Source of the DNA: an uncultured Verrucomicrobiae bacterium
GTDB taxonomy: Bacteria; Verrucomicrobiota; Verrucomicrobiia; Limisphaerales; UBA11358
Direction: 5' to 3'
DNA length: 64,000 bases
Assembly (NCBI GenBank): GCA_963786375.1
Contig: CAWAYP010000010.1
Location: forward strand, 256,660-320,659
The notes below the pieces were generated by a model that saw nothing but the letters and a program-made list of their open reading frames with translations, was not told the DNA's origin and made no database searches. Both the position numbers and the translations under genes were made by a program. Shown here piece after piece: positions 1-64,000 of this stretch. Position 1 is the first letter of the stretch; every line of letters starts with the position of its first letter.

Positions 1-261
1 CTCGGCGACGGCAACGGCATTACCAAGAAAATCGGCGACATGCCGGCCGTGGCCAATTTGCATGACCAACGCATCGTGGAAATGACCGACGGCGAGATTT
101 TCAACACCGTCACCCACGGAAAGGGTTTGATGGCCGCGTACGGCCCGACGGTGACAGTCAGGGACCGCTGGGCCATCATCGCGTATTTGCGGGCCTTGCA
201 ACTGAGCTGGCTCGGTTCGACCAATGATTTGCCGCCGGACCTGCAAACTGCGCTGAAATAG
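1..261 (+). CDS. c-type cytochrome, C-terminal part (5' end outside window); fits the monohaem ActE subunit of alternative complex III
   Basis: Frame 1 is open from base 1 to TAG at 259-261. The tail HGKGLMAAYGPTVTVRDRWAIIAYLRALQ is a typical class-I cytochrome c Met-ligand region plus C-terminal helix. An ActF-like membrane protein follows after 5 nt. Confidence 0.6.
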   Translation, partial: LGDGNGITKKIGDMPAVANLHDQRIVEMTDGEIFNTVTHGKGLMAAYGPTVTVRDRWAIIAYLRALQLSWLGSTNDLPPDLQTALK

Positions 262-266
262 CGACC

Positions 267-1511
267 ATGAATTTGTCAAACGAACCCAACCAACCGCCGC
301 CGCTGGATTTGTCCGGGTGGCGGAAGCTGCCGTCCGGCTTGATGGTCGTCGGCGCGGTGCTCTCGGTGATTGGCTTGGTGAGCAACCGGGCGGAGTTCGG
401 TTATTCGTGGCTGCTGGCGTTCATGTTCTACCTGAGCATCGCGCTGGGCGGTTTGTTTCTGGTGATGATTCATCATTTGACCGATGCCGGCTGGTCGGTC
501 GCCACGCGGCGTTTCTGCGAACACATCGGCGCGCTGTTGTTTCCGTGGCTGGCGATTCTGTTCGTGCCGGTTTTGCTGCTCGCCCCGAAGATTTACACCT
601 GGATGACACTGAATCCGCAAAGCGACCGCGCCTTGAGCGCGAAGTTGCCGCTGTTCACCTGGCCGGGCTTTTGCGCGGTGTCGGTGATTTTGTTCGGCAT
701 TTGGTGGCTGCTTTCATCGCGGCTCCGGTACTGGTCGCTCAAGCAGGATGAAACCGGTGACGCGCATTGCACTCATCGGATGCGGTTCCATTCGGGGTGG
801 GGGATACTGGCCTTCGCGGGGACGGTGACGCTGGCGTCCATTCTGTGGATGAATTCGCTGCAATATCAATGGGACTCGACGATTTACGGCATGTATTTCT
901 TCGCCAGTTGCGCGTTTGTCGGGACGGCGACAACGTACCTGATCACGATGATCCTGCAACGGCAGGGCGTTTTGGCCGGCGTGCTGCGCGACAACCAGTT
1001 TTACTACCTCGGCACGCTCCTGTTCGCCTTCACGCTGTTTTATTCCTACGTCGGCTTCGCGCAATACTTCGTCATCTGGAACGGCAACATACCTGACGAG
1101 ACCTTCTGGTATCTCATCCGCGAGCGCGGCTCATGGTGGGGGCTGGACATGCTGATCATCTTCGGCCATTTCCTGCTGCCGTTCCTGGTGCTGCTGCCCA
1201 TCTGCGTGAAATCCAATTTCAAAATCATGTTGTGGGTCTGCCTGTGGTGCTGGGCGATGAACTTCGCGGACCTGGCCTTCAACATCCTGCCCGCACTGCA
1301 TCCGCACGCTTACCCGTTCAAATGGCTCTGGCTGCAATTCGGCTGCCTCGCGTTCATGGGCGGACTGCTGGGCCGGGTCTTTCTGAAGAATTTCAACGCG
1401 CACGCGCCGTTCCCGAAAAAAGACCCGCGCCGGCTTGAAGCCATGGGCGTCAAATATGAAACGCCCGAGGAAATTGCCGCGACGATGCCAACGCTGGGAG
1501 GCCGCCAATGA
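267..1511 (+). CDS. polytopic membrane subunit, ActF-like (NrfD-type quinol:cytochrome c oxidoreductase membrane subunit of alternative complex III)
   Basis: 414-aa ORF dominated by about 10 hydrophobic helices. It sits directly after the ActE-like cytochrome. Its stop overlaps the next start (ATGA at 1508-1511). Family call is from memory of ACIII operon order (actA-F), not searched. Confidence 0.55.
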   Translation: MNLSNEPNQPPPLDLSGWRKLPSGLMVVGAVLSVIGLVSNRAEFGYSWLLAFMFYLSIALGGLFLVMIHHLTDAGWSVATRRFCEHIGALLFPWLAILFVPVLLLAPKIYTWMTLNPQSDRALSAKLPLFTWPGFCAVSVILFGIWWLLSSRLRYWSLKQDETGDAHCTHRMRFHSGWGILAFAGTVTLASILWMNSLQYQWDSTIYGMYFFASCAFVGTATTYLITMILQRQGVLAGVLRDNQFYYLGTLLFAFTLFYSYVGFAQYFVIWNGNIPDETFWYLIRERGSWWGLDMLIIFGHFLLPFLVLLPICVKSNFKIMLWVCLWCWAMNFADLAFNILPALHPHAYPFKWLWLQFGCLAFMGGLLGRVFLKNFNAHAPFPKKDPRRLEAMGVKYETPEEIAATMPTLGGRQ

Positions 1512-1882
1512 ATCCGGAAACCACCAACGCGCGTCCGGTCTGGCACGTGGGCCTGGGCTTTCTGGTGGCGAGTTTCCTTTTTGCCGCTTTCGTGTTGGCG
1601 GTGAGACATTCTATGTCCGTGCCGGCGATTGACGCCGACCGTGGCGCCGTGTTCGCCAAGGACCTGGCGGAAATCCGCGCGACCGAGGCGCAGGACCTGA
1701 ACCATGCCGGCTGGATTGACCGGCAACGCGGCATGGTGCGCCTGCCGATTGCCGTGGCCATGAAAATGGCCGCGCAAGAATGGCGGAATCCCGCGGCGGC
1801 GCGTTCGGACCTGATTGCCCGCGAAGAAAAGGCAAGCGCGCCGGCACCCGCCGCGCCGCCCAAGGCAAACCCATTTGAATGA
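1508..1882 (+). CDS. small single-pass membrane protein, ACIII/oxidase-associated, function unknown
   Basis: 124-aa ORF with one N-terminal hydrophobic helix (VGLGFLVASFLFAAFVLAV). It overlaps both neighbours by 4 nt, which suggests translational coupling. Confidence 0.5.
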   Translation: MNPETTNARPVWHVGLGFLVASFLFAAFVLAVRHSMSVPAIDADRGAVFAKDLAEIRATEAQDLNHAGWIDRQRGMVRLPIAVAMKMAAQEWRNPAAARSDLIAREEKASAPAPAAPPKANPFE

Positions 1883-3417
1883 GCGTGAACGAAAAATTTG
1901 ACAGTGGAACATCTTCAGGTGGGGCGAGCGTCCCTGCAAGCCGGCTCGTCAGCAGCCTCGCCCCACCGGATGAAGTTTCTCCGGCGGAAATTGACCGTTC
2001 CTGCTGCGTGCCGCTGCTGGCGCTCTTTGGGGGCGCGGCGCTGTGGCTTGTCGTCGGCTCAGTGCTCGGCCTGCTCGCTTCGATCAAATTTCACGCGCCG
2101 GATTTCCTCGCGGATTGCGCTTGGCTGACCTACGGCCGGTTGCAACCGGCGGCGGACAACGCTCTGCTCTACGGCTTTTGCCTGCCCGCCGGTCTCGGCG
2201 TAACGTTGTGGCTGCTGGCGCGAATTGGCCAGACACCGCTGCGCGGGGCAATCGTTCCCGTGGTTGCGGCCAACCTCTGGCACCTCGGCGTGTTTGTCGG
2301 CCTGGCCGGCATTTTGATTGGCGACAACACGGGTTTCGCCTGGCTGGAATTTCTGCGCGGCGGTTCCGTGCCGGTTTTCTTCGCCTATCTGTTGCTGGCA
2401 TTGTGGGCGATGATGATTTTTGCCGGGCGGCGCGAACGCGGGTTGTATCCGTCGCAATGGTTTCTGGTCGCCGCGCTCTTTTGGTTTCCGTGGATTTACT
2501 CGACGGCCAATCTGTTTCTGGTCGCCTGGCCGGTGCGCGGCGTCGCGCAGGCCGTCATCGGCTGGTGGTTCGCCGATAATCTGCTCGTCGTCTGGACGGG
2601 GCTGGTGGGGCTGGGCGCGGCATTTTATTTTCTGCCCAAACTGAGCGGGCGGCCGTTGCAAAGCCATTACCTTGCGCTGTTCGCGTTCTGGACGTTCATT
2701 TTATTCGCCACCTGGTGCGGCATCCCGCCGGGCGCGCCGGTGCCCGCCTGGATGCCAACGTTGAGCGCCGCCGCCACCGCTTTGCTGGCTGTGCCATTGC
2801 TGGTCATTGAGCTGGTCGGGTGGCGGACGGTTTGGGGTTCGGTAAAGTCCAAATGGGACAACGGCCCGTTTTGCTTCATCGGCTCCGGCGTGGATTGTTT
2901 CTTGCTTTCCGGCCTGATGCTGATGGCGATGGCCTGTCCGAAAATCAGTCCGGTGACCCAATTCACCTGGTTCGGCCCGGCGGAAACGCAATTGCGCCTG
3001 TACGGCTTCTTCGCCATGACGATGTTCGGCGCGGCCTATTACATGCTGCCGCGGGTCGTTGGCATTGAATTTCCCTTTCCCAAACTCATGCGCGTGCATT
3101 TCTGGGTTTCAATGTCCGGCATCGCGTTGCTGGTTGTGCCACTGGCCATCGGCGGCTTCATACAAGGTGTGAAACTGCAAAATCCCAACATCGCGTTTGC
3201 CGACACCACGAAGGCCATGCTGCCGTTCCTGCGCGTCAGCACCACCGGCCTGCTGCTCATGCTGTTGGGCAACCTGCTGTTTTTTGTGAACGTCATGGGA
3301 TTGACGTTTCTTTGGAAGATCGCGCTGCTCAAAAAATTCATCACGTTTGTGAAATCGCCGCTGGAAACAACGTCCGCCTCCGCTTCACTGGGGCGCGACG
3401 GGGAGGTGCGGGCATGA
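1879..3417 (+). CDS. cbb3-type cytochrome oxidase subunit I (CcoN)-like membrane protein lacking the canonical haem/Cu histidine ligands
   Basis: 512 aa, about 12 hydrophobic helices. CcoN-like motifs are present (GRLQP..DNALLYGF, GWWFADNLL, AFYFLPKLSGRPL). The whole protein has only 4 His, and none falls at a ligand position in my motif alignment. Confidence 0.65.
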   Translation: MSVNEKFDSGTSSGGASVPASRLVSSLAPPDEVSPAEIDRSCCVPLLALFGGAALWLVVGSVLGLLASIKFHAPDFLADCAWLTYGRLQPAADNALLYGFCLPAGLGVTLWLLARIGQTPLRGAIVPVVAANLWHLGVFVGLAGILIGDNTGFAWLEFLRGGSVPVFFAYLLLALWAMMIFAGRRERGLYPSQWFLVAALFWFPWIYSTANLFLVAWPVRGVAQAVIGWWFADNLLVVWTGLVGLGAAFYFLPKLSGRPLQSHYLALFAFWTFILFATWCGIPPGAPVPAWMPTLSAAATALLAVPLLVIELVGWRTVWGSVKSKWDNGPFCFIGSGVDCFLLSGLMLMAMACPKISPVTQFTWFGPAETQLRLYGFFAMTMFGAAYYMLPRVVGIEFPFPKLMRVHFWVSMSGIALLVVPLAIGGFIQGVKLQNPNIAFADTTKAMLPFLRVSTTGLLLMLLGNLLFFVNVMGLTFLWKIALLKKFITFVKSPLETTSASASLGRDGEVRA

Positions 3418-4217
3418 AAAACGGTTTTGTGGTTTTCCTCACCTCGTTGGTCGTGCTCGGCGGTTCGTGGTGCGGTTTGGTGCTCGCGCCGACGTTGCAG
3501 CTGGGCGGCGAGAAACAATCCACCATTCTCAATTCATCCGATTTGTACCCGGTTGGCCGGCCCGGCCAGGCGAACCAGGGGTTGCAGGTTTACCGCGCCA
3601 ACGGCTGCGCCGCCTGCCACACCGAGCAGGTTCAACAAAGCGGCGTTGCGTGCGACGTGGTGCTGACCAGCGCCGGCAAAAATCCGGCGGCGGCAACTAA
3701 TGCGATGGCATCCCTGAAATTAAGCGGACTCGACAAGACAGCCGCCGATGATGCCGTGGATAAAATCACCGCCGCCGGCGGCAAGGCCGAAATCCACATC
3801 CTTGCCACCGGCCCGGACATTACGCGCGGCTGGGGCCGGCGGCACAGTGTGGCCGAGGATTTTCTTTACGACGACCCGGTGCAACTCGGCAGCATTCGCA
3901 TCGGACCGGACCTGGCGGACGTGGGCGCGCGGTCGCCGGACGCCAACTGGCAGTTGCTTCACCTTTACGCGCCGCAAAGCGTCGTGAAAGGTTCGGCCAT
4001 GCCGCCGTTCCGCTACCTGTTTCGCGTCCAAAAAATCGGCCGTGGACCTTCGCCGGACGCGTTGAATTTGCCGAAGGGATTTGCGCCGCCGCCCGGCTAT
4101 GAAGTCGTGCCGACGGCGCGGGCGCGCGAACTCGCGGCCTATTTGTTGAGCCTGCACACGGATGTGCCTTTGCACGACGCGCCTTTCACCCAGCCGATTG
4201 TCGTTTCCAAACCATGA
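3414..4217 (+). CDS. cbb3-type cytochrome oxidase subunit II (CcoO)-like monohaem cytochrome c with an internal insertion
   Basis: The start ATG at 3414 overlaps the upstream stop. There is an N-terminal membrane anchor and a CAACH haem motif. The CcoO signature region FLYDDPVQLGSIRIGPDLADVG....WQLLHLYAPQSVVKGSAMPPFRYLF is present. About 65 extra residues lie between the haem motif and the GWGRRHS block. Confidence 0.75.
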   Translation: MKNGFVVFLTSLVVLGGSWCGLVLAPTLQLGGEKQSTILNSSDLYPVGRPGQANQGLQVYRANGCAACHTEQVQQSGVACDVVLTSAGKNPAAATNAMASLKLSGLDKTAADDAVDKITAAGGKAEIHILATGPDITRGWGRRHSVAEDFLYDDPVQLGSIRIGPDLADVGARSPDANWQLLHLYAPQSVVKGSAMPPFRYLFRVQKIGRGPSPDALNLPKGFAPPPGYEVVPTARARELAAYLLSLHTDVPLHDAPFTQPIVVSKP

Positions 4218-4822
4218 GTGACGAATTGAAATCCAAGGCGCTCCAAAAGCCTGACACCGAACCGGCCGTCTCGCGTTCGACGGTGCCGATGTGGATTATT
4301 GTGCTGACGCTCGTGCTTTTGTTCCTGGGCATGGTCTATTTTGATCATCACAGCGGCTGGTTCAATTCCCAGGTTTACGCCCCTTACGCCTCCGCTGAGG
4401 AACTGGAATCGTATCAGCCGAGATCCGGCGAGGCGGCCATGCTGGCGCACGGCAAGGCGCGTTACGATCAGGTTTGCGGCCTGTGCCACGGCCTCAACGG
4501 CGAGGGCAAGCCTGGTCAGGCGCCGCCGCTGGCCGGTTCCGAATGGGTCAACACCAAGGGCTTCCAGCGTCTGGCGCACATTCCGTTGGAAGGTCTCAAC
4601 GGCCAACTTTCCGTGAAAGGACAAACCTGGTCCCTTGCCATGCCGCCGATGGGCGCGGCCATGTCCGACGCCGATCTAGCCGACGTGTTGACGTACATCC
4701 GCAGTTCATGGGGCAACCAAGGCGGCCCGGTGACCGCCGCCGGCGTGAAGGCCATCCGCGACCAAATCGGCTCGCATCCGCAGATGTTGAGCGGCGAGGA
4801 ATTGAAGGAAATGCCGGAGTAA
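4214..4822 (+). CDS. membrane-anchored monohaem c-type cytochrome (CcoP-like partner)
   Basis: The start overlaps the upstream stop (ATGA). One TM helix (MWIIVLTLVLLFLGMVYF), a CGLCHG haem motif, and a distal MPPMG Met-ligand region. Confidence 0.75.
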   Translation: MSDELKSKALQKPDTEPAVSRSTVPMWIIVLTLVLLFLGMVYFDHHSGWFNSQVYAPYASAEELESYQPRSGEAAMLAHGKARYDQVCGLCHGLNGEGKPGQAPPLAGSEWVNTKGFQRLAHIPLEGLNGQLSVKGQTWSLAMPPMGAAMSDADLADVLTYIRSSWGNQGGPVTAAGVKAIRDQIGSHPQMLSGEELKEMPE

Positions 4823-4946
4823 AATAAATTGCGATGGCGGGTTCCCTGGATCTGAAATAAATCAGCCTGGCTTCGCGCCCAAGCTGTTTGCGCACGGCCA
4901 CCAATGCATCGGCACGCTGGTATCGAGTGGGATCCCGCAATGCGGG

Positions 4947-5156
4947 ATGAATTACGCGGTCAAGAGCAGGGAGGGACGGCATGTTGCCGTCCCCAATTTC
5001 AGGGACACCGACACGGCGTCCCTCCCATTCCTCGAATTGGTGCCGGACGTTTCGGCCAAACTCAAAGCGCCGAAGTCTTTGCAGACGGCCACCCCGAAGT
5101 TTGAGGATGTGGTAAAATCGGCACAGGATGCGGCGGTTTTGGTGTTGGTGTATTGA
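4947..5156 (+). pseudogene. C-terminal remnant of an S1 (trypsin-like) peptidase paralogous to the gene at 33462-34523
   Basis: The product starts MNYAVKS and ends KFEDVVKSAQDAAVLVLVY. This mirrors VNYAIKSS...RFEDVVQAAQDAVVLVLVK at the C-terminus of the intact protease. No catalytic domain lies upstream. Confidence 0.35.
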
Positions 5157-5311
5157 ATGAGGAAGGCAGGAAACAAGGAAACGATTTTTCCTGATTTCAT
5201 GTGTTCCCTATCAAATCCAAAGGCGGCGGTGCTGGTGCTGGTCAGACTGAAGAACCACTGTGGCAGAATGAAGCGAAATATCCAAACACCGGCCTCGCGA
5301 CTTTGGTTTGA

Positions 5312-6094
<783 letters not shown>

Positions 6095-6177
6095 CTCAGC
6101 GTCTGACAGGCGAACAACCGGCGGTCATCGGGATTTCCCGGATTGCAATTTCCCCGAAATGGGCGGATTGATGTTGT

Positions 6178-6819
6178 ATGAGATTCGCCTCCCGCCAGGA
6201 TGCGGGGCGTCAGTTGGGACAGCGCCTCGAGCAACAGGGTACGGGAGTGGACTTGGTCCTGGGGTTGCCGCGCGGCGGTGTGGTGGTGGCCGCCGAGGTG
6301 GCGCGCCGGTTGCAACGGCCGCTCGACGTGCTGGTGGTCCGCAAGATTGGGCATCCGTGGCATCGTGAATTTGCCGTGGGGGCGCTGGCCGAGCCGGATG
6401 TGGTCATTTTTGACGAGGCGACCCTGGCGGAGGTTCCCGCGCCGCGCGGTCAACTGGACAAAGTGGTCGCGGAGGAAATGGCCCGCCTGCGCGAGTACCG
6501 TTCCCGCTTTCACAGTTCTGATTCGCCATTGCTTCAGGACAAGAGTGTGTTGCTGGTGGACGACGGTCTGGCGACGGGCGCGACCGCCGAGGCCGCGGTG
6601 CTCTCCGCCAAACGGCAGGGCGCGCGGCGGGTGACGATGGCCGCGCCGGTGGCTTCGACGAGTGCCGTCGAGCGGTTGCGCCGCACGGCGGATGAGGTGG
6701 TGTTGTTGGTCGTAGATCCCGGTTTCGACGCGGTCGGCCAGTACTATGATGAATTTTCCCAAACGAGTGATGAAGAGGTCATCGCCCTGTTGCACACCGC
6801 CGTGCCGCCGAGTGAATGA
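6178..6819 (+). CDS. phosphoribosyltransferase-domain protein
   Basis: 213 aa with LVLGLPRGGVVVAAEVA and the PRPP-binding loop VLLVDDGLATGATAEAA. Confidence 0.75.
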   Translation: MRFASRQDAGRQLGQRLEQQGTGVDLVLGLPRGGVVVAAEVARRLQRPLDVLVVRKIGHPWHREFAVGALAEPDVVIFDEATLAEVPAPRGQLDKVVAEEMARLREYRSRFHSSDSPLLQDKSVLLVDDGLATGATAEAAVLSAKRQGARRVTMAAPVASTSAVERLRRTADEVVLLVVDPGFDAVGQYYDEFSQTSDEEVIALLHTAVPPSE

Positions 6820-6848
6820 ACCGGGCGCCGGCCTTTTGCAAAGTCCAA

Positions 6849-7706
6849 ATGCCTGAACTTCCCGAAGTTGAAGTGCTCGCGCGGCATCTGCGCCCGTTGC
6901 TGCGCGGCAAAACCATCCGCGGCGTGAACGTGCGGCGCGCAGAGGTACTGTCCCCGACTTCCCTGCGAAAATTCCGCCAGACTTTGCCGGGCGCGAAATT
7001 CACTGGTTTGTCGCGGCGCGGCAAGTACCTGCTGTTTCAACTCAAAGGCAGAATCCCTGGTGAGCGGGTGACGTTGCTTGGACACCTGGGCATGACGGGA
7101 CGGATGTTTCTCGCCGGCAAGGCCGGGCGTCTGCCGGCTCATGCGGCGGTGGTTTTTGATTTGGGCGGAGAAAATTTCATCTACGAAGACACGCGCTATT
7201 TTGGCCGCCTGACGCTGGATGTTTCGGCGGTCGAGAAATTGGGGCCGGAACCGTTGAGCGGGGACTTTCAACCAGCGGCGTTTGCGCGGGCGTTGAAACG
7301 TTCCCGGCAGGCAATCAAAATCAAATTGCTGGACCAAACGCTCGTGGCCGGCATTGGGAACATCTACGCCAGTGAAGCGTTGTTTTGCGCGCGGCTTTCG
7401 CCGAAGCGGGCGGCGAACCAATTGACGTCCGGCCAAATCAGCCGGCTTTGGCGCGCAATTTGCAAGGTCCTGACCGAAGCCATACGCTGCGGCAGCACCG
7501 TGCCGTTGAATTTTGCCGGTGGCAAATCGGACGGACTTTTTTATTTTGGCCGCGCGCCGGGCGCGCCAGATTTTTACGACGAGCGACTGCGGGTTTACGA
7601 CCGGGAAGGGCAGCCCTGCCCGAATTGCGGCCGGCCGATCAAGCGCCTGGTGCAGGGCGCGCGAAGCACATTTTATTGCCGGCATTGCCAGGAGGGCGAT
7701 GAATGA
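6849..7706 (+). CDS. mutM: formamidopyrimidine-DNA glycosylase (Fpg/MutM)
   Basis: Begins MPELPEVE (catalytic N-terminal Pro after Met removal). H2TH block LLDQTLVAGIGNIYASEALF. C-terminal zinc finger CPNCGRPI....YCRHCQ. I chose the start at the MPELPEV Met rather than the upstream ORF start at 6816. Confidence 0.9.
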   Translation: MPELPEVEVLARHLRPLLRGKTIRGVNVRRAEVLSPTSLRKFRQTLPGAKFTGLSRRGKYLLFQLKGRIPGERVTLLGHLGMTGRMFLAGKAGRLPAHAAVVFDLGGENFIYEDTRYFGRLTLDVSAVEKLGPEPLSGDFQPAAFARALKRSRQAIKIKLLDQTLVAGIGNIYASEALFCARLSPKRAANQLTSGQISRLWRAICKVLTEAIRCGSTVPLNFAGGKSDGLFYFGRAPGAPDFYDERLRVYDREGQPCPNCGRPIKRLVQGARSTFYCRHCQEGDE

Positions 7707-7753
7707 AATTGACGCTGCGCGACATGGCCTGTAAATTGCGCTCCCATTTACGT

Positions 7754-7828
7754 TCCAGAGTAGCTCAATGGTAGAGCAATCGGCTGTTAACCGATGGGTT
7801 GCAGGTTCGAGCCCTGCCTCTGGAGCCA
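7754..7828 (+). tRNA. tRNA-Asn (anticodon GTT) with encoded CCA
   Basis: Hand-folded cloverleaf. Acceptor stem TCCAGAG/CTCTGGA, D arm GCTC-AATGGTA-GAGC, anticodon arm ATCGG-CTGTTAA-CCGAT (GTT). The variable loop is GGGTT, the T arm is GCAGG-TTCGAGC-CCTGC, the discriminator is G, then CCA. Confidence 0.9.
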
Positions 7829-7830
7829 AT
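7808..7830 (+). repeat. attL-side 23-bp direct repeat (3' end of tRNA-Asn)
   Basis: Perfect match to 23974-23996. Confidence 0.85.
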
Positions 7831-7884
7831 AAACCCAAGGAAATCGAGGTTTTTGGCGGTTCTGACACAGCCCTGACACAACAA

Positions 7885-9198
7885 GTGGCTGAAACCGAAG
7901 ATGCGAAAGTGAAATATCCCAAGCGCATCAAATACCGTGGCAAAGTTCTCGCCACGATCTACGGCAAGTGCAAAGGGCGCCATTCTTACCGCGTGGCTTG
8001 GCACGTGGCGGGCCAGCGGCGCATGGCGTCTTTCCCATCCTATTCGCTGGCCAAAGGTCACGCTGACGCTCTGGTGAAGGATTTGGCTAAAGGATCACAA
8101 GTCACCGCGCTAAATCCCGCACAGGCCCGCGGTGCGTTGGCCGCGCTGGAACGGCTCGCCGACTTCTATCGCGCCACGGGCCGCCGGGTTTCCCTCCTGG
8201 CGGGCATTTCCGAATTTGTTGAGGCATCCACGAAGTTGAACGGGCGCACTTTGGGCGAAGCGGTCACGGGTTACTTGCACACAGTCGCCACTGTAAAACG
8301 CAAAGACATCGGTGAAGCAGTCGCGGAATTTTTGCAGGCCGATGCCCCACGCACAAAAGCCAACAATGGTCAGCGGGCGCAACTTTCGGCCAAGTATGCC
8401 TACAACCGGAAAATCCAGCTCGACAAATTCGCTGCCACGTTCCCGAACACTGCCGTCAGCGAATTGAGCAAGGAGCATGTGGATAAATTTCTCGGCTCGC
8501 TGGAGGATTTCTCGGCGAAGTCGCGCAACCACTATCGCGCCGCCGTCCGGCAATTCCTGCAATGGGCTGTCCGCAAGGATTATCTTGCCCCAACTCACCG
8601 CCTTCTGGAAGCCGACGCCATGCGACCGGAGCGGGCAAACACCGCTGAAATCGCCTTTTACACGCCGCGCGAGTTTGGCGCATTGCTTGAAGCCGCCGAC
8701 GCGAGCCTGCGCCCGATGATCGCCATTGGCGGGTTGGCCGGACTGCGCACGGAAGAACTGTTGCGGCTGGCTTGGGGGGATGTCTGGCGCGTGCCGGGAC
8801 ACATTGAAATCACGGCGGGCAAGGCCAAGACTCGTCAACGGCGGCTCGTTGAGATTTGCTCGGCGTTGCAGACGTGGCTTGAACCCTACCGCGAGCACAA
8901 GACGGGCAAACTCTGGACGCGCAATCCGAATGGTTTCCATATTGAAATGCCTGCGCTGTGCAAGCGGGTGGGGATTGACCGCAAGGCTAACGGGCTGCGC
9001 CACGCTTTTTGCACATATCACTTCGCTTTGCATGCCAACGAAAATTTGACTGCGGCGCAAGGGGGCAACTCGCCGGCCATGATTCATGCGCACTACAAAG
9101 GCTTGGCCACAAAGAAGGAGGCCGAGCAGTGGTTCAACGTGCGTCCCGCAAAATCTGCTGCGAACGTTGTTCCCTTTCCGAAACAAGCGGGCGCATGA
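7885..9198 (+). CDS. tyrosine-type site-specific integrase of the island
   Basis: The ORF is open from inside the tRNA. The first plausible start is GTG at 7885 (alternative GTG at 7909). The catalytic region contains GLAGLRTEELLRLAWGDV (Arg), LRHAFCTYHFALH (His-x-x-Arg region) and AMIHAHYKG (His...Tyr). Confidence 0.85.
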   Translation: MAETEDAKVKYPKRIKYRGKVLATIYGKCKGRHSYRVAWHVAGQRRMASFPSYSLAKGHADALVKDLAKGSQVTALNPAQARGALAALERLADFYRATGRRVSLLAGISEFVEASTKLNGRTLGEAVTGYLHTVATVKRKDIGEAVAEFLQADAPRTKANNGQRAQLSAKYAYNRKIQLDKFAATFPNTAVSELSKEHVDKFLGSLEDFSAKSRNHYRAAVRQFLQWAVRKDYLAPTHRLLEADAMRPERANTAEIAFYTPREFGALLEAADASLRPMIAIGGLAGLRTEELLRLAWGDVWRVPGHIEITAGKAKTRQRRLVEICSALQTWLEPYREHKTGKLWTRNPNGFHIEMPALCKRVGIDRKANGLRHAFCTYHFALHANENLTAAQGGNSPAMIHAHYKGLATKKEAEQWFNVRPAKSAANVVPFPKQAGA

Positions 9199-9785
9199 AT
9201 AATCCAGTCGAACTCCGATTCCACGCCTGGCACAAGGATGAACAGGTGTTCACACTTCACGGTTGGCGAGCGCGCGAAGGATTGGCTTTTGCGATGGATT
9301 CGGAAGGGCAGCGGCATGTCCTGCGTTTCATGCCACTCACGGGCACGGGTGGAGATGAAGCTTGGCATCCCCCGCCGTTCCCGGAGGAGTTGCCGACCAA
9401 AATCGAGGAGATTCGATTGGTCCCGCCCCCCTGCCGAGCCAATGCAACCGAGGCTGAATGGCTCAGGAAAGAATCCGCCGCGAAGAAACCGCGTAGCGGT
9501 ATCGAACCGATGCAGGTTTCTCATCACCTTGCTGCGCAGCCGTGGGAACTCGCCCGACTCTGCTACGACCGTGAAGTTCTAACGCCGCAATCGGAGGACG
9601 ATGGCCCGATGACGACCCGGCTGGATGAATTCAGGATACAAGTGCAAGGAGAATATGAAGCCCGCAGGATGGAAATGGCGACGCTGATCAGTCTGCTGGA
9701 CGAGGGCCAGCCCACCGTTGGTGTTGCGCGCTGCCGAACCGTGACGAAAATCAACAGTTCAAGGACGCCAGGGTATAGGGCATAG
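9195..9785 (+). CDS. hypothetical protein, translationally coupled to the integrase
   Basis: The ATG at 9195 overlaps the integrase stop (ATGA). 196 aa with no motif I recognise. Confidence 0.45.
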   Translation: MNNPVELRFHAWHKDEQVFTLHGWRAREGLAFAMDSEGQRHVLRFMPLTGTGGDEAWHPPPFPEELPTKIEEIRLVPPPCRANATEAEWLRKESAAKKPRSGIEPMQVSHHLAAQPWELARLCYDREVLTPQSEDDGPMTTRLDEFRIQVQGEYEARRMEMATLISLLDEGQPTVGVARCRTVTKINSSRTPGYRA

Positions 9786-9939
9786 CCTCTAGCGCCGTCA
9801 CGAACCTACAGAGCCAGAAAATGTAGGTGGATTCGGTGGAAAGGGCCTTGTGCTGGCGACGGAGCACACAGCGTAGTTGTTCGATGGCTAGGTCTCGTTT
9901 CATAAATGAATCGAGAGCCTGACAGAAGCCCTTGGACAA
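9751..9939 (-). pseudogene. intI: N-terminal fragment of an integron integrase (IntI-like), truncated after about 55 codons
   Basis: The segment AIEQLRCVLRRQHKALSTESTYIFWLCRFV matches the IntI N-terminal SAM-like pattern ([29 protein letters not shown] in IntI1). It is oriented divergently from the attI/cassette array, as in integrons. Confidence 0.4.
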
Positions 9940-10057
9940 ATGCGGTCCAATGGACTGAAATTAAACGAACCATTGGTTCGTTTATTCAAAATGGGTGTGT
10001 TGAATATGAACAGGTTAGAAGATTTGAACTTGCCTTTAACGATTTTTGTGATAAATG

Positions 10058-10176
10058 AACCAACAGTCGTATATTGAGGCCACATTTTGTTGATTGCAAA
10101 CGACTTAAAAAATGCTGCTTGGGTTCAAAGTCCGGTTTGGATATACAACCAATAGTCGTATAATAACAAGTTAGGC
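10058..10176 (+). other. candidate attI site: two 18-bp direct repeats plus a crossover core ending AACAAGTTAGGC
   Basis: AACCAACAGTCGTATATT (10058-10075) and AACCAATAGTCGTATAAT (10147-10164). The core GTTAGGC lies at 10170-10176. The end TAATAACAAG|TTAGGC resembles the attI1 simple site ...AAAACAAAG|TTAGGC (from memory). Confidence 0.45.
10137..10164 (+). promoter_or_regulatory. candidate cassette promoter (Pc-like): TTGGAT - 16 nt - TATAAT
   Basis: A perfect -10 hexamer TATAAT lies at 10159-10164, and a TTG-containing -35 lies at 10137-10142. Both sit just upstream of the attI crossover and point into the cassettes. Confidence 0.4.
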
Positions 10177-10185
10177 ATCACTGCC

Positions 10186-10617
10186 ATGCCCGCAAGATAC
10201 TCCAAGACATTTCGCAGCGGCACACCGGAATATCCGACGCCACGCTTGCTTGTGGAGCGCATGGTTGCCGAGTTGGTTAGCTCCAGGCAGTGGGGTTGGG
10301 TCACGTTCGAGACGAGGCCCACGAAGCATTTCGTGGAGGTTGCACTTGAGGGCGACGATGAGTTGGTCATCAATGCGGCGTATGGATTTTCCGAGGATTA
10401 CCAGACATTGTTTGCCAGACAGCAAGTGACGGTTCCAGATGGCTGGCGAGTTACCAAGTTTAAGAAGAAAGATTGGCTTGGAGCAGGCACGATGCTCTTG
10501 ACAACAGGCATTCGTGACGTTGACCGGATTGCGGAGTTTATTGACCGACTTTTTCCGGCACTTTACGGCGAGCAGGCGAGCTATCAGTTGAGCGGGATTT
10601 TTCAGTCATCACCGTGA
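10186..10617 (+). CDS. integron cassette ORF 1, hypothetical protein
   Basis: 143 aa. The ATG lies 10 nt after the GTTAGGC core, and the stop lies 1 nt before the GCCTAAC of attC1. The 12-bp sequences GTTAGGCATCAC (10170-10181) and GTGATGCCTAAC (10614-10625) flank it as a perfect inverted pair. Confidence 0.6.
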   Translation: MPARYSKTFRSGTPEYPTPRLLVERMVAELVSSRQWGWVTFETRPTKHFVEVALEGDDELVINAAYGFSEDYQTLFARQQVTVPDGWRVTKFKKKDWLGAGTMLLTTGIRDVDRIAEFIDRLFPALYGEQASYQLSGIFQSSP

Positions 10618-10618
10618 T

Positions 10619-10745
10619 GCCTAACACCGCGCTGGAGCCAACGCCGACTGCCCCTTGAGTTTATGGACGGTTTGAGTTATACAACGATTATCGAGCTTGC
10701 GGAGCCACTCGCCGGTCGGCGTGGCTCAGCTTTGGAACGTTAGGC
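10619..10745 (+). repeat. attC site 1 (127 bp)
   Basis: Starts GCCTAAC (inverse core RYYYAAC) and ends GTTAGGC (core GTTRRRY). The inner arms GCTGGAGCCAACGCCGAC / GTCGGCGTGGCTCAGC pair with two bulged bases on the left arm. Confidence 0.7.
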
Positions 10746-10773
10746 TGCATCGAACATCACACCAAATCACACT

Positions 10774-11262
10774 ATGGAAACAAGAATACTTGGTTTATTG
10801 ATAGCATCCACGCTCACGCTCGCCTTTTCCGGCTCACGGGCGGCAGAGAGCATCGTTACACCAGCAATGGTTGGCCATTGGGAAGGAAACGCCCGGATCG
10901 TTTCAGCTTGGTGTCACCAAACGAACCTTCCCGTTAAGGTGGACATCCACGCCGATGGAAGCGTGACTGGCACCGTCGGGGATGCCAAGCTCACGGAGGG
11001 TCGTTTCGAGTCGAATTGCGGTTGGTTGGGCCGTAAGTTGAATCTGTATTCGGACTATATTATCACTGGAGGTCTTGACGGTGCCATCGTCACGGCGGAG
11101 AACATCACACGCTCCAGCGTAAAGATGCCGCTTAACTTTAGCGACGGCACATTTGCAGGCGGAGTCAATACGAGCGGTTCAGGGCTTGAAGGCTCTGATG
11201 GAAAAAAAGGAGAAGGACATTGGCTCGCCGCTGGTGGTTTAACGCTGACTCGTTCACCATGA
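10774..11262 (+). CDS. integron cassette ORF 2, secreted hypothetical protein
   Basis: 162 aa with a signal peptide (LLIASTLTLAFSGSRAAES). The 13-bp sequences GTTAGGCTGCATC (10739-10751) and GATGCAGCCTAAC (11261-11273) flank it as a perfect inverted pair. The stop lies 4 nt before attC2. Confidence 0.6.
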   Translation: METRILGLLIASTLTLAFSGSRAAESIVTPAMVGHWEGNARIVSAWCHQTNLPVKVDIHADGSVTGTVGDAKLTEGRFESNCGWLGRKLNLYSDYIITGGLDGAIVTAENITRSSVKMPLNFSDGTFAGGVNTSGSGLEGSDGKKGEGHWLAAGGLTLTRSP

Positions 11263-11266
11263 TGCA

Positions 11267-11394
11267 GCCTAACACCGCGCTGGAGCCAACGGCCACTGCC
11301 CCTTCAGTTTCGACCAACAAATGAAATTTGATTGTCACGGTTGCATTTCGGAGTCACTTTCCAGTGGCCGTGGTTCAGCTTTGGATCGTTAGGC
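11267..11394 (+). repeat. attC site 2 (128 bp)
   Basis: Same architecture as attC1. The distal stem co-varies (GGCCACTG / CAGTGGCC instead of GCCGAC / GTCGGC), and the same two bulges are kept. Confidence 0.7.
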
Positions 11395-11487
11395 GGCTAT
11401 GCAAACACCATCGTTCAGACTACTGCGGCGTGTGATTGCCTACTTGATTGGAGCCTTCCTTATCGGTTGGGGTTTATGCTGTCTTGG

Positions 11488-11727
11488 TTACGAGGGTTTG
11501 TTTCCGGCACGGATGATGCCCGTGCTTTCATCCTTCGCCCAGGATGGGATCAGCCCCCATCGCATGAGCTTTACCGCCGGCTGGTGTCGTTCATGATAAA
11601 TCACCGGCGCCATTTGTGTCGGTGCGATGTTGTAACGGGGCGCGAAGAACGGTACCCGCGCCATGACGACGCCCATCAGTTTGATCAGCTCGCTAAAATC
11701 TTTCGCAGCCGTATATCGCCCACACAT
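11488..11727 (-). pseudogene. truncated SOS-response-associated peptidase (SRAP/YedK family), N-terminal 79 codons only
   Basis: MCGRY (catalytic Cys2), RYNIAPTQ and WGLIPSWAKD motifs are present. The ORF stops after about one third of the normal length. Confidence 0.7.
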
Positions 11728-12066
11728 GCCAACAGATTATCACACACCCCGGACAATGGCTGTCCAACCAAAAAACTACGCGGGAGTATGTAGATAACGC
11801 AAATTGAGGCTTTCGGCTCCAAAATGGCGTTTTTGGCTAGTAAATCAAATCACGCTGTTGAGGCTGTTGTCCAACATCGCGCTCCTCTTTTGCAAACCCC
11901 TTTTTCGAGAGTGCATAAGGTGAATTTGAAATCAAATAGCTAAAAAATCGTTGAAATCGTGCTGAAAAAAGAACAAAATCAGCAAAGAGCCCATGCCGGT
12001 CGTGGGCGAGATTTAAATGGCAAATTCCGGATAAAATCAGTAAAGGGAAACAACAGGAGAACTTCC

Positions 12067-12849
12067 ATGAAAAATACACGCAGAGCTTCAATCGCCGCAA
12101 CCGCCCTGCTCGGCTTATGCCTGACCCGTCCGGCCCAGGCGCAAATCTTTGTCGCGAACAATAACGATGGCAACAACACGATTGGCGAATACAACTTGGA
12201 TGGATCGTCGGTCAATCCCTCGCTGATCTCAGGGCTGCGTCTCCCTATTGGCCTAGCGGTGTCTGGAGGCAATATCTTTGTCGCGGACTATGGCAACGGC
12301 CTCGCTGGCAACGGCGCGATTGCCGAATACACCACGGCGGGCGCGACCGTCAACGCCTCTCTGGTCTCAGTGCTGTATGAACCATGGGGCATCGCGGTGT
12401 CTGGAGGCAATATCTTTGTCGCGAACGCTGGCTCCGGCACGATTGGCGAATACACGATTTCCGGGGAGACCGTTAATGCTTCCCTAATTTCCGGGTTGAA
12501 TTACCTCTATGGCATCGCGATTTCGGGTAATGACGTGTTTGTGGCAAACGGGGTGAGCGGCTCGATTGGCGAATACACGACTTCCGGGGAGACGGTCAAT
12601 GCATCGCTAATTTCTGGATTGGATTACCCTGAAGGCATCGCGATTTTTGGAAACGACCTGTTTGTCTCGAATAGTGGCAACGGCACTATCGGCGAATACA
12701 CGACTTCCGGGGAGACTGTCAATGCGTTGCTGATTTCTGGCTTGAATGGCCCCACTGGCATCGCCATCGGTCCAGTGCCAGAGCCCTCGGCCGGCGCGTT
12801 TGCAGGTGTGGGCGCGGCAGTGTTGTGGCTGTGGCGCCGTCGCAAATAG
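12067..12849 (+). CDS. PEP-CTERM-anchored beta-propeller-like repeat protein
   Basis: Signal peptide, then six roughly 40-aa repeats (G.IGEYT..G.TVNASLISGL..P.GIA.SGN..FVAN). The C-terminal PEP-CTERM sorting signal is VPEPSAGAFAGVGAAVLWLWRRRK. I chose the start at the Met preceding the signal peptide. Confidence 0.75.
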   Translation: MKNTRRASIAATALLGLCLTRPAQAQIFVANNNDGNNTIGEYNLDGSSVNPSLISGLRLPIGLAVSGGNIFVADYGNGLAGNGAIAEYTTAGATVNASLVSVLYEPWGIAVSGGNIFVANAGSGTIGEYTISGETVNASLISGLNYLYGIAISGNDVFVANGVSGSIGEYTTSGETVNASLISGLDYPEGIAIFGNDLFVSNSGNGTIGEYTTSGETVNALLISGLNGPTGIAIGPVPEPSAGAFAGVGAAVLWLWRRRK

Positions 12850-12874
12850 CGAAGGTGATGTTTTGTTCAGTTGG

Positions 12875-14170
12875 ATGATGAGAAGCACGAAAATAATCTA
12901 TGGAATCGCCTTGGCTCTTACGTGTATTTTGGCAGCCACACTCAAGGCGCAAAATTTATACGTCACTTCTTTTGCCAACGGCACCACCGGCAAATACACG
13001 ACCGCAGGGGCGACAGTCAATGCTTCCCTGATTTCCGGATTGCAGAGCCCCAGTGGTATCGCGATTTCCGGGACCAACCTGTTTGTTGCAAACTTTGCAA
13101 GCGGAACGGTTGGCCATTACACGACGGATGGCGCGACAATCAATGCTTCGCTGATTTCCGGGTTGAATCTCCCTTGTGGCATTGCGATTTACGGGAACGA
13201 CCTGTTTGTTGCGAATAGTGGTGGCGGCACCACCACTGGCCAACAACTCAGCCTCCGCACCAAGGACGAAGCGGAAGCCCACACTTTGCTTCACTCGAAA
13301 AACGAAGCGCACCGGCAACCTGTCCTCAATCTGCGTATTGCTCAGACATATCTGACCGCCACCGACCCCGAAGTGGCGAGGCGGACATGGCAGGTGCCGA
13401 TGGATGAAATGACCAAGACCAAGACCGGCTCTACGCGCCACCGGCACGAAGTAGCGATGAAGGACAAGGCGTTTGACCTGATTCGGAACCTGCCGATTCT
13501 GGAAACCCACTCGGCCCACTTCCTGAAAGTGTTGGAACTGGGCACCGTCTCGACGAATGTTTACTTGCGGCGGATTCACAACTTTGCCTTGGACATGAAC
13601 TGGCTGCCGTGGCCGGTGTTGCCGAGGAAGCAGTGGCCGCAAGTGCGCTTCAAGGAAAAGCGGGCCATCACGCTGGAGGAACACCAGCGCATTATTGAGG
13701 CCGAAGTGAACCCGGAACGCAAAAACCTTTACCAGTTGTGCTGGCACTTGGGCGCGAGCCAGGGCGACATTGCCAACTTGAAAGGCGAGGACGTGGACTG
13801 GAAGAACAGCACCGTCAGTTTCATCCGCAAAAAGACCGGCGTGCCGGTGCTGGTGCATTTGGGAGCAGAGGCACTAAACCTTTTCAAGGACCTGCCCGCC
13901 GAAGGTTTGTTGTTTCCGTATCTTGCGAGTGTGCGCGCCGGCGACCGCGCCACGGAGTTTAAGCAACGGTGCAAGCAACTGGGCATCCAAGGGGTTACAC
14001 TCCACAGCTACCGGTACGCTTGGGCCGAACGCGCCAAAATGGTTGGCTACCCGGAACGGTTTGCGCAGGAGGCTTTGGGACATAACAGCAAGGCGGTACA
14101 TCGGGCCTATGCGAGACGGGCACTGATGAAGATTCCCTCACTGGAAGAATACGAGCAACGGGTGGCCTAA
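12875..14170 (+). pseudogene. chimeric ORF: N-terminal part of a second propeller-repeat paralogue fused in frame (junction near 13230) to a 5'-truncated tyrosine integrase
   Basis: Residues up to ...IAIYGNDLFVANSGGGT follow the repeat pattern of 12067-12849. The sequence then switches to TGQQLSLRTKDEAEAH... with integrase motifs (LHSYRYAWAERA, GHNSKAVHRAY). No PEP-CTERM tail is present. Confidence 0.65.
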
Positions 14171-14291
14171 CGATCCAAAGCTGAGCCACGCCGACGGGCA
14201 AGTGGCTCCGCAAACTTGATGATCGTTGTATAACTCAAACCGTCCATAAACTCAATGGGCAGTCGGCGTTGGCTCCAGCGCGGTGTTAGGC
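14165..14291 (-). repeat. attC-type site 3, reverse-complement copy of attC1
   Basis: The reverse complement aligns along its full length with attC1, with only scattered mismatches by eye. The bulged bases are now on the right arm of the plus strand, so the orientation is genuinely inverted. Its GCCTAAC supplies the TAA stop of the integrase ORF. Confidence 0.65.
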
Positions 14292-14329
14292 TGCTTGGAT
14301 TCAAATTGCAAGTGCGACAAGCTTGGTGG

Positions 14330-14630
14330 GTGAAATATCATCAATTAAGGACCGAGGAGCGGTATGAGATTGCCGCAATGCGGCGGCAGAGTTTGCGGAT
14401 GGCAGCGATGGCGAAACATCTTGGGCGGCATCGTAGCACGTTGTATCGGGAGGTGAAGCGCAATCAGTCCGTGCACGATGGCTGCTATCGCCCCAGCCAT
14501 GCAGTGGAGAAAGCCAGCGGACGGCAGCGGCGTTCCCGCCGAAACTGGCGGTATGGGCCAGCGGAGTTTGCGCCCATCGAGGCGATGATCCGAGAGGGAT
14601 TCAGCCCGGAGCAGATCGTTGGGCGACGAA
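14330..14630 (+). pseudogene. IS30-family transposase, N-terminal HTH fragment
   Basis: VKYHQLRTEERYEIAAM......MAKHLGRHRSTLYREVKRN....Y....A and GFSPEQIVGR follow the IS30 N-terminal pattern. The DDE domain is absent, and the reading frame runs into unrelated antisense sequence. Confidence 0.6.
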
Positions 14631-14636
14631 AGCGTG

Positions 14637-14750
14637 ACCGGGCAGCGCCCGCAGGTGGCCGCGCTTGATCAGGTTGAGGACCGTTTTATAGTCCACGCCC
14701 AACAAAACCGCGACCGCCCCGGCGGTATGAATTTTTACAACGTCACTCAT
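14637..14750 (-). pseudogene. excisionase/AlpA-type helix-turn-helix fragment
   Basis: MSDVVKIHTAGAVAVLLGVDYKTVLNLIKRGHLRALPG matches the excisionase-family HTH pattern. It is cut off where it abuts the IS30 fragment. Confidence 0.4.
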
Positions 14751-15960
14751 GCTTTTGGGCGTGGCGGCGGCGCGACCACATGGACACGCCACCGCACACG
14801 CGTTTTCAGCGCGGTGAGTTCAAGGAAACCGATTTGGCAGAAGCACACAGCCCAACCATTGCAACAATGGTCGGGCTGGAGAGAAGACCGTTTTTTTGGT
14901 AGTTAAATTTTTATGGCGAGACTTTAGTAAATTCGTTTAGGCGCGGATTTTATTCATTTAATTTTTTGGCCCTTTTTTTTGTTTTAGATTTTAGTTTTTA
15001 TTTCGGGCACTTTTTTATCGTTCACATTACCGCTTATTTTTTCGTAATAGGCGTCTCTTGTTCGTTTATTTTTTTGAGTCACGGTTGACTCTCACAAACA
15101 AGTTTCAAAGAACAAACCACGCCGGAGGAAATTCATCCTCCACTTGATCAGACACCGGAGGTGCAAAATAGTTTCAAAAAAGTTTCAGAAACCCTCATTT
15201 TTATTGGATTTTTTCCATTTGGTTCCATTTGAAGTAATTTGCGGGGTGGTCGCGACCAAACTTCGCCGCCTGCATTCCGCGTCAACCTGGCCTCCGTTCC
15301 GCTGTGTGCTCGTTCCGTCGCGTCAAAATCCCCCCGGCCCCCGCGCCAGACTTTCAGCCAACTGGCTTGACGCCGTAAGCCGAAAGACTGGTTTGCCCCA
15401 AGCCACCCTCGCGACCGAACTCCGCCACCGCTGCACTGCGCCCAGTTTGCCGCTCCATTCCGGCAGCAAAGTTTCGTCACTCCGGGGAATTGATCAGCGC
15501 GACCAAAGCGGCTTCGGATTCTCCGCTGTGCTGGCTCCGAACCCAAAGCCGCTTTCGTCACGAAGGGCTGGCGCACCCACCACCGACCTTGCGTTGAACA
15601 ACATTCGCTATCATCATCGGCGGCTCAATTTTGAGCGTGTGGCCTGGCATCCGATGCGGATGCTTTTAGCGCGGACGCCCCACCCCTTAATTTTTCGTAA
15701 GGTTTTTTGGCCATGCACCGGCCAACATGAAATCTCATGTTGAAATGCGTTGATGGATTCAACGCCATTCAACACCAGTGGCGGCGACAGCACCGCGCAA
15801 AATCATAATCGCCATCTGGTTTTGGCGCAGCCAGCGTAGTCACAGGTGGAGGCCGCAGGCACAACCTTGACGACGCGCAGCGAGCCATAAAATTAAAGGC
15901 GATTCGCGCGGCAGCGGGATGTTGAAATATGTTGAACGCCGTTGATACGCCCTGTCAAAT

Positions 15961-16062
15961 TGCGGCAAAATGCGGCAAGTTTTCATGTCCAAAGGCGACA
16001 AATTGCGACAAATTCGTTGCCGCTTTTTGTCGCTTTTTGCCGCTCGTTTTCGAGCCGCAATT
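15961..16062. repeat. cluster of about seven GCGRCAAA octamers in both orientations
   Basis: GCGGCAAA, GCGGCAAG and GCGACAAA (x2) are followed by TTGCCGC, TTTGTCGC, TTTGCCGC and CCGCAA, all within about 100 bp. The cluster lies roughly 125 bp upstream of the methyltransferase gene. Confidence 0.5.
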
Positions 16063-16185
16063 TTTCCTACCGAACCTGGTAGGGGATGGTGTCTCGGTGC
16101 AAAACCTCATTCCTGGCATGTTGCATTAACACTATTTCGCGGTTTCCTCGGTGTGAATATTTTTCTGGAAACAGCTTGAGTCCGC

Positions 16186-17100
16186 GTGACCCTGGGTGAT
16201 AATTCGCATATGATAATTGCCACTGATAGAAAAGTCAACCATGCAGAGCATGATGCACACACTGCATACCTGTCACCTGTTAGTTTGGAGGGAGACAGGC
16301 ACAGGGTATTGGAACTTGATCGAATCTATCACGCAGATGCATTTGAGATGTTCCCCCACATAGAGGACGGGAGCATTGATCTGGTTGTTTGCGATGGCCC
16401 TTACGGAATCACCTCTAACAAATGGGACAGAATCGGTAATATTCAGGAATTCAACTTAAAGCTAATCAGTATCTTCGCCGCAAAGCTGAAAGATGGGGGT
16501 GCGCTTTACCTTTTCGGAAAGCAAGATTGCATTGACTTTATTGACTACCGACCCCTTTTGAACTTGCGCTCAAAGATTGTTTGGTATCAACCAAGCCGTC
16601 TTGCCCAAGGGCGGATCAACTATACGAATAACTACGACATAATTTGCTATTTTATCAAGGGCGAAAGACCGAAGACATACGATCTCAATGCCATTCGCGT
16701 AGCCCAACTCGTCGAGCTGCAGCACCGTCTTCGCTGCGAGCGTGTTCCATCCGTTACCAACGGAAAGTTCGGCAAGACAAAGTTCAATGGAGATGGCAAA
16801 AACCCTGGTGATGTGTGGGGCGATATTAAGCAACTTACCTACAAATCGAAGGAATTAGTAAGCCGTAATGCACTCAACACGATCCAGAAGCCTGAACAAC
16901 TGATGGAAAGGGTGTTAAAGGCTAGCTCCGCAGAGGGCGATCTTGTCTTGGATCCGTTTACTGGTGTAGGCACATGTCCTGTTGTGTGCAAGCGGCTTGG
17001 GCGACGTTTCATCGGTATTGAGAAAGATATTTATTTCGTAGAGGCGGCAAACAAGAGACTTCAAGACGTCGCTTGCGATTTTGCTGGAAGACTTTTCTGA
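16186..17100 (+). CDS. beta-class DNA (amino) methyltransferase, N6-adenine or N4-cytosine
   Basis: The catalytic motif IV variant LVVCDGPYG precedes the AdoMet motif I DLVLDPFTGVGTCPVV, which is the beta-class order. The C-terminal FIGIEKD fits. The start is GTG at 16186 or ATG at 16210. Confidence 0.85.
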   Translation: MTLGDNSHMIIATDRKVNHAEHDAHTAYLSPVSLEGDRHRVLELDRIYHADAFEMFPHIEDGSIDLVVCDGPYGITSNKWDRIGNIQEFNLKLISIFAAKLKDGGALYLFGKQDCIDFIDYRPLLNLRSKIVWYQPSRLAQGRINYTNNYDIICYFIKGERPKTYDLNAIRVAQLVELQHRLRCERVPSVTNGKFGKTKFNGDGKNPGDVWGDIKQLTYKSKELVSRNALNTIQKPEQLMERVLKASSAEGDLVLDPFTGVGTCPVVCKRLGRRFIGIEKDIYFVEAANKRLQDVACDFAGRLF

Positions 17101-17102
17101 TT

Positions 17103-17624
17103 ATGGCACAAGAAATCTATCGCAGAATCATAGAGTTGGTTCTAAAGGCAGCGGACTTGGCAAGGTCTATCGGCATCAACAACTTGCTTCAGCCTGGGCT
17201 GGTGAAAGAGATGATAATCGCCGATATTCTCGGACACGAACTTATTCATTCCAAGCGTGATGCGGATGCTCACGCTCCAAACAACCCTAGCGAGAAGTTC
17301 GAGTATCTATCCTGCAAGGAAGGAGGGTCTGGCCAACTTGACAGAATGTTTAAGGAACCTGCATATAAGCGTGCCGACTCTATAAGCCGGATCACGCGTA
17401 ATAAAAAAATATACTTTGCGGTGTTCTACGCTGAAAACCAGACGAAATGCAAGGTCATATATGAGATTGAGCCACAGGTCATGGTTGAGGAAACGGAACG
17501 ACAACTCGACCGAAGCGGAAACGAGATTTCACACGTGGGTTTCTCTGAAAATTGGGCAAGCCGTAACGGACGAATCGTTTATCAGGACAACTGCGGACAC
17601 CAAAACGGACACCAAAGGAGTTAA
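17103..17624 (+). CDS. PvuII-family type IIP restriction endonuclease
   Basis: Begins 3 nt after the methyltransferase stop. IGINNLLQ, LVKEMIIADILGHEL, DADAHAPNNPSEKFEYLSCK and IYFAVFY....VIYEIEP align with R.PvuII. The R.PvuII equivalents are HGINDIFQ, GKLLQVLLITGLTVL, NDAVDNAGQEYELKS and WIFAIYRG...AIYRLEP, recalled from memory. Confidence 0.65.
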   Translation: MAQEIYRRIIELVLKAADLARSIGINNLLQPGLVKEMIIADILGHELIHSKRDADAHAPNNPSEKFEYLSCKEGGSGQLDRMFKEPAYKRADSISRITRNKKIYFAVFYAENQTKCKVIYEIEPQVMVEETERQLDRSGNEISHVGFSENWASRNGRIVYQDNCGHQNGHQRS

Positions 17625-17904
17625 AACGGGTATAGCTGGGTTAAGCCGATTATGCTTGAGTAGCCAATGAATTCGGGTATATTTGAGGTGCAACAGCGGG
17701 GTAAATCGGCCGATTCCGACCCTCGCCTCCAGACCTAACCGTGAGTGCGGCAAAGGTTTGTGAGACTTCCCCAAGCCGGTGCCAGCAGGATTGCCAGCAA
17801 AACGTTACTCTGCCAGAACCCAGCGTAACCCTGGCTAACTCGCCCACTACTCGCTAACGAGGCCCGAATCAATCGTTGTAACCTCATCGCTGAATAAAAC
17901 AGTT

Positions 17905-17985
17905 ATGAGACAACGATACCGGCTCTACCGCCGCAAACAGGGCGGACGCTACTACATCCACGACGATGTGACGGGCAAGCAGGAC
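17905..17985 (+). pseudogene. orphan 5' end (about 26 codons) of an integrase of the same family as 13231-14170
   Basis: MRQRYRLYRRKQGGRYYIHDDVTGKQ supplies the N-terminus missing from the truncated copy, which resumes at TGQQLSLRTKDEAEA. The rest of the 111-aa ORF is unrelated low-complexity sequence. Confidence 0.4.
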
Positions 17986-18653
17986 AACTTGCTGGCCTTT
18001 GTTGGAAGCGGCCCGTTCTATCCCGAGACAACCAATGATGCTGTGAACAGCGACGCCACGTATGAAAATTCGTCCAGTCCGGGGAGCGGCGTGGCCACGC
18101 CGCCGGGCAGCCCGGGCACACAATTCACCGTGGGGCTTTATGGTGACACGAACGCTGTTTACGAATACATCTCCGATGGGAATGGGAACCAGGGACGGAC
18201 ATACGGAATTGGCGTGGACATTTTGCCCGTTTCGCCGTGACCATCCCGTCGCAGCATTCTTGACAAAACTTCAACTTGCCTTAAATAGGCCACGCCATAG
18301 CAGAAATCGGAGGGCATCTCTGGAAAACGGCCATACCAGGAGATGAGTCTCGTCAACTGAAACCAAGCAATTGATGCGACGGATGATTAATTTCGGGAAA
18401 GACCCGCTGCGTATTTGCGCCTAAAAAGGTTCGGAAAAGGGTTCGATCCTGTAGGAAAAGGATAATCCGCGTATAGCGCCCCCCCGAATCCAAGTTTGCC
18501 GGGAATCGAGAGGCCAAGTCTAGGACACCTTCAACAGCCTTAGGGTGGAAAAACAGCGACCAGCAACCATAACCCATTGCCCAATGTTGATCAGAAAACG
18601 ATGTCAAAAAGCCCGCACCGATTCTCCACCGAAGTGGCTTATGCCCGGGTAGG

Positions 18654-18776
18654 TACCCGGAACGGTTCGCGCAGGAGGCTTTGGGCCACAACAGCAAGGC
18701 GGTGCATCGCGCCTATGCAAAACGGGCGCTGATGAAAATTCCTTCGCTGGAAGATTACGAACAACGGGCAACGTGA
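18654..18776 (+). pseudogene. orphan 3' end (40 codons) of the same integrase family
   Basis: It translates to YPERFAQEALGHNSKAVHRAYAKRALMKIPSLEDYEQRAT*. This is co-linear with the last 40 residues of the 12875-14170 ORF at both DNA and protein level. Confidence 0.6.
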
Positions 18777-18800
18777 AACCAGCCCGCAGCCTATCCTCAC

Positions 18801-18813
18801 GTTAGGCGGCACA
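18801..18813. repeat. cassette-boundary core GTTAGGCGGCACA
   Basis: Perfect 13-bp inverted partner of TGTGCCGCCTAAC at 19381-19393. Confidence 0.55.
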
Positions 18814-18833
18814 GCGTAACGGTTACACATCCG

Positions 18834-19364
18834 TCATCCTTCTGGGAAGGTAGCCTTCACACGCTTGGAAACACTAAAATAGCAATACCAAATAATAAAA
18901 ACAAATGCGGAATAAAATAAGCCGTCTTTCACTTGACCGCTCACAAAGCGCATACACTCATCAGGCAGACCGAAACCCATGTAAAGAAATGCAAGCGAAC
19001 CCAATGACCATGCCAAACGTATGATCAAGTAACGCTTCACGAAACGCACAGCTCCGGGTCGTAGTCTTCTCAAATTCAAGGCCGCGATGAAACCGAATAT
19101 GAAAATCCCCAAGTTGCCAACGAAGACTACGAACGGCAGGTAACCAATATTACCATTTAAATCCTTGTCCCACACGTTCATCACCGTCGTCATCAGTTCT
19201 ACGCCATAAATAAGCATAAATAAGGGGGCTATGAAAAGTCGGATGATGCAAAAAACGAGCAGCCAACCACTGTAGCCTTTGTAACGGTTAACAGACGGGT
19301 TGGTGGATGCTGGTGGTAAAACTCCTTCTGATTTAGCCGTGATGTTTGATGGATTTTCGCTCAT
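18834..19364 (-). CDS. multi-pass membrane protein, hypothetical; cassette-like unit
   Basis: 176 aa with 4-5 hydrophobic helices. It is bracketed by GTTAGGC/GCCTAAC cores with 13-bp extended complementarity. On the minus strand the core-to-ATG distance is 22 nt, as in the other cassettes. Confidence 0.6.
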   Translation of the reverse strand: MSENPSNITAKSEGVLPPASTNPSVNRYKGYSGWLLVFCIIRLFIAPLFMLIYGVELMTTVMNVWDKDLNGNIGYLPFVVFVGNLGIFIFGFIAALNLRRLRPGAVRFVKRYLIIRLAWSLGSLAFLYMGFGLPDECMRFVSGQVKDGLFYSAFVFIIWYCYFSVSKRVKATFPEG

Positions 19365-19380
19365 ATCCGCAATGTAATAT

Positions 19381-19393
19381 TGTGCCGCCTAAC
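19381..19393. repeat. cassette-boundary inverse core TGTGCCGCCTAAC
   Basis: Perfect inverted partner of 18801-18813. Confidence 0.55.
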
Positions 19394-19620
19394 GTCAAAT
19401 ATAGGCACAGCCACAGCAGCCGGGCCTCAAATGGAATGATGATAATCAAGTTTTGGATCATGGTCAAAACTGAAAGGCGCATGGCTGTTGGCTGCTGGTA
19501 AATTGAAAAGCGGACGACCTGCTGGATCGAACAGTTGTGGCTCTCAGTGAAGGAGCAAATTCGTATCCTCCAGGCGTCCGCTAAATTGTTAAACCGATTA
19601 ACCACAACCAAAGGTATGTT

Positions 19621-19905
19621 ATGACAGACACCCCTTCTATAGCATGGCTGGGCTTGGATGCCCACTCCAGAAATTGCGTGCTGGCCCAACTCGACGACCA
19701 GGGCAATGAAATCAATCACTGGCGTTTCCCAACGGACCCACGGCAACTCCTCAAACATCTCCAAGCCATCCCCGCCGCCGTCAAACGTCTCATGCTCGAA
19801 GAATCCAACCTCGCCCGCTGGATCAGTCAGCTCCTCAGGCCGCATGTCCAACAGCTCATCGTCTGTGATGCCCGCCGCAATCGTCTCATCAGCCAGGATG
19901 CCCAT
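19621..19905 (+). pseudogene. IS110-family (DEDD) transposase, N-terminal fragment
   Basis: IAWLGLDAHSRNCVLAQLDDQGNE........KRLMLEESNLARWI...L....QQLIVCDARRNRLI follows the IS110 N-terminal domain pattern. Similarity is lost after about 95 codons, and no C-terminal domain is present. Confidence 0.6.
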
Positions 19906-20506
19906 ATGCGAAACACGCGGAAGTCACGGTGCCGTCGCTGGCGGATTGGGAAAAGGATTGGCAGGAAAATCCGCAACGCAGCGCGCAACCAAAGTTGCTG
20001 CCGGTGAATTTCCGGTCGCCGTCGGCTACCATCACTTCGCGACTGACGGGATACCAACGTAAGTAAATCTTGCAGTGCTGAACTCAAAATAAGTTGCAAA
20101 AGTTCTTGTAATAAGCTGGGGAACTTGGTAATAAGCCCCGTTGTGAGGAGTTTTGGTCCGTTGGCCGTGAGCCTCTAATCCTTGATGACGTTGTAGTAAC
20201 AAAGTGAATTACGGCTATCAAAAGTATGAAAACTAAAAACGACCTTTGTAGTCTCAAGTCGGAGAAGCTCGTATCTCGTAACCAATGGGGTATGAAACTG
20301 ATCCTATCCAATCCCATTAAATTCAAGCGGCCGGCGGCGCTGGCGCTGGCGCTCCTGGCCATGTTGGCAACCGCGTAACCGCCTAAAGCGGAACGGGCGG
20401 TCGTCTTCACTCCAACACAACATTTATTCACTGCCTGATTCACGAGTCGGCGTCACTGTGCCCGCATTTTATTTTTGCAACCAAACCAAACAACCATAAA
20501 TTAAAA

Positions 20507-21814
20507 ATGAAAATAAAAAGCATCCTGACCATGTTCATCGCGCTGTCAGCCAGCGCTTACCAACTCATCGCGCAAGGCGTGACCTTTACGAACCAAACTT
20601 TTAGCGTCGGCAGTCAACCGGCTTTCGCCGCAGTGGTTGATATCAATGGTGACGGCAAGCCGGATTTGATTAGCGCAAACACCGGCGGAGGAGCTGGCAA
20701 CACCCTGACGGTGTTGACGAACAATGGCAGCGGTGGTTTTGTTTTTAATGCCACTCTTACCGTGGGCAGTAATCCGCAGTCCGTTGCGGCGGCAGATGTC
20801 AACGGCGACGGCTATATTGATTTAATCTGTGGGGATGATAATAGTAGCTCTTTGACTGTGCTGACGAACAATGGCAGCGGTGTCTTCGGCTTCAATGCTA
20901 CACTTACTGTTGGCGGTAATCCGCAGTGCGTCATTGCGGCGGATGTCAATGGCGATAACAAACCCGATTTGATCAGTGCAAATAACAGTTCCGCCTCGCT
21001 GACGATCCTCACCAACAATGGCAGCGGTGTCTTCGGCTTCAATGCCACGCTCAGCGTTGGCAATACGCCATTTTCTGTCATTGCGGCGGACCTCAGAGGC
21101 AGTGGCCATTTGGATTTAATCTCTGCAAATTACGGCGGCAACTCGCTGACGGTATACACAAACAATGGCAGCGGTGTCTTCGGCTTCAATGCCACGCTGA
21201 ATGTGGGCAACTCTCCGACGTGCGTCATTGCGGCGGACCTCAGAGGCAGTGGCCATTTGGATTTAATCTCTGCAAATTCCGGCGGCAACTCGCTGACGGT
21301 ATACACGAACAATGGCAGTGGTGTCTTTGGCCTCAATGCGACAATCACAACCGTGGGGAGCAGGCCATTTTCCGTTGCGGCGGCAGATGTCAATGGCGAC
21401 GGCAAGCTGGATTTAATTTCTGCAAACAATACCGCTGGCACACTAACGGTGTTGACGAACAATGGCAGTGGGGTATTCGGCCTTAATACCACGCTCACCG
21501 TAGGCAATGGGCCTTATTGTGTATTGGCAGCGGATGTCAACGGCGATGGCAAACCGGATTTGGTTTGTGTAAATAATTTAGACTCCACACTGACGGTGCT
21601 ATACAACACGACCGTATTTCCCACACCGCTATTGGGCATTGGGGCTTACGGCAACCAATCGGTTCTCTTTTGGCCAGCATCAGTCACGAATGTTGTCCTG
21701 CAAACCACCACCAACCTGTCGTCGCCAAACTGGGTGACTGTTTCCAACGGCACGCCGTTCACCGCAATTGGATTCACCAACTCGTCACCCGCACAATTCT
21801 TCCGTCTGCATTGA
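20507..21814 (+). CDS. secreted FG-GAP/VCBS-repeat protein with a C-terminal FFR-ending module
   Basis: Signal peptide, then seven roughly 49-58-aa repeats (LTVLTNNGSGVFGFNATLTVG..P..V.AADVNGDGKPDLISAN). The C-terminal domain ends SSPAQFFRLH. Confidence 0.85.
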   Translation: MKIKSILTMFIALSASAYQLIAQGVTFTNQTFSVGSQPAFAAVVDINGDGKPDLISANTGGGAGNTLTVLTNNGSGGFVFNATLTVGSNPQSVAAADVNGDGYIDLICGDDNSSSLTVLTNNGSGVFGFNATLTVGGNPQCVIAADVNGDNKPDLISANNSSASLTILTNNGSGVFGFNATLSVGNTPFSVIAADLRGSGHLDLISANYGGNSLTVYTNNGSGVFGFNATLNVGNSPTCVIAADLRGSGHLDLISANSGGNSLTVYTNNGSGVFGLNATITTVGSRPFSVAAADVNGDGKLDLISANNTAGTLTVLTNNGSGVFGLNTTLTVGNGPYCVLAADVNGDGKPDLVCVNNLDSTLTVLYNTTVFPTPLLGIGAYGNQSVLFWPASVTNVVLQTTTNLSSPNWVTVSNGTPFTAIGFTNSSPAQFFRLH

Positions 21815-21983
21815 AGCCAGTTGCCATGTCTCTCATCAGCCGCTGTGGGCAACTGTGGCGGCTGTTCTACACTTTTTCAAATGAGCGATGCCGGTTGTTG
21901 ACGAGCTTTTTCTAGGGCGAAGCAAAAGAACAGTCACGGTCGCCTCTTTGCAACGAAATCGGCGTTGGTCCTGTGCCCCAAAC

Positions 21984-22236
21984 TAGAGTATTTTCTATTT
22001 AGATAGACGCATTTGGCCATTGGTGCTATTCTCTTTTCATGAAAAGGGAACTATGCGGCCTTTGAGCCAGGACTTACGACAGCGGATCATCGCCGCGCGA
22101 GAGCGCGGGGAGGGCACCGGCGACGTTTGCCAGCGTTTTGGCGTCAGCCGCAAAAGCGTGGAGCGTTTTTGGAACAGCACCGTCTAACGGGCCAGTGCCG
22201 ACCCCAAAAGATCGGCGGTTACCGGCGCTCCCGCTT
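21984..22236 (+). mobile_element. truncated 5' end of the IS630-family element found intact at 61511-62537
   Basis: It begins with the same terminal repeat TAGAGTATTTTCTATTTAGATAGACGCAT. It stays almost identical (a few substitutions and one indel) to 61511-61763, then similarity stops abruptly. Confidence 0.8.
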
Positions 22237-22458
22237 TCCGACAGCACGTCATAAGAAAGGACCAGACGATGAAAGGCAAAGGGTGGACAGCTGTTGCGGT
22301 CGTGGTTCAATGCGACAATTGCCGGCGGATTCGTCTGAGCCATTCGCATTTTCCAAATTGTCACCGTCTTGTTTCTGAACCGTCTTTGACGAAATCCGAT
22401 AAATTTGGTTTGCTGTCCGTGTTCAGTTTGGGCAAGAAAGCAACATAATGGTTCTAGA

Positions 22459-22501
22459 GGCGCTGGCGACCAGCAGCATCCGCCAGCGCCCTTCTTGTTT
22501 T
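22459..22501 (+). terminator. rho-independent-type hairpin
   Basis: A perfect 10-bp stem GGCGCTGGCG / CGCCAGCGCC with a 12-nt loop, followed by CTTCTTGTTTT. Confidence 0.45.
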
Positions 22502-22514
22502 GAAACCAGATTAA

Positions 22515-22665
22515 ACAAAAAAGCCAGCGGGCGCTGACAGGGCAACTCGCTGGCCGGACTTCAAAGAGCTGGCTAACGGGTAAAACGCCGGGTTTGGCCT
22601 TCCAAACGCTTCCGCGTAGAACGCGGTGCGCGGATTGAAACCCCGCACTCTTCGTCAGCTCTCGC
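22515..22665 (-). ncRNA. candidate about 150-nt small RNA (unknown family) with its own promoter and terminator
   Basis: On the minus strand: TTGAAA (22701-22696), an 18-nt spacer, then TATGAT (22677-22672). The terminator hairpin GCCAGCG...CGCTGGC (22554-22523) is followed by TTTTTTGT. Internal hairpins are GUGCGGGG-UUUCAAU-CCGCGCAC, CGCG-UUCUA-CGCG and GUUUGG-AAGG-CCAAAC, with a closing helix AGAGCUG/CAGCUCU. There is no ORF. Confidence 0.4.
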
Positions 22666-23426
22666 ACCGGAATCATATCAAAATCCTGCATCGGATTTCA
22701 AGCAGTTTCTGAACCTGCGTAAAAAAAAGCCGTTTGAGCGGGTTTGTGTGAGCGGGCGCGGGATGCCGAGCAAGAGCAATCCCGTGCCGGCTCGCCCGCT
22801 CATTCCACGCCGAAGTCTTGCCGGTTCGCAGTTCTGAAAAGGGTGGTGTCAGGCACAAACCGGATTACACTCCATCCTGCGGGAGTTTGACGAATTTGAA
22901 CCAGTATTCGTGGAGGATCTTGACCAATTCCACCAGTGAATTGAACGTCGCGGGTTCCGCAGTGAGGGCTTCTTTCTGTGTGTTCAACTCCCGAAGGCTC
23001 GAACCGGTCGGTTTGTATAGTCTAGCCAATACACGGTATCATGCCAGGCCAATACAGCCTAGTAGTCCAAACTTGGACACAAAAATCACGCGGCACCCGA
23101 CAGACACGGCGCTGACACTCTGGTAAAGGCTACGCCAAGACTTAGGAGGGGTATCCGGGACCGGAGGCACCTTCGTTGAACTATAAGGCAGAAGTGCGAC
23201 CGGATAAAATAGGTGTTGTAAATGAGCCGGAACCGGCCGCTTGGAGTTGCACAGAAGTGAACGGAGAGCAGGTCACGTGGTCGGTGCTCGGCTTGGTCTT
23301 GGCGGCAGCCATTGTGATTGCCGTGCTGATTTTGTCGAAAATTCTGTGAACATTTCAAAACCTGAATTTTGGCCCGGAGTTCTTTTTGGACTTAAGTAAA
23401 ACGACAAAAGAAACTAAAAACTTAAT

Positions 23427-23567
23427 ATGATAATCAAAATTCAAAACCTGCTGCTCACTGTGGCATTGTTGGCCGCCACTATCCAAGTCGGCGCCCAAGG
23501 CACGGTGTTCACCTACCAGGGCCAGCTCCAGAACAATGGCAGCCCGGTGATCGGCATCTACAACTAG
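23427..23567 (+). pseudogene. 46-codon stub of a secreted protein gene
   Basis: MIIKIQNLLLTVALLAATIQVGAQGTVFTYQGQLQNNGSPVIGIYN*. This is a signal peptide plus the first conserved strand, followed by a premature TAG. Confidence 0.3.
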
Positions 23568-23973
23568 AACAACCGGGTAATCTTTTCTGTCGTAAGACCT
23601 CAACCGGCACTATGCGCCATGACAGCATGGAACAATTGGCAACGCATCGAGCATATCCTCCTGTCTGCAACTTCCGTGCCTACTCCTAGCGTGCTCCCTC
23701 CGCCGGATATGCTTGACTGGCTTTCCACGATGCCAGTTGGCTGATTCAAAGACAAATTGAGCGCCAAATTGCGTGGTAAAGTGTGTGATAAACTGTGTGA
23801 GAAAGTGTAACGACGGAGTAGGGGAGGTGTAGCGACAGATTATGGTTGTGTAATGGCGGAGTCGTGCTATCGTCAAAAGAACCAATGCGTTGAGCGTTGT
23901 GAGTCATGGACGCTTTGGAAGTTATTGGTGCTCTTTAAGAAGGATAGATAGGGCTTCAGCGGCAGACTCGTTA

Positions 23974-23996
23974 CGAGCCCTGCCTCTGGAGCCAAT
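23974..23996 (+). repeat. attR-side 23-bp direct repeat (copy of tRNA-Asn 3' end)
   Basis: Perfect match to 7808-7830. The upstream flank no longer resembles the tRNA. Confidence 0.85.
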
Positions 23997-23999
23997 CCG

Positions 24000-24191
24000 T
24001 GCCATAGAAAGAACCTCATTTCGGCGGTTTCCGCTGAGTCCAATGGGGCAAGTGTATTCGATTTCCGCCTCTGAATCCTTAATGTTAATGCGCCGGATGA
24101 AAGAGTTTAAAAATGCCTTTCTGTGCATTATGCTTCCCTCGTTTAACGTGCTTCGCAAATCTTCGACATAGGCCGTGATGGTTTTGCCATA
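24000..24191 (-). pseudogene. C-terminal fragment of a recombinase-family (large serine recombinase-like) protein
   Basis: The minus-strand frame reads YGKTITAYVEDLRSTLNEGSIMHRKAFLNSFIRRINIKDSEAEIEYTCPIG. This resembles the conserved C-terminal '...RKAFIRSFV..I.V.....I.Y' tail of large serine recombinases (from memory). A stop lies upstream. Confidence 0.3.
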
Positions 24192-24555
24192 TCACGAGTT
24201 ATCCCCTTGGCACAAACGCGATTCGATATGGTTTTCCGCGTCCCGAATTGCCAAGTGAAACTGTGATTTTAAAAGTTCTTTCTATGGCATGACCTAGGGA
24301 GCCAACTTCACAACTCGTCGGCGGACAATGACAGCTTCAAGCTAAAGGCTTAAAAATTGCCAAAAAATGGTCCAAACAGGCCACCCGTTAGAAGAATTGT
24401 CAGAAGATATTCGCCGGTGCGACGTGCTGGTCACGTTTCCTGTAATTTCTTCCACGTGTCTGCCAGAGGCCATTAAAACCGGGGAAGGTGTGCGGCGGAT
24501 ATTTAATTGATTCCAGGTTTAACGGAACGTGGTTGTCCGGGCTGCGTCAAACCTG

Positions 24556-27160
24556 TTACTGCTTCCCGTTCAGAACCTCATGCAAGGTATTAAGCATGGT
24601 TGCGGCAGTGTAAGGTTTGGGGATGAAATGCAAGACGCCGGAGTCCCTGGCCTTGGCTATGCCGCCTTGAGAGGCCTGCCCGCTGGAACTGATGATTTTG
24701 ACATCCGGATTCATGTTCTTAAGTGCAACAATGGTGGCTGGACCATCCATGATCGGCATCACCATGTCGGTGATGACCGCGCTGATTTCCTCCTGCCGGG
24801 GCGCATAGAGGGAAACCGCTTCCGCGCCATCCGCGGCGAGCAGGACGCGATAGCCGAATCGTTCCAATGTTTTCCGCGCGATATTGCGGATGGGCTCCTC
24901 GTCATCCACCACGAGCACCAGTTCGTCGTGGCCGCGCGGCAACTGGGGTGCCTGCGCGGTTGCGTTTGCCTCGACCCCCCGGCTTGGGTTGGCCGGAAAA
25001 TAGACTTCGAACCGGCTGCCCTTGCCCGGGTCGCTGTGGCAGTGGATGAACCCGCCGTGGTTCTTGACAATGGCCAGGGTCGTGGACAAACCCAATCCCG
25101 TGCCCTTGCCGGGTTCCTTGGTCGTAAAGAACGGATCAAAAATCTTGTCCTGAATCTCCCTGGGAATTCCCGTGCCGGTGTCCGTCACCGTGATATGCCA
25201 CATACGGGCCGGCTTTGGCCTCCGGATTCATCCCGGCGTAGGTTTCGTCGAACATGATATTTTCCATCTGGATGGACAGTTGGCCGCCCTGGGGCATGGC
25301 GTCGCGCGCGTTGACCGCGAGGTTTAACAGGACTTGGTGCAGTTGCGTCGGGTCGCCGGTAATGGTCCACAGGTCGGCCGCCGTATGGCAGGCAAACTCC
25401 ACCGACTTGGGGAAGGTTTCGTGGACGATCTGTTTGATTTCATGGGCAATATGTTTGGGATTAACCGCAATCCGTTCGCCGGTGGCTCCACGCCCGAACA
25501 ACAGCACTTGTCTGACAAGGCGCGCGCCGCGCTCGACGTTGGCTTCCAGGGCCTGCAGCAATTTCCGCCCGTCTTCATCAGTCACCTTGTCCTTCAACAC
25601 CTGGACCGCGACGAGCAGAGGGGTCAGGACGTTATTCAGATCGTGGGCGATGCCGCCTGCCAGCGCGCCGATTCCTTCCATGCGTTGGGAACGCAGAGAC
25701 TGGATTTCGAGGTTCTTCCTTTCGGTGATGTCGGTGTTGATGATGAGCCGGGACTTCGGACGACCCTGCTCGTCACGAATGACATTGCATCGTCCCTGAA
25801 CGGTGATGGTTTTGCCGTCCTTGGTGGTTTGATGCAATTCACTGACCCATTCGCCGCGGTTGTTCAAGGTTTTGATGGTATTCGCCAGTTGCGGCGTAAT
25901 CACTCCCCGGCAAAGCATTTCGATCACCGATTTGCCGATGGCTTCGGCGGCCGTCCAGCCGTAAATCCGCTCGGCGCTTTTGTTCCAATAGATGATGCGG
26001 TCGTTTAAATCCATGACGAAGATGGCATCCTGTGCCTTGTCCAACAACGCGGCCTGTTCTTGGATGTGTTCCTCCGCCTGCTTGCGCCCGGTGATGTCGC
26101 GGGACAAGCCGAAAGTTCCAACGATTTCCCCTTTCTCGTTGAGGAGCGGCATTTTGGTGGTGGAAACCCATTCGATTCGTCCGTCGGGCCAGGTTTCCTT
26201 TTCCTCCTTTCCCACCAGAGGTTCTCCCGTGCGGATGATGGCTTGTTCATCGTCATAGGCCGGCTGCGCATGTTCTTGGCTGAAGAAATCGAAATCGGTC
26301 TTGCCAATCGCTTCCGCCGGATCGCTCAAACCCAAATGACGGGCCTGCGCCAGGTTGACCTGGATAAAGCGGCTCTCCCGGTCCTTGAAGTAAATCCCAT
26401 CCGGAACGTTCGCCATGAGCGCGTGAAGCAAATTGCGTTCTTTTGCCAGTTGCTCTTCCGCCTGCTTGCGCCAGGTGATGTCCTCGTAGGTGCCCAGCAC
26501 TCCCATCCCGCGGCCATCCTGGTCAAGCAACGGCACTTTGCTGGTCGTCAGCCATAACTTGGTTCCGTCCAACCGGGTTTGGAGTTCGTCGTAGTTAAGT
26601 TTGGGCTTGCCCGTGTCAAGCACCTGTTGGTCGTCGTCGCGGTAGTAATCAGCCACCGCCTTCCAGGTTGTCTCGTAGTCGCTCTTGCCGACCAGTTCAT
26701 CGGGGTCGCTATAACCCGCATCGAGAGCAAAGCGCTGGTTGCAACCCAGATAGTTCAAGTTCCGATCCTTCCAGAAAACCCGCTGTGGAATGGCATCCAA
26801 TATCAAGCGGAGCATCTGGCGGGATTTGAATAATTCAACCTCCACGCACTTGCGTTGAGAAATTAGAAAAGCGGTCAGCCACAGCACACCAATTCCCAGT
26901 AAACGACTGGTGAACGCCAAGTGAGGATCAACTCCCGGCGGCGAAAGAAAGAACCCGCCCAGCGTCAGCAATGACAAAACGGCGGCGGGCAGATAGGAGA
27001 AATAACGGCCGCCGACATAGACCGACAATAGCAGCGGAATAAAATACCAAACCCAGTCGGCAACGCCCAGTGGCGTCATGAAATCCAAAACCATCCCTAC
27101 AGCGGCAAGCGCAGGCATTGCCACAAAAACCACCGTCTTTTGTTGTCTGGAGGTCATCAA
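24556..27160 (-). pseudogene. hybrid PAS-sensor histidine kinase / receiver protein interrupted by a 1-nt frameshift near 25198
   Basis: The upstream ORF (25136-27160) has 5 TM helices, three PAS-like modules, HisKA (GGIAHDLNNVLTPLL) and the N box (LNLAVNARDAMP). The downstream ORF (24556-25203) continues with ITVTDTGTGIP, DPFFTTKE..GTGLGLS and a full receiver domain (VLVVDDEEPIR...DMVMPIMDG...KP). The two frames meet at ...AKAGPYV|HITVTDTG. Confidence 0.8.
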
Positions 27161-27368
27161 TGTATCACGGTGCCTTTCAATGGGACATTAAACTAAGCAG
27201 TTAAAATGCCTAAAAATGCGTTATTTCTCTTAACTGCGTTCAAGCGCGGCTTTCTTGCGTCTCATAATTTGTAAGCTTCCTTAATTCAATTGCTTAAACA
27301 GGATGGCCTTCAAAAGAACAAACAGGTTTGAGGACAAAAAACAGTAAAAATGGACTTTCAACCGCAGG

Positions 27369-27518
27369 TCAAACACTGGTGGCCGGCATTGGAAATATCT
27401 ACGCCAGTGAAGCGTTGTTTCGCGCGCGGCTGTTCGCCAAAGCGGGCGGCGAACAAGTTGACGTCCGGCCAAATCAAACGGCTTTGGCGCGCGATTCGCA
27501 AGGTTCTGGCCGAGGCCA
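27369..27518 (+). pseudogene. stray internal fragment of mutM (H2TH region)
   Basis: About 150 bp co-linear with mutM 7335-7484, with scattered substitutions and one frame break. It translates to QTLVAGIGNIYASEALF...SPKRAANKLTSGQIKRLWRAIRKVLAEA. Confidence 0.7.
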
Positions 27519-27541
27519 ATGAGCGGGCCTGTGTGCGTGCT

Positions 27542-28429
27542 TCAGCGCAAAATTCTAAATGCCGCCGGGGCCATTCCGAGGACGTTGCGAAACACGCGGG
27601 AGAAGTGAAACGGATCAGCAAACCCCGTTTCCTCGGCCGCCTGCTTCACCAGGACGCCGGATTGTTGCAAACGCTCAGCGGCATGGTTCATTTTCAGGCG
27701 CAGCAAATATTGGTAGGGACTTTGGCGGTCATACCGCCGGAACAGGCGGCAGAGATAGGCCTTGCTGGCGTGACACTCGCCGGCGATTTGTTCCAGCGTT
27801 CGCAGACGGAGGAAGTGTTGCTCGATGTGCCGGCGGCATTGCTGGTAGGTGGTGAAGGCAAGGGTTTCCGTTTCTTCCAGCGGAGCGTTGGCCCCGGCCA
27901 TCTTCAACGCGAGACATTCCAGCAGCTTCGCGCACAACTCCATGCTCCGGCGTCCGATGTGCAAGCCGCTTTGAATCAGTTCGTCAAACAAAGGAGCCAA
28001 TATGTGGGGCGGAAAGACCTGCGTCACGCGTCCGGGCGGAAGCCCGCAGGAGCGCAGCAGGTCAAATGCGTTCCCGCCCGCAAAATCCACGAAGTATTTG
28101 ACAAGCGGGTCCGCGCGGTCGCCGGTGATGTCGTGCGGCACGCCCGGGCCATAGGAAAAAACCCGTCCGGCCCGCAGGGAATGCGCGCGTCCCTTGAGTT
28201 TCAATTCCCCGCTGCCGCGCGCGACATACTCGATGGAATAAAAGGGGAACGTGACGCGGTGAATGGCGTAATTGGCCGTGCAATGTTCGAGGCCGCCGCA
28301 GACGACGGCGAGTTTCTGATGTTTCGGCGGCTTGAGATCGAGGTAAAACCGCCGCACCGCGGCCACGTCGGATGAGAAAAAGGCCGGCGCGCCGGTCCTG
28401 CGGGAATCCGCCTGGTTGCGGGTCTTCAT
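27542..28429 (-). CDS. AraC-family transcriptional regulator (cupin sensor + HTH)
   Basis: The C-terminal double HTH is LEQIAGECHASKAYLCRLFRR...PYQYLLRLKMNHAAERL......VKQAAEETGFADPFHFSRVFRNVLGMAPAAFR. It is divergent from the sugar-nucleotide cluster. Confidence 0.85.
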   Translation of the reverse strand: MKTRNQADSRRTGAPAFFSSDVAAVRRFYLDLKPPKHQKLAVVCGGLEHCTANYAIHRVTFPFYSIEYVARGSGELKLKGRAHSLRAGRVFSYGPGVPHDITGDRADPLVKYFVDFAGGNAFDLLRSCGLPPGRVTQVFPPHILAPLFDELIQSGLHIGRRSMELCAKLLECLALKMAGANAPLEETETLAFTTYQQCRRHIEQHFLRLRTLEQIAGECHASKAYLCRLFRRYDRQSPYQYLLRLKMNHAAERLQQSGVLVKQAAEETGFADPFHFSRVFRNVLGMAPAAFRILR

Positions 28430-28573
28430 GCCATAAAGTCAATAATATCCAGCTATCGGTCAACTATAGCCATTCGGGACGGGGTGTTCCAATGCAATTC
28501 TAATGCGGCGATGATTTGAGAGATGTTTTGGGCTGGCTCAGGTCAATGCAACAAAGCAAATACAAATACATTT

Positions 28574-29623
28574 ATGCCGGAAAGAAAACGCGTTGTGGAA
28601 AGGGACGCCCCGCTGAAGCAGGACGATTTGATTGTCATCACCGGCGCGGGCGGATTCATCGCGGGCAACCTCGCGCTGCATTTCATAAAAAAAGGTTTCA
28701 CCAACATTCGCGCGGTGGACCAGAAGCCGCTCTACGAGTGGTATCTGCAGGTGCCCGGGGTTCAAAACCTCTGCCTGGATGTGAGCCGGGAGGACCACTG
28801 CGAGCGCGTTTGTGAAGGCGCGGTGGAGGTTTACAACCTGGCGGCGGACATGGGCGGCATGGGCTTCATCGAACGTTTCCGCGTTGAATGCCTGCGCTCA
28901 ATTCTCATCAACACCCACATGGTTGAGGCCGCCTGCCGGGCCGGGGCGCGCCGCTATTTTTTCTCCAGTTCCGCCTGCGCCTACAACACGCTGCTCCAGC
29001 AGGACCCGAACGTCCGGGCCTTGAAGGAATCCGACGCCTATCCGGCCATGGCTGAGCGCGGTTACGGCTGGGAGAAATTCATGTCCGAGATGTTCTGCCA
29101 GGAATACTGGCACGAGCGCGGCATGAAAACTTTCATTGCCCGCTTTCACAACGTCTATGGCCCGCACGGCACGTGGGACGGCGGCCGGGAAAAGGCGCCC
29201 GCGGCGCTTTGCCGCAAGGTCATCGAGGCGAAGGACACGGGCCAAAAGGAGATCACCATCTGGGGCGACGGACATCAGACGCGCAGTTTCATGTACATTG
29301 ACGATTGCGTGAAGGGCATTGACAAAATTGCGCATTGCGATGATTTGATCGCGACGCCCATCAACCTCGGCTCCAGCGAACTGGTTTCCATCAACGAATT
29401 GCTGACCCGGATTGAAAAAATCGCGGGCGTAAAGATGAACCGCCAATACGACCTCGACGCGCCGCAGGGCGTGGCCGGCCGCAACTCGGACAACACGTTC
29501 ATCCAGAAAGTGCTTGGCTGGGAACCGAAAACGCCGTTAAACCAAGGCTTGGCGGTCACCTACCAGTGGATCGCCGGACAATATAAAAAGCGCAAGGCCG
29601 GCAAACGCGTCGGCATCGGTTGA
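28574..29623 (+). CDS. GDP-mannose 3,5-epimerase-like NAD-dependent epimerase
   Basis: ITGAGGFIAGNL, NLAADMGGMGFI, FFSSSACAY, KESDAYPA, RFHNVYGPHGTWDGGREKAPAALCRK, WGDGHQTRSF and GVAGRNSDNTFI.KVLGW track plant GME almost block for block. The GME equivalents are ITGAGGFIASHI, NLAADMGGMGFI, RFHNIYGPFGTWKGGREKAPAAFCRK and RGRNSDNNLIKEKLGW, recalled from memory. Confidence 0.8.
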   Translation: MPERKRVVERDAPLKQDDLIVITGAGGFIAGNLALHFIKKGFTNIRAVDQKPLYEWYLQVPGVQNLCLDVSREDHCERVCEGAVEVYNLAADMGGMGFIERFRVECLRSILINTHMVEAACRAGARRYFFSSSACAYNTLLQQDPNVRALKESDAYPAMAERGYGWEKFMSEMFCQEYWHERGMKTFIARFHNVYGPHGTWDGGREKAPAALCRKVIEAKDTGQKEITIWGDGHQTRSFMYIDDCVKGIDKIAHCDDLIATPINLGSSELVSINELLTRIEKIAGVKMNRQYDLDAPQGVAGRNSDNTFIQKVLGWEPKTPLNQGLAVTYQWIAGQYKKRKAGKRVGIG

Positions 29624-30420
29624 TGAAAGAAAGCGTCTTGCCCGTAGCCAAGTTGTTTGGCGCCATTCCCAACCGCCTACAACTGGCGGGCGGTTGGATT
29701 GATCAGCCGTTTGTCTCACGGCACAACCCGAAGCCGCCCGGCTCGATGGTCGTGGTGCAAATTGAACCCAACTTCCTTCCGATGGACCGGTCCGGCCTCG
29801 CCAGCGGCACACGCGCCATTGCCATGAAAATCTGGCGGGGCCGGCTGCCAAAACGTCCGCTCCACGAATTGGCGCGCGAGCTTTACGAGGCGGAAAATCA
29901 GGGCAAAGCCGAACCGAGCGGTTCGCAGGACATGATTGGCTTGATTTACCCCGGCATCAACCGGCTTGACTACGACTTCAATTTTAATGGCGGCATTTTT
30001 CCCGTCCATATTGAGTCATGCCATTCTTCCCGCGTCGCGCGCTGGCTGGACAACGTTTTGCATTTGATTCCCGTCGAACCGCGGCCCGATGGTTACAGTC
30101 CGCTCGGCATCAAAAATTTGGAACCGAAGTGGGTCGCCAAGCTCGGCCAGTCGGGCAGGGATTGCTATGAGGCCATCGTGCGCAGGGATGCAAAGGCACT
30201 CGGCGCGTCGTTCAATTTGAACATGAAATGCTGGGAGACACTTTTGCCACACGTTGTCCGGCATCCGCTGCTGCGCGTCGATTTGATGCCGCTGCTCAAG
30301 GCGTACCAGCAACAGTATCCGGGCGCGATGTATTCAGGCTGTGGCGGCGGGTATCTGATGGTTGCTTCCGATGAACCGGTTCCCGGAGCATTCAAGGTGA
30401 ACGTTCGCACCGCAAACTGA
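29623..30420 (+). CDS. short GHMP-family sugar kinase (fucokinase / HddA-like)
   Basis: NRLQLAGGWIDQP (compare RI.FAGGGTD.P), SGLASGT (degenerate motif II), GSQDMIGLIY (compare G.QDQ) and YSGCGGGYLMV (motif III). The start ATG shares a base with the upstream TGA. Confidence 0.55.
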   Translation: MKESVLPVAKLFGAIPNRLQLAGGWIDQPFVSRHNPKPPGSMVVVQIEPNFLPMDRSGLASGTRAIAMKIWRGRLPKRPLHELARELYEAENQGKAEPSGSQDMIGLIYPGINRLDYDFNFNGGIFPVHIESCHSSRVARWLDNVLHLIPVEPRPDGYSPLGIKNLEPKWVAKLGQSGRDCYEAIVRRDAKALGASFNLNMKCWETLLPHVVRHPLLRVDLMPLLKAYQQQYPGAMYSGCGGGYLMVASDEPVPGAFKVNVRTAN

Positions 30421-31238
30421 TGACCCTGCGAAAACACGTCCTCATTGCCGGCGGGTTTGACGACGTTCGCGCGCGCGACCTGCGCTTGCTCGAAGAAGCC
30501 GCGAAGCTGGGCGAACTGATTGTGTTGCTCTGGCCGGATGAGACATTGCAGAAACTCACCGGCCAGGCGCCGAAATTTCCACTGGCCGAACGCCGGTATT
30601 TCCTGAATGCCGTCCGTTACGTCAGCCGCGTGATTGAAGCCGATGGCATGGCCAGTTTCGACACCTTGCCGGGAAATGTGAAGCCCGGCGTCTGGGCGGA
30701 CGTTGAGGCCACGGCGAATCCGGCCCGCGAAAGATTTGCCGCCGAAAACAAAATCACCTATCGCGTATTCAAGGCGGACGAGTTGAAAGGTTTCCCGGAA
30801 CCTCCTCCGCCGCCGTCCGCGCCCGGCCGGAAAAAAGTTGTGGTCACCGGCTGCTTCGACTGGTTTCACTCCGGCCACGTCCGTTTTTTCGAGGAGGTTT
30901 CCGGGCGCGGCGATTTATATGTCATCGTCGGCCACGACGCGAACATCCGGCTGCTCAAGGGCGAAGGCCATCCGTTGCTGCCGCAGGCGGAGCGGCGCTA
31001 CGCGGTCGGCTCGATCAAATACGTAAAGCAGGCGCTGATTTCCAGCGGTGACGGCTGGCTGGATGCCGACCCGGAAATCCGGGAGTTGAAGCCCGACATT
31101 TACGCCGTGAATGAGGACGGCGACCAGGGCGGCAAGCGCGAGTATTGCCGAAAGCTCGGCATTGAGTACCTTGTCCTTAAACGCACCCCCGCGCCCGGTT
31201 TGCCCCGGCGCACCAGCACCGACCTGCGCGGGTTTTGA
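30420..31238 (+). CDS. tandem cytidylyltransferase-fold (HxGH) nucleotidyltransferase; first domain degenerate
   Basis: The second half VVVTGCFDWFHSGHVRFFEEVSGRGDLYVIVGHDANIRLLKGEGHPLLPQAERR is RfaE-domain-II / glycerol-3-P cytidylyltransferase-like. The first half (VLIAGGFDDVRARDLRLLEEAAKLGELIVLLWPDE) keeps the fold pattern but lacks HxGH. Confidence 0.6.
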   Translation: MTLRKHVLIAGGFDDVRARDLRLLEEAAKLGELIVLLWPDETLQKLTGQAPKFPLAERRYFLNAVRYVSRVIEADGMASFDTLPGNVKPGVWADVEATANPARERFAAENKITYRVFKADELKGFPEPPPPPSAPGRKKVVVTGCFDWFHSGHVRFFEEVSGRGDLYVIVGHDANIRLLKGEGHPLLPQAERRYAVGSIKYVKQALISSGDGWLDADPEIRELKPDIYAVNEDGDQGGKREYCRKLGIEYLVLKRTPAPGLPRRTSTDLRGF

Positions 31239-31246
31239 ACCTAGTT

Positions 31247-31636
31247 ATGATTAAAACTGGAATCCTCAATCCGGCGATCAACTCGCTGTTAAGCCGGGTT
31301 CGTCACACCAACACCCTGGTCATTGCGGACCGTGGTTTTCCGTATTGGCCGATGATCGAAACCGTGGACATTGCGCTGGTGGATGATGTGCCGACGGTGC
31401 TGCAGGCGTTGGCGGCGATCCGTCCGAACTTCCAGGCCGGCAAGGCGTGGATGGCCCAGGAATTCTTGACACACAACCACGGCAGGATTCACGCCGCCTT
31501 TGCCCGGGCGCTGCGCGGAATTGAGTTGACCCATGTACCGCACATCGAGTTCAAAAAACGTGTGCCCCGGGCCATTGGCCTGGTCCGCACCGGCGACACG
31601 ACGCAATACGCGAACATTATTCTTGAGAGCGCTTAG
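31247..31636 (+). CDS. RbsD/FucU-family sugar mutarotase
   Basis: GILNPAINSLLSRVRHTNTLVIADRGFPY matches the RbsD/FucU N-terminal motif (L.S.ISS.ISRLGHTDTLVV.DAGLPIP). Confidence 0.7.
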   Translation: MIKTGILNPAINSLLSRVRHTNTLVIADRGFPYWPMIETVDIALVDDVPTVLQALAAIRPNFQAGKAWMAQEFLTHNHGRIHAAFARALRGIELTHVPHIEFKKRVPRAIGLVRTGDTTQYANIILESA

Positions 31637-31672
31637 AACATTTCGGGGCGGCCAATCCAACCAATAAAAAAC

Positions 31673-33241
31673 ATGATCACACCTGTTCAAAACTCGAACT
31701 CAAAGTCCACGGGCGGCGGCTTGTTTCGCCTGCCAGACGGCCGGAATTTATTTTTCACCTTTGCACTGGTTACCTCGTTGTTTTTGTTGTGGGGCTTCTG
31801 CAACGGCATGATTGACATCCTGAACAAGCATTTCCAGGACGCGCTGCACATCAACAAGGAACAGTCCGGCCTCGTGCAATCAGCCAATTATCTGGGGTAT
31901 TTCCTTATGGCGATTCCCGCCGGCTTGATCGCGCGAAAACTGGGATACAAAGGCGGCATCCTGGTCGGCCTCGTGCTGATTGCCAGCGGTGCCTTGTGGA
32001 TGATTCACGCGGTGGGCATCGGCACCTATTCGGCGTTTTTGCTGGGATTGTTCGTCGTTGCGGCGGGCATGACGTGTCTGGAAACCATCGCCAATCCTTA
32101 CACGACCGTGCTCGGCGCGCCGGAACACGGCGCGACGCGCATCAACATCGCGCAGACATTCAACGGCGTGGGCTGGATCCTCGGCCCGATCGTGGGCGGA
32201 TACTTCGTTTTCGGAGGCGGAGGTGGATCGGGTGCTGCCACGGGCGCTGCCGCTTCAGCTACCAATGCCGTGGCAGCGACCACTGGAACGGTGGTCACAG
32301 CCACCAAGGCAGTGGTGGCCAATACCACCAATGCCAATGCCGGCCTGTCCGCACCCTATCTGGGCATCGGCATTTTAGCAGCCGTGCTGATTGTCATCTT
32401 TATCGTGTCCAAGGTGCCGGATTTGCACGCCGAGGATGAAAGCAAACAATCCACCGATAAAAAAACCAGCCCAAAACCTTCCGGCGGCCAGTTGGCGGGC
32501 ATCGGCGTCGCCCTGGCGGTTGTGTGGGGCTTGCTGTATTTCTTCATCGCGCCGATTTTGGGACTGGTTTGGGCGCTGCTTGACCTGCCGGAGAATTTGC
32601 TCGACCCGACCAAATACGGTCTGATCGCCGCCGCCTACATCGGATCGTTCATTGTCGTCGCAAAAAACTGGGACATGTTCCGGCGAAAACATTTTACGCT
32701 CGGCGTCGTCGCGCAATTTCTTTACGTCGCCGCCCAGACGGGCATTTTCAGTTTTTGCGTCAATTATATCATTGAGAACGACCCCGATGTGACGCCCGCA
32801 AAGGCCGCCACGATGCTGGGCGCCATTGGTTTTGTGCTGTTCACGGTCGGACGCTTTTGCGGCAGCATCGTAATCAGCCAGTTCAAGCCGCACCTGGTGC
32901 TGGCGACCTACGCGGCCATCAACGTGGTGCTGGCGGCGGTCTGCATGGGGGGCGGCAAACTGGGACTCTATGCCATGTTCGGCACGTTTTTCTTCATGTC
33001 GGTGATGTATCCGACGATTTTTGCGCTGGGCATCCGCGGCTTGGGCGACTACACCAAGCTCGGCTCATCACTCATCGTTATGTCCATCGTGGGCGGGGCG
33101 ATTGCGGCGCCGTTCATGGGTCATATCGCGGATATTCATTCGATGCACACCGGCTTCGTCGTGCCGTTGGTGTGCTTTGTGTTTATTGCCTTCTACGGCG
33201 TGGTCTGGCAGGTTTTGGAAAACAAGGACCGCAAGGTGTAA
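31673..33241 (+). CDS. MFS sugar:H+ symporter of the L-fucose permease (FucP) family with a Gly/Ala/Thr-rich loop insertion
   Basis: FALVTSLFLLWGFCNGMIDILNKHFQDALHINKEQSGLVQSANYLGYFLMAIPAGLIARKLGYKGGILVGL parallels E. coli FucP helices 1-3 (from memory). There are 12 hydrophobic segments. The low-complexity loop is GGGGGSGAATGAAASATNAVAATTGTVVTATKAVVANTTNANAG. Confidence 0.8.
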   Translation: MITPVQNSNSKSTGGGLFRLPDGRNLFFTFALVTSLFLLWGFCNGMIDILNKHFQDALHINKEQSGLVQSANYLGYFLMAIPAGLIARKLGYKGGILVGLVLIASGALWMIHAVGIGTYSAFLLGLFVVAAGMTCLETIANPYTTVLGAPEHGATRINIAQTFNGVGWILGPIVGGYFVFGGGGGSGAATGAAASATNAVAATTGTVVTATKAVVANTTNANAGLSAPYLGIGILAAVLIVIFIVSKVPDLHAEDESKQSTDKKTSPKPSGGQLAGIGVALAVVWGLLYFFIAPILGLVWALLDLPENLLDPTKYGLIAAAYIGSFIVVAKNWDMFRRKHFTLGVVAQFLYVAAQTGIFSFCVNYIIENDPDVTPAKAATMLGAIGFVLFTVGRFCGSIVISQFKPHLVLATYAAINVVLAAVCMGGGKLGLYAMFGTFFFMSVMYPTIFALGIRGLGDYTKLGSSLIVMSIVGGAIAAPFMGHIADIHSMHTGFVVPLVCFVFIAFYGVVWQVLENKDRKV

Positions 33242-33461
33242 CTTGGTTCATCCTTTTTTTAACGATTTATAACGCATTCCCCATGCCTGCCACAGGCGAT
33301 AAACCGGACAATGTATGCGTCTGTTAGGGCGATTCATTGAAACTCAAGAAATCGGTTTTTCATCCTGGCTGCCGGCATAATCGGACGGCAAAATCCTCCA
33401 AAACCCGGGAATTTTCCGCAATGAGCGGCACAAAACTGGCTGATTAATCGCCGAAGTGCGC

Positions 33462-34523
33462 ATGAAATTCAGCATTGTCACGTTATTGATTCTCCCGGTC
33501 AGCTTCTGGTCCGCGCCGGAAATCCGGGCGCAAACGAATACCAATGTGCTGGTTTCGCCTTTCCGTTTCAGCCAACCGCAACTGGTCAATGGCGGTGAAA
33601 TCATCACGCGTGAGGGGGTGGCATACGAAGGTGTGGTTGTGCAGAAAGTGGTCCCAGATGGTTTGGTGGTTAGATACTCGGTGACCGATGGTGGCCTCGG
33701 AATTGCAAAGCTTAATTTTAAGGATTTGTCCGACAACTTGCAGCAGCAGTTTGGATATAATCCAACGAATGCGGCAGCTTTTGAATCCGAAGAAATGCAG
33801 GCGGAGGGAGAATGGCGGGCAAAATTGATTGCCGATGATGAAAGAGCTCAATCAGAACTTCTGGCGGGTGAGATGGTCCAAGCGGAAAGCCAGGCCCGGG
33901 TGGTGGGCACGGGTTTTTTTGTCACGGACAATGGCTATCTGCTCACCTGTTTTCACGTCGTGAACAATGCGACCAGCATCTCGGTGGGCACAACGCAAGG
34001 GTTGTTTCCCGCTGAGTTGGTGCAATCGGACCCGGCAAAGGATGTGGCTTTGCTCAAAGTGGCGGGGTCGTTTGCCTCGCTGCCTTTGGTCTCCGGCAAC
34101 AACGTGGAACTGGGCGAACCGGTGTTCACCATTGGTTTTCCCAATCCCAAAGTACAGGGCTTGGAGCCCAAGCTGACCCGTGGCGATATCAGCAGCCTGG
34201 CGGGAGCGCAAGACGATCCGGACGAATACCAAATCAGCGTGCCAGTCCAGCCGGGAAATTCCGGGGGGGCCTTGATTGATGAAAACGGCAATGTCGTCGG
34301 CATCGTTGCCGCGCGGCTTTCCGACTTGGCGGCGGTGGCGACTTCCGGCATGACCGCCCAGGATGTGAATTACGCGATCAAAAGTTCCTGCGCCAGGAAA
34401 TTGCTGGATGCCGCGGTGGGAGGGCCGGCCAGGCTCAAACCACCCTATCCGCCCGACAACCGCAGGTTTGAGGACGTGGTTCAGGCAGCGCAGGACGCCG
34501 TGGTGCTGGTGCTGGTAAAATAA
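33462..34523 (+). CDS. secreted trypsin-like (S1C) serine protease
   Basis: Signal peptide. Catalytic triad contexts are LLTCFHVV (His), KDVALLKV (Asp) and QPGNSGGALIDENGNVVGIVAA (Ser). An alternative GTG start lies at 33456. Confidence 0.8.
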   Translation: MKFSIVTLLILPVSFWSAPEIRAQTNTNVLVSPFRFSQPQLVNGGEIITREGVAYEGVVVQKVVPDGLVVRYSVTDGGLGIAKLNFKDLSDNLQQQFGYNPTNAAAFESEEMQAEGEWRAKLIADDERAQSELLAGEMVQAESQARVVGTGFFVTDNGYLLTCFHVVNNATSISVGTTQGLFPAELVQSDPAKDVALLKVAGSFASLPLVSGNNVELGEPVFTIGFPNPKVQGLEPKLTRGDISSLAGAQDDPDEYQISVPVQPGNSGGALIDENGNVVGIVAARLSDLAAVATSGMTAQDVNYAIKSSCARKLLDAAVGGPARLKPPYPPDNRRFEDVVQAAQDAVVLVLVK

Positions 34524-34787
34524 AAATAAATCCAGCGAGAAGCTCGTCCCTCGATTCTCAAGTCCCCGATAAGCGAACAAAAATTTCCCCCGCGGATCTG
34601 GACTGCTCCACGGAGTACGTTGCCATTCTCGTCAGCGCGGGGAAACTGCGGGCGCTGGGCAAGCTCAGGCCCAATGCCGTGAAATACTTCAGCTCCATAA
34701 AATGGATCACCTTGCCGGCGTAAGAATGCCCGCCGCAACGGTTTGACCATCGTAGAATGGTTGGATGCGGTCGTTGTGGTGGTTGAT

Positions 34788-35096
34788 CTACCATCCAGTT
34801 TTCCACAATAGGAAAACAATGCCTAGCTCGGTAAAACTCAAAATAGCTGGTGTGAGCAACGCCACAATTCCCCAAAGAGTGACCTTTCCAAAACGGAGGA
34901 TGCCCAGCAATGCCAGCACCGCCATAAACGGAGCGATGCCCAGCAGAATTAAAACCCTAATGGGAAAGTGCGGGCCGGATATGCTCCAGCCCGCGCCAAT
35001 GAAAGCCAAAAGATAAATCGGCAAAGCGACAATGGGAGCAAGCCACACAACGAGCCACGCGGTGAGCGGGAAAACCGCCATAGGACTGCTTTTCAT
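34788..35096 (-). CDS. small membrane protein, hypothetical
   Basis: 102 aa with three or four hydrophobic helices. It lies downstream of, and is co-oriented with, 35139-36080. Confidence 0.45.
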   Translation of the reverse strand: MKSSPMAVFPLTAWLVVWLAPIVALPIYLLAFIGAGWSISGPHFPIRVLILLGIAPFMAVLALLGILRFGKVTLWGIVALLTPAILSFTELGIVFLLWKTGW

Positions 35097-35138
35097 TGTG
35101 AACGTTTTACCTGCTTGGCCACGCCGGGGGAATTATTT

Positions 35139-36080
35139 TCAGAATGCATACTGCGTGTATAACATGATTCGTTCCTCATACCGGTTTTCGATGTCTCCCT
35201 GGCTTGATTGGAAATTGTCCCGGCCGGTGCTGGCCGTGAGATAGACACTGCGCTTGCCATGAACATAGGCGAGTGTTGCGCCAACTTTCGGGAGGGACCA
35301 GCTATTCACCTTCCAGTCGGGATATTCCACCGCCAACGCGGTGATCAAAGCCTTTCCGTCAATATAGATGGGATTTCGCAGGATGAATGACGGATTATGG
35401 GCTGTCACGTCCAGTTCGGACTTGTCACTGAAAGTGATAAAACTTTTGGGGTTGGGGCTCATCACATCTCGCAATCCAACGTGGATGCCGTCTTTTCTGG
35501 CATAAGCCACTCCTGGATTTCCCGCAATCACCGGGGACAGCGGAGAGATAATTCTTTTGTCATAGGTATTATCCAGAAACGTTTCCCGAAAGAATCCGAT
35601 GACGCCGTTCTGATGATAGTTTGCCCCCAGGTAATCTCCGAGGGATTGAACGGCCGTCCTTCTAAAGACAGATACGCCGCGACGGGTGGCCAGTTCGTCG
35701 GGGCTGCTCAGGACTGCCGGATTGCGATTCATGTATAGCAGGGAATCCTCAGTGAGCACCCTGGCCGACATCAGGACTGATTCCGCTCTTTCGGTTCCGA
35801 CTTTTTCAAGAATAAAGGAAAGGCGCTTCTCATCTTTCTGCTCAGGTTCTGGTTTCAGCTCCAGGTTGGTCCCGTCCCAAGGGGGCCTGATCCATATCAA
35901 GACTGCATATAATGAATTGCTGTGATTATTTTGCTCCGGATTTGGGCGGACTGGAATATTGGGATCGGCTGTGAATTTAAACAGGGAGGCATATTGTTGT
36001 GCCTGGGATTGCATGGGGGAGACTCCCAAAAACGCGGTTAAGGTCAATATCCCCAGAGGTCTTAAATTTTGAGACACCAT
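35139..36080 (-). CDS. secreted / outer-membrane-like hypothetical protein
   Basis: Signal peptide (LTLTAFLGVSPMQSQAQQ). The C-terminus ...YTQYAF ends in an aromatic residue, as in many beta-barrel OMPs. Confidence 0.5.
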   Translation of the reverse strand: MVSQNLRPLGILTLTAFLGVSPMQSQAQQYASLFKFTADPNIPVRPNPEQNNHSNSLYAVLIWIRPPWDGTNLELKPEPEQKDEKRLSFILEKVGTERAESVLMSARVLTEDSLLYMNRNPAVLSSPDELATRRGVSVFRRTAVQSLGDYLGANYHQNGVIGFFRETFLDNTYDKRIISPLSPVIAGNPGVAYARKDGIHVGLRDVMSPNPKSFITFSDKSELDVTAHNPSFILRNPIYIDGKALITALAVEYPDWKVNSWSLPKVGATLAYVHGKRSVYLTASTGRDNFQSSQGDIENRYEERIMLYTQYAF

Positions 36081-36414
36081 AGCGCCTCCTTCACAGCAGT
36101 GTCGGTGCCAAGGTTTTCATGGGGGAAAAATACCGCCAACGGGTGGGTAGCGCTATTAGGTGTTCCACCCAGCCCAGGCAGTAATCCGATGATATTGGCC
36201 ACCGAAAAACAAGGGGATGATTCGTCGGCGAATGGTTCCAACCCGGCCAAAAGAAGCTACAACGAAACCTTTAACGATTTCTTCAATAACCGAGCAGAAA
36301 GGGTGCAGGTGGCGGGTTAAGTCCGGTAGTGGGGGTATTGTTTTGGAGGAATCTCCAACAAGAACTTTGTGAACAAAGCAGATTATTCCTGTAAGCTTGC
36401 AAGCCAGTCTTGAT

Positions 36415-37548
36415 TTATTTTGCCGCCGACTGTTTCTGGGCGATCCGGATGACCGCGTTAAATGCGGGTTTGGGCTGGCAGTTGCGGTCAAACAAGAGTG
36501 GATACGCAGTCCGGCCGCTGACCGGCCACGTGTTCAACCAGGAATCGCCATCGGTCACGCCCCAAAAAGTGACGCGGGAAATGATGTCGTGATTCGCCAC
36601 AAAAACCCTGAACAAATCCGCGTAGCGTTCAGTTTCCGCCCGCGCCACGGAGGCGGGGAGTCCATGGGTGTAAGGATTCAACCTGGCCTGCAGCGCAAAG
36701 TTCATCGAGACTTCCGCGCTTTGTGAATGCGTCGCCGGCGGGAGCATGTCCAGGTCCAGCTCGGTGATCATGACTTTAATTCCCAAACCGGCAAAGGCTT
36801 TGATGGTTTCGTCAAGCTGCGCCGTTGACGGCCAATCCATCTTGTAATGGCCCTGCAACCCGACGCCCGCGATGGGAATGCCCGCCGCCTGAAGTTTCTT
36901 GATCAACGCAATGGCACCGGCGCGCTTGGGGACGTTTTCCAGCGAGTAATCGTTGTAGTACAATTGAACATGCGGGTCGGCTTCCTGCGCGAATTGATAG
37001 GCCATGAGGAGGTAATCCGGTCCGATGATTTTTTCCCACGGCGACTCGCGCAAGGTGCCGTCTTCATTTAACGCCTCGTTTACCACGTCCCAGCCGCCAA
37101 TTTTTCCCTGGTAACGGCCAACGACGGTGAAGATGTGATCATGCATCCGTTTGATGAGCGCAGCGCGGCTGATGGGATTTCCCTTGTCGTCCTGAAAAAC
37201 CCATTTCGGTGTTTGGTTGTGCCAGATCAAATTGTGGCCGACGATGAACATGTGGTTCTTCAGGCCAAATGCGACATACGCATCCGCCGGCCCAAAATTG
37301 TAGTGGTCCGGTTCAGGATGAACGGATTCCCATTTCAAACAATTTTCGGGACTGATCGAGTCGAACTGCGCCTTGACGAGCGCGGTCTCTTTGGCGTTCT
37401 GACCGGTGAACTGGGATTCGTTTAGCGCCGCGCCGATGAGGAAATCATTTTTGAAAGCTGCTTTCAAAGTGGTTTGGGCGTGAATGCCGGCGACCGCGGC
37501 AAGGCAGCCAGCCAAGATAAATGATACGGGCAACAGATTTGTTTTCAT
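36415..37548 (-). CDS. GH10 endo-1,4-beta-xylanase
   Basis: Signal peptide plus GH10 blocks: GHNLIWHNQTPKWVF, WDVVNEALNEDGTLRES (acid/base Glu), LYYNDYSLE, GVGLQGHY and VMITELDLD (nucleophile Glu). Confidence 0.9.
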   Translation of the reverse strand: MKTNLLPVSFILAGCLAAVAGIHAQTTLKAAFKNDFLIGAALNESQFTGQNAKETALVKAQFDSISPENCLKWESVHPEPDHYNFGPADAYVAFGLKNHMFIVGHNLIWHNQTPKWVFQDDKGNPISRAALIKRMHDHIFTVVGRYQGKIGGWDVVNEALNEDGTLRESPWEKIIGPDYLLMAYQFAQEADPHVQLYYNDYSLENVPKRAGAIALIKKLQAAGIPIAGVGLQGHYKMDWPSTAQLDETIKAFAGLGIKVMITELDLDMLPPATHSQSAEVSMNFALQARLNPYTHGLPASVARAETERYADLFRVFVANHDIISRVTFWGVTDGDSWLNTWPVSGRTAYPLLFDRNCQPKPAFNAVIRIAQKQSAAK

Positions 37549-37559
37549 GGGATTTCGGT

Positions 37560-39086
37560 TTATGCCGTTGGAGTTGCAAATGTCTTCCGGCGCTCGGCCA
37601 ATTCATCGGCCATCTGGATGGTCATGCGCATGTTAAGTTTGTAGATGACCAGCAAAACTGTGCAGACGGCGAAAATCAAACCGACCCCGATGCCGCTGCA
37701 CACCCGGAACCCATGCACGGCTTCGGGCGCGTCGGGCAATTTGGTGTTGTAATTGAAAACGCCGGCCATGATCCACAAAAACGAAGAGGAACCGAGGGCC
37801 AGACCGCACTTCAGGGCAAAACCGATGGTCGCGAAAACGATGCCGGTGAAGCGCCGGCCGGTTTTCCATTCGGAGTAGTCGGCCACGTCCGCGTAGATGG
37901 CCCAGATCAGCGGGATGGTCGGTGCGTAACAGATCGCGATCAGAATCGTCAGGCCAACCATGCCGTTCACGTTGGCCGGGCCGAGCAAATAAAACGCCAG
38001 GGTGCCCAGGGCGGCCAGCCCAAACCCGACCACGGCGACGGCCTTTTTGCCGAATTTCACGGAGAGGGCCGGCGACAGGAGAATGACAATGATGGTCACG
38101 CCGGTGCCAATCATGTTGATGATGCTGTTGAAGACGTCCGCCACGTTCGAGTTCGTCAAATTTGATTTGTCTCCATGCACGATGTAGCCGAGCCATTCCA
38201 AAATGCCGCCGGACGCCGCAGCGCCTGCCGCGAGCGGGGGCGCGGTGAGTCCACACTTTTGCAGCCAGTCGAACATCGCGCCCTTGTCCGCGTAATGGTG
38301 ATAATAATTATAAAGCGCACCTCCCCGGAAAGCCAAAAGACCGAAGTGGCACAGCGTCATCAAAAACATCACCATCCACGGACTGTTTTTGAGCAGATTC
38401 GCGAAATCCTGCCGGATGTCCGATTTTTGCTGTGGCGGTGGTTGAATGCGTTCCCGGGTGGTGGCGAAGGTAATGAGGAACAACACGAGGCACAGGATGG
38501 CCCAGAGGGTCATGGTCATTTGCCAGCCATACTGCCGGTTGTGACCGACGGCGAACTTGGCAACCAGCGGCAGCGTGAAACCGCCCACGATGAACTGCGC
38601 CGCGTTTACGGCAATGAACCGGAACGAGTTGAGTTTCGCCCGCTCGTTGACATCGCCGGTCATCACACCGCCCAGCGCGGCATACGGCATGTTGTTCATG
38701 GAGTAAATGGACATGAGCATGATGTTCGTGATCGCGGCGTAGGCAATCATGGCGCTCATGTTCCAGCCCTTGGGCGTGGTGTAGGCGAGGACCATGACGA
38801 CGCACCAGGGGACGGCGGTGAACAGGATCCACGGGCGAAACTTGCCCCAGCGGCTTTTGGTGCGGTCGGCGAGCACACCCACAATCGGATCGGCGAAGGC
38901 ATCCCATAGACGCGCCACAATCAGAATGGTTGCCGCCGCGCCGACCGTGATGCCGAACACGTCCGTATAGAAATTCGTCTGGAAGAGAATCATCGTCATG
39001 AAGACGAAGTTCGCGGCGGCGTCGGCAGCACTGTAACCCGCCTTTTCAATGAACGACAATTTCTGATGGAAGTGTTGTTCCGCCAT
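37560..39086 (-). CDS. GPH-family glycoside-pentoside-hexuronide:cation symporter
   Basis: 508 aa with about 12 TM helices. Motifs are GYSAADAAANFVF and DAFADPIVGVLADRTKSRWGKFRPWIL. Confidence 0.85.
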   Translation of the reverse strand: MAEQHFHQKLSFIEKAGYSAADAAANFVFMTMILFQTNFYTDVFGITVGAAATILIVARLWDAFADPIVGVLADRTKSRWGKFRPWILFTAVPWCVVMVLAYTTPKGWNMSAMIAYAAITNIMLMSIYSMNNMPYAALGGVMTGDVNERAKLNSFRFIAVNAAQFIVGGFTLPLVAKFAVGHNRQYGWQMTMTLWAILCLVLFLITFATTRERIQPPPQQKSDIRQDFANLLKNSPWMVMFLMTLCHFGLLAFRGGALYNYYHHYADKGAMFDWLQKCGLTAPPLAAGAAASGGILEWLGYIVHGDKSNLTNSNVADVFNSIINMIGTGVTIIVILLSPALSVKFGKKAVAVVGFGLAALGTLAFYLLGPANVNGMVGLTILIAICYAPTIPLIWAIYADVADYSEWKTGRRFTGIVFATIGFALKCGLALGSSSFLWIMAGVFNYNTKLPDAPEAVHGFRVCSGIGVGLIFAVCTVLLVIYKLNMRMTIQMADELAERRKTFATPTA

Positions 39087-39107
39087 GGGTGGGTTGGGTT
39101 GGGCAGT

Positions 39108-41414
39108 TTACTTCGTCACCGTCAAAATCACCTTCTGCAAATCAGGGTTGTTCGAAGAATTGCCGACCATGATTTCAAACTCGCCCGGCTCCACGACGAA
39201 TTTCATGTGGAGGTCATAAAACGCGAGTGATTCCGGCGTAATGTCGAGCGCCACGGTTTGAACTTCGTTGGGACGCAATGAAATTTTCCGAAAGCCCTTC
39301 AATTCCTTGACCGGCCGCGTGACGGAACTGACACAATCGCGGATATACATTTGTACAACCTCGGTGCCGGGACGTTTGCCGGTGTTCTTCACGTCCACAA
39401 GAACGCGCGTTGCCTGGCCGGCGCGGATTTTTTTCTTCGCCAGCCGGACGTTTTTGAAGGCAAAGGTGGTGTAACTCAGGCCAAAGCCAAAGGGATAAAG
39501 CGGCGAGACACTGTCGAAAATATAACCGCGCCGGGCCGAGGGTTTGCAGTTGTAATACATGGGGAGATGACCTGCCGAGCGGGGAATCGTGATGGGCAGC
39601 TTTCCGCCTGGATTGTAATCGCCGAACAACACGTCGGCGACCGCGTGGCCGGTTTCCTGGCCGAGATACCAGCATTCAAAAATGACCGGCACATTTTCCT
39701 GAAGATACTGGATGGACAGCGGACTGCCATTGAAAAGAAACACAATGACCGGCTTGCCGGTGGAAAGCATCGCCGTGACCAGTTCCTGCTGTTGTCCCAC
39801 CAACCTGAGCCGGGTGCGGTCGCCCATGTGTTTCAACGACCAGGCTTCGCGCGAGGTTTGTTCGTTGCCGCCGATGGCCAGCAGGATGACATTCGCCTGT
39901 TGGGCGACCTTGACTGCCTCATGAATCTGTCTGCGGTCGTCCTCGGGATGGCTGAGCGTCACCAAATCCTGGTTCCACGAACCACCCACGGTGATTTTGC
40001 AGCCTTCGCAGTATGGCACCTGCACCCGGTCGCCAACCTTGGCGCGAATGCCTTCCAGCAGTGAGGTGTAAAATTTTGGCTTGCCGCTGTAACCGCCAAG
40101 CAATTCGCGGTCCGCGTTCGGTCCAATGACCGCCAGCGTTTTAATTTTGCCGGGGTTCAGCGGCACCAGATTGTCCTTGTTTTTGAGCAGGGTGATGGTT
40201 TCGCGGGCGGCTTCCAACGCCAGCCGGGAGTTTTTTTCGCTGCTCACGATCCGTTCGGCTTCGCCGGGGTCCACATAGGGATCATCAAACAATCGCATCT
40301 TGAATTTCCAGAACAACATGGGTGCGACCAGCTTGTCCAGCTCTGATTCCTTGAGCGCGCCCTTCCGAACCAGCTCAACCAGATGCAGGTAACAATCGGG
40401 TTCGGGAAATTCGATGTTCACGCCGGCGCGCACCGCCAATGCGCACGCCTCCTGTTTGTCCCTGGCGATGGAGTGGCCGTGCGTGTCCGGGCGGTAACTC
40501 AATTCCCAAATCGCATAGTAATCCGAGACGACAAAGCCTTTGAAACCCCACTCCCGGCGGAGGACATCGCGCAAGAGCCATTCACTGGCATGCGATGGCA
40601 CGCCGTCAATTTCGTTGTAGGAGGCCATCACACTGATCGCGCCGGCCTTTTGGATCGCCACTTTGAATGGATATAAGAATGTTTCGCGCAGCAGGCGCGC
40701 GGAGACGTTCACCGGCGCGCAATTGATGCCGGATTCCGGCTGGCTGTGTGCCGCGAAATGTTTGAGCGTGGCGATGACATGCTTTTTGTCGTTGAACGAA
40801 CCATCACCTTGGAATCCGCGCACGGCGGCAACACCAAGCTGTGCCGCCAGATAAGGGTCTTCTCCAAAGCATTCCTCGACCCGGCCCCAGCGGGGATCAC
40901 GCGCCACATCCAGGACCGGCGTAAGCGCCTGGTGCGCGCCGCGCGCGCGCGTTTCCTCGGCGGTCATCGCATAGAGCAATTCCACCAGTTCGGGATTGAA
41001 CATTGCGCCCAGGCCAATGGGTTGCGGGAAGCTGGTGCTGCCGACTCCGGCGTGGCCGTGGAGGCATTCCTCATGAAACATCACCGGAATTCCCAACCGG
41101 CTGTTTTCGATGAAAAATTTCTGGATGGCGTTGGTCAGCACGGCCATTTCGTGCGCGTTCTTGCCCTTGCCCGCGTCACTGGGGCGGCCCACCTGGCCAA
41201 GACCGTGACCGTGTTTGAATGCGGCCCTGGCCTTCTTGAGATCAAAATTCCCCTCGGCATCCACCAGCGTCTCGGACTTTTTTTGCCAGACACACATCAT
41301 TTGTGCGGCTTTTTCCGCAAGGGTCATGCGTGACAGCAGGTCCTTGACCCGCCGTGAGGCGGGCAGGGCGCGGTTTTTGTAAACCGGCAAATGGGCGGTG
41401 GATGGTTTTTTCAT
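39108..41414 (-). CDS. GH3 beta-glucosidase/beta-xylosidase
   Basis: 768 aa. Motifs are PRWGRVEECFGEDPYL, KHFAAHSQPESG and GFVVSDYYA (nucleophile Asp context). The C-terminal Fn3-like domain includes FGFGLSYTTF. Confidence 0.9.
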   Translation of the reverse strand: MKKPSTAHLPVYKNRALPASRRVKDLLSRMTLAEKAAQMMCVWQKKSETLVDAEGNFDLKKARAAFKHGHGLGQVGRPSDAGKGKNAHEMAVLTNAIQKFFIENSRLGIPVMFHEECLHGHAGVGSTSFPQPIGLGAMFNPELVELLYAMTAEETRARGAHQALTPVLDVARDPRWGRVEECFGEDPYLAAQLGVAAVRGFQGDGSFNDKKHVIATLKHFAAHSQPESGINCAPVNVSARLLRETFLYPFKVAIQKAGAISVMASYNEIDGVPSHASEWLLRDVLRREWGFKGFVVSDYYAIWELSYRPDTHGHSIARDKQEACALAVRAGVNIEFPEPDCYLHLVELVRKGALKESELDKLVAPMLFWKFKMRLFDDPYVDPGEAERIVSSEKNSRLALEAARETITLLKNKDNLVPLNPGKIKTLAVIGPNADRELLGGYSGKPKFYTSLLEGIRAKVGDRVQVPYCEGCKITVGGSWNQDLVTLSHPEDDRRQIHEAVKVAQQANVILLAIGGNEQTSREAWSLKHMGDRTRLRLVGQQQELVTAMLSTGKPVIVFLFNGSPLSIQYLQENVPVIFECWYLGQETGHAVADVLFGDYNPGGKLPITIPRSAGHLPMYYNCKPSARRGYIFDSVSPLYPFGFGLSYTTFAFKNVRLAKKKIRAGQATRVLVDVKNTGKRPGTEVVQMYIRDCVSSVTRPVKELKGFRKISLRPNEVQTVALDITPESLAFYDLHMKFVVEPGEFEIMVGNSSNNPDLQKVILTVTK

Positions 41415-41732
41415 GTCACGGTTTTACCAAGGCTGGCCGATGATTTTGTTGGAGGTCAAATTCATTCAACACTATTTCATCCGCCATTTCACGCGGGAAT
41501 AGACAATTCTACGATTTGCATAAAAATCCTTCAAAGAAAAGTGTGGTATCCGCGTAAACCGGTGCCACCATGATTCCCTGCGCTACACAGAAATCGCCAG
41601 AGCGGGAGGTGTTTTCCGCATACCAGGCTGCCAAGGGCAAAACTTTGGCGGACGAAAGCAGGAAGCAAAAGCCAAGCGGCAGGAACATCTTGCGGATTGG
41701 GCGGTTGCAGCGGGAATTCACGGGCCTTTGTT

Positions 41733-43373
41733 TTATTTTTGCTTTGTTGCGCGGTATTCAAACCAGTCGAAGTCCGCCGGAACACTATTGGTCTGTCCGT
41801 TGCCGGTGGCGTACATGCCAATGTACACGCCGGTAAAGCCGTCGATTTTTTCCGACGACAAATTACGAGTCAAAGCCGTGCCGAGACTTTTCGCCGGGCC
41901 ATGCAAAGACTGGTAGAAAAATTCGTACGACAACGGCAATGCCTGCACTGACAGGATCACGTCTCCCGGTTCAATAGGCTCATAACGAACCGGCCCGCTG
42001 GTTTTGCCATCCAGAACTTTTCTGATGAAAACCTGCCGCTGGCCGTCACGGAAGGTGATTCCAAGATCGTAATGGTTTTGCGAGTTGCCGCGCACCACCA
42101 GTCCCGCTTCTTCATTTTCATGGCGCGGATCAAAGGAGAGCCGTGTTGCAGCGCGGCAGGCGAGGGCGGTTTGGCGGCGCCCGACAAAGGCCGGGGAATC
42201 CACATCGTTCATCGTGACCGCCGAACCCCAAAGCCGCAAATACCCCGGGCGTTCCGTGAGGGAATAGTCACGCGGATGGGGATTCCGCAAAAAGTTCCAT
42301 TCCAACTGGAGGTTCGTGCTGTCAAAATTGTCCCGGGCAGGTTCCGCTTTCCAGGGATGTTGGGGCAGGTCCGGCGCCGGCATGTTCAGTTGAACGTCAC
42401 GAACCACCGGCCAGCCGTTTGTGTTCCAGGCGACCGAAGTCAAAAAGGTTTCACGGCCCAAATGATGAAACTGGCCGCCTTGCGGGCGGATTCCCAAACA
42501 AACCATCCACCAGCCGTCGGGCGTTTCAACCATGTCCGCATGGCCGGTCGCCTGAATGGGAGCCTCCGGTTGATCGCGGTGTGTCAGGATGGGATTTGCC
42601 GGATCGCCGGCAAACGGCCCCCCCGGAGAATCGCTGCGGGCGATGTTTTCCATGTGGCCATAACTGGTGCCGCCCTCGGCGATCATCAAATAATATTTCC
42701 CCTGGATTTTGTACAGGTGGGGGCCTTCGGGCCAGACGCCGCCGGTTCCCTTCCAGATTTCCTTCAAAGGGCCTTCGAGTTTGCCGTTCGGCAAATCAAT
42801 TTTGGCCTGGCCGATGTAACCGTCACCCATGCCTTCATGCCGGGTGTAATAAACCGTTCCGTCGTCATCAAAAAAAAGCGAAGGGTCAACGCCACGGTGA
42901 TCCACCCAAACCGGGTCGGACCACGGGCCGGCGGGATTTTTGGCCGTCACGAAAAAATTGCCGCTGGTGTCCACGAGGGTGGTGATCATGTAAAACGTGC
43001 CGTCGTGATAACGCAGGGTCGGAGCGTAAATGCCGCCGGAATCCCGCGCATGGTCGAGGTTCAACTGGCTTGTGCGCGTGAGGCAGTAACCGATTTGCTT
43101 CCAATGCACGAGGTCCCGGCTTTGAAAAATGGGAACGCCTGGAAAATACTCAAACGAGCTGTTGACCAGATAATAATTGCCGCCGACACGGCAGATGCTC
43201 GGATCGGGATGGAAACCCGGAATGACGGGGTTTTGAAAGGTCTTCGTTGTGTCTGCGGGGTAAGCAACTTCCAAGAGTCCGGCCACGGCAAGCAGGGCCA
43301 AAATCATTTTGCCGAGCGCCGGCGGCTGTCTTTTAACGGGTCCCGCGAGGCGGCCTTGAGGAATTATTTTCAT
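41733..43373 (-). CDS. GH43 beta-xylosidase/alpha-L-arabinofuranosidase with a C-terminal beta-sandwich domain
   Basis: NPVIPGFHPDPSICRVGGNYYLVNSSFEYFPGVPIFQSRDLVHWKQIG is the canonical GH43 N-terminus. The start was chosen at MKIIPQG... (alternatives 43388 and 43307). The upstream 730 codons of the 1280-aa track ORF are antisense to GH95 and were rejected. Confidence 0.85.
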   Translation of the reverse strand: MKIIPQGRLAGPVKRQPPALGKMILALLAVAGLLEVAYPADTTKTFQNPVIPGFHPDPSICRVGGNYYLVNSSFEYFPGVPIFQSRDLVHWKQIGYCLTRTSQLNLDHARDSGGIYAPTLRYHDGTFYMITTLVDTSGNFFVTAKNPAGPWSDPVWVDHRGVDPSLFFDDDGTVYYTRHEGMGDGYIGQAKIDLPNGKLEGPLKEIWKGTGGVWPEGPHLYKIQGKYYLMIAEGGTSYGHMENIARSDSPGGPFAGDPANPILTHRDQPEAPIQATGHADMVETPDGWWMVCLGIRPQGGQFHHLGRETFLTSVAWNTNGWPVVRDVQLNMPAPDLPQHPWKAEPARDNFDSTNLQLEWNFLRNPHPRDYSLTERPGYLRLWGSAVTMNDVDSPAFVGRRQTALACRAATRLSFDPRHENEEAGLVVRGNSQNHYDLGITFRDGQRQVFIRKVLDGKTSGPVRYEPIEPGDVILSVQALPLSYEFFYQSLHGPAKSLGTALTRNLSSEKIDGFTGVYIGMYATGNGQTNSVPADFDWFEYRATKQK

Positions 43374-43505
43374 TTGCGGGAAAAGCATATCCTGCCGGGG
43401 AATGGATGAAACGATGAATTTATGAACAGCGCTGGGCCACCGTTCAGAATACAAAGATGTTGAGATTTTTCTGCCGAGGCGGACAATCTTTCTCTTTAAC
43501 CAATT

Positions 43506-45818
43506 ATGAACCTCTCCAACATAAAGAGAATTCTTCCAGCCGTGCTGGTGGTCTTGAATTGTACCGCCGCTTTTGCGAGCGATTTGACCCTCTGGTACCG
43601 GCAGCCGGCACGGGTTTGGACCGAGGCGTTGCCGGTCGGCAATGGGCGGCTCGGTGCGATGGTCTTCGGCGGCATCGAGCGTGAACAACTTCAACTCAAC
43701 GAGGACACCCTTTGGGCGGGCGGACCGTATGATCCCGACAACCCCAACGCGCTCGCGGCGTTGCCGGAGGTGCGCCGACTGATTTTCGCCGGGCAATACG
43801 ACGCGGCGGCCCATCTCATCTCCATGAAAATGATGGGGAAACCGTTGAAACAAATGCCGTATGAAACGGTCGGCGATTTGTTCCTGGCTTTTCCCACCAA
43901 TGGCACGGTCACGGATTACCGGCGTGATTTGGACCTCCACACCGCCGTCGCCAGCGTGAGCTATACGGAAAATGGCGTGCATTTCCGGCGGCAAGTTTTT
44001 TCCAGTCCGGTGGACCAAGTCATCGTCGTCCGTCTCACCGCCGACCAGCCGGGACAAATTTCCCTTGCCGCAAGCCTGGCCACGCCGCAACGGGCCTCCC
44101 TCGAAGTTGAAAACGGCGGCACGCTCGTCCTGCGCGGCATGAACGGTTCCAGCGAAGGCATCAAAGGCGCGCTGAAGTTTCAGGCGTGTGTCCGGGTGCT
44201 GCCGCAGGGCGGCAGAATATCTGACGGGACAAATGAAATCTCCGTTGCCCATGCCGACTCCGTGACGCTGCTGGTCGCCGCCGCGACGAGCTATAAAAAT
44301 TATCACGATGTCAGCGGCAACCCGGAAGCCATTGTCAAACAACAACTCGCCGCCGCCGCCGGAAAATCCTTCGCCGATCTGCTCGCGGCGCACATCGCGG
44401 CGCACCGGCGGTTGTTCGACCGCGTCTCGCTCACGCTGGGCACCAACACCGCCGCGTCGGAACTGCCCACGGACGAACGCATCGCCAACTTTGACCGGGG
44501 CGACGATCCGGAACTCGCCGCGCTGTATTTTCAATTCGCGCGCTACCTGTTGATTTCCAGTTCGCGTCCCGGCACCCAGCCCGCAAACCTGCAAGGCATC
44601 TGGAATGATTCCATGCATCCGCCGTGGGACAGCAAATACACCATCAACATCAACACCGAGATGAATTACTGGCCCGCCGATCCGTGCAATCTCGGCGAAT
44701 GCCTCGAGCCGCTCACCGCGATGGTCCTGGACCTCAGCCGTACGGGCGTGCGCACGGCCAGGGTGATGTATGGCGCGCGCGGCTGGGTGGTGCATCACAA
44801 CACCGATTTGTGGCGCGCGACCGCGCCGATAGACGGGCCAATGTGGGGCATGTGGCCGATGGGCGGCGCGTGGCTCCTCCAGAATCTTTGGGAACATTAC
44901 CAGTTCACCGGCGATAAAAAATTCCTGGAAAAAATTTATCCCGCGATGAAAAGCTCGGCGCAATTCTACCTCGACACGCTGGTGGAAGACCCGTCGAACC
45001 ATTGGCTCGTGACCTGTCCCTCCTTGTCGCCGGAGAACACGCATCCCGACGGCCACACCAGCATCTGCGCCGGGCCAACGATGGACATGGAAATTCTGCG
45101 CGACCTGTTCACCAACTGCATCCAGGCCTCGGAAATCCTCGGCGTGGACAAAAAATTCCGCGCGCGGGTCGCGGCTGCCCGCGCTCGGCTCGCCCCGTTC
45201 CAGATCGGCCAGGCGGGACAACTTCAGGAATGGCTGAAAGACTGGGACCTGGCGGCGCCGGAAATTCATCATCGGCACGTCTCGCATTTGTACGCCTTGT
45301 TTCCCAGCGATCAGATTGACTTTTACCGCACGCCGGAACTCGCCGCCGCCGCCAAAAAATCGCTGGAGATTCGCGGCGACGAGGCCACCGGGTGGGGCAC
45401 TGCCTGGCGCATCAATCTCTGGGCGCGCCTGCACGACGGCGACCATGCGTACAAAATTTTGAAATATCTGCTGAGTCCCGGGCGGACCTATCCCGACCTG
45501 TTCGACTCGTGCCCGCCGTTCCAGATTGACGGCAATTTTGGCGGCGCTTCCGGCATCACCGAAATGCTGCTGCAAAGTGAGAACGGCGAAATTGAATTTC
45601 TCCCGGCGCTGCCCGATGCGTGGCCGGACGGCAGCGTAAAAGGTCTGCGCGCGCGCGGAGGCTTCGAGGTGGACATGAATTGGAAGGACGGAAAACTCGT
45701 TTCCGCGACCGTGACATCGCTTGCCGGGAATCCCTGCCGTCTGCGCTATGGGAAAATCCTCAAGTCCGTCACCATCGCAAAAAATTCAACTTTGCACCTC
45801 AATAATGAGCTCCAATAA
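43506..45818 (+). CDS. GH95 alpha-L-fucosidase-family glycoside hydrolase
   Basis: Signal peptide, then LWYRQPARVWTEALPVGNGRLGAMVFGG..REQLQLNEDTLWAGGP, which is the GH95 N-terminal signature. 770 aa. Confidence 0.85.
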   Translation: MNLSNIKRILPAVLVVLNCTAAFASDLTLWYRQPARVWTEALPVGNGRLGAMVFGGIEREQLQLNEDTLWAGGPYDPDNPNALAALPEVRRLIFAGQYDAAAHLISMKMMGKPLKQMPYETVGDLFLAFPTNGTVTDYRRDLDLHTAVASVSYTENGVHFRRQVFSSPVDQVIVVRLTADQPGQISLAASLATPQRASLEVENGGTLVLRGMNGSSEGIKGALKFQACVRVLPQGGRISDGTNEISVAHADSVTLLVAAATSYKNYHDVSGNPEAIVKQQLAAAAGKSFADLLAAHIAAHRRLFDRVSLTLGTNTAASELPTDERIANFDRGDDPELAALYFQFARYLLISSSRPGTQPANLQGIWNDSMHPPWDSKYTININTEMNYWPADPCNLGECLEPLTAMVLDLSRTGVRTARVMYGARGWVVHHNTDLWRATAPIDGPMWGMWPMGGAWLLQNLWEHYQFTGDKKFLEKIYPAMKSSAQFYLDTLVEDPSNHWLVTCPSLSPENTHPDGHTSICAGPTMDMEILRDLFTNCIQASEILGVDKKFRARVAAARARLAPFQIGQAGQLQEWLKDWDLAAPEIHHRHVSHLYALFPSDQIDFYRTPELAAAAKKSLEIRGDEATGWGTAWRINLWARLHDGDHAYKILKYLLSPGRTYPDLFDSCPPFQIDGNFGGASGITEMLLQSENGEIEFLPALPDAWPDGSVKGLRARGGFEVDMNWKDGKLVSATVTSLAGNPCRLRYGKILKSVTIAKNSTLHLNNELQ

Positions 45819-48453
45819 AGTTGTTTGTGTGGGGAAAAGCACTTTTGCTGTGCTGCTGATTTGCGCTGGGAGCGCGGTTTTCCTCGTACCCCAATTCGTG
45901 CAGGCCGCCGGTCCGGCGGCGGACCTGCGCCAGACGCTCAATTTCAACCGCGACTGGAAGTTCCTGCTGGGCGACCACCCCGGCGCGCAGGCGGTCGGCT
46001 ACGACGACGCCGGTTGGGAGGACATCGGGCTGCCGCACTCGTTCAGCCTTCCGTATTTCGCGTCGCCGGAATTTTACGTCGGCTACGGCTGGTATCGGAA
46101 ACATTTTGACGTGCCGCCGCAATGGTCCGGCAAACGGATGTTTCTCGAATTCGACGGCGTGTTTCAGGTTGCGGAGATTTTTGTGAACGGCCAGGCGCAT
46201 CGGCGAACACAAGGGCGGCTACACCGGATTTTCCTTCGACATCACCCGTGCGGTGCAAACCGGCAACAACGTGGTCGCCGTGCGGCGTCAACAACCATTG
46301 GGACCCGCAGCTCGCCCCGCGCGCGGGCGAACACGTTTTCAGCGGCGGGATTTATCGCGACGTGCGGCTGGTCGTCACCGACGCCGCTGCACGTCACCTG
46401 GTATGGCACGTTCGTCACCACGCCGGAGGTTTCGAAGGCGTCCGGCACGGTGAACGTGAAGACGGAAGTCCTGCAATGACGGCGCGGCGGTGAACAAATT
46501 GCGATGCTGAAAACGGATATCCTCGCTGCCAGACGGGCAAACCGTCGGCAAGCATGACTTCCACGCAGTCCATTCCCGCCGGCACGACCTTCACCTTCGA
46601 TCAAACGAGCCGGCCCGTTCCCCGTCCCAGGCTCTGGCATCCCGACCATCCGTTTCTTTACACCGCGGTGAACACGGGTGTTTGACGGCTCCCAATTCGG
46701 CGGACCATTACACCACCGCTTTCGGTTTCCGCTGGTTCAAATGGACGGCGGACCAGGGATTTTTCCTGAACGGCGAGCATTACTATTTCAAGGGCGCGAA
46801 CGCGCATCAGGACCATGCCGGCTGGGGCGACGCCGTGGCGGACAGCGGTTTCGACCGCGACGTGAAACTGGTGAAGGACGCGGGGTTCGATTTCATCCGC
46901 GGCTCGCATTACCCGCACGCGCCGGCGTTCGCGGCCGCGTGCGACCGGCTGGGCGTCTTGTTCTGGTCGGAAAATTGTTTCTGGGGCACGGCCGGTTTCA
47001 AGAATCCGTGGGGCAGCAGCGCCTATCCGCCGGAAGCCGAAAAATCAGCCGGGCTTTGAACAGAGCGTGCGAAGACAGCCTGCGCGACATGATCCGCATC
47101 AATCGCAACCATCCGAGCATCATCGTTTGGAGCATGGACAACGAGGTGTTTTTCACGGACCCGTCCACGCTGCCCAAGGTGCGGACGTTCCTGAGAGGCT
47201 TGGTGGCGTATTCGCATGAACTGGATCCGACGCGGCCGGCGGCCATCGGCGGTTGCCAGCGCGGCGACATTGACAAGCTGGGCGACATCGCCGGCTACAA
47301 CGGCGACGGCGCGCGGCTGTTCATCAATCCCGGCATTCGTAGCGTGGTCACCGAATACGGCTCGACGATGGCCGACCGGCCCGGCCCCTACGAACCCGGT
47401 TGGGGCGACCTGGTGACCGGGCCGGGCGACAAGTCGAAGCCCTTTTTCTGGCGCTATCCGTGGCGCAGCGGCGAGGCGCTCTGGTGCGCGTTCGACCACG
47501 GCAGCATCGCCGGCCGGCGTTTTGGCGCGATGGGCATGGTGGATTATTTCCGCCTGCCGAAGCGAATGTGGTATTGGTATCGCAACGAATACCGGCACAT
47601 CCCGCCGCCCGCCTGGCCGGTGGGCGGCGCACCCGCGGGGTTGCGGCTCACCGCCGACACCACCACGCTGAAATCTGTGGACGGCACGGAGGACGCCCAA
47701 CTCATCGTCACGGTCGTGGACGCGCACGGCACGGCCTTGAGCAATTCGCCGCCCGTGACGCTGGCGGTTGACTCCGGGCCGGGCGAATTTCCCACCGGCC
47801 CTTCGATCTCCTTCGCGCCGGATTCGGACATCGCCATCCGCGACGGCGCGGCGGCGATGGAATTCCGTTCCTATTATGGCGGCAAAACGGTGATCCGCGC
47901 CACGTCGCCCGGACTCAAGGATGCGACCATCACCCTCACGTCGCTGGGCGAACCGAAATACATTGCCGGTGTCACCCCGCCGGTGCCGGCGCGTCCTTAT
48001 GTGCGGTTCGAGGGACAGGCTGCGTCCGGCGGAACGGCGCCGCCGAATTCGATTTTTGGTCTTGAAAACCCGACGCGAGCGAGCAGCGAAGCGCCCGGCC
48101 ACAAAGCCAGCCTCGGCAACGACGGCAATCCCGCGACCTTCTGGCAGGCGGACGACAACGACACCAACGCCTGGTGGCAGGTGGATTTGGAGCGCATCGT
48201 GACGGCCAACGAAACCACGCTGGTATTTCCGACGGAAGGCAACTGGCGTTATCGGGTCGAAATCTCCGATGACGGCAGCAGCGATTGGAAGCTTGTCGCC
48301 GACCAGACCCGGACCGCCAGCACTGAGAAAGTCCGGATCGATAATGCGCCGCACGGCTCGCGCGGGCGTTTTCTGCGCGTGACATTTACCGGCCTGCCGG
48401 CGGGACAACCCGCCGCGCTGGCGGAAGCGGACGCATTGGGCACATTGAAATAA
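45805..48453 (+). pseudogene. GH2 glycosidase with Big and F5/8-type-C (discoidin) C-terminal domains, broken by about ten frameshifts between 46190 and 47060
   Basis: GH2 blocks are spread over all three frames:
- WYRKHFDVPPQWSGKRMFLEFDGVFQVAEIFVNGQ (frame 1)
- GGYTGFSFDITRAVQTGNNVVAV (frame 2)
- NNHWDPQLAPRAGEHVFSGGIYRDVRLVVTD (frame 0)
- PLHVTWYGTFVTTPEV (frame 1)
- LWHPDHPFLYTAVNTGV
- ADHYTTAFGFRWFKWTADQGFFLNGEHYYFKGANAHQDHAGWG
The final 1.4 kb then runs in one frame (IVWSMDNEVFF ... discoidin domain). Confidence 0.8.
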
Positions 48454-48536
48454 TTCCGCGTCCCGGATTTTTTCCGCCCAAGTGTCTGCGGAACTTATGT
48501 TCAAGCCGTGCCTGGTGTAAACCGGGGGCAATTTTT

Positions 48537-48800
48537 TTATTTGACAGGGATTTTCAACGCGCGACCGTTGTAAACCGCTTCGTCGTCGGGTGTTTTCATG
48601 ACCGGGCCACCAGCGCCGCGGATTGGTGAAACAAATACGATTCGAAATTTCCTTCGCTTCAACATTCCGGTGAAATTTCCATGGAGTTTGCCGATGGCGA
48701 GCATTTGGGGTTTCTTGTTCCATGAGATCGGAATGGTGGTAAAAACACCGCGCTCATAATCGTAATTATCGCACTCGTTTTCCTGGTGGTGGCTTATCCG
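48537..48800 (-). pseudogene. C-terminal remnant of a glycoside hydrolase (GH31-type distal beta-sandwich pattern)
   Basis: The minus-strand frame reads ...ENECDNYDYERGVFTTIPISWNKKPQMLAIGKLHGNFTGMLKRRKFRIVFVSP......VYNGRALKIPVK*. This matches the 'YEDDG.sy.YEkG....i.W......l.Ig...G.f.gm' tail pattern. No catalytic domain lies upstream. Confidence 0.35.
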
Positions 48801-49030
48801 TTCAGCGATTACCCGCCGCCCAATGTGTTGTCGGATCGTGACCAGGCTTGTTTTACTGCTTGAAAATCAAATACTAACAGTGTGCCACTTTCACAACTTT
48901 GCCATCAGCCTGCCGAAAACAGTCTGTATGGATTTATTTGTTCGAAGCCCGAACTTTATTCTTGACAGTACGCTTATAACGGATAAAGTTCGTCTTACAA
49001 AGCAACTACCTCCATTACAGATGGCATTTT

Positions 49031-50242
49031 GTGCGCAAAATTAACCTGAACAATTTTCAGTTGGCGAACAACGATACCGTCCGCGACATCAACAGTCGCA
49101 TCATGTTGAATCTGGTTCGGCGGCATCAGCCGGTTTCACGGGCGGATTTGATGCGTTATTCGGGTTTGCAACGCAGCACGGTGTCCGTGATTGCCGGGCG
49201 GCTGATCGCCGAACGGTGGTTAAGGGAAGGGGCCGTCGGCAATTTGCCGCGCGGCCGCAAACCGACATTCCTTCACCTCAATTCCGATCGGTGCGGGGTC
49301 ATCGGGGTTGATGTTCAGCCGGCCAGAACCGTGCTGGCAGTATCCAACCTGGACAGCCAGTTTTCCGCGCTGGAATCCATGCCCACTGCCAGGGACCCGG
49401 CCGAGTTTATCACCCGTGTAAGCCATCGAATCACGGATTTAATCCGGGCGCATCCCAAAAAGTCGTACGAAGGCGTCGGCATCAGTTTGCCGGGACGGAT
49501 TGAGGTTGGGTCAGAGCGGCTGATATTTGCGCCGACTTTGGGGTGGAGTGACCTGGATCTCAAGATGCCCATTGAGCGTGAAACCGGCCTGCCGGTGATG
49601 CTCGAAAATGCCGCCAACGCTTGTGCGCTGGCCGAATTGTGGTCGGGACAGCATATGGATGGCGTGAACAACCTCGTGGCGGTAACGGTTTCGGATGACA
49701 TCAGCGTGGGCATGATCATGAATGGCCAGTTGGTACGCGGTTCAACCGGTGTGGCGGGGGAATTTGGCCATGTCTCCCAAGTGGCGGACGGCCCGAAATG
49801 CCGCTGCGGTAACAGCGGGTGCTGGGAAGTCCTGGCCTCCAATGCCGCCGCCGTGCGGTATTATGCCGAATCCGCCTCGGTCCCAAAGGGCGCGATTGGT
49901 TCCAAAAGCGATATGGCCACGGTGCCCTTCGGCGACATTTTACGATTGGTGGAACAGGGCGATTCCAGAGCCATCAGGGCGTTGAATCAAATGGCGCATC
50001 ATTTGGGGGTGGGCATCGCGATGCTGGTCACCGGCCTTGCGCCGGATGTATTATTGGTGGTGGGGGAAGTGACCCGTGCCTGGGACAGGGTCGGGCCAAT
50101 TGTGGCCGAGGCGGTGAAACACCGTTCGTTTACCCGTGCGGTCACCCGGATCGTGCCCGCCGGTTCCGAGGCGCAATCCCGTTTGCGGGGCACGGTTGCC
50201 TTGGTGCTGCACAAACACTTTGGCGCGCCTTCGATCGCATGA
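49031..50242 (+). CDS. ROK-family transcriptional regulator (NagC/XylR-like)
   Basis: GTG start. The N-terminal winged HTH is INSRIMLNLVRRHQPVSRADLMRYSGLQRSTVSVIAGRLI. ROK motifs are GVAGEFGH and CRCGNSGCWE. Confidence 0.85.
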   Translation: MRKINLNNFQLANNDTVRDINSRIMLNLVRRHQPVSRADLMRYSGLQRSTVSVIAGRLIAERWLREGAVGNLPRGRKPTFLHLNSDRCGVIGVDVQPARTVLAVSNLDSQFSALESMPTARDPAEFITRVSHRITDLIRAHPKKSYEGVGISLPGRIEVGSERLIFAPTLGWSDLDLKMPIERETGLPVMLENAANACALAELWSGQHMDGVNNLVAVTVSDDISVGMIMNGQLVRGSTGVAGEFGHVSQVADGPKCRCGNSGCWEVLASNAAAVRYYAESASVPKGAIGSKSDMATVPFGDILRLVEQGDSRAIRALNQMAHHLGVGIAMLVTGLAPDVLLVVGEVTRAWDRVGPIVAEAVKHRSFTRAVTRIVPAGSEAQSRLRGTVALVLHKHFGAPSIA

Positions 50243-50340
50243 ACTCAAAATCACAAAAGTGGTTCTGGTTACCAATATTGTTCGTTGTCCGAACTAATCA
50301 AACTAAAAAGACAAGTTAATAACCAGACGATGTCAAAGCG

Positions 50341-51033
50341 ATGAAAAGAAATGGCATTGAGCAGTTGGAGACGAAAGGCCATGGCGAGTTCGGGGTTTGG
50401 GCCGGGTGTGATGAACGGTATGCCGGCAACGGTGGATTGGAAATTGCGCGAAAAATCGAGCAAAGCATTTCTTACATGTTACAACACCTGGATCAGCCGC
50501 TGGACGTGGCGACCTTGGCCGCAACCGCAAGCTTTTCCCCGTCGCACTATTCGGCGTTGTTCAAACGGTGGACGGGATGTCCTCCCATTGACTATTTTAT
50601 CCATTTGCGCATGCAGCATGCGTGTTGGCTGTTTGACAGCACCTCATTGAATGTGAGGGAGGTTGCGGCGGCGCTGGGATACGACGACCCCTTTTATTTC
50701 TCCCGGACGTTCAAATCGGTGAATCGAGTTGCCCCCAGTGAATATCGGATGTTGCCGGAAAAATTAAAAGACGACGTAAAGAAGGCGGCCCTGCCTTTTG
50801 CTTTTGCCGGCTCCAAGCCGGACGGAACAGGTCAGCGAGTATTTGGGCGGCCCATCCAGATTAACGGGTGTGCTGAACTCAGGCCGAAAGTTATAAGTTA
50901 TGCCGCTGCTTCCGGTTTTGGAGTCGCTGGAAAAACAACTGAAATAAATGCTGTGCCGACGGAGCATGAAACACAGCGCGCTTGCCATTTTACCAGGCAA
51001 AATCTGTGTCATAATGAAGAACGAAATGAATAA
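50341..51033 (+). CDS. AraC-type HTH regulator (HTH domain near the N-terminus)
   Basis: [45 protein letters not shown].....[32 protein letters not shown]. The C-terminal 90 residues are uninformative, so the true stop or extent is uncertain. Confidence 0.6.
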
Positions 51034-51043
51034 AGAGGTTCCA

Positions 51044-51895
51044 ATGCGCCGGTGGCGGGAAAGGAGCAGCCGTTCCTCTTCAGTGAAAGCCTTCACGTTG
51101 ATAGAACTGCTGGTTGTGATTGCCATCATTGCCATTCTGGCGGCCATGTTGTTGCCAGCGTTGGCCAAGGCCAAATTCAAGGCCAAGGTTATTGAATGTA
51201 CTTCCAATTACCGGCAATGGTGCATCATGGCCAATGTCTATGCCGGAGACAATCATGGCTCCATGCCGTCTTTTCTCATCGGGCCGCCTTCCTCCGGTGG
51301 AAATCCAACCGATGTTGCCACCAATTTTCTTTCCGCTCTGGCTCCTTATGGGATGACCGTCCCCATGTTTTTTTGCCCGGTCAGAACAGCGGATTGGAGC
51401 AGCGCCTGTACCTGGTTTTATTGGAATGGCCATCCGAGTCATCGGAGTACCATTGCCAACGTTCCTGAGCTTAATCAATGGTTCACGGCCTATGGCGTGG
51501 GTATCGGTGGCGTCGCTGGCCGCTCGGCAAACGGAGGGTATGCGAAACTTCTTCACGATTGGTGGGTGCCGCGACAGAATAGAGGCAGTTTGGCCGATCA
51601 ATATTTTCCTCAGCCGGATCCCACCGGTGTTTTCTCCCCAGCGAATGAGCTTCCCTGGCCGGGCAAAACAAGCGACAAGACTGTAAGTCGGCAGCCTATT
51701 ATTAGTGATTTGGCGGAGAACAACACCGGGAGTACCAACCTTAACAGCATCCCAAACACCGACGCTCATTTTTACAATGGAGTTCTTAATTCAATCAATG
51801 TGGGTTATGCTGACGGCCATGTGGCGACTCATAATGCGCACCAAATTACATGGCAATTCAGCGGTAACGGTGGCAAGGATGCCTATTTTTATTAA
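51044..51895 (+). CDS. prepilin-type N-terminal cleavage/methylation domain protein (DUF1559-like pseudopilin)
   Basis: [30 protein letters not shown] is the class III signal / N-methylation motif. The C-terminal ...NVGYADGHV is typical of this PVC-abundant family. The start at 51044 follows AAGAGG (alternative start 51014). Confidence 0.8.
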
Positions 51896-52007
51896 AACCC
51901 GCCGCATTTACCATGAAATGCTCATTTCCATAGTTTCGTCCATTCCACAACAACTGATAATAGTGTAAACTCCCGTCAATTCACAGTAACCATAAACAAG
52001 AAATGCC

Positions 52008-53768
52008 ATGAAAAACTTCATAAAAAAATACGCAGTTGGAATGCTCGCCTTGCTGGCGTTGACTGCACTCTGTGTGTCAAGCCAGGCGCAGACAACGAAC
52101 TTTGTGGTGGACGATTTCAGTCCAGCCGGAGTCAGCCCGCTGAATCCTATTAATTACGACTATTACCCCTATGGCACGAACATCTATTCGGCTGGCCAAA
52201 TCACCAATGTGTGGATGAATTGGTATGGCAGCGCGCTTCAATCGGTAGTTTGGGATTCCGCGAACGACTCCAGCAATAATCCCGCTTCCGGCTCGATGAA
52301 AGTCAGCGCGACCTTCAGTCTGAACGATTACGGTCAATACATTCTTTTTGACAATTTTGGCACCTTTAATGTAAATGCGCAGCAATATACAAATTTGTCA
52401 TTTGACATCCGATTTGACAAAAGCTCCGCACTGAGGACAAATGGCGATGGTTCGCTGGACTTCGGTTTCATGCAAGTTGGCACTTATTCTCCGGCGGGTG
52501 GGGGCAGTCAGGATTATTTCTACGGGTTTCAAATCCCGGCGACCAATGCACTTGGGCCCAATACCAACTGGGTTCATATGAGCATTTCCTTGAATCCACT
52601 CACCGATACGAACCTGCTTGATATGCAGGATATTATCTTCCATACCATCAATACTTACTACGGAAACACCTATAGTGGAACGCAGACTTTTTGGGTGGAC
52701 AACATTCAATTTATCGGTACGGTTGCGGCTCCGACCAATCCGCCGCCGACGGTGAGCATGCAAAAGTCAACTCCGGCGCTGCGGATATTTGCCGGATCCG
52801 TCGTTGATACTTATGATCGTGAACAGCTTGCCTCGGTTGACCATAATCAATCCTGGGTGGGCGGCACCTACCCGGTGTCTTATTCATACACGCTGACGAG
52901 CTTTCCAACAATTCCCTCCGGTTCCTTGTTCCGGTTCCATATTTTCCTGGTGCCGGTGAATTCTGCTCCTCCCGGCCAGGGCTTTACCGGCAATCAATTC
53001 ATCGAATATAATGCGTCAAATGATCTATGGCTGAACGTCAGTGCCACCAACCCGACGAATGTCGTGGCCAATGTTCAGTGGAAGACCAATCTGACGGCCG
53101 CTAATCCGAACAACACGGCGCTCCAGATCACCAACCCGACCGCCGTCGGCACTTGGACGTTGACGTTCAGCAGCGCCACAAGCGGTTCACTGACTCCGCC
53201 GGGCGGCAGCCCGCAGGCTTTCAGCATCCCATCCCCGGCAGCGGCTCAATTCGCCAATCCGCTGGTTGCATTCTTCGGCGTGCAACCCGATTCCGGTTAT
53301 GGCGAAGGCCAATATGTGGATGTGACCAAGATTTCCACGACCGGCGTTGCATCACCGGGAGTTGCCATCAACGACAACTTCACGACGGATACCACCATAA
53401 AAACCGCGGTTTGGGATACTTCTGATTCCGCGCAGCCAGCCAGTCTGGTTCTGGCCACCACCAATACGCCGTATTGGGTGTATTGGACAATTCCCGACAC
53501 CGGTTTTGCAAATGGTTTGGGTGTGGCTACCAATTTGACCACGGCTCCGTGGATGTTGCCGGAATTTTACAATGACTATAATGATGGCAATTACATTCCG
53601 GGCACGGCGCAGCAGGGCTATATGAGATGGACGTTGGTTCCCTCAACTTGTTTGCCGACGATAAGCGGGAAACAGGGTAGCGGTTTGCCATCCGGGGGGT
53701 CCAATCCCTATTCACCACCTACACCAAACGCATTTTTCAAGCTCTTTAATCCGCCGCTAAGCTTTTAA
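52008..53768 (+). CDS. secreted protein with an N-terminal CBM-like module shared with the GH30 enzyme
   Basis: Signal peptide. Residues about 25-240 parallel the N-terminus of 54786-56858. Compare FVVDDFSP.G / YVVDQFDPSG, VWDSANDSSNNPASGSMKVSA / VWDSTSDASNNPASGSMKVTA, and TFWVDNIQFIG / TFWVDNIKFVG. Confidence 0.65.
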   Translation: MKNFIKKYAVGMLALLALTALCVSSQAQTTNFVVDDFSPAGVSPLNPINYDYYPYGTNIYSAGQITNVWMNWYGSALQSVVWDSANDSSNNPASGSMKVSATFSLNDYGQYILFDNFGTFNVNAQQYTNLSFDIRFDKSSALRTNGDGSLDFGFMQVGTYSPAGGGSQDYFYGFQIPATNALGPNTNWVHMSISLNPLTDTNLLDMQDIIFHTINTYYGNTYSGTQTFWVDNIQFIGTVAAPTNPPPTVSMQKSTPALRIFAGSVVDTYDREQLASVDHNQSWVGGTYPVSYSYTLTSFPTIPSGSLFRFHIFLVPVNSAPPGQGFTGNQFIEYNASNDLWLNVSATNPTNVVANVQWKTNLTAANPNNTALQITNPTAVGTWTLTFSSATSGSLTPPGGSPQAFSIPSPAAAQFANPLVAFFGVQPDSGYGEGQYVDVTKISTTGVASPGVAINDNFTTDTTIKTAVWDTSDSAQPASLVLATTNTPYWVYWTIPDTGFANGLGVATNLTTAPWMLPEFYNDYNDGNYIPGTAQQGYMRWTLVPSTCLPTISGKQGSGLPSGGSNPYSPPTPNAFFKLFNPPLSF

Positions 53769-53787
53769 TTAGTCAAATTGCAATCAT

Positions 53788-53823
53788 GGGGCGCCGGCAA
53801 TTTTGACCGGCGCCCTTTTTATT
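53788..53823 (+). terminator. rho-independent terminator
   Basis: GGGGCGCCGG - 9-nt loop - CCGGCGCCC followed by TTTTTATT, 20 nt after the stop of 52008-53768. Confidence 0.75.
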
Positions 53824-53938
53824 GGCATCCACAAAAAGGGCAAAGAATCGTAATATTGTCCATTCCACAAAGGCAAGGCGTCTGATAATATGTTCCAGTT
53901 AGCCAAAAAATTGCTTTAACAATATACGAAGAAGCCCT

Positions 53939-54658
53939 ATGAAAAACTCAACTAAAACTGTTCAAGTGCTGGCGGCTGTCTTGGTGGCCGGTGCTATCGG
54001 CACAGCCCAGGCGCAAACAACCATTTGGTCAGATAACTTTGAGAGCTATACGGCCGGTACCGACGAACTGGTCGGCTATAGCGATACTTCGCCGTTGGCC
54101 AACTATTCAGTGACTGTGGCCGCAGGCACGGGCGTGGGTGGCAGCCAGGGACTGACATGGCAGGCAGATTTTCTCGGTTCCTACTCCGGCTGGATGCAGG
54201 CCCAAATTGGGTATTCCGGCGGCAATCCAAGCGGGAACACGGATCCGAATCTGAATGACTACACGCTGTCGTTCGACATGGCAGTCAGTGGCCCTACTTC
54301 CTTGAACCATCTCCAATTGAACCTTCAGGGATGGTCCGGTATTTGGTACAGTGGTAACATGACGCAGACAGGAGCCCAAAGTATTGATACCAGTTCGGTG
54401 ACACCTGGATCCGGCTTCCAACTTATCACCGTGAATCTGGGCACTTTGTATGGCAACAGCACCGGCTTTGATCCCACCAGCCAGACGTATCAACTCCAGT
54501 GGCAGGTCAACGGCTGGGAACTGGGCAATGGCGGACCCGACAACGGGGTGGTGGTAACGATTGATAACACAGCCATCACAATGGTTCCAGAACCAGCAAC
54601 CCTTGCACTGGTCGGCCTTGGGATGACCGCGCTTTTGGTTCGCCGCCGGAATCGCTAA
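53939..54658 (+). CDS. PEP-CTERM-anchored secreted protein
   Basis: Signal peptide (AAVLVAGAIGTAQAQ) and a C-terminal VPEPATLALVGLGMTALLVRRRNR. Confidence 0.8.
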   Translation: MKNSTKTVQVLAAVLVAGAIGTAQAQTTIWSDNFESYTAGTDELVGYSDTSPLANYSVTVAAGTGVGGSQGLTWQADFLGSYSGWMQAQIGYSGGNPSGNTDPNLNDYTLSFDMAVSGPTSLNHLQLNLQGWSGIWYSGNMTQTGAQSIDTSSVTPGSGFQLITVNLGTLYGNSTGFDPTSQTYQLQWQVNGWELGNGGPDNGVVVTIDNTAITMVPEPATLALVGLGMTALLVRRRNR

Positions 54659-54688
54659 ATGACCAAGCGAACCGGAAAATGTCACGAA

Positions 54689-54721
54689 CGGCGCCGGACA
54701 GATACCGGCGCCGTTTTTGTT
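54689..54721 (+). terminator. rho-independent terminator
   Basis: CGGCGCCGG - ACAGATA - CCGGCGCCG followed by TTTTTGTT. Confidence 0.75.
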
Positions 54722-54785
54722 GAAAAATATCAAAATAAAAGCAGGTCCGGTTTGATTTTGACCGAATGTCGTGCGTCTTTATATT

Positions 54786-56858
54786 ATGATCCGTAACAAC
54801 TCTGCAAGAGCATCATCCCTTTCAAAAAGCATAGGTATTTTTTTGTTGGTCTGGCTAGTCAGCGTATCGGTCCGGGCACAAACCGTTTATGTGGTTGACC
54901 AGTTTGATCCGTCCGGCGTCGGTGGCAATAGTTACTCCGGGGGTCAAATTGGCAATGTTTGGGGGAACTGGTTCGGAACTGCGTTTCAATCGTTGGTCTG
55001 GGATTCCACCAGCGATGCCAGCAACAATCCTGCTTCCGGCTCAATGAAAGTCACCGCCAATTTCAATAATAACCAGGGGGCCGATCAATACGAAGTTTTT
55101 GACGGCTATAATGGCATCTCGCCGGCGCTTAATGGCCTGCAATACACCAATTTTCAATGTGATGTCCGTTTTGCGAAAGGCTCGGCTGCCAGCGGCGGCA
55201 ATTTCGGCTATTTGCAATTCGGCATCGCCGTTGGTGACAATCAGGACTATTTTGGCGGCATCAGTGTTCCCTCCAGCAACACCAACTGGGTGCATGTTAG
55301 CATCAACCTTAACGCCACGACCGACACAAACCTGCAGAATATCAATGACGTGCTGGTCCACATGTACAGCACTTCCTTGAGCGGGGTTTCGACCTTCTGG
55401 GTGGATAATATCAAGTTTGTCGGTGCGTCGCCCGTCACCACCAATTGTATTGTGGATTGGAGCGACGTTCATCAGCGGATTGACGGTTTCGGGGCTTCCT
55501 CGGCATGGGATGGCAACACTTGGAGCCCGGCGGAAGCCGATTTGTTTTTCTCAACCAATAGCGGTTGCGGCCTTTCGTTGCTTCGCAGCCGGATTGCACC
55601 CGACGGCACCACAGTTGAATCCGGCATCATGCAAATGGCCCAAGCTCGCGGGGCCACGGTGTGGAGCACGCCGTGGAGTCCGCCGGTAATTTACAAGGAC
55701 ACGAACTCGGTCAACGGCGGCGATTTCGTTTCCAGTCCCGCCAATTGCCAGGGTTACGCCGCCCAGTTGGCCGGTTATGTCACGAACATGGAAAACAGCG
55801 GCATCAACATCTATGCCATTTCAGTGCAAAATGAACCGGATGTTTACCAGACAAACTACGAATCTTGCGTGTGGACCTCGCAACAGATTCACGACTTTAT
55901 TCCCTATCTGTCTGCCGCATTGTCGAACGACAACGTGGCCTCGACCAGGATCATGCTGCCGGAGGACGAGTTTTGGCAGTGGAATCTGGCCACCAACACG
56001 ATGAATGATCCGGCCACTTCAAATCTTGTCGGCGTGCTGGCCGCGCATGACTACGGCGGTACGGTCGGGCCGGTTACCCAATTTGGCGACCCGTGCCCCA
56101 AGCCGGTGTGGGAAACCGAACATTATTTCGGCACGGACGACAGCATCACCAACGGCGTGGCGCTGGCGCAGGAAATATTTTCCTTCATGACCGTGGCTGG
56201 CGCGAATGCCTATCATTATTGGTGGCTGGAAGGCAGCGGCAACGGCTCGCTGGTCGGCAACAGTTGGACCACGCCCGCCAAAAGGATTTTTGCGATGGGC
56301 AACTACAGCCGGTTTGTGCGGCCGGGCTTTTACCGGATTGGTGTATCCAACAACGCCTTTACCTCGATCAGCGCCTACAAGGACGCCAATTCCGGCAGCT
56401 TCGCCATCGTTGCCATTAATGCCGGCTTCATGACCGTGACCCAAATTTTCAATCTGACAAATTTTCCCGCCGTCAGTTCAGTGACGCCGTGGATGACGTC
56501 CGGCGATCTTTCCCTGGCCAGTCAGCCGGCTGTCAATGTCACCAATGGGTCTTTTACTTGCGCTCTGCCGGCCATGAGCGTGGTGACATTTGTAGGACAG
56601 GGCAATGTGATGTCGTCCAACATCACAATTTCCAGTGCTTCTTACATTCCAAATGGGCCGGCCTTTACTCTCACTTGGAATGCGACGGCGGGGGCGACCT
56701 ACTCCGTGCTCAAAACCAATGCCCTAAATGGTTCTGCCAGCAACTGGCCGGCGATTATAACGGGCTATCCTGCAGGAGGGGCGGCGGGCGGCCCGCTTTC
56801 ATATACGGATACAACGGCCACCATCAGTCCGTCCTTCTACCGCGTCAGCAGTCCGTGA
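54786..56858 (+). CDS. GH30-family glycoside hydrolase (xylanase/glucosylceramidase clan) with an N-terminal CBM-like and a C-terminal FYR-ending module
   Basis: The core has QRIDGFGASSAWD, GLSLLRSRI, YAISVQNEPD (acid/base) and PVWETEH (nucleophile context). The C-terminal module ends SPSFYRVSSP. Confidence 0.8.
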   Translation: MIRNNSARASSLSKSIGIFLLVWLVSVSVRAQTVYVVDQFDPSGVGGNSYSGGQIGNVWGNWFGTAFQSLVWDSTSDASNNPASGSMKVTANFNNNQGADQYEVFDGYNGISPALNGLQYTNFQCDVRFAKGSAASGGNFGYLQFGIAVGDNQDYFGGISVPSSNTNWVHVSINLNATTDTNLQNINDVLVHMYSTSLSGVSTFWVDNIKFVGASPVTTNCIVDWSDVHQRIDGFGASSAWDGNTWSPAEADLFFSTNSGCGLSLLRSRIAPDGTTVESGIMQMAQARGATVWSTPWSPPVIYKDTNSVNGGDFVSSPANCQGYAAQLAGYVTNMENSGINIYAISVQNEPDVYQTNYESCVWTSQQIHDFIPYLSAALSNDNVASTRIMLPEDEFWQWNLATNTMNDPATSNLVGVLAAHDYGGTVGPVTQFGDPCPKPVWETEHYFGTDDSITNGVALAQEIFSFMTVAGANAYHYWWLEGSGNGSLVGNSWTTPAKRIFAMGNYSRFVRPGFYRIGVSNNAFTSISAYKDANSGSFAIVAINAGFMTVTQIFNLTNFPAVSSVTPWMTSGDLSLASQPAVNVTNGSFTCALPAMSVVTFVGQGNVMSSNITISSASYIPNGPAFTLTWNATAGATYSVLKTNALNGSASNWPAIITGYPAGGAAGGPLSYTDTTATISPSFYRVSSP

Positions 56859-56942
56859 TTCGACTGAACCCTGCTGCTGTCCCCGCCTCCAAAACGGTTT
56901 AACCGTCGAGCGTGTCTGAAAACCCGTGGCAGCCGGTATGAT

Positions 56943-57490
56943 TGAGCTTACGGCAATGGCGGGCCGACCTTGATGCGGAAGAATTGCGCCGGCAGCGTAC
57001 CCGCATTGGTGTCCGTCCACGAGAAGGGCATGGGCGGCGAGTTGGTGATCAAGAGCGTGCTCCAGCTCATCAGGTCCGAAGAAGCCTGCACGGCATAATC
57101 AGGTCCGGTCTGGCCGCTGACCTGAAATCCCAGCTGGCCGTTGTTTATCGTGACGGATGCCACCGACGGCAGGGTGAGGGGATTGACCGTGATGGTGAAG
57201 CTCTGCGTGGCGCTCAGGCTGGGCGAGCCATTGTCGGCGACCATCAGAGAAACGGGATTGACCGAGTTGGCGTTGGACACTGACGGGCGCCAGGAGAAGG
57301 CGCCGGTGTTGGTGTTCAACGTGGCACTGGCCGGCGCGCTCAACAGGCTGAAAGTCAGGGTTTGAGGCGGTTGATCAGTGTCGGTGGCGCTGGCGGTGAA
57401 GGCCACGGTTTGCCCCACATTGACGGTTTGATTGCTGATGGGCGCCAACTTCGGTGCAGTGTTGGCCGCCATAAAACTGGCGCTGACTTC
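56943..57490. repeat. about 550-bp direct repeat, copy A (3' end of the giant GH2 gene)
   Basis: It aligns base for base with 62871-63418. By eye roughly nine positions in ten are identical (not computed). Confidence 0.8.
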
Positions 57491-60400
57491 TGTGGAGTTG
57501 GCTCCCTCACCCGCCTGATTGAAAGATGAGACGACATAGTAATACGTTGTTCCATTGACTAGGCCGGTGTTGGTGAATGTGGTATCGGTCAGGTTGGTGA
57601 AAATAACCGTGTAGGAGCCCATGGAAACCAGTGACCGCTTGACATAATAACCGCTGGCATTCGCCACCGGGTTCCAATTCAGGACGACCTGTCCATTGCT
57701 TGCACTCGCGTTCAATCCTCCCGGGGCAGGAGGAATGGAAGTGACGGTCAGGATGAAATCGTCGTAAGCCGCCCAAGTGCCGCTGGTTTTGCCGCTATTT
57801 TTCGAGGTAACAAACGAGACGCCAATGTATTTCCCGGCATCGGCGGCGCCAGCGGTATAGGTGAGCGTGTAGGGCGTGTAGGTTCCGCCGGGCATGCCAT
57901 TGGCTTGAAGGGCAAGCTGGACGGTGCTGGCGTAAGCCGTATTGGTGGCGGTCGCCCGCAAGAGCGTGACGGTTTGCTTCGGATCACTGGCGTTGGTCCC
58001 TGCATAAGGGCCGGAACTGGTGCCGTTCCATTCGCCCTGCGACCACCAGGTGAGAGTGAACTGGTCGCCCGTCTGGATTAGATAATTGCCAACAAGCTGG
58101 TACGCGCCATCGTCGCTCGATTGTCCGTATCCCTCCCATGCACCGCTGTGGCCACCAGGCTGAACGCCGGTGTCGGTGTAAGTGGTTCCGGAATTGGCCC
58201 AGCCCGGAACGGTGGCATAGCCGTTTTGGATTTTTGCTGTGCCGGGCAGCTCAAATCCGGGATTGATCAGAAGGTTGGTGCTGACTATGGCCGTCGGCTT
58301 CGCGCTTACCCATCCACTGTTGGCGCTTTCACCGCTCGTGTTGAGCGCCGACACCTCGAAGTAATACGTTATGCCGTCCGTCAACCCCGTGTTAACAACG
58401 TTGGTGGTGGCGGTATTGGTCACCGTTGTGTAAGAGCCGCCACTGGTGGTCGAGCGTTTGATGTTGTAATTGGTTGCCCCCGAGGAGGCCATCCAGCTTA
58501 ATGATACTTGCCCATTGCCTGGTATGGCTGTGAGGCCCGTGGGCACGGCCGGCAAAGATGGATTCTGCGGCGTGGCGCTGACTTCCATTGAGTTGGCGCC
58601 GGTGCTGTTTCCATTGGCCGTGACCACATAATAATACGCGGTCAGATTGGTGACGTTGTTGTCGGTGTAACCACAATTGACCCCCCCAATGTTCCCGGCA
58701 ATGAGCGTGTAGGGGCCGCCGCTGGTCGTGGCCCGCCACAGGTTGTAGGTGGTCGCGCCCGGGACAATGTCCCAACTGACCGCCACCTGCCCGCTCCCTC
58801 CGACGGCCGCCACGCCGGTGGGGGCGGCCGGCGGCGGCAGGGTGGCCGCTTCGGTAATGGTGATATTGGTGGAAGTCAGACCCGGCGAGGTGGTGGCCAG
58901 CACAATGGAGCCGGGCTGGTTGGTGGATTGCACGATGACCTCGGCCAGACCGTTGAATACCATGCGCTGGCTGGCCTTGTCCGCTTCGTGCGAAATGGGA
59001 TTGCCGTTGCCCACGCCAATGATCGCGCCGCCGCTGATGGAAAAGGTGATGTTATTGGTTGCCGTCGGCACCACGTTGCCCTGCGCATCCAGCACTTGCA
59101 CCGCCACCACCGACACGTCCCGGCCATCGTCCAGAATCGTGCTCCGATCCGGCAGCAACGCGATTTTCGCCGGCGCGCCCGTCGTGACGACTGTATTGGT
59201 AATAACCGCCACATTGTTATTATAGCCGATGGCTTGAAGCGTCCCGGCGGCGTAAGTCACATTGTCCCATTCGACGTGGCCCTGCACAGTGAGCGTCTGT
59301 TTTCCCTGGCTGACGCCGTTGACGAACAATTCCACCGCCTGGCAATTGCCGTAGGCCCAGACGTTGATTTTCTGGCCCGTGGTCCAGTTCCAATGCGGAA
59401 AGACGTGGAGCACAGGTTTGAGCGTCCAGTTGGCCTGGTAGTAATAGAACAAATCCTTCGGGAAGCCGCAGGTGTCCATGATGCCAAAGTGCGAGTTGAT
59501 ACAAGGCCAGCTGTATGGTGTCGGCTCACCGCGATAATCGAACCCTGTCCAATTGAATCCACCCGAAGCCCACGGCCGGGCGGTGTAAATCTGCCACCAG
59601 GTTTCCGCCGTCTCACCCCAGCCAACCCCGGAATTCTGGATGTCGTAGGAGGCACAGTAACAATTGGCCGTGTCATTGGTATAGATGCCGCGCGTCGTGA
59701 CCGTGCTGCCCACTTCCGTGCCAATGATGGGTGCGGTCGGGTTGCCGGGATGGTAGGAGTCCAGGTTGCCCGGGATGTTGTAGTTGAGACCCTTCACGTC
59801 CAGCACGTACGCAAAAGTAACCCCCGACAATGAACCGTTGATGGCCGCGGTGCATAGCCGCGTGGAATCCAATGAATGCACCAGGTTTTGCATCGCCTGG
59901 ATGACGGCCGGGGCCAATGCACTGCTTTGCATGGTCCATTCCTCATTGCACAGCGACCAGCAAAAGACACTGGGATGGTTCCGGTCGCGCAGGACCATGC
60001 GTTGGAGCTGGCCCAATGATTCCGGGTCCGAACCCATGCGCCGCGTTTCGTCCAGCACCAACATGCCCAGCCGGTCACAGGCATCCAGCAGTTCCGCCGT
60101 CGGCGCGTTGTGCGAGGTGCGAATGGCATTGCACCCCATCTCCTTCAATTTCTCGATCCGGAAGTATTGCAGCCGGTCCGGCAGGGCCGAACCCACGCCG
60201 GCCATGTCCTGATGGTTGCACATCCCTTGAATCTCCACGTGCTGCCCGTTGATGAACACCCCGTTGGTCGAATCAAACCGTACCGTCCGAATGCCGAAGG
60301 GCGTGTTGTAAACGTCCGCTGCCACGTTCTGATTGCTGACCGTGGAAGCCAGATTGTACATATAAGGCGTCTGCAACGACCAGAGATTGGCGCTGGCCAC

Positions 60401-61351
60401 CGACACCGTTTGCGTCACAATCATTCCTTGGCCCGCCGCCAGGCTAAAGGGTGTCGTCGTGGCGACGACCGCGTTGCTGTTGGCGTCCTGGATGGTTGAA
60501 GTCAAGCTGCCATTGACCGTCGAGGAGCCGCCTTGGTTGGTTACCGTGGTTTGGATGGTCAGAGTGGCGTTGGAACCAACCAAGGAACTGGTGGCCACAA
60601 ACGTTCCCCAGTGATCCACATGCACTGGATCGCTTTTCTCCAGCCACACGTGGCGATAAATGCCCGCCCCTTCGTAAAACCAGCCTTCAAACCGGCTGGC
60701 ATCCACCCGCACCACCAGCACGTTGGTCCCGCCGGCGATCACATTGGTCGTCACGTCAAAGGATATGGGCGCGTACCCGCTGACGTCCCGCCCGATGCAC
60801 CGCCCGTTCAGCCAGATCAACGCGTTCCGATATATGCCGTCAAATTCCAGCCACATTGTCTTGCCCGCATCCCCCGCCGGCAATGTGAACGTGTGCCGAT
60901 ACCACGCAATCGTGTTCGTACTGGTCCCTCCGCTGAATCCGGCCTTGTAACCGTGATCCATAGCTGCGCCCGAACTGAAAGGCTGTTCCACCACCCAATC
61001 ATGCGGCAGATTGAGCTGGCGCCAGGTGCTGTCATTAAAACCGTTTGTCACATAAGACACGTTCTCCCCGGCGTGCGTCGCCACCGGATCGGGTCGGGAC
61101 GCCTCCAGTGTCACTTCGGCAGTAGGGTCTTGCAACTTGGTCAGGTCGCTGATTTCGGGATAGACGGTCACGTTCGTCGTGACATCCACCGGATCACCAA
61201 TCTGAAAGCGCCAGCCGGCATCCATCAGATCCCGTTCACGGGCGGCCGCAGTGGTAAGGGAAACACCGGCCAACAGTCCAAAAATGCTGAGATAGCCGGT
61301 TAATGTCAGAAACTTGCCGAGGTACAAGGCGCCTGATGGTGTTCGTTGCAT
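56948..61351 (-). CDS. giant secreted GH2 glycosidase with multiple Fn3, CBM-like and Ig/cadherin-like domains
   Basis: The N-terminal GH2 has WYRHTFTLPAGDAGKTMWLEFDGIYRNALIWLNGRCIG, CNHQDMAGVG and VFCWSLCNEE. It is followed by four Fn3-like units (P.AP.GL.A..G.GQV.L.W....GAT.Y...R). The C-terminal He_PIG-like plus FFRIKVGPPLP module is shared with 62877-64000. The start was chosen at MQRTPSG (the track ORF begins 29 codons earlier). Confidence 0.85.
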   Translation of the reverse strand: MQRTPSGALYLGKFLTLTGYLSIFGLLAGVSLTTAAARERDLMDAGWRFQIGDPVDVTTNVTVYPEISDLTKLQDPTAEVTLEASRPDPVATHAGENVSYVTNGFNDSTWRQLNLPHDWVVEQPFSSGAAMDHGYKAGFSGGTSTNTIAWYRHTFTLPAGDAGKTMWLEFDGIYRNALIWLNGRCIGRDVSGYAPISFDVTTNVIAGGTNVLVVRVDASRFEGWFYEGAGIYRHVWLEKSDPVHVDHWGTFVATSSLVGSNATLTIQTTVTNQGGSSTVNGSLTSTIQDANSNAVVATTTPFSLAAGQGMIVTQTVSVASANLWSLQTPYMYNLASTVSNQNVAADVYNTPFGIRTVRFDSTNGVFINGQHVEIQGMCNHQDMAGVGSALPDRLQYFRIEKLKEMGCNAIRTSHNAPTAELLDACDRLGMLVLDETRRMGSDPESLGQLQRMVLRDRNHPSVFCWSLCNEEWTMQSSALAPAVIQAMQNLVHSLDSTRLCTAAINGSLSGVTFAYVLDVKGLNYNIPGNLDSYHPGNPTAPIIGTEVGSTVTTRGIYTNDTANCYCASYDIQNSGVGWGETAETWWQIYTARPWASGGFNWTGFDYRGEPTPYSWPCINSHFGIMDTCGFPKDLFYYYQANWTLKPVLHVFPHWNWTTGQKINVWAYGNCQAVELFVNGVSQGKQTLTVQGHVEWDNVTYAAGTLQAIGYNNNVAVITNTVVTTGAPAKIALLPDRSTILDDGRDVSVVAVQVLDAQGNVVPTATNNITFSISGGAIIGVGNGNPISHEADKASQRMVFNGLAEVIVQSTNQPGSIVLATTSPGLTSTNITITEAATLPPPAAPTGVAAVGGSGQVAVSWDIVPGATTYNLWRATTSGGPYTLIAGNIGGVNCGYTDNNVTNLTAYYYVVTANGNSTGANSMEVSATPQNPSLPAVPTGLTAIPGNGQVSLSWMASSGATNYNIKRSTTSGGSYTTVTNTATTNVVNTGLTDGITYYFEVSALNTSGESANSGWVSAKPTAIVSTNLLINPGFELPGTAKIQNGYATVPGWANSGTTYTDTGVQPGGHSGAWEGYGQSSDDGAYQLVGNYLIQTGDQFTLTWWSQGEWNGTSSGPYAGTNASDPKQTVTLLRATATNTAYASTVQLALQANGMPGGTYTPYTLTYTAGAADAGKYIGVSFVTSKNSGKTSGTWAAYDDFILTVTSIPPAPGGLNASASNGQVVLNWNPVANASGYYVKRSLVSMGSYTVIFTNLTDTTFTNTGLVNGTTYYYVVSSFNQAGEGANSTEVSASFMAANTAPKLAPISNQTVNVGQTVAFTASATDTDQPPQTLTFSLLSAPASATLNTNTGAFSWRPSVSNANSVNPVSLMVADNGSPSLSATQSFTITVNPLTLPSVASVTINNGQLGFQVSGQTGPDYAVQASSDLMSWSTLLITNSPPMPFSWTDTNAGTLPAQFFRIKVGPPLP

Positions 61352-61579
61352 AGAATTTACTTCGCTTTTTGATGATAGTGATTCCCCCCAATGAGAACAT
61401 TTATAGGAGAATACGATATTTACAATTCGCTCTATCACTATAACTCATAACACCTTCAGAGTCAAGATGGATTTTATGATAAGTGTTTGCACTGAAACAG
61501 GTAAGACAACTAGAGTATTTTCTATTTAGATAGACGCATTTGGCCATTGGTGCTATTCTCTTTTCATGAAAAGGGAACT

Positions 61580-61960
61580 ATGCGGCCTTTGAGCCAGGAC
61601 TTACGACAGCGGATCATCGCCGCGCGAGAGCGCGGGGAGGGCACCGGCGACGTTTGCCAGCGTTTTGGCGTCAGCCGCAAAAGCGTGGAGCGTTTTTGGA
61701 AGCAGCACCATCTAACGGGCCAGTGCCGACCCCAAAAGATCGGCGGTTACCGGCGCTCCCGCTTGGAAAAGCATGACCGAACGCTGCGCCGCTGGATTGC
61801 AGCCCAGGCCGATCTGACGCTCAACGAACTCCAAAAGCGGTGTCTGGAGCAGTTGCATGTTTCCATTGGCATCACCGCTTTGTGGCATCGGCTAGAGCAA
61901 CTGGGCTTGAGCTATAAAAAAAACGACGCGCGCCGCCGAGCAAGATCGGCCGGACGTTAA
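61580..61960 (+). CDS. IS630 transposase, N-terminal HTH part (orfA)
   Basis: MRPLSQDLRQRIIAARERGEGTGDVCQRFGVSRKSVERFW....L.ELQ. It ends shortly after the AAAAAAAA run at 61915-61922. Confidence 0.8.
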   Translation: MRPLSQDLRQRIIAARERGEGTGDVCQRFGVSRKSVERFWKQHHLTGQCRPQKIGGYRRSRLEKHDRTLRRWIAAQADLTLNELQKRCLEQLHVSIGITALWHRLEQLGLSYKKNDARRRARSAGR

Positions 61961-62015
61961 AGCCGCTCGGAGACTTTGGCGCAGACAACAGCCCGACTGG
62001 GATGTTCGCCAACTG

Positions 62016-62522
62016 GTGTTTATCGATGAGACCGGCCTGAACACCAAGCTGGCCCGCGGTTACGGGCGCTGTCCGATTGGCCAACGTTGCCTCAGCACCA
62101 TCCCGCACGGTCACTGGCAAAGCTCCACCTTCATTGCCGCTTTGCGCCAGGAAAGCGTTGAAGCCCCCTTTTTGGTCGAAGGCCCCGTCGATGCCGAGGT
62201 GTTCACGGTTTATCTTGAGCAGGTGCTTGGTCCGCAACTGCGTGCAGGCGACACGCTCATCCTCGACAACCTTTCCACTCACAAAATCCAAAAGATCGGC
62301 CCGTTGCTCTCGGCTCGCGGAGTTGGCATTCGCTACCTGCCGCCTTACAGCCCTGATCTCAATCCCATTGAACTAGCTTTCGCCAAACTCAAGGCACACC
62401 TGCGCCACGCAGCGGCGCGGACCTTGGGTGAGCTTCATTCAGCCTTGGCCACGGCCTTGGACTCCTTCTCAGCTCAACATTGCCGGGGCTTCTTTCGTCA
62501 TGCCCGATATGCGTCTATCTAA
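62016..62522 (+). CDS. IS630 transposase, DDE catalytic part (orfB)
   Basis: VFIDETG, ILDNLSTHK and YLPPYSPDLNPIELAFAKLK form the DD(35)E motif set. The frame is open from the A8 run and would read KKKTTRAAEQDRPDVKAARRLW... if one A were removed. Confidence 0.8.
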   Translation: MFIDETGLNTKLARGYGRCPIGQRCLSTIPHGHWQSSTFIAALRQESVEAPFLVEGPVDAEVFTVYLEQVLGPQLRAGDTLILDNLSTHKIQKIGPLLSARGVGIRYLPPYSPDLNPIELAFAKLKAHLRHAAARTLGELHSALATALDSFSAQHCRGFFRHARYASI

Positions 62523-62870
62523 ATAGAAAATGCTCTAAATGGCCAGAGTGACAACCTGGAGTGCCCGGTATAAGAGTGAACTGACGTGGGACAGACAAAC
62601 CCAAATAGCTTTCAGGCTGCATCCGCCGGGCGAGGCGATAGACGCAGCGCAACCACCAGCGTCTTCCTCCCGCAGGGAGTGGAAGCAATGTCCCGGCGTC
62701 TTTTTAAAGAACCGGCGTATGAAGTCTCTGCAAACAAGGACACAGCGTAGCTGCGGCGCCCCCGCCGCCCTTGAAACAAGGCTTTTGAGGAACGTGACGA
62801 GGGCGTCGCATTTACTTTTCGGCGGCCGGGTGTCGCCGCCACACCGTTTTGCAGAGATTTCGCGTATCGC

Positions 62871-63418
62871 TTGAGCTTACGGCAATGGCGGGCCGACCTT
62901 GATGCGGAAGAACTGCGCCGGGAGCGTCGCCGCATTGGTGTCCGTCCACGAGAAGGGCATGGGCGGCGAGTTGGTGATCAAGAGCGTGCTCCAGTTCATC
63001 AGGTCCGCGGATGCCTGCACGGCATAGTCAGGTCCGGTCTGGCCGCTGACCTGAAATCCCAGTTGGCCGTTGTTCCAGACGACTGACGATACCGTCGGCA
63101 ACGTCAGCGGATTGACAGTGATGGTGAAGCTCTGCGTGGCGCTCAGGCTGGGCGAGCCACTGTCGGCGACCATCAGTGAAATGGGATTGACCGTGTTGGC
63201 GTTGGACACTGACGGGCGCCAGGAGAAGGCGCCGGTGTTGGTGTTCAACGTGGCGCTGGCTGGCGCGCTCAACAGGCTGAACGTCAGGGTTTGAGGCGGT
63301 TGATCAGTGTCGGTGGCGCTGGCGGTGAAGGCCACCGTCTGGCCCACATTGACGGTCTGATTGCTGATGGGCGCCAGTGTCGGCGCGGTGTTGACGGGAA
63401 GAAAACTGGCGCTGACGT
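62871..63418. repeat. about 550-bp direct repeat, copy B
   Basis: See 56943-57490. Confidence 0.8.
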
Positions 63419-64000
63419 TGTCAATCACGGAGGTGCATAACTCCGAATTGTTATGCGAGCACACCACCAAGCCGACATAGGCGCTGGCCATGCTGATGTT
63501 GGTCGGCGATCCAATCTGGGTCCAAGTATTGCCGTCGGCGGAATAATAGGCCGTGAAAGTGTTGTTGGTGCGGGTCAGCCGCACCCAACTGGGTGCGGCT
63601 CCATTGACTGTGCTGGAGGCCGCACTGGAGCCGGCACCGTTCCGCCAAATGAACTCGATCCCCGCGGTTGGTTCAACATCGACCATCGCAAAAGAAGAAT
63701 TAGCGGTGAGCGTTCGACGGATCATCACAGCGGCCTTGGCGTTGCCGGAAGTGTTTTGCACGCTTAAGACCTGGGCGCGGGTGTCGTAGTTGGTGCTGGC
63801 CGAAACATAATCATAGACAAACTGAAATGCGTCGGTGGTGTTCCAGATGTCCGCGCCGGAACCGGAGATGGTGAATTGTCCGCCACAGTAGGAAGCACTG
63901 CCCGGCAACCCCACCGCGCCAATGTCAGTGTTTAACCAGGGAGAGGGAGGAGCCCCGCCCGTCAAGGAGGCGCTGGCTTCAGCCGAGGGCAGGCTTTCGT
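62877..64000 (-). CDS. secreted protein with a LamG/DUF1349-like jelly-roll domain and the shared He_PIG + FFR C-terminal module (5' end outside window)
   Basis: The frame is open to the window edge. W.NTDIG..G.PGSASY.GGQFTISGSGADIW...DAFQFVY......D......V.....N.KAAVMIR matches the DUF1349/LamG pattern. The last roughly 175 residues are almost identical to the C-terminus of 56948-61351. Confidence 0.75.
   Translation of the reverse strand, partial: ESLPSAEASASLTGGAPPSPWLNTDIGAVGLPGSASYCGGQFTISGSGADIWNTTDAFQFVYDYVSASTNYDTRAQVLSVQNTSGNAKAAVMIRRTLTANSSFAMVDVEPTAGIEFIWRNGAGSSAASSTVNGAAPSWVRLTRTNNTFTAYYSADGNTWTQIGSPTNISMASAYVGLVVCSHNNSELCTSVIDNVSASFLPVNTAPTLAPISNQTVNVGQTVAFTASATDTDQPPQTLTFSLLSAPASATLNTNTGAFSWRPSVSNANTVNPISLMVADSGSPSLSATQSFTITVNPLTLPTVSSVVWNNGQLGFQVSGQTGPDYAVQASADLMNWSTLLITNSPPMPFSWTDTNAATLPAQFFRIKVGPPLP

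Follow-up and report, generated by a model that had tools for sequence, protein, structure and literature searches.

The locus described here lies in a 64-kb stretch of DNA from a soil Verrucomicrobiota genome, all of which was analysed and is referred to below as the window, and raises the question of whether two long hairpin elements, two small open reading frames and a short integrase-like fragment are what is left of an integron. In integrons, IntI folds the attC hairpin's bottom strand, and recombination with attI inserts a cassette whereas recombination with another attC excises it. The IntI cut site lies between G and TT of GTTAGGC, and the promoterless cassettes are transcribed from a promoter in the intI-attI region. 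The initial annotation of a decayed integron platform with two intact cassettes is supported and essentially right. The locus is very probably a decayed integron remnant, with intI nearly all deleted and two gene cassettes intact, in a Verrucomicrobiota bacterium that carries it within a tRNA-Asn island of 16 kb. The two cassettes were found as first described. The remnant extends further than had been thought and has undergone more rearrangement: it also contains two additional pieces of attC and a further cassette, each of them in inverted orientation (Table 1).

Table 1. Features of the integron remnant and of the surrounding island, numbered from the first base of the window.
Feature	Position	Strand	Details
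tRNA-Asn(GTT)	7754..7828	+	ARAGORN and Rfam
intI remnant	9799..9903	-	ATG at 9903-9901; IntI N-terminal homology about 9799-9891
Promoter candidate TGGACA-N17-TGAAAT	9933..9961	+	By-eye comparison with relatives' intergenic regions
Promoter candidate TTGTGA-N18-TATATT	10046-10075	+	Consensus promoter scan
attI-like region	10058..10176	+	Repeats, promoter-like sites, crossover core GTTAGGC at 10170-10176
Promoter candidate TTGGAT-N16-TATAAT	10137-10164	+	Proposed in the initial annotation
Cassette 1	10171..10739	+	ORF1 (10186-10617, 143 aa) and attC1
attC1	10619-10745	+	127 nt, GCCTAAC...GTTAGGC, CM 122.1 bits; its final 6 bases are part of cassette 2
Cassette 2	10740..11388	+	ORF2 (10774-11262, 162 aa) and attC2
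attC2	11267-11394	+	128 nt, GCCTAAC...GTTAGGC, CM 128.6 bits
Cassette 3 start	11389..11596	+	GTTAGGCGGC..., 65-codon ORF 11399-11596
attC3, intact, inverted relative to array	14165-14291	-	CM 121.6 bits; 94% to attC1
DUF2569 cassette	18801..19393	-	ORF 18834-19364, PF10754 E 5.5e-9
attC4, degraded	19403-19493	-	CM 28.4 bits, E 8e-6, model positions 18-109
Island right direct repeat	23975..23994	+	Exact 20-nt copy of tRNA-Asn 3' end

The attC sites and their family

The proposal that the two elements behind ORF1 and ORF2 are attC sites was verified in their ends, their covarying stem and their two bulged bases. The R''/R' consensus RYYYAAC/GTTRRRY is satisfied by GCCTAAC and GTTAGGC in all three intact copies, and the pattern GCCTAAC-N90-120-GTTAGGC was matched three times in the window compared with no match in 100 shuffles. 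The third of these copies, attC3, had been overlooked in the first reading and is inverted and 94% complementary to attC1. The degraded attC4 lies, in the minus sense, just upstream of the DUF2569 cassette and is also matched in a near-identical contig (L120); on its 5' side the outer boxes have diverged. A covariance model (CM) of attC that was trained on relatives only, and is family-specific, scored the two array sites at 122-129 bits with E values of about 1e-32 to 1e-33.

The same imperfect hairpin was predicted for all copies. Across 57 family members, the 7 R-box pairs were 96% paired, the stem had 96.9% of its cells paired with changes on both sides in 12 of 23 pairs, and the 16-bp inner helix was 97.2% paired with 11 pairs altered on both sides; pairing and covariation were equalled by none of 500 shuffles, and slid controls were 17-39% paired. 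The covariation reported for the distal stem of the two window copies (GCCGAC/GTCGGC versus GGCCAC/GTGGCC) consists of real compensatory changes. Folding of both strands and placement of the extrahelical bases, proposed earlier as a check, gave a shared hairpin with bulges at the canonical positions 16/17 and 22/23. The partnerless bases on the top-strand 5' arm are one of G16/G17, opposite a single C, and one of A22/A23, opposite a single T, in columns that are invariant in 57 sites. When G16 and A23 are taken as the extruded bases the spacing is 6 bp. Canonical attC sites are 57-141 bp long, a range that includes the 127 and 128 nt of the array sites, and have extrahelical bases at 16 and 23/24 with a 6-bp spacing, the last of them a T on the bottom strand, and a spacer of 5-6 nt (PMC5027507). 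The bottom-strand extrahelical bases are C and T here, so the first is a C in place of the usual G. Between the R and L boxes, the spacer measures 5 nt on the 5' arm (ACCGC) and 8 nt on the 3' arm (TTTGGAAC), compared with the canonical 5-6 nt, and 2-3 spacer nucleotides are weakly paired in the fold. Strand stability was assessed from DNA-parameter folds of 13 sites, among which the bottom strand was more stable in 11, with one tie and one reversal. RNA-parameter folding of both strands produced a top-strand bias and was rejected as unsuitable for DNA. The identity and structure of the attC sites are demonstrated.

A 19-mer of the attC 5' arm retrieved at least 119 matching stretches, mostly from Verrucomicrobiota MAGs, and the CM gave 232 matches in 60 loci; a search of 72,556 plasmids found nothing similar. 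In many Verrucomicrobiota MAGs the family forms single-strand arrays with a median spacing of 471 bp and one ORF per unit, and 91% of 340 sites in relatives have a same-strand neighbour within 4 kb. The size classes of 99, 108 and 127-129 nt differ in the central part. Full-length IntI genes divergent from the array were present in at least 10 loci. Five relatives' IntI scanned with TIGR02249 scored 413-457 bits (cut-off 265), the IntI-specific insertion motif was found in 9/9 aligned, and identity to IntI1 was 44-53%. The attC family is therefore demonstrably linked to intact IntI genes in relatives.

Cassette boundaries and recurrence

ORF1 is flanked by GTTAGGCATCAC...GTGATGCCTAAC and ORF2 by GTTAGGCTGCATC...GATGCAGCCTAAC, exactly as first described, with the core extended by 5 and 6 bp in the two window cassettes. 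The claim that this extension is cassette-specific holds across 247 cassettes, in which complementarity beyond the core averaged 3.7 bp when a cassette was compared with its own start and 0.58 bp when compared with the next (Wilcoxon p = 1.2e-34). This extension of R-box pairing by 3-6 bp into the start of the same cassette is very regular and forms a clean natural footprint of the circular intermediates of cassettes.

Both cassettes recur elsewhere. Cassette 1 is 88-90% identical to a cassette within a 12-attC array (L130), and the homology begins and ends exactly at GTTAGGC (G|TTAGGC crossover) between unrelated flanks. Cassette 2 has a 92% identical copy in two loci (L135 and L136) and an 88.6% identical copy in a third (L137), with other neighbours and a 99-nt attC. 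An ORF and an attC thus form a unit that recurs in different contexts and in which the inverse core matches the unit's own start, as is characteristic of gene cassettes; cassette boundaries and recurrence in other arrays are established directly by these comparisons. The ORF1 family comprises 57 clusters, all hypothetical, and the predicted ORF1 model (pLDDT 90.9) bears a weak likeness to type III secretion chaperone folds (E above 0.001). ORF2, with a family of 238 clusters, combines an N-terminal hydrophobic helix with a predicted beta-barrel. Fold searches with the ORF1 and ORF2 models returned weak matches only, with E above 0.001.

The start of a third cassette follows cassette 2, and the CM search found no attC between 11394 and 14165; the array is therefore broken there. 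A SRAP-domain fragment is called on the opposite strand of this region in L120. Homologues of ORF1 and ORF2 outside cassettes were considered as a sign of cassette birth, a possibility that was rejected: at least two loci (L131 and L134) keep decayed cassette ends (GTCAGGCATAAC..., degenerate attC 5' arm) and hence look like former cassettes. More distant copies of both cassette genes in ordinary chromosomal places, with vestigial cassette ends, may be a record of shedding and domestication.

These results bear on whether the 127-nt elements have nothing to do with integron recombination and are instead some generic palindrome of the REP, MITE or terminator-like type. In favour of this, each is a long imperfect palindrome, copies recur in the genome, their single-sequence fold z-scores are modest (-1.9 to -2.7), and a scan of the window at Rfam gathering scores matched only the tRNA, with no match at the attC sites. 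Dispersal in the genome without neighbouring ORFs had been named in advance as the mark of such a repeat. However, 4/4 window copies lie inside the one 16-kb island and the family is clustered on one strand in relatives, in arrays of one ORF per unit beside IntI genes. The stem is not followed by a T-run, core complementarity is cassette-specific, and homology between cassette copies breaks exactly at G|TTAGGC. The generic repeat was accordingly refuted by the array, complementarity and breakpoint tests, and we place its probability close to nil.

The intI remnant and the attI-like region

The 62-codon ORF at 9751-9939 (minus) had been described as an IntI N-terminus that is cut off. It exists, resembles the IntI N-terminus and is indeed cut off, but the resemblance is confined to residues 19-47 and only about 31 codons are recognisable (9799-9891, minus), intI surviving as about 31-35 codons. 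The remainder of intI is missing, the catalytic and IntI-specific domains with it: tblastn with IntI1 and with the IntI of ten relatives detected no other fragment of the gene in the window, and no IntI C-terminal or insertion-domain sequence was found anywhere in its 64 kb. The remnant matched PF13495 (E 3.7e-4) and TIGR02249 (positions 2-34, E 6e-3). Membership of another recombinase family, raised earlier as a possible objection, is not what was found, as the fragment matches integron-integrase models only and is alignable to the N-termini of 15 bona fide IntI of relatives, the best being L042 (54% over 28 aa, E 9e-6). When an IntI HMM was run on a six-frame translation of the window (1738 pieces), the remnant was the best match (E 2.3e-5), above two real tyrosine recombinases. 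Its position and orientation are demonstrated: it lies on the strand opposite to the array, 267 bp from the first crossover point, the same as in relatives.

An insertion sequence was examined as the cause of the truncation and rejected. The element in L120 by the truncation point is a simple IS5-type insertion (CTAG duplication) into an already truncated junction, and the window and a second near-identical contig (L121) have an empty site there.

Upstream of the first core, the two direct repeats previously noted are present at 10058-10075 and 10147-10164 and are 18 nt long, but imperfect (16/18 identical; 1/300 shuffles as good). The end AACAAG|TTAGGC was located at 10165-10176, in agreement with the initial annotation, and relatives' attI sites end in ...TGTTAGGY at the matching relative place. 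When the intI-attI region (9300-10200) was compared by blastn with 119 related loci, no match was obtained and homology to their attI was thus not demonstrable. Among the three candidate promoters, the TTGGAT-N16-TATAAT site that had been proposed is present, but its -35 hexamer matches at 3/6 positions only and it was therefore not listed by the consensus scan. That scan likewise did not flag TGGACA-N17-TGAAAT, at the place of which relatives have TTGACA-N16/17-TAnnnT, at a distance of about 30 nt from the start of intI and directed toward the cassettes. Still present are the stretch between intI and attI and, at G10170|TTAGGC, an attI-like junction, followed by two complete cassettes and the start of a third; the attI-like region may still bind IntI, and ORF1 and ORF2 would be driven by one of the promoter candidates.

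The alignment of the intI remnant is short (about 31 residues, 20 bits) and alone would not convince. This brevity is compatible with an array that was never part of a platform and arose by cassette insertion at a secondary site, the 62-codon ORF being IntI-like by chance. The lack of DNA similarity between the attI-like region and relatives' attI points the same way, and clusters of attC sites lacking integrases (CALIN) are common, 95% of them without a recognisable intI pseudogene nearby (PMC4889954). Chance is, however, hard to reconcile with a fragment that tops the IntI-profile matches among all 1738 pieces, is specific to integron-integrase models, is placed and oriented as in relatives, and has a promoter-like site at a conserved distance from its ATG. 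Secondary-site insertion is accordingly judged highly improbable, and the fragment is read as the relic of a resident intI.

The tRNA-Asn island and comparison with known systems

The whole remnant is held between 20-nt tRNA-Asn repeats 16 kb apart. The left repeat is the last 20 nt of tRNA-Asn (7809-7828), and at the right repeat the match extends to 23/25 nt from 23970. To the right of the broken array, a tyrosine-recombinase ORF (12746-14170) runs with its stop codon into the R' end of attC3, whose R'' end adjoins an IS30-type HTH fragment (Pfam), a junction also present in L079. The product of the DUF2569 cassette is a membrane protein; its ORF is flanked by ACGTTAGGCGGCACA / TGTGCCGCCTAACGT, a perfect 15-nt inverted pair containing the core, and its own attC is reduced to the R'' box (18801-18807). 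The intact attC3, the DUF2569 cassette and the degraded attC4 are further pieces of the array, inverted and interspersed with fragments of IS elements and tyrosine recombinases. The surroundings of the remnant are rich in truncated genes and IS fragments.

It was also considered that the locus is no fossil but depends, as a satellite, on another integron in the same genome, whose IntI would still recombine and shuffle the attI and cassettes described here. The scores of attC1 to attC3 are on a level with those of sites from arrays with intact IntI, both ORFs are intact members of conserved families, the same two cassettes are kept in the near-identical contigs L120 and L121, and trans-mobilisation of CALIN cassettes has been proposed (PMC4889954). 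However, an intact intI was not found in the 64-kb window, three near-identical contigs compared displayed no cassette gain, loss or reordering, many truncated genes and IS fragments surround the array, and the mixed attC orientation is rare in active arrays (1/89 loci). Continued shuffling is possible, if somewhat unlikely, and a decayed remnant is the preferred reading. The cassettes could still move with IntI supplied from elsewhere in the genome, which the platform itself would be unable to provide.

The attC family was also observed in MAGs labelled as other phyla, an occurrence relevant either to the exchange of cassettes across phyla or to integron arrays having been mis-binned. A history in which the tRNA-Asn island brought in the platform and cassettes as cargo, with the attC family shared among soil bacteria of several phyla, is conceivable but clearly unlikely; if true, the island would be a mobile-integron vehicle in Verrucomicrobiota, outside the five proteobacterial classes.

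The locus is a clear but ordinary case of a known system, and earlier work has documented both decayed arrays (CALIN) and Verrucomicrobia integrons. The view that such integrons are poorly documented needs qualification, as integrons in Verrucomicrobia were listed by Cury et al. 2016 (PMC4889954), but it stands for attC models, since those of Ghaly et al. 2021 (PMC8352920) cover 11 taxa and none is for Verrucomicrobiota. Through this locus an attC family was recognised that is well defined, has its centre in Verrucomicrobiota of soil and peat and includes many arrays as well as intact IntI partners; a taxon-specific attC model for the phylum would help to assign environmental cassette amplicons to hosts.

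Among known systems, we assume a likeness to class 1 attI1 in the ...AACAA(A)G|TTAGGC end and the two direct repeats upstream of the crossover, and the cassette start GTTAGGCATCAC presumably resembles common class 1 cassette starts. Otherwise, sequence homology to class 1 integrons is not detectable, and the attC sites here are about twice the typical mobile-integron site length.

IntegronFinder defines a CALIN as at least 2 attC sites within 4 kb without an integron integrase gene nearby (PMC4889954). The starts of attC1 and attC2 are separated by 648 bp, no IntI C-terminal domain is present, and the locus would be a CALIN under these definitions; the intI with an IntI-specific additional domain that marks a complete integron is absent. 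It resembles a CALIN with an intI pseudogene (PMC4889954) in having at least 2 attC sites, no functional integrase and IS elements nearby, and CALINs have been attributed to intI loss and to rearrangements splitting arrays (PMC4889954). Pseudogenes were detected by Cury et al. through the IntI C-terminal domain, whereas here only about 31 N-terminal residues survive, so that their screen would call this locus a CALIN without a pseudogene.

The remnant is like the sedentary chromosomal integrons, such as the Vibrio cholerae superintegron with its VCR sites (a VCR of 133 bp was studied in PMC5027507), in that its attC sites form a family of long members that resemble one another closely, the central variable part included, each unit has one small ORF, the cassette genes are mostly without assigned function, and intI is divergent from the array with candidate promoters in the intI-attI region. 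It is unlike the superintegron in its host phylum, Verrucomicrobiota, in its unrelated attC sequence and in having two extrahelical bases compared with three in VCR2, and unlike sedentary chromosomal integrons in that the integrase in the window is destroyed, only two cassettes remain in place, and the site is a tRNA island as opposed to a fixed chromosomal position.

The attC family and its integrases

Three matches to the pattern GCCTAAC-N90-120-GTTAGGC were present in the window, against none in 100 shuffles; the two described in the initial annotation stand as described, and a third, absent from that listing, lies inverted to their right (see table). Folding as single-stranded DNA yielded a common hairpin in every copy, with a 7-bp outer stem (GCCTAAC/GTTAGGC) followed by an internal loop and then by a long stem, whose 5' arm leaves one base of G16/G17 and another of A22/A23 unpaired. 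The two preserved bulged bases read earlier from the sequence were recovered at these positions in all copies, and the proposed distal-stem covariation between the first two copies is compensatory (GCCGAC/GTCGGC to GGCCAC/GTGGCC). The bottom strand was more stable than the top strand in 11 of 13 sites folded with DNA parameters (one tie, one reversal), in agreement with the reported bottom-strand bias of ~1.3 kcal/mol (Nivina et al., 2016, PMC5027507).

Pairing was counted, using the structure seen in the folds, on an alignment of 54 diverse copies from related loci and the three window copies. Standard pairs occupied 96.9% of 1308 cells, both-sided changes occurred in 12 of the 23 pairs, and none of 500 shuffles attained any of five pairing measures; when the 3' partners were slid by 1-3 columns as a control, pairing was only 17-39%. 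Columns G16, G17, A22 and A23 are invariant. A covariance model made from this alignment scored the three window sites at 128.6, 122.1 and 121.6 bits and added a degraded fourth, and a search of the 64-kb window with it returned no further convincing site beyond those four.

The family was sought in relatives by scanning a 19-mer of the conserved attC 5' arm against one genome per species, which gave matches in at least 119 stretches, often several per 8 kb; among the matches listed, most are Verrucomicrobiota MAGs from soil and peat, and 16 matches fall within a single locus (L040). The covariance model found 232 sites in 60 loci. Across 340 full-length sites (89 loci), 91% had a same-strand neighbour within 4 kb, the median spacing was 471 bp, and sites on both strands were seen in one locus only. 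Full-length homologues of IntI1 (46-53% identity over ~330 residues; tblastn) were found in at least 10 loci, each divergent from an array of the window's attC family, so that the intact intI sought in related MAGs does adjoin such arrays. Five of these homologues, scanned against NCBIfam, scored 413-457 bits on the integron-integrase model TIGR02249 (cut-off 265), and the IntI-specific insertion motif AL..KYP.A...W.WQWVFP is present in all nine relatives aligned. The window's attC family belongs to integrons.

Among the matches listed, copies of the same family, often at least 90% identical, also turn up under the MAG labels Eremiobacterota (16 sites in 8 kb), Acidobacteriota, Bifidobacteriaceae, Patescibacteria, Gammaproteobacteria and others (L002, L024, L040, L048, L055, L057, L065 and further loci). 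Either cassettes have been transferred across phyla or integron contigs have been mis-binned. Presence of the family under such labels fits the report that attCs group according to environment and not according to phylogeny (PMC8352920).

Cassettes as units and their genes

Cassette 1 is 88-90% identical to a mid-array cassette of L130, a 12-attC array on another contig, and the homology runs exactly from GTTAGGC at the start to the GTTAGGC closing the attC, with unrelated flanks on both sides. Cassette 2 recurs in L135 and L136 (92%) and in L137 (88.6%), preceded there by different cassettes and ending in an attC of 99 nt instead of 128 nt. Between L135 (1577-1675) and the window, likeness of these attC sites is confined to the first ~40 nt and the final arm; as the gene is the same at 92%, the central part of an attC can be swapped or remodelled while the gene stays unchanged.

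The inverted pairs of 12 and 13 bp claimed around ORF1 and ORF2 were read directly from the sequence. The accompanying claim, that the core extension matches the start of its own cassette and not of the next, was borne out across the family. Over 247 cassettes, each delimited by two consecutive sites, the perfect complementarity outside the 7-bp core averaged 3.7 bp when matched to the start of the same cassette vs 0.58 bp when matched to that of the next (Wilcoxon p = 1.2e-34). Variant cores covary alike, for instance GTTAGAC...GTCTAAC in L070. Such own-start complementarity is the footprint expected if a circular cassette form is opened at G|TT.

ORF1 and ORF2 each have a conserved family, of 57 and 238 clusters, respectively; all clusters are unnamed or 'hypothetical', and the few organism-labelled ones are Verrucomicrobiota. 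No Pfam domain was found in either. ORF1 was modelled with confidence as an alpha/beta fold (pLDDT 90.9) weakly resembling type III secretion chaperones in a fold search (best E 0.009, TM ~0.45), and ORF2 as a hydrophobic N-terminal helix with a predicted beta-barrel (weak avidin/lipocalin/Cap15-like matches). More distant homologues (59-84%) lie in ordinary chromosomal surroundings that lack attC sites. At least two of them keep decayed cassette ends (L131 4640-4700, L134 3680-3770, L126 6510-6530; for example GTCAGGCATAACTTCGCACGCC ahead of the ATG and TGCCGGCTAAGAATTCGCCGGCGCCAAT past the stop), which suggests that they are former cassettes stranded or domesticated outside arrays. A separate ORF2 homologue (58% identity; L129 6001-6507) sits in a Hox-type NiFe-hydrogenase operon between genes for 51K-like and ferredoxin-like subunits, with a 4-nt overlap into the upstream gene, an odd location for a small, predicted exported beta-barrel protein.

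Integrase remnant, platform and rearranged island

Features of the integron remnant and its island (window positions)
Feature	Position	Strand	Remark
tRNA-Asn gene	7754-7828		left end of island
20-nt exact direct repeats of tRNA 3' end	7809-7828, 23975-23994		bound the island
62-codon ORF	9751-9939	minus	IntI-like in part
TTGTGA-N18-TATATT	10046-10075		promoter candidate
18-nt direct repeats	10058-10075, 10147-10164		
TTGGAT-N16-TATAAT	10137-10164		claimed promoter
ORF1	10186-10617		gene of cassette 1
attC1	10619-10745	plus	GCCTAAC...GTTAGGC, 127 nt, read from sequence
ORF2	10774-11262		gene of cassette 2
attC2	11267-11394	plus	GCCTAAC...GTTAGGC, 128 nt, read from sequence
NHL-repeat PEP-CTERM gene	11959-12849		after broken third cassette
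Tyrosine-recombinase ORF fused to NHL-repeat N-terminus	12746-14170		stop overlaps attC3 R' box
attC3	14165-14291	inverted	94% complementary to attC1
IS30-type HTH fragment (HTH_38, transposase start)	region 14165-14420		abuts attC3 R'' end
Methyltransferase gene, then ORF without family match	16186-17624		between IS30-type fragment and second recombinase copy
Second recombinase copy	17905-17985, 18647-18768		N- and C-terminal fragments
DUF2569 cassette	19393-18801	minus	preceded by degraded attC
Degraded fourth attC	19403-19493	minus	28.4 bits, E 8e-6 (covariance model)
IS110 fragment			follows the DUF2569 cassette and degraded attC

The divergent 62-codon ORF had been described as a cut-off IntI N-terminus. 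When searched against profiles it matched integron-integrase models and nothing else (PF13495, E 3.7e-4; TIGR02249 positions 2-34, E 6e-3; the IntI1 model), the IntI-like part being residues 19-47, which align with the N-terminal helix region of IntI from 15 relatives (best L042, 54% over 28 residues, E 9e-6). Searched against all six-frame pieces of the window (1738), an HMM of the relatives' IntI gave this ORF as its top match (E 2.3e-5), ahead of the window's two real tyrosine recombinases. The homology ends at about nt 9799, and tblastn found no further intI piece within the 64-kb window. The likely start codon (9903-9901) and the first crossover point are 267 bp apart.

The putative attI is assigned by its position, GTTAGGC junction and repeats; no DNA similarity to the attI of relatives was detected. 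The 18-nt direct repeats reported there are present but identical at only 16 of 18 positions, a match equalled in 1 of 300 shuffles of the region. The claimed promoter TTGGAT-N16-TATAAT exists as sequence, but went unreported by a consensus scan because its -35 hexamer matches at just 3 of 6 positions; the scan did list TTGTGA-N18-TATATT. Another candidate, TGGACA-N17-TGAAAT, lies ~30 nt beyond the intI ATG, and relatives carry TTGACA-N16/17-TAnnnT at the same place, directed toward the cassettes.

The direct repeats delimit a 16.2-kb island, from the tRNA-Asn gene to 23994, whose tyrosine integrase gene adjoins the tRNA and within which lie every integron piece, the IS fragments and the methyltransferase gene. 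A near-identical contig, L120 (ENA ERZ25039529 contig_57), carries an extra 1470-bp IS5-family element (L120 8134-9603), whose 16-nt inverted ends are imperfect and whose target CTAG is duplicated, at a site corresponding to window 9789-9792, 7-10 nt from the end of intI homology. Its insertion was ruled out as the cause of the intI truncation because the site is empty in both the window and the related contig L121.

A third cassette begins at 11389 (GTTAGGCGGC...), right after cassette 2, and the covariance-model search placed no attC behind it as far as 14165. The NHL-repeat PEP-CTERM gene that follows may be a former cassette gene, since a 62% identical homologue lies within the attC array of L010 (3744-4433). 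The chimeric recombinase is non-IntI, and an NHL-repeat protein that has a signal peptide stands in place of its N-terminus; the C-terminal fragment of its second copy likewise adjoins an attC core. The IS30-attC junction recurs at the same base in L079 (1-240), from an unrelated MAG, with ~88% identity in the IS part and a different sequence after the attC; the IS30-type element may target attC sites. A 183-codon ORF overlaps the gene of the N6/N4 DNA methyltransferase (PF01555, E 3e-35), and the two may form a restriction-modification pair inside the island. An FG-GAP repeat protein gene (20507-21814) contains a tandem series of six units of 147 nt each (repeat family D4).

Relation to known integrons

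The attC family matches the published attC anatomy, in which sites span 57-141 bp, the R''-L'' arm has extrahelical bases at 16 and at 23/24 with a 6-bp stem between them, the last of these bases is a conserved T on the bottom strand, and the unpaired spacer is 5-6 nt (PMC5027507). Two small departures were noted: the family's first extrahelical base would be C on the bottom strand, not G, and its 3'-arm spacer is 8 nt. Taxon-specific attC models have been built for 11 taxa, Verrucomicrobia not among them (PMC8352920). For permafrost MAGs of various phyla, a frequency of roughly one integron per genome has been reported (PMC13323075). No similar element was found in 72,556 plasmids searched. 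Verrucomicrobiota is taken as the host phylum of the locus from the labels on related contigs and protein hits rather than from a marker gene.

As a whole, the observation of the initial annotation was confirmed and its interpretation supported: the locus is very probably an integron platform in decay that still has two intact cassettes. Its chief value lies in the attC family and in the clear footprints of its cassettes rather than in the locus itself. Verrucomicrobia integrons are mentioned, and the cluster of attC sites lacking integrase (CALIN) is defined, by Cury et al. (2016, PMC4889954), who discuss intI loss and rearrangement as CALIN origins. The locus would work like any integron array but, unlike a complete integron, has lost its integrase, and for that reason it falls outside the complete class; under the definitions of IntegronFinder it counts as a CALIN that retains a vestigial intI.
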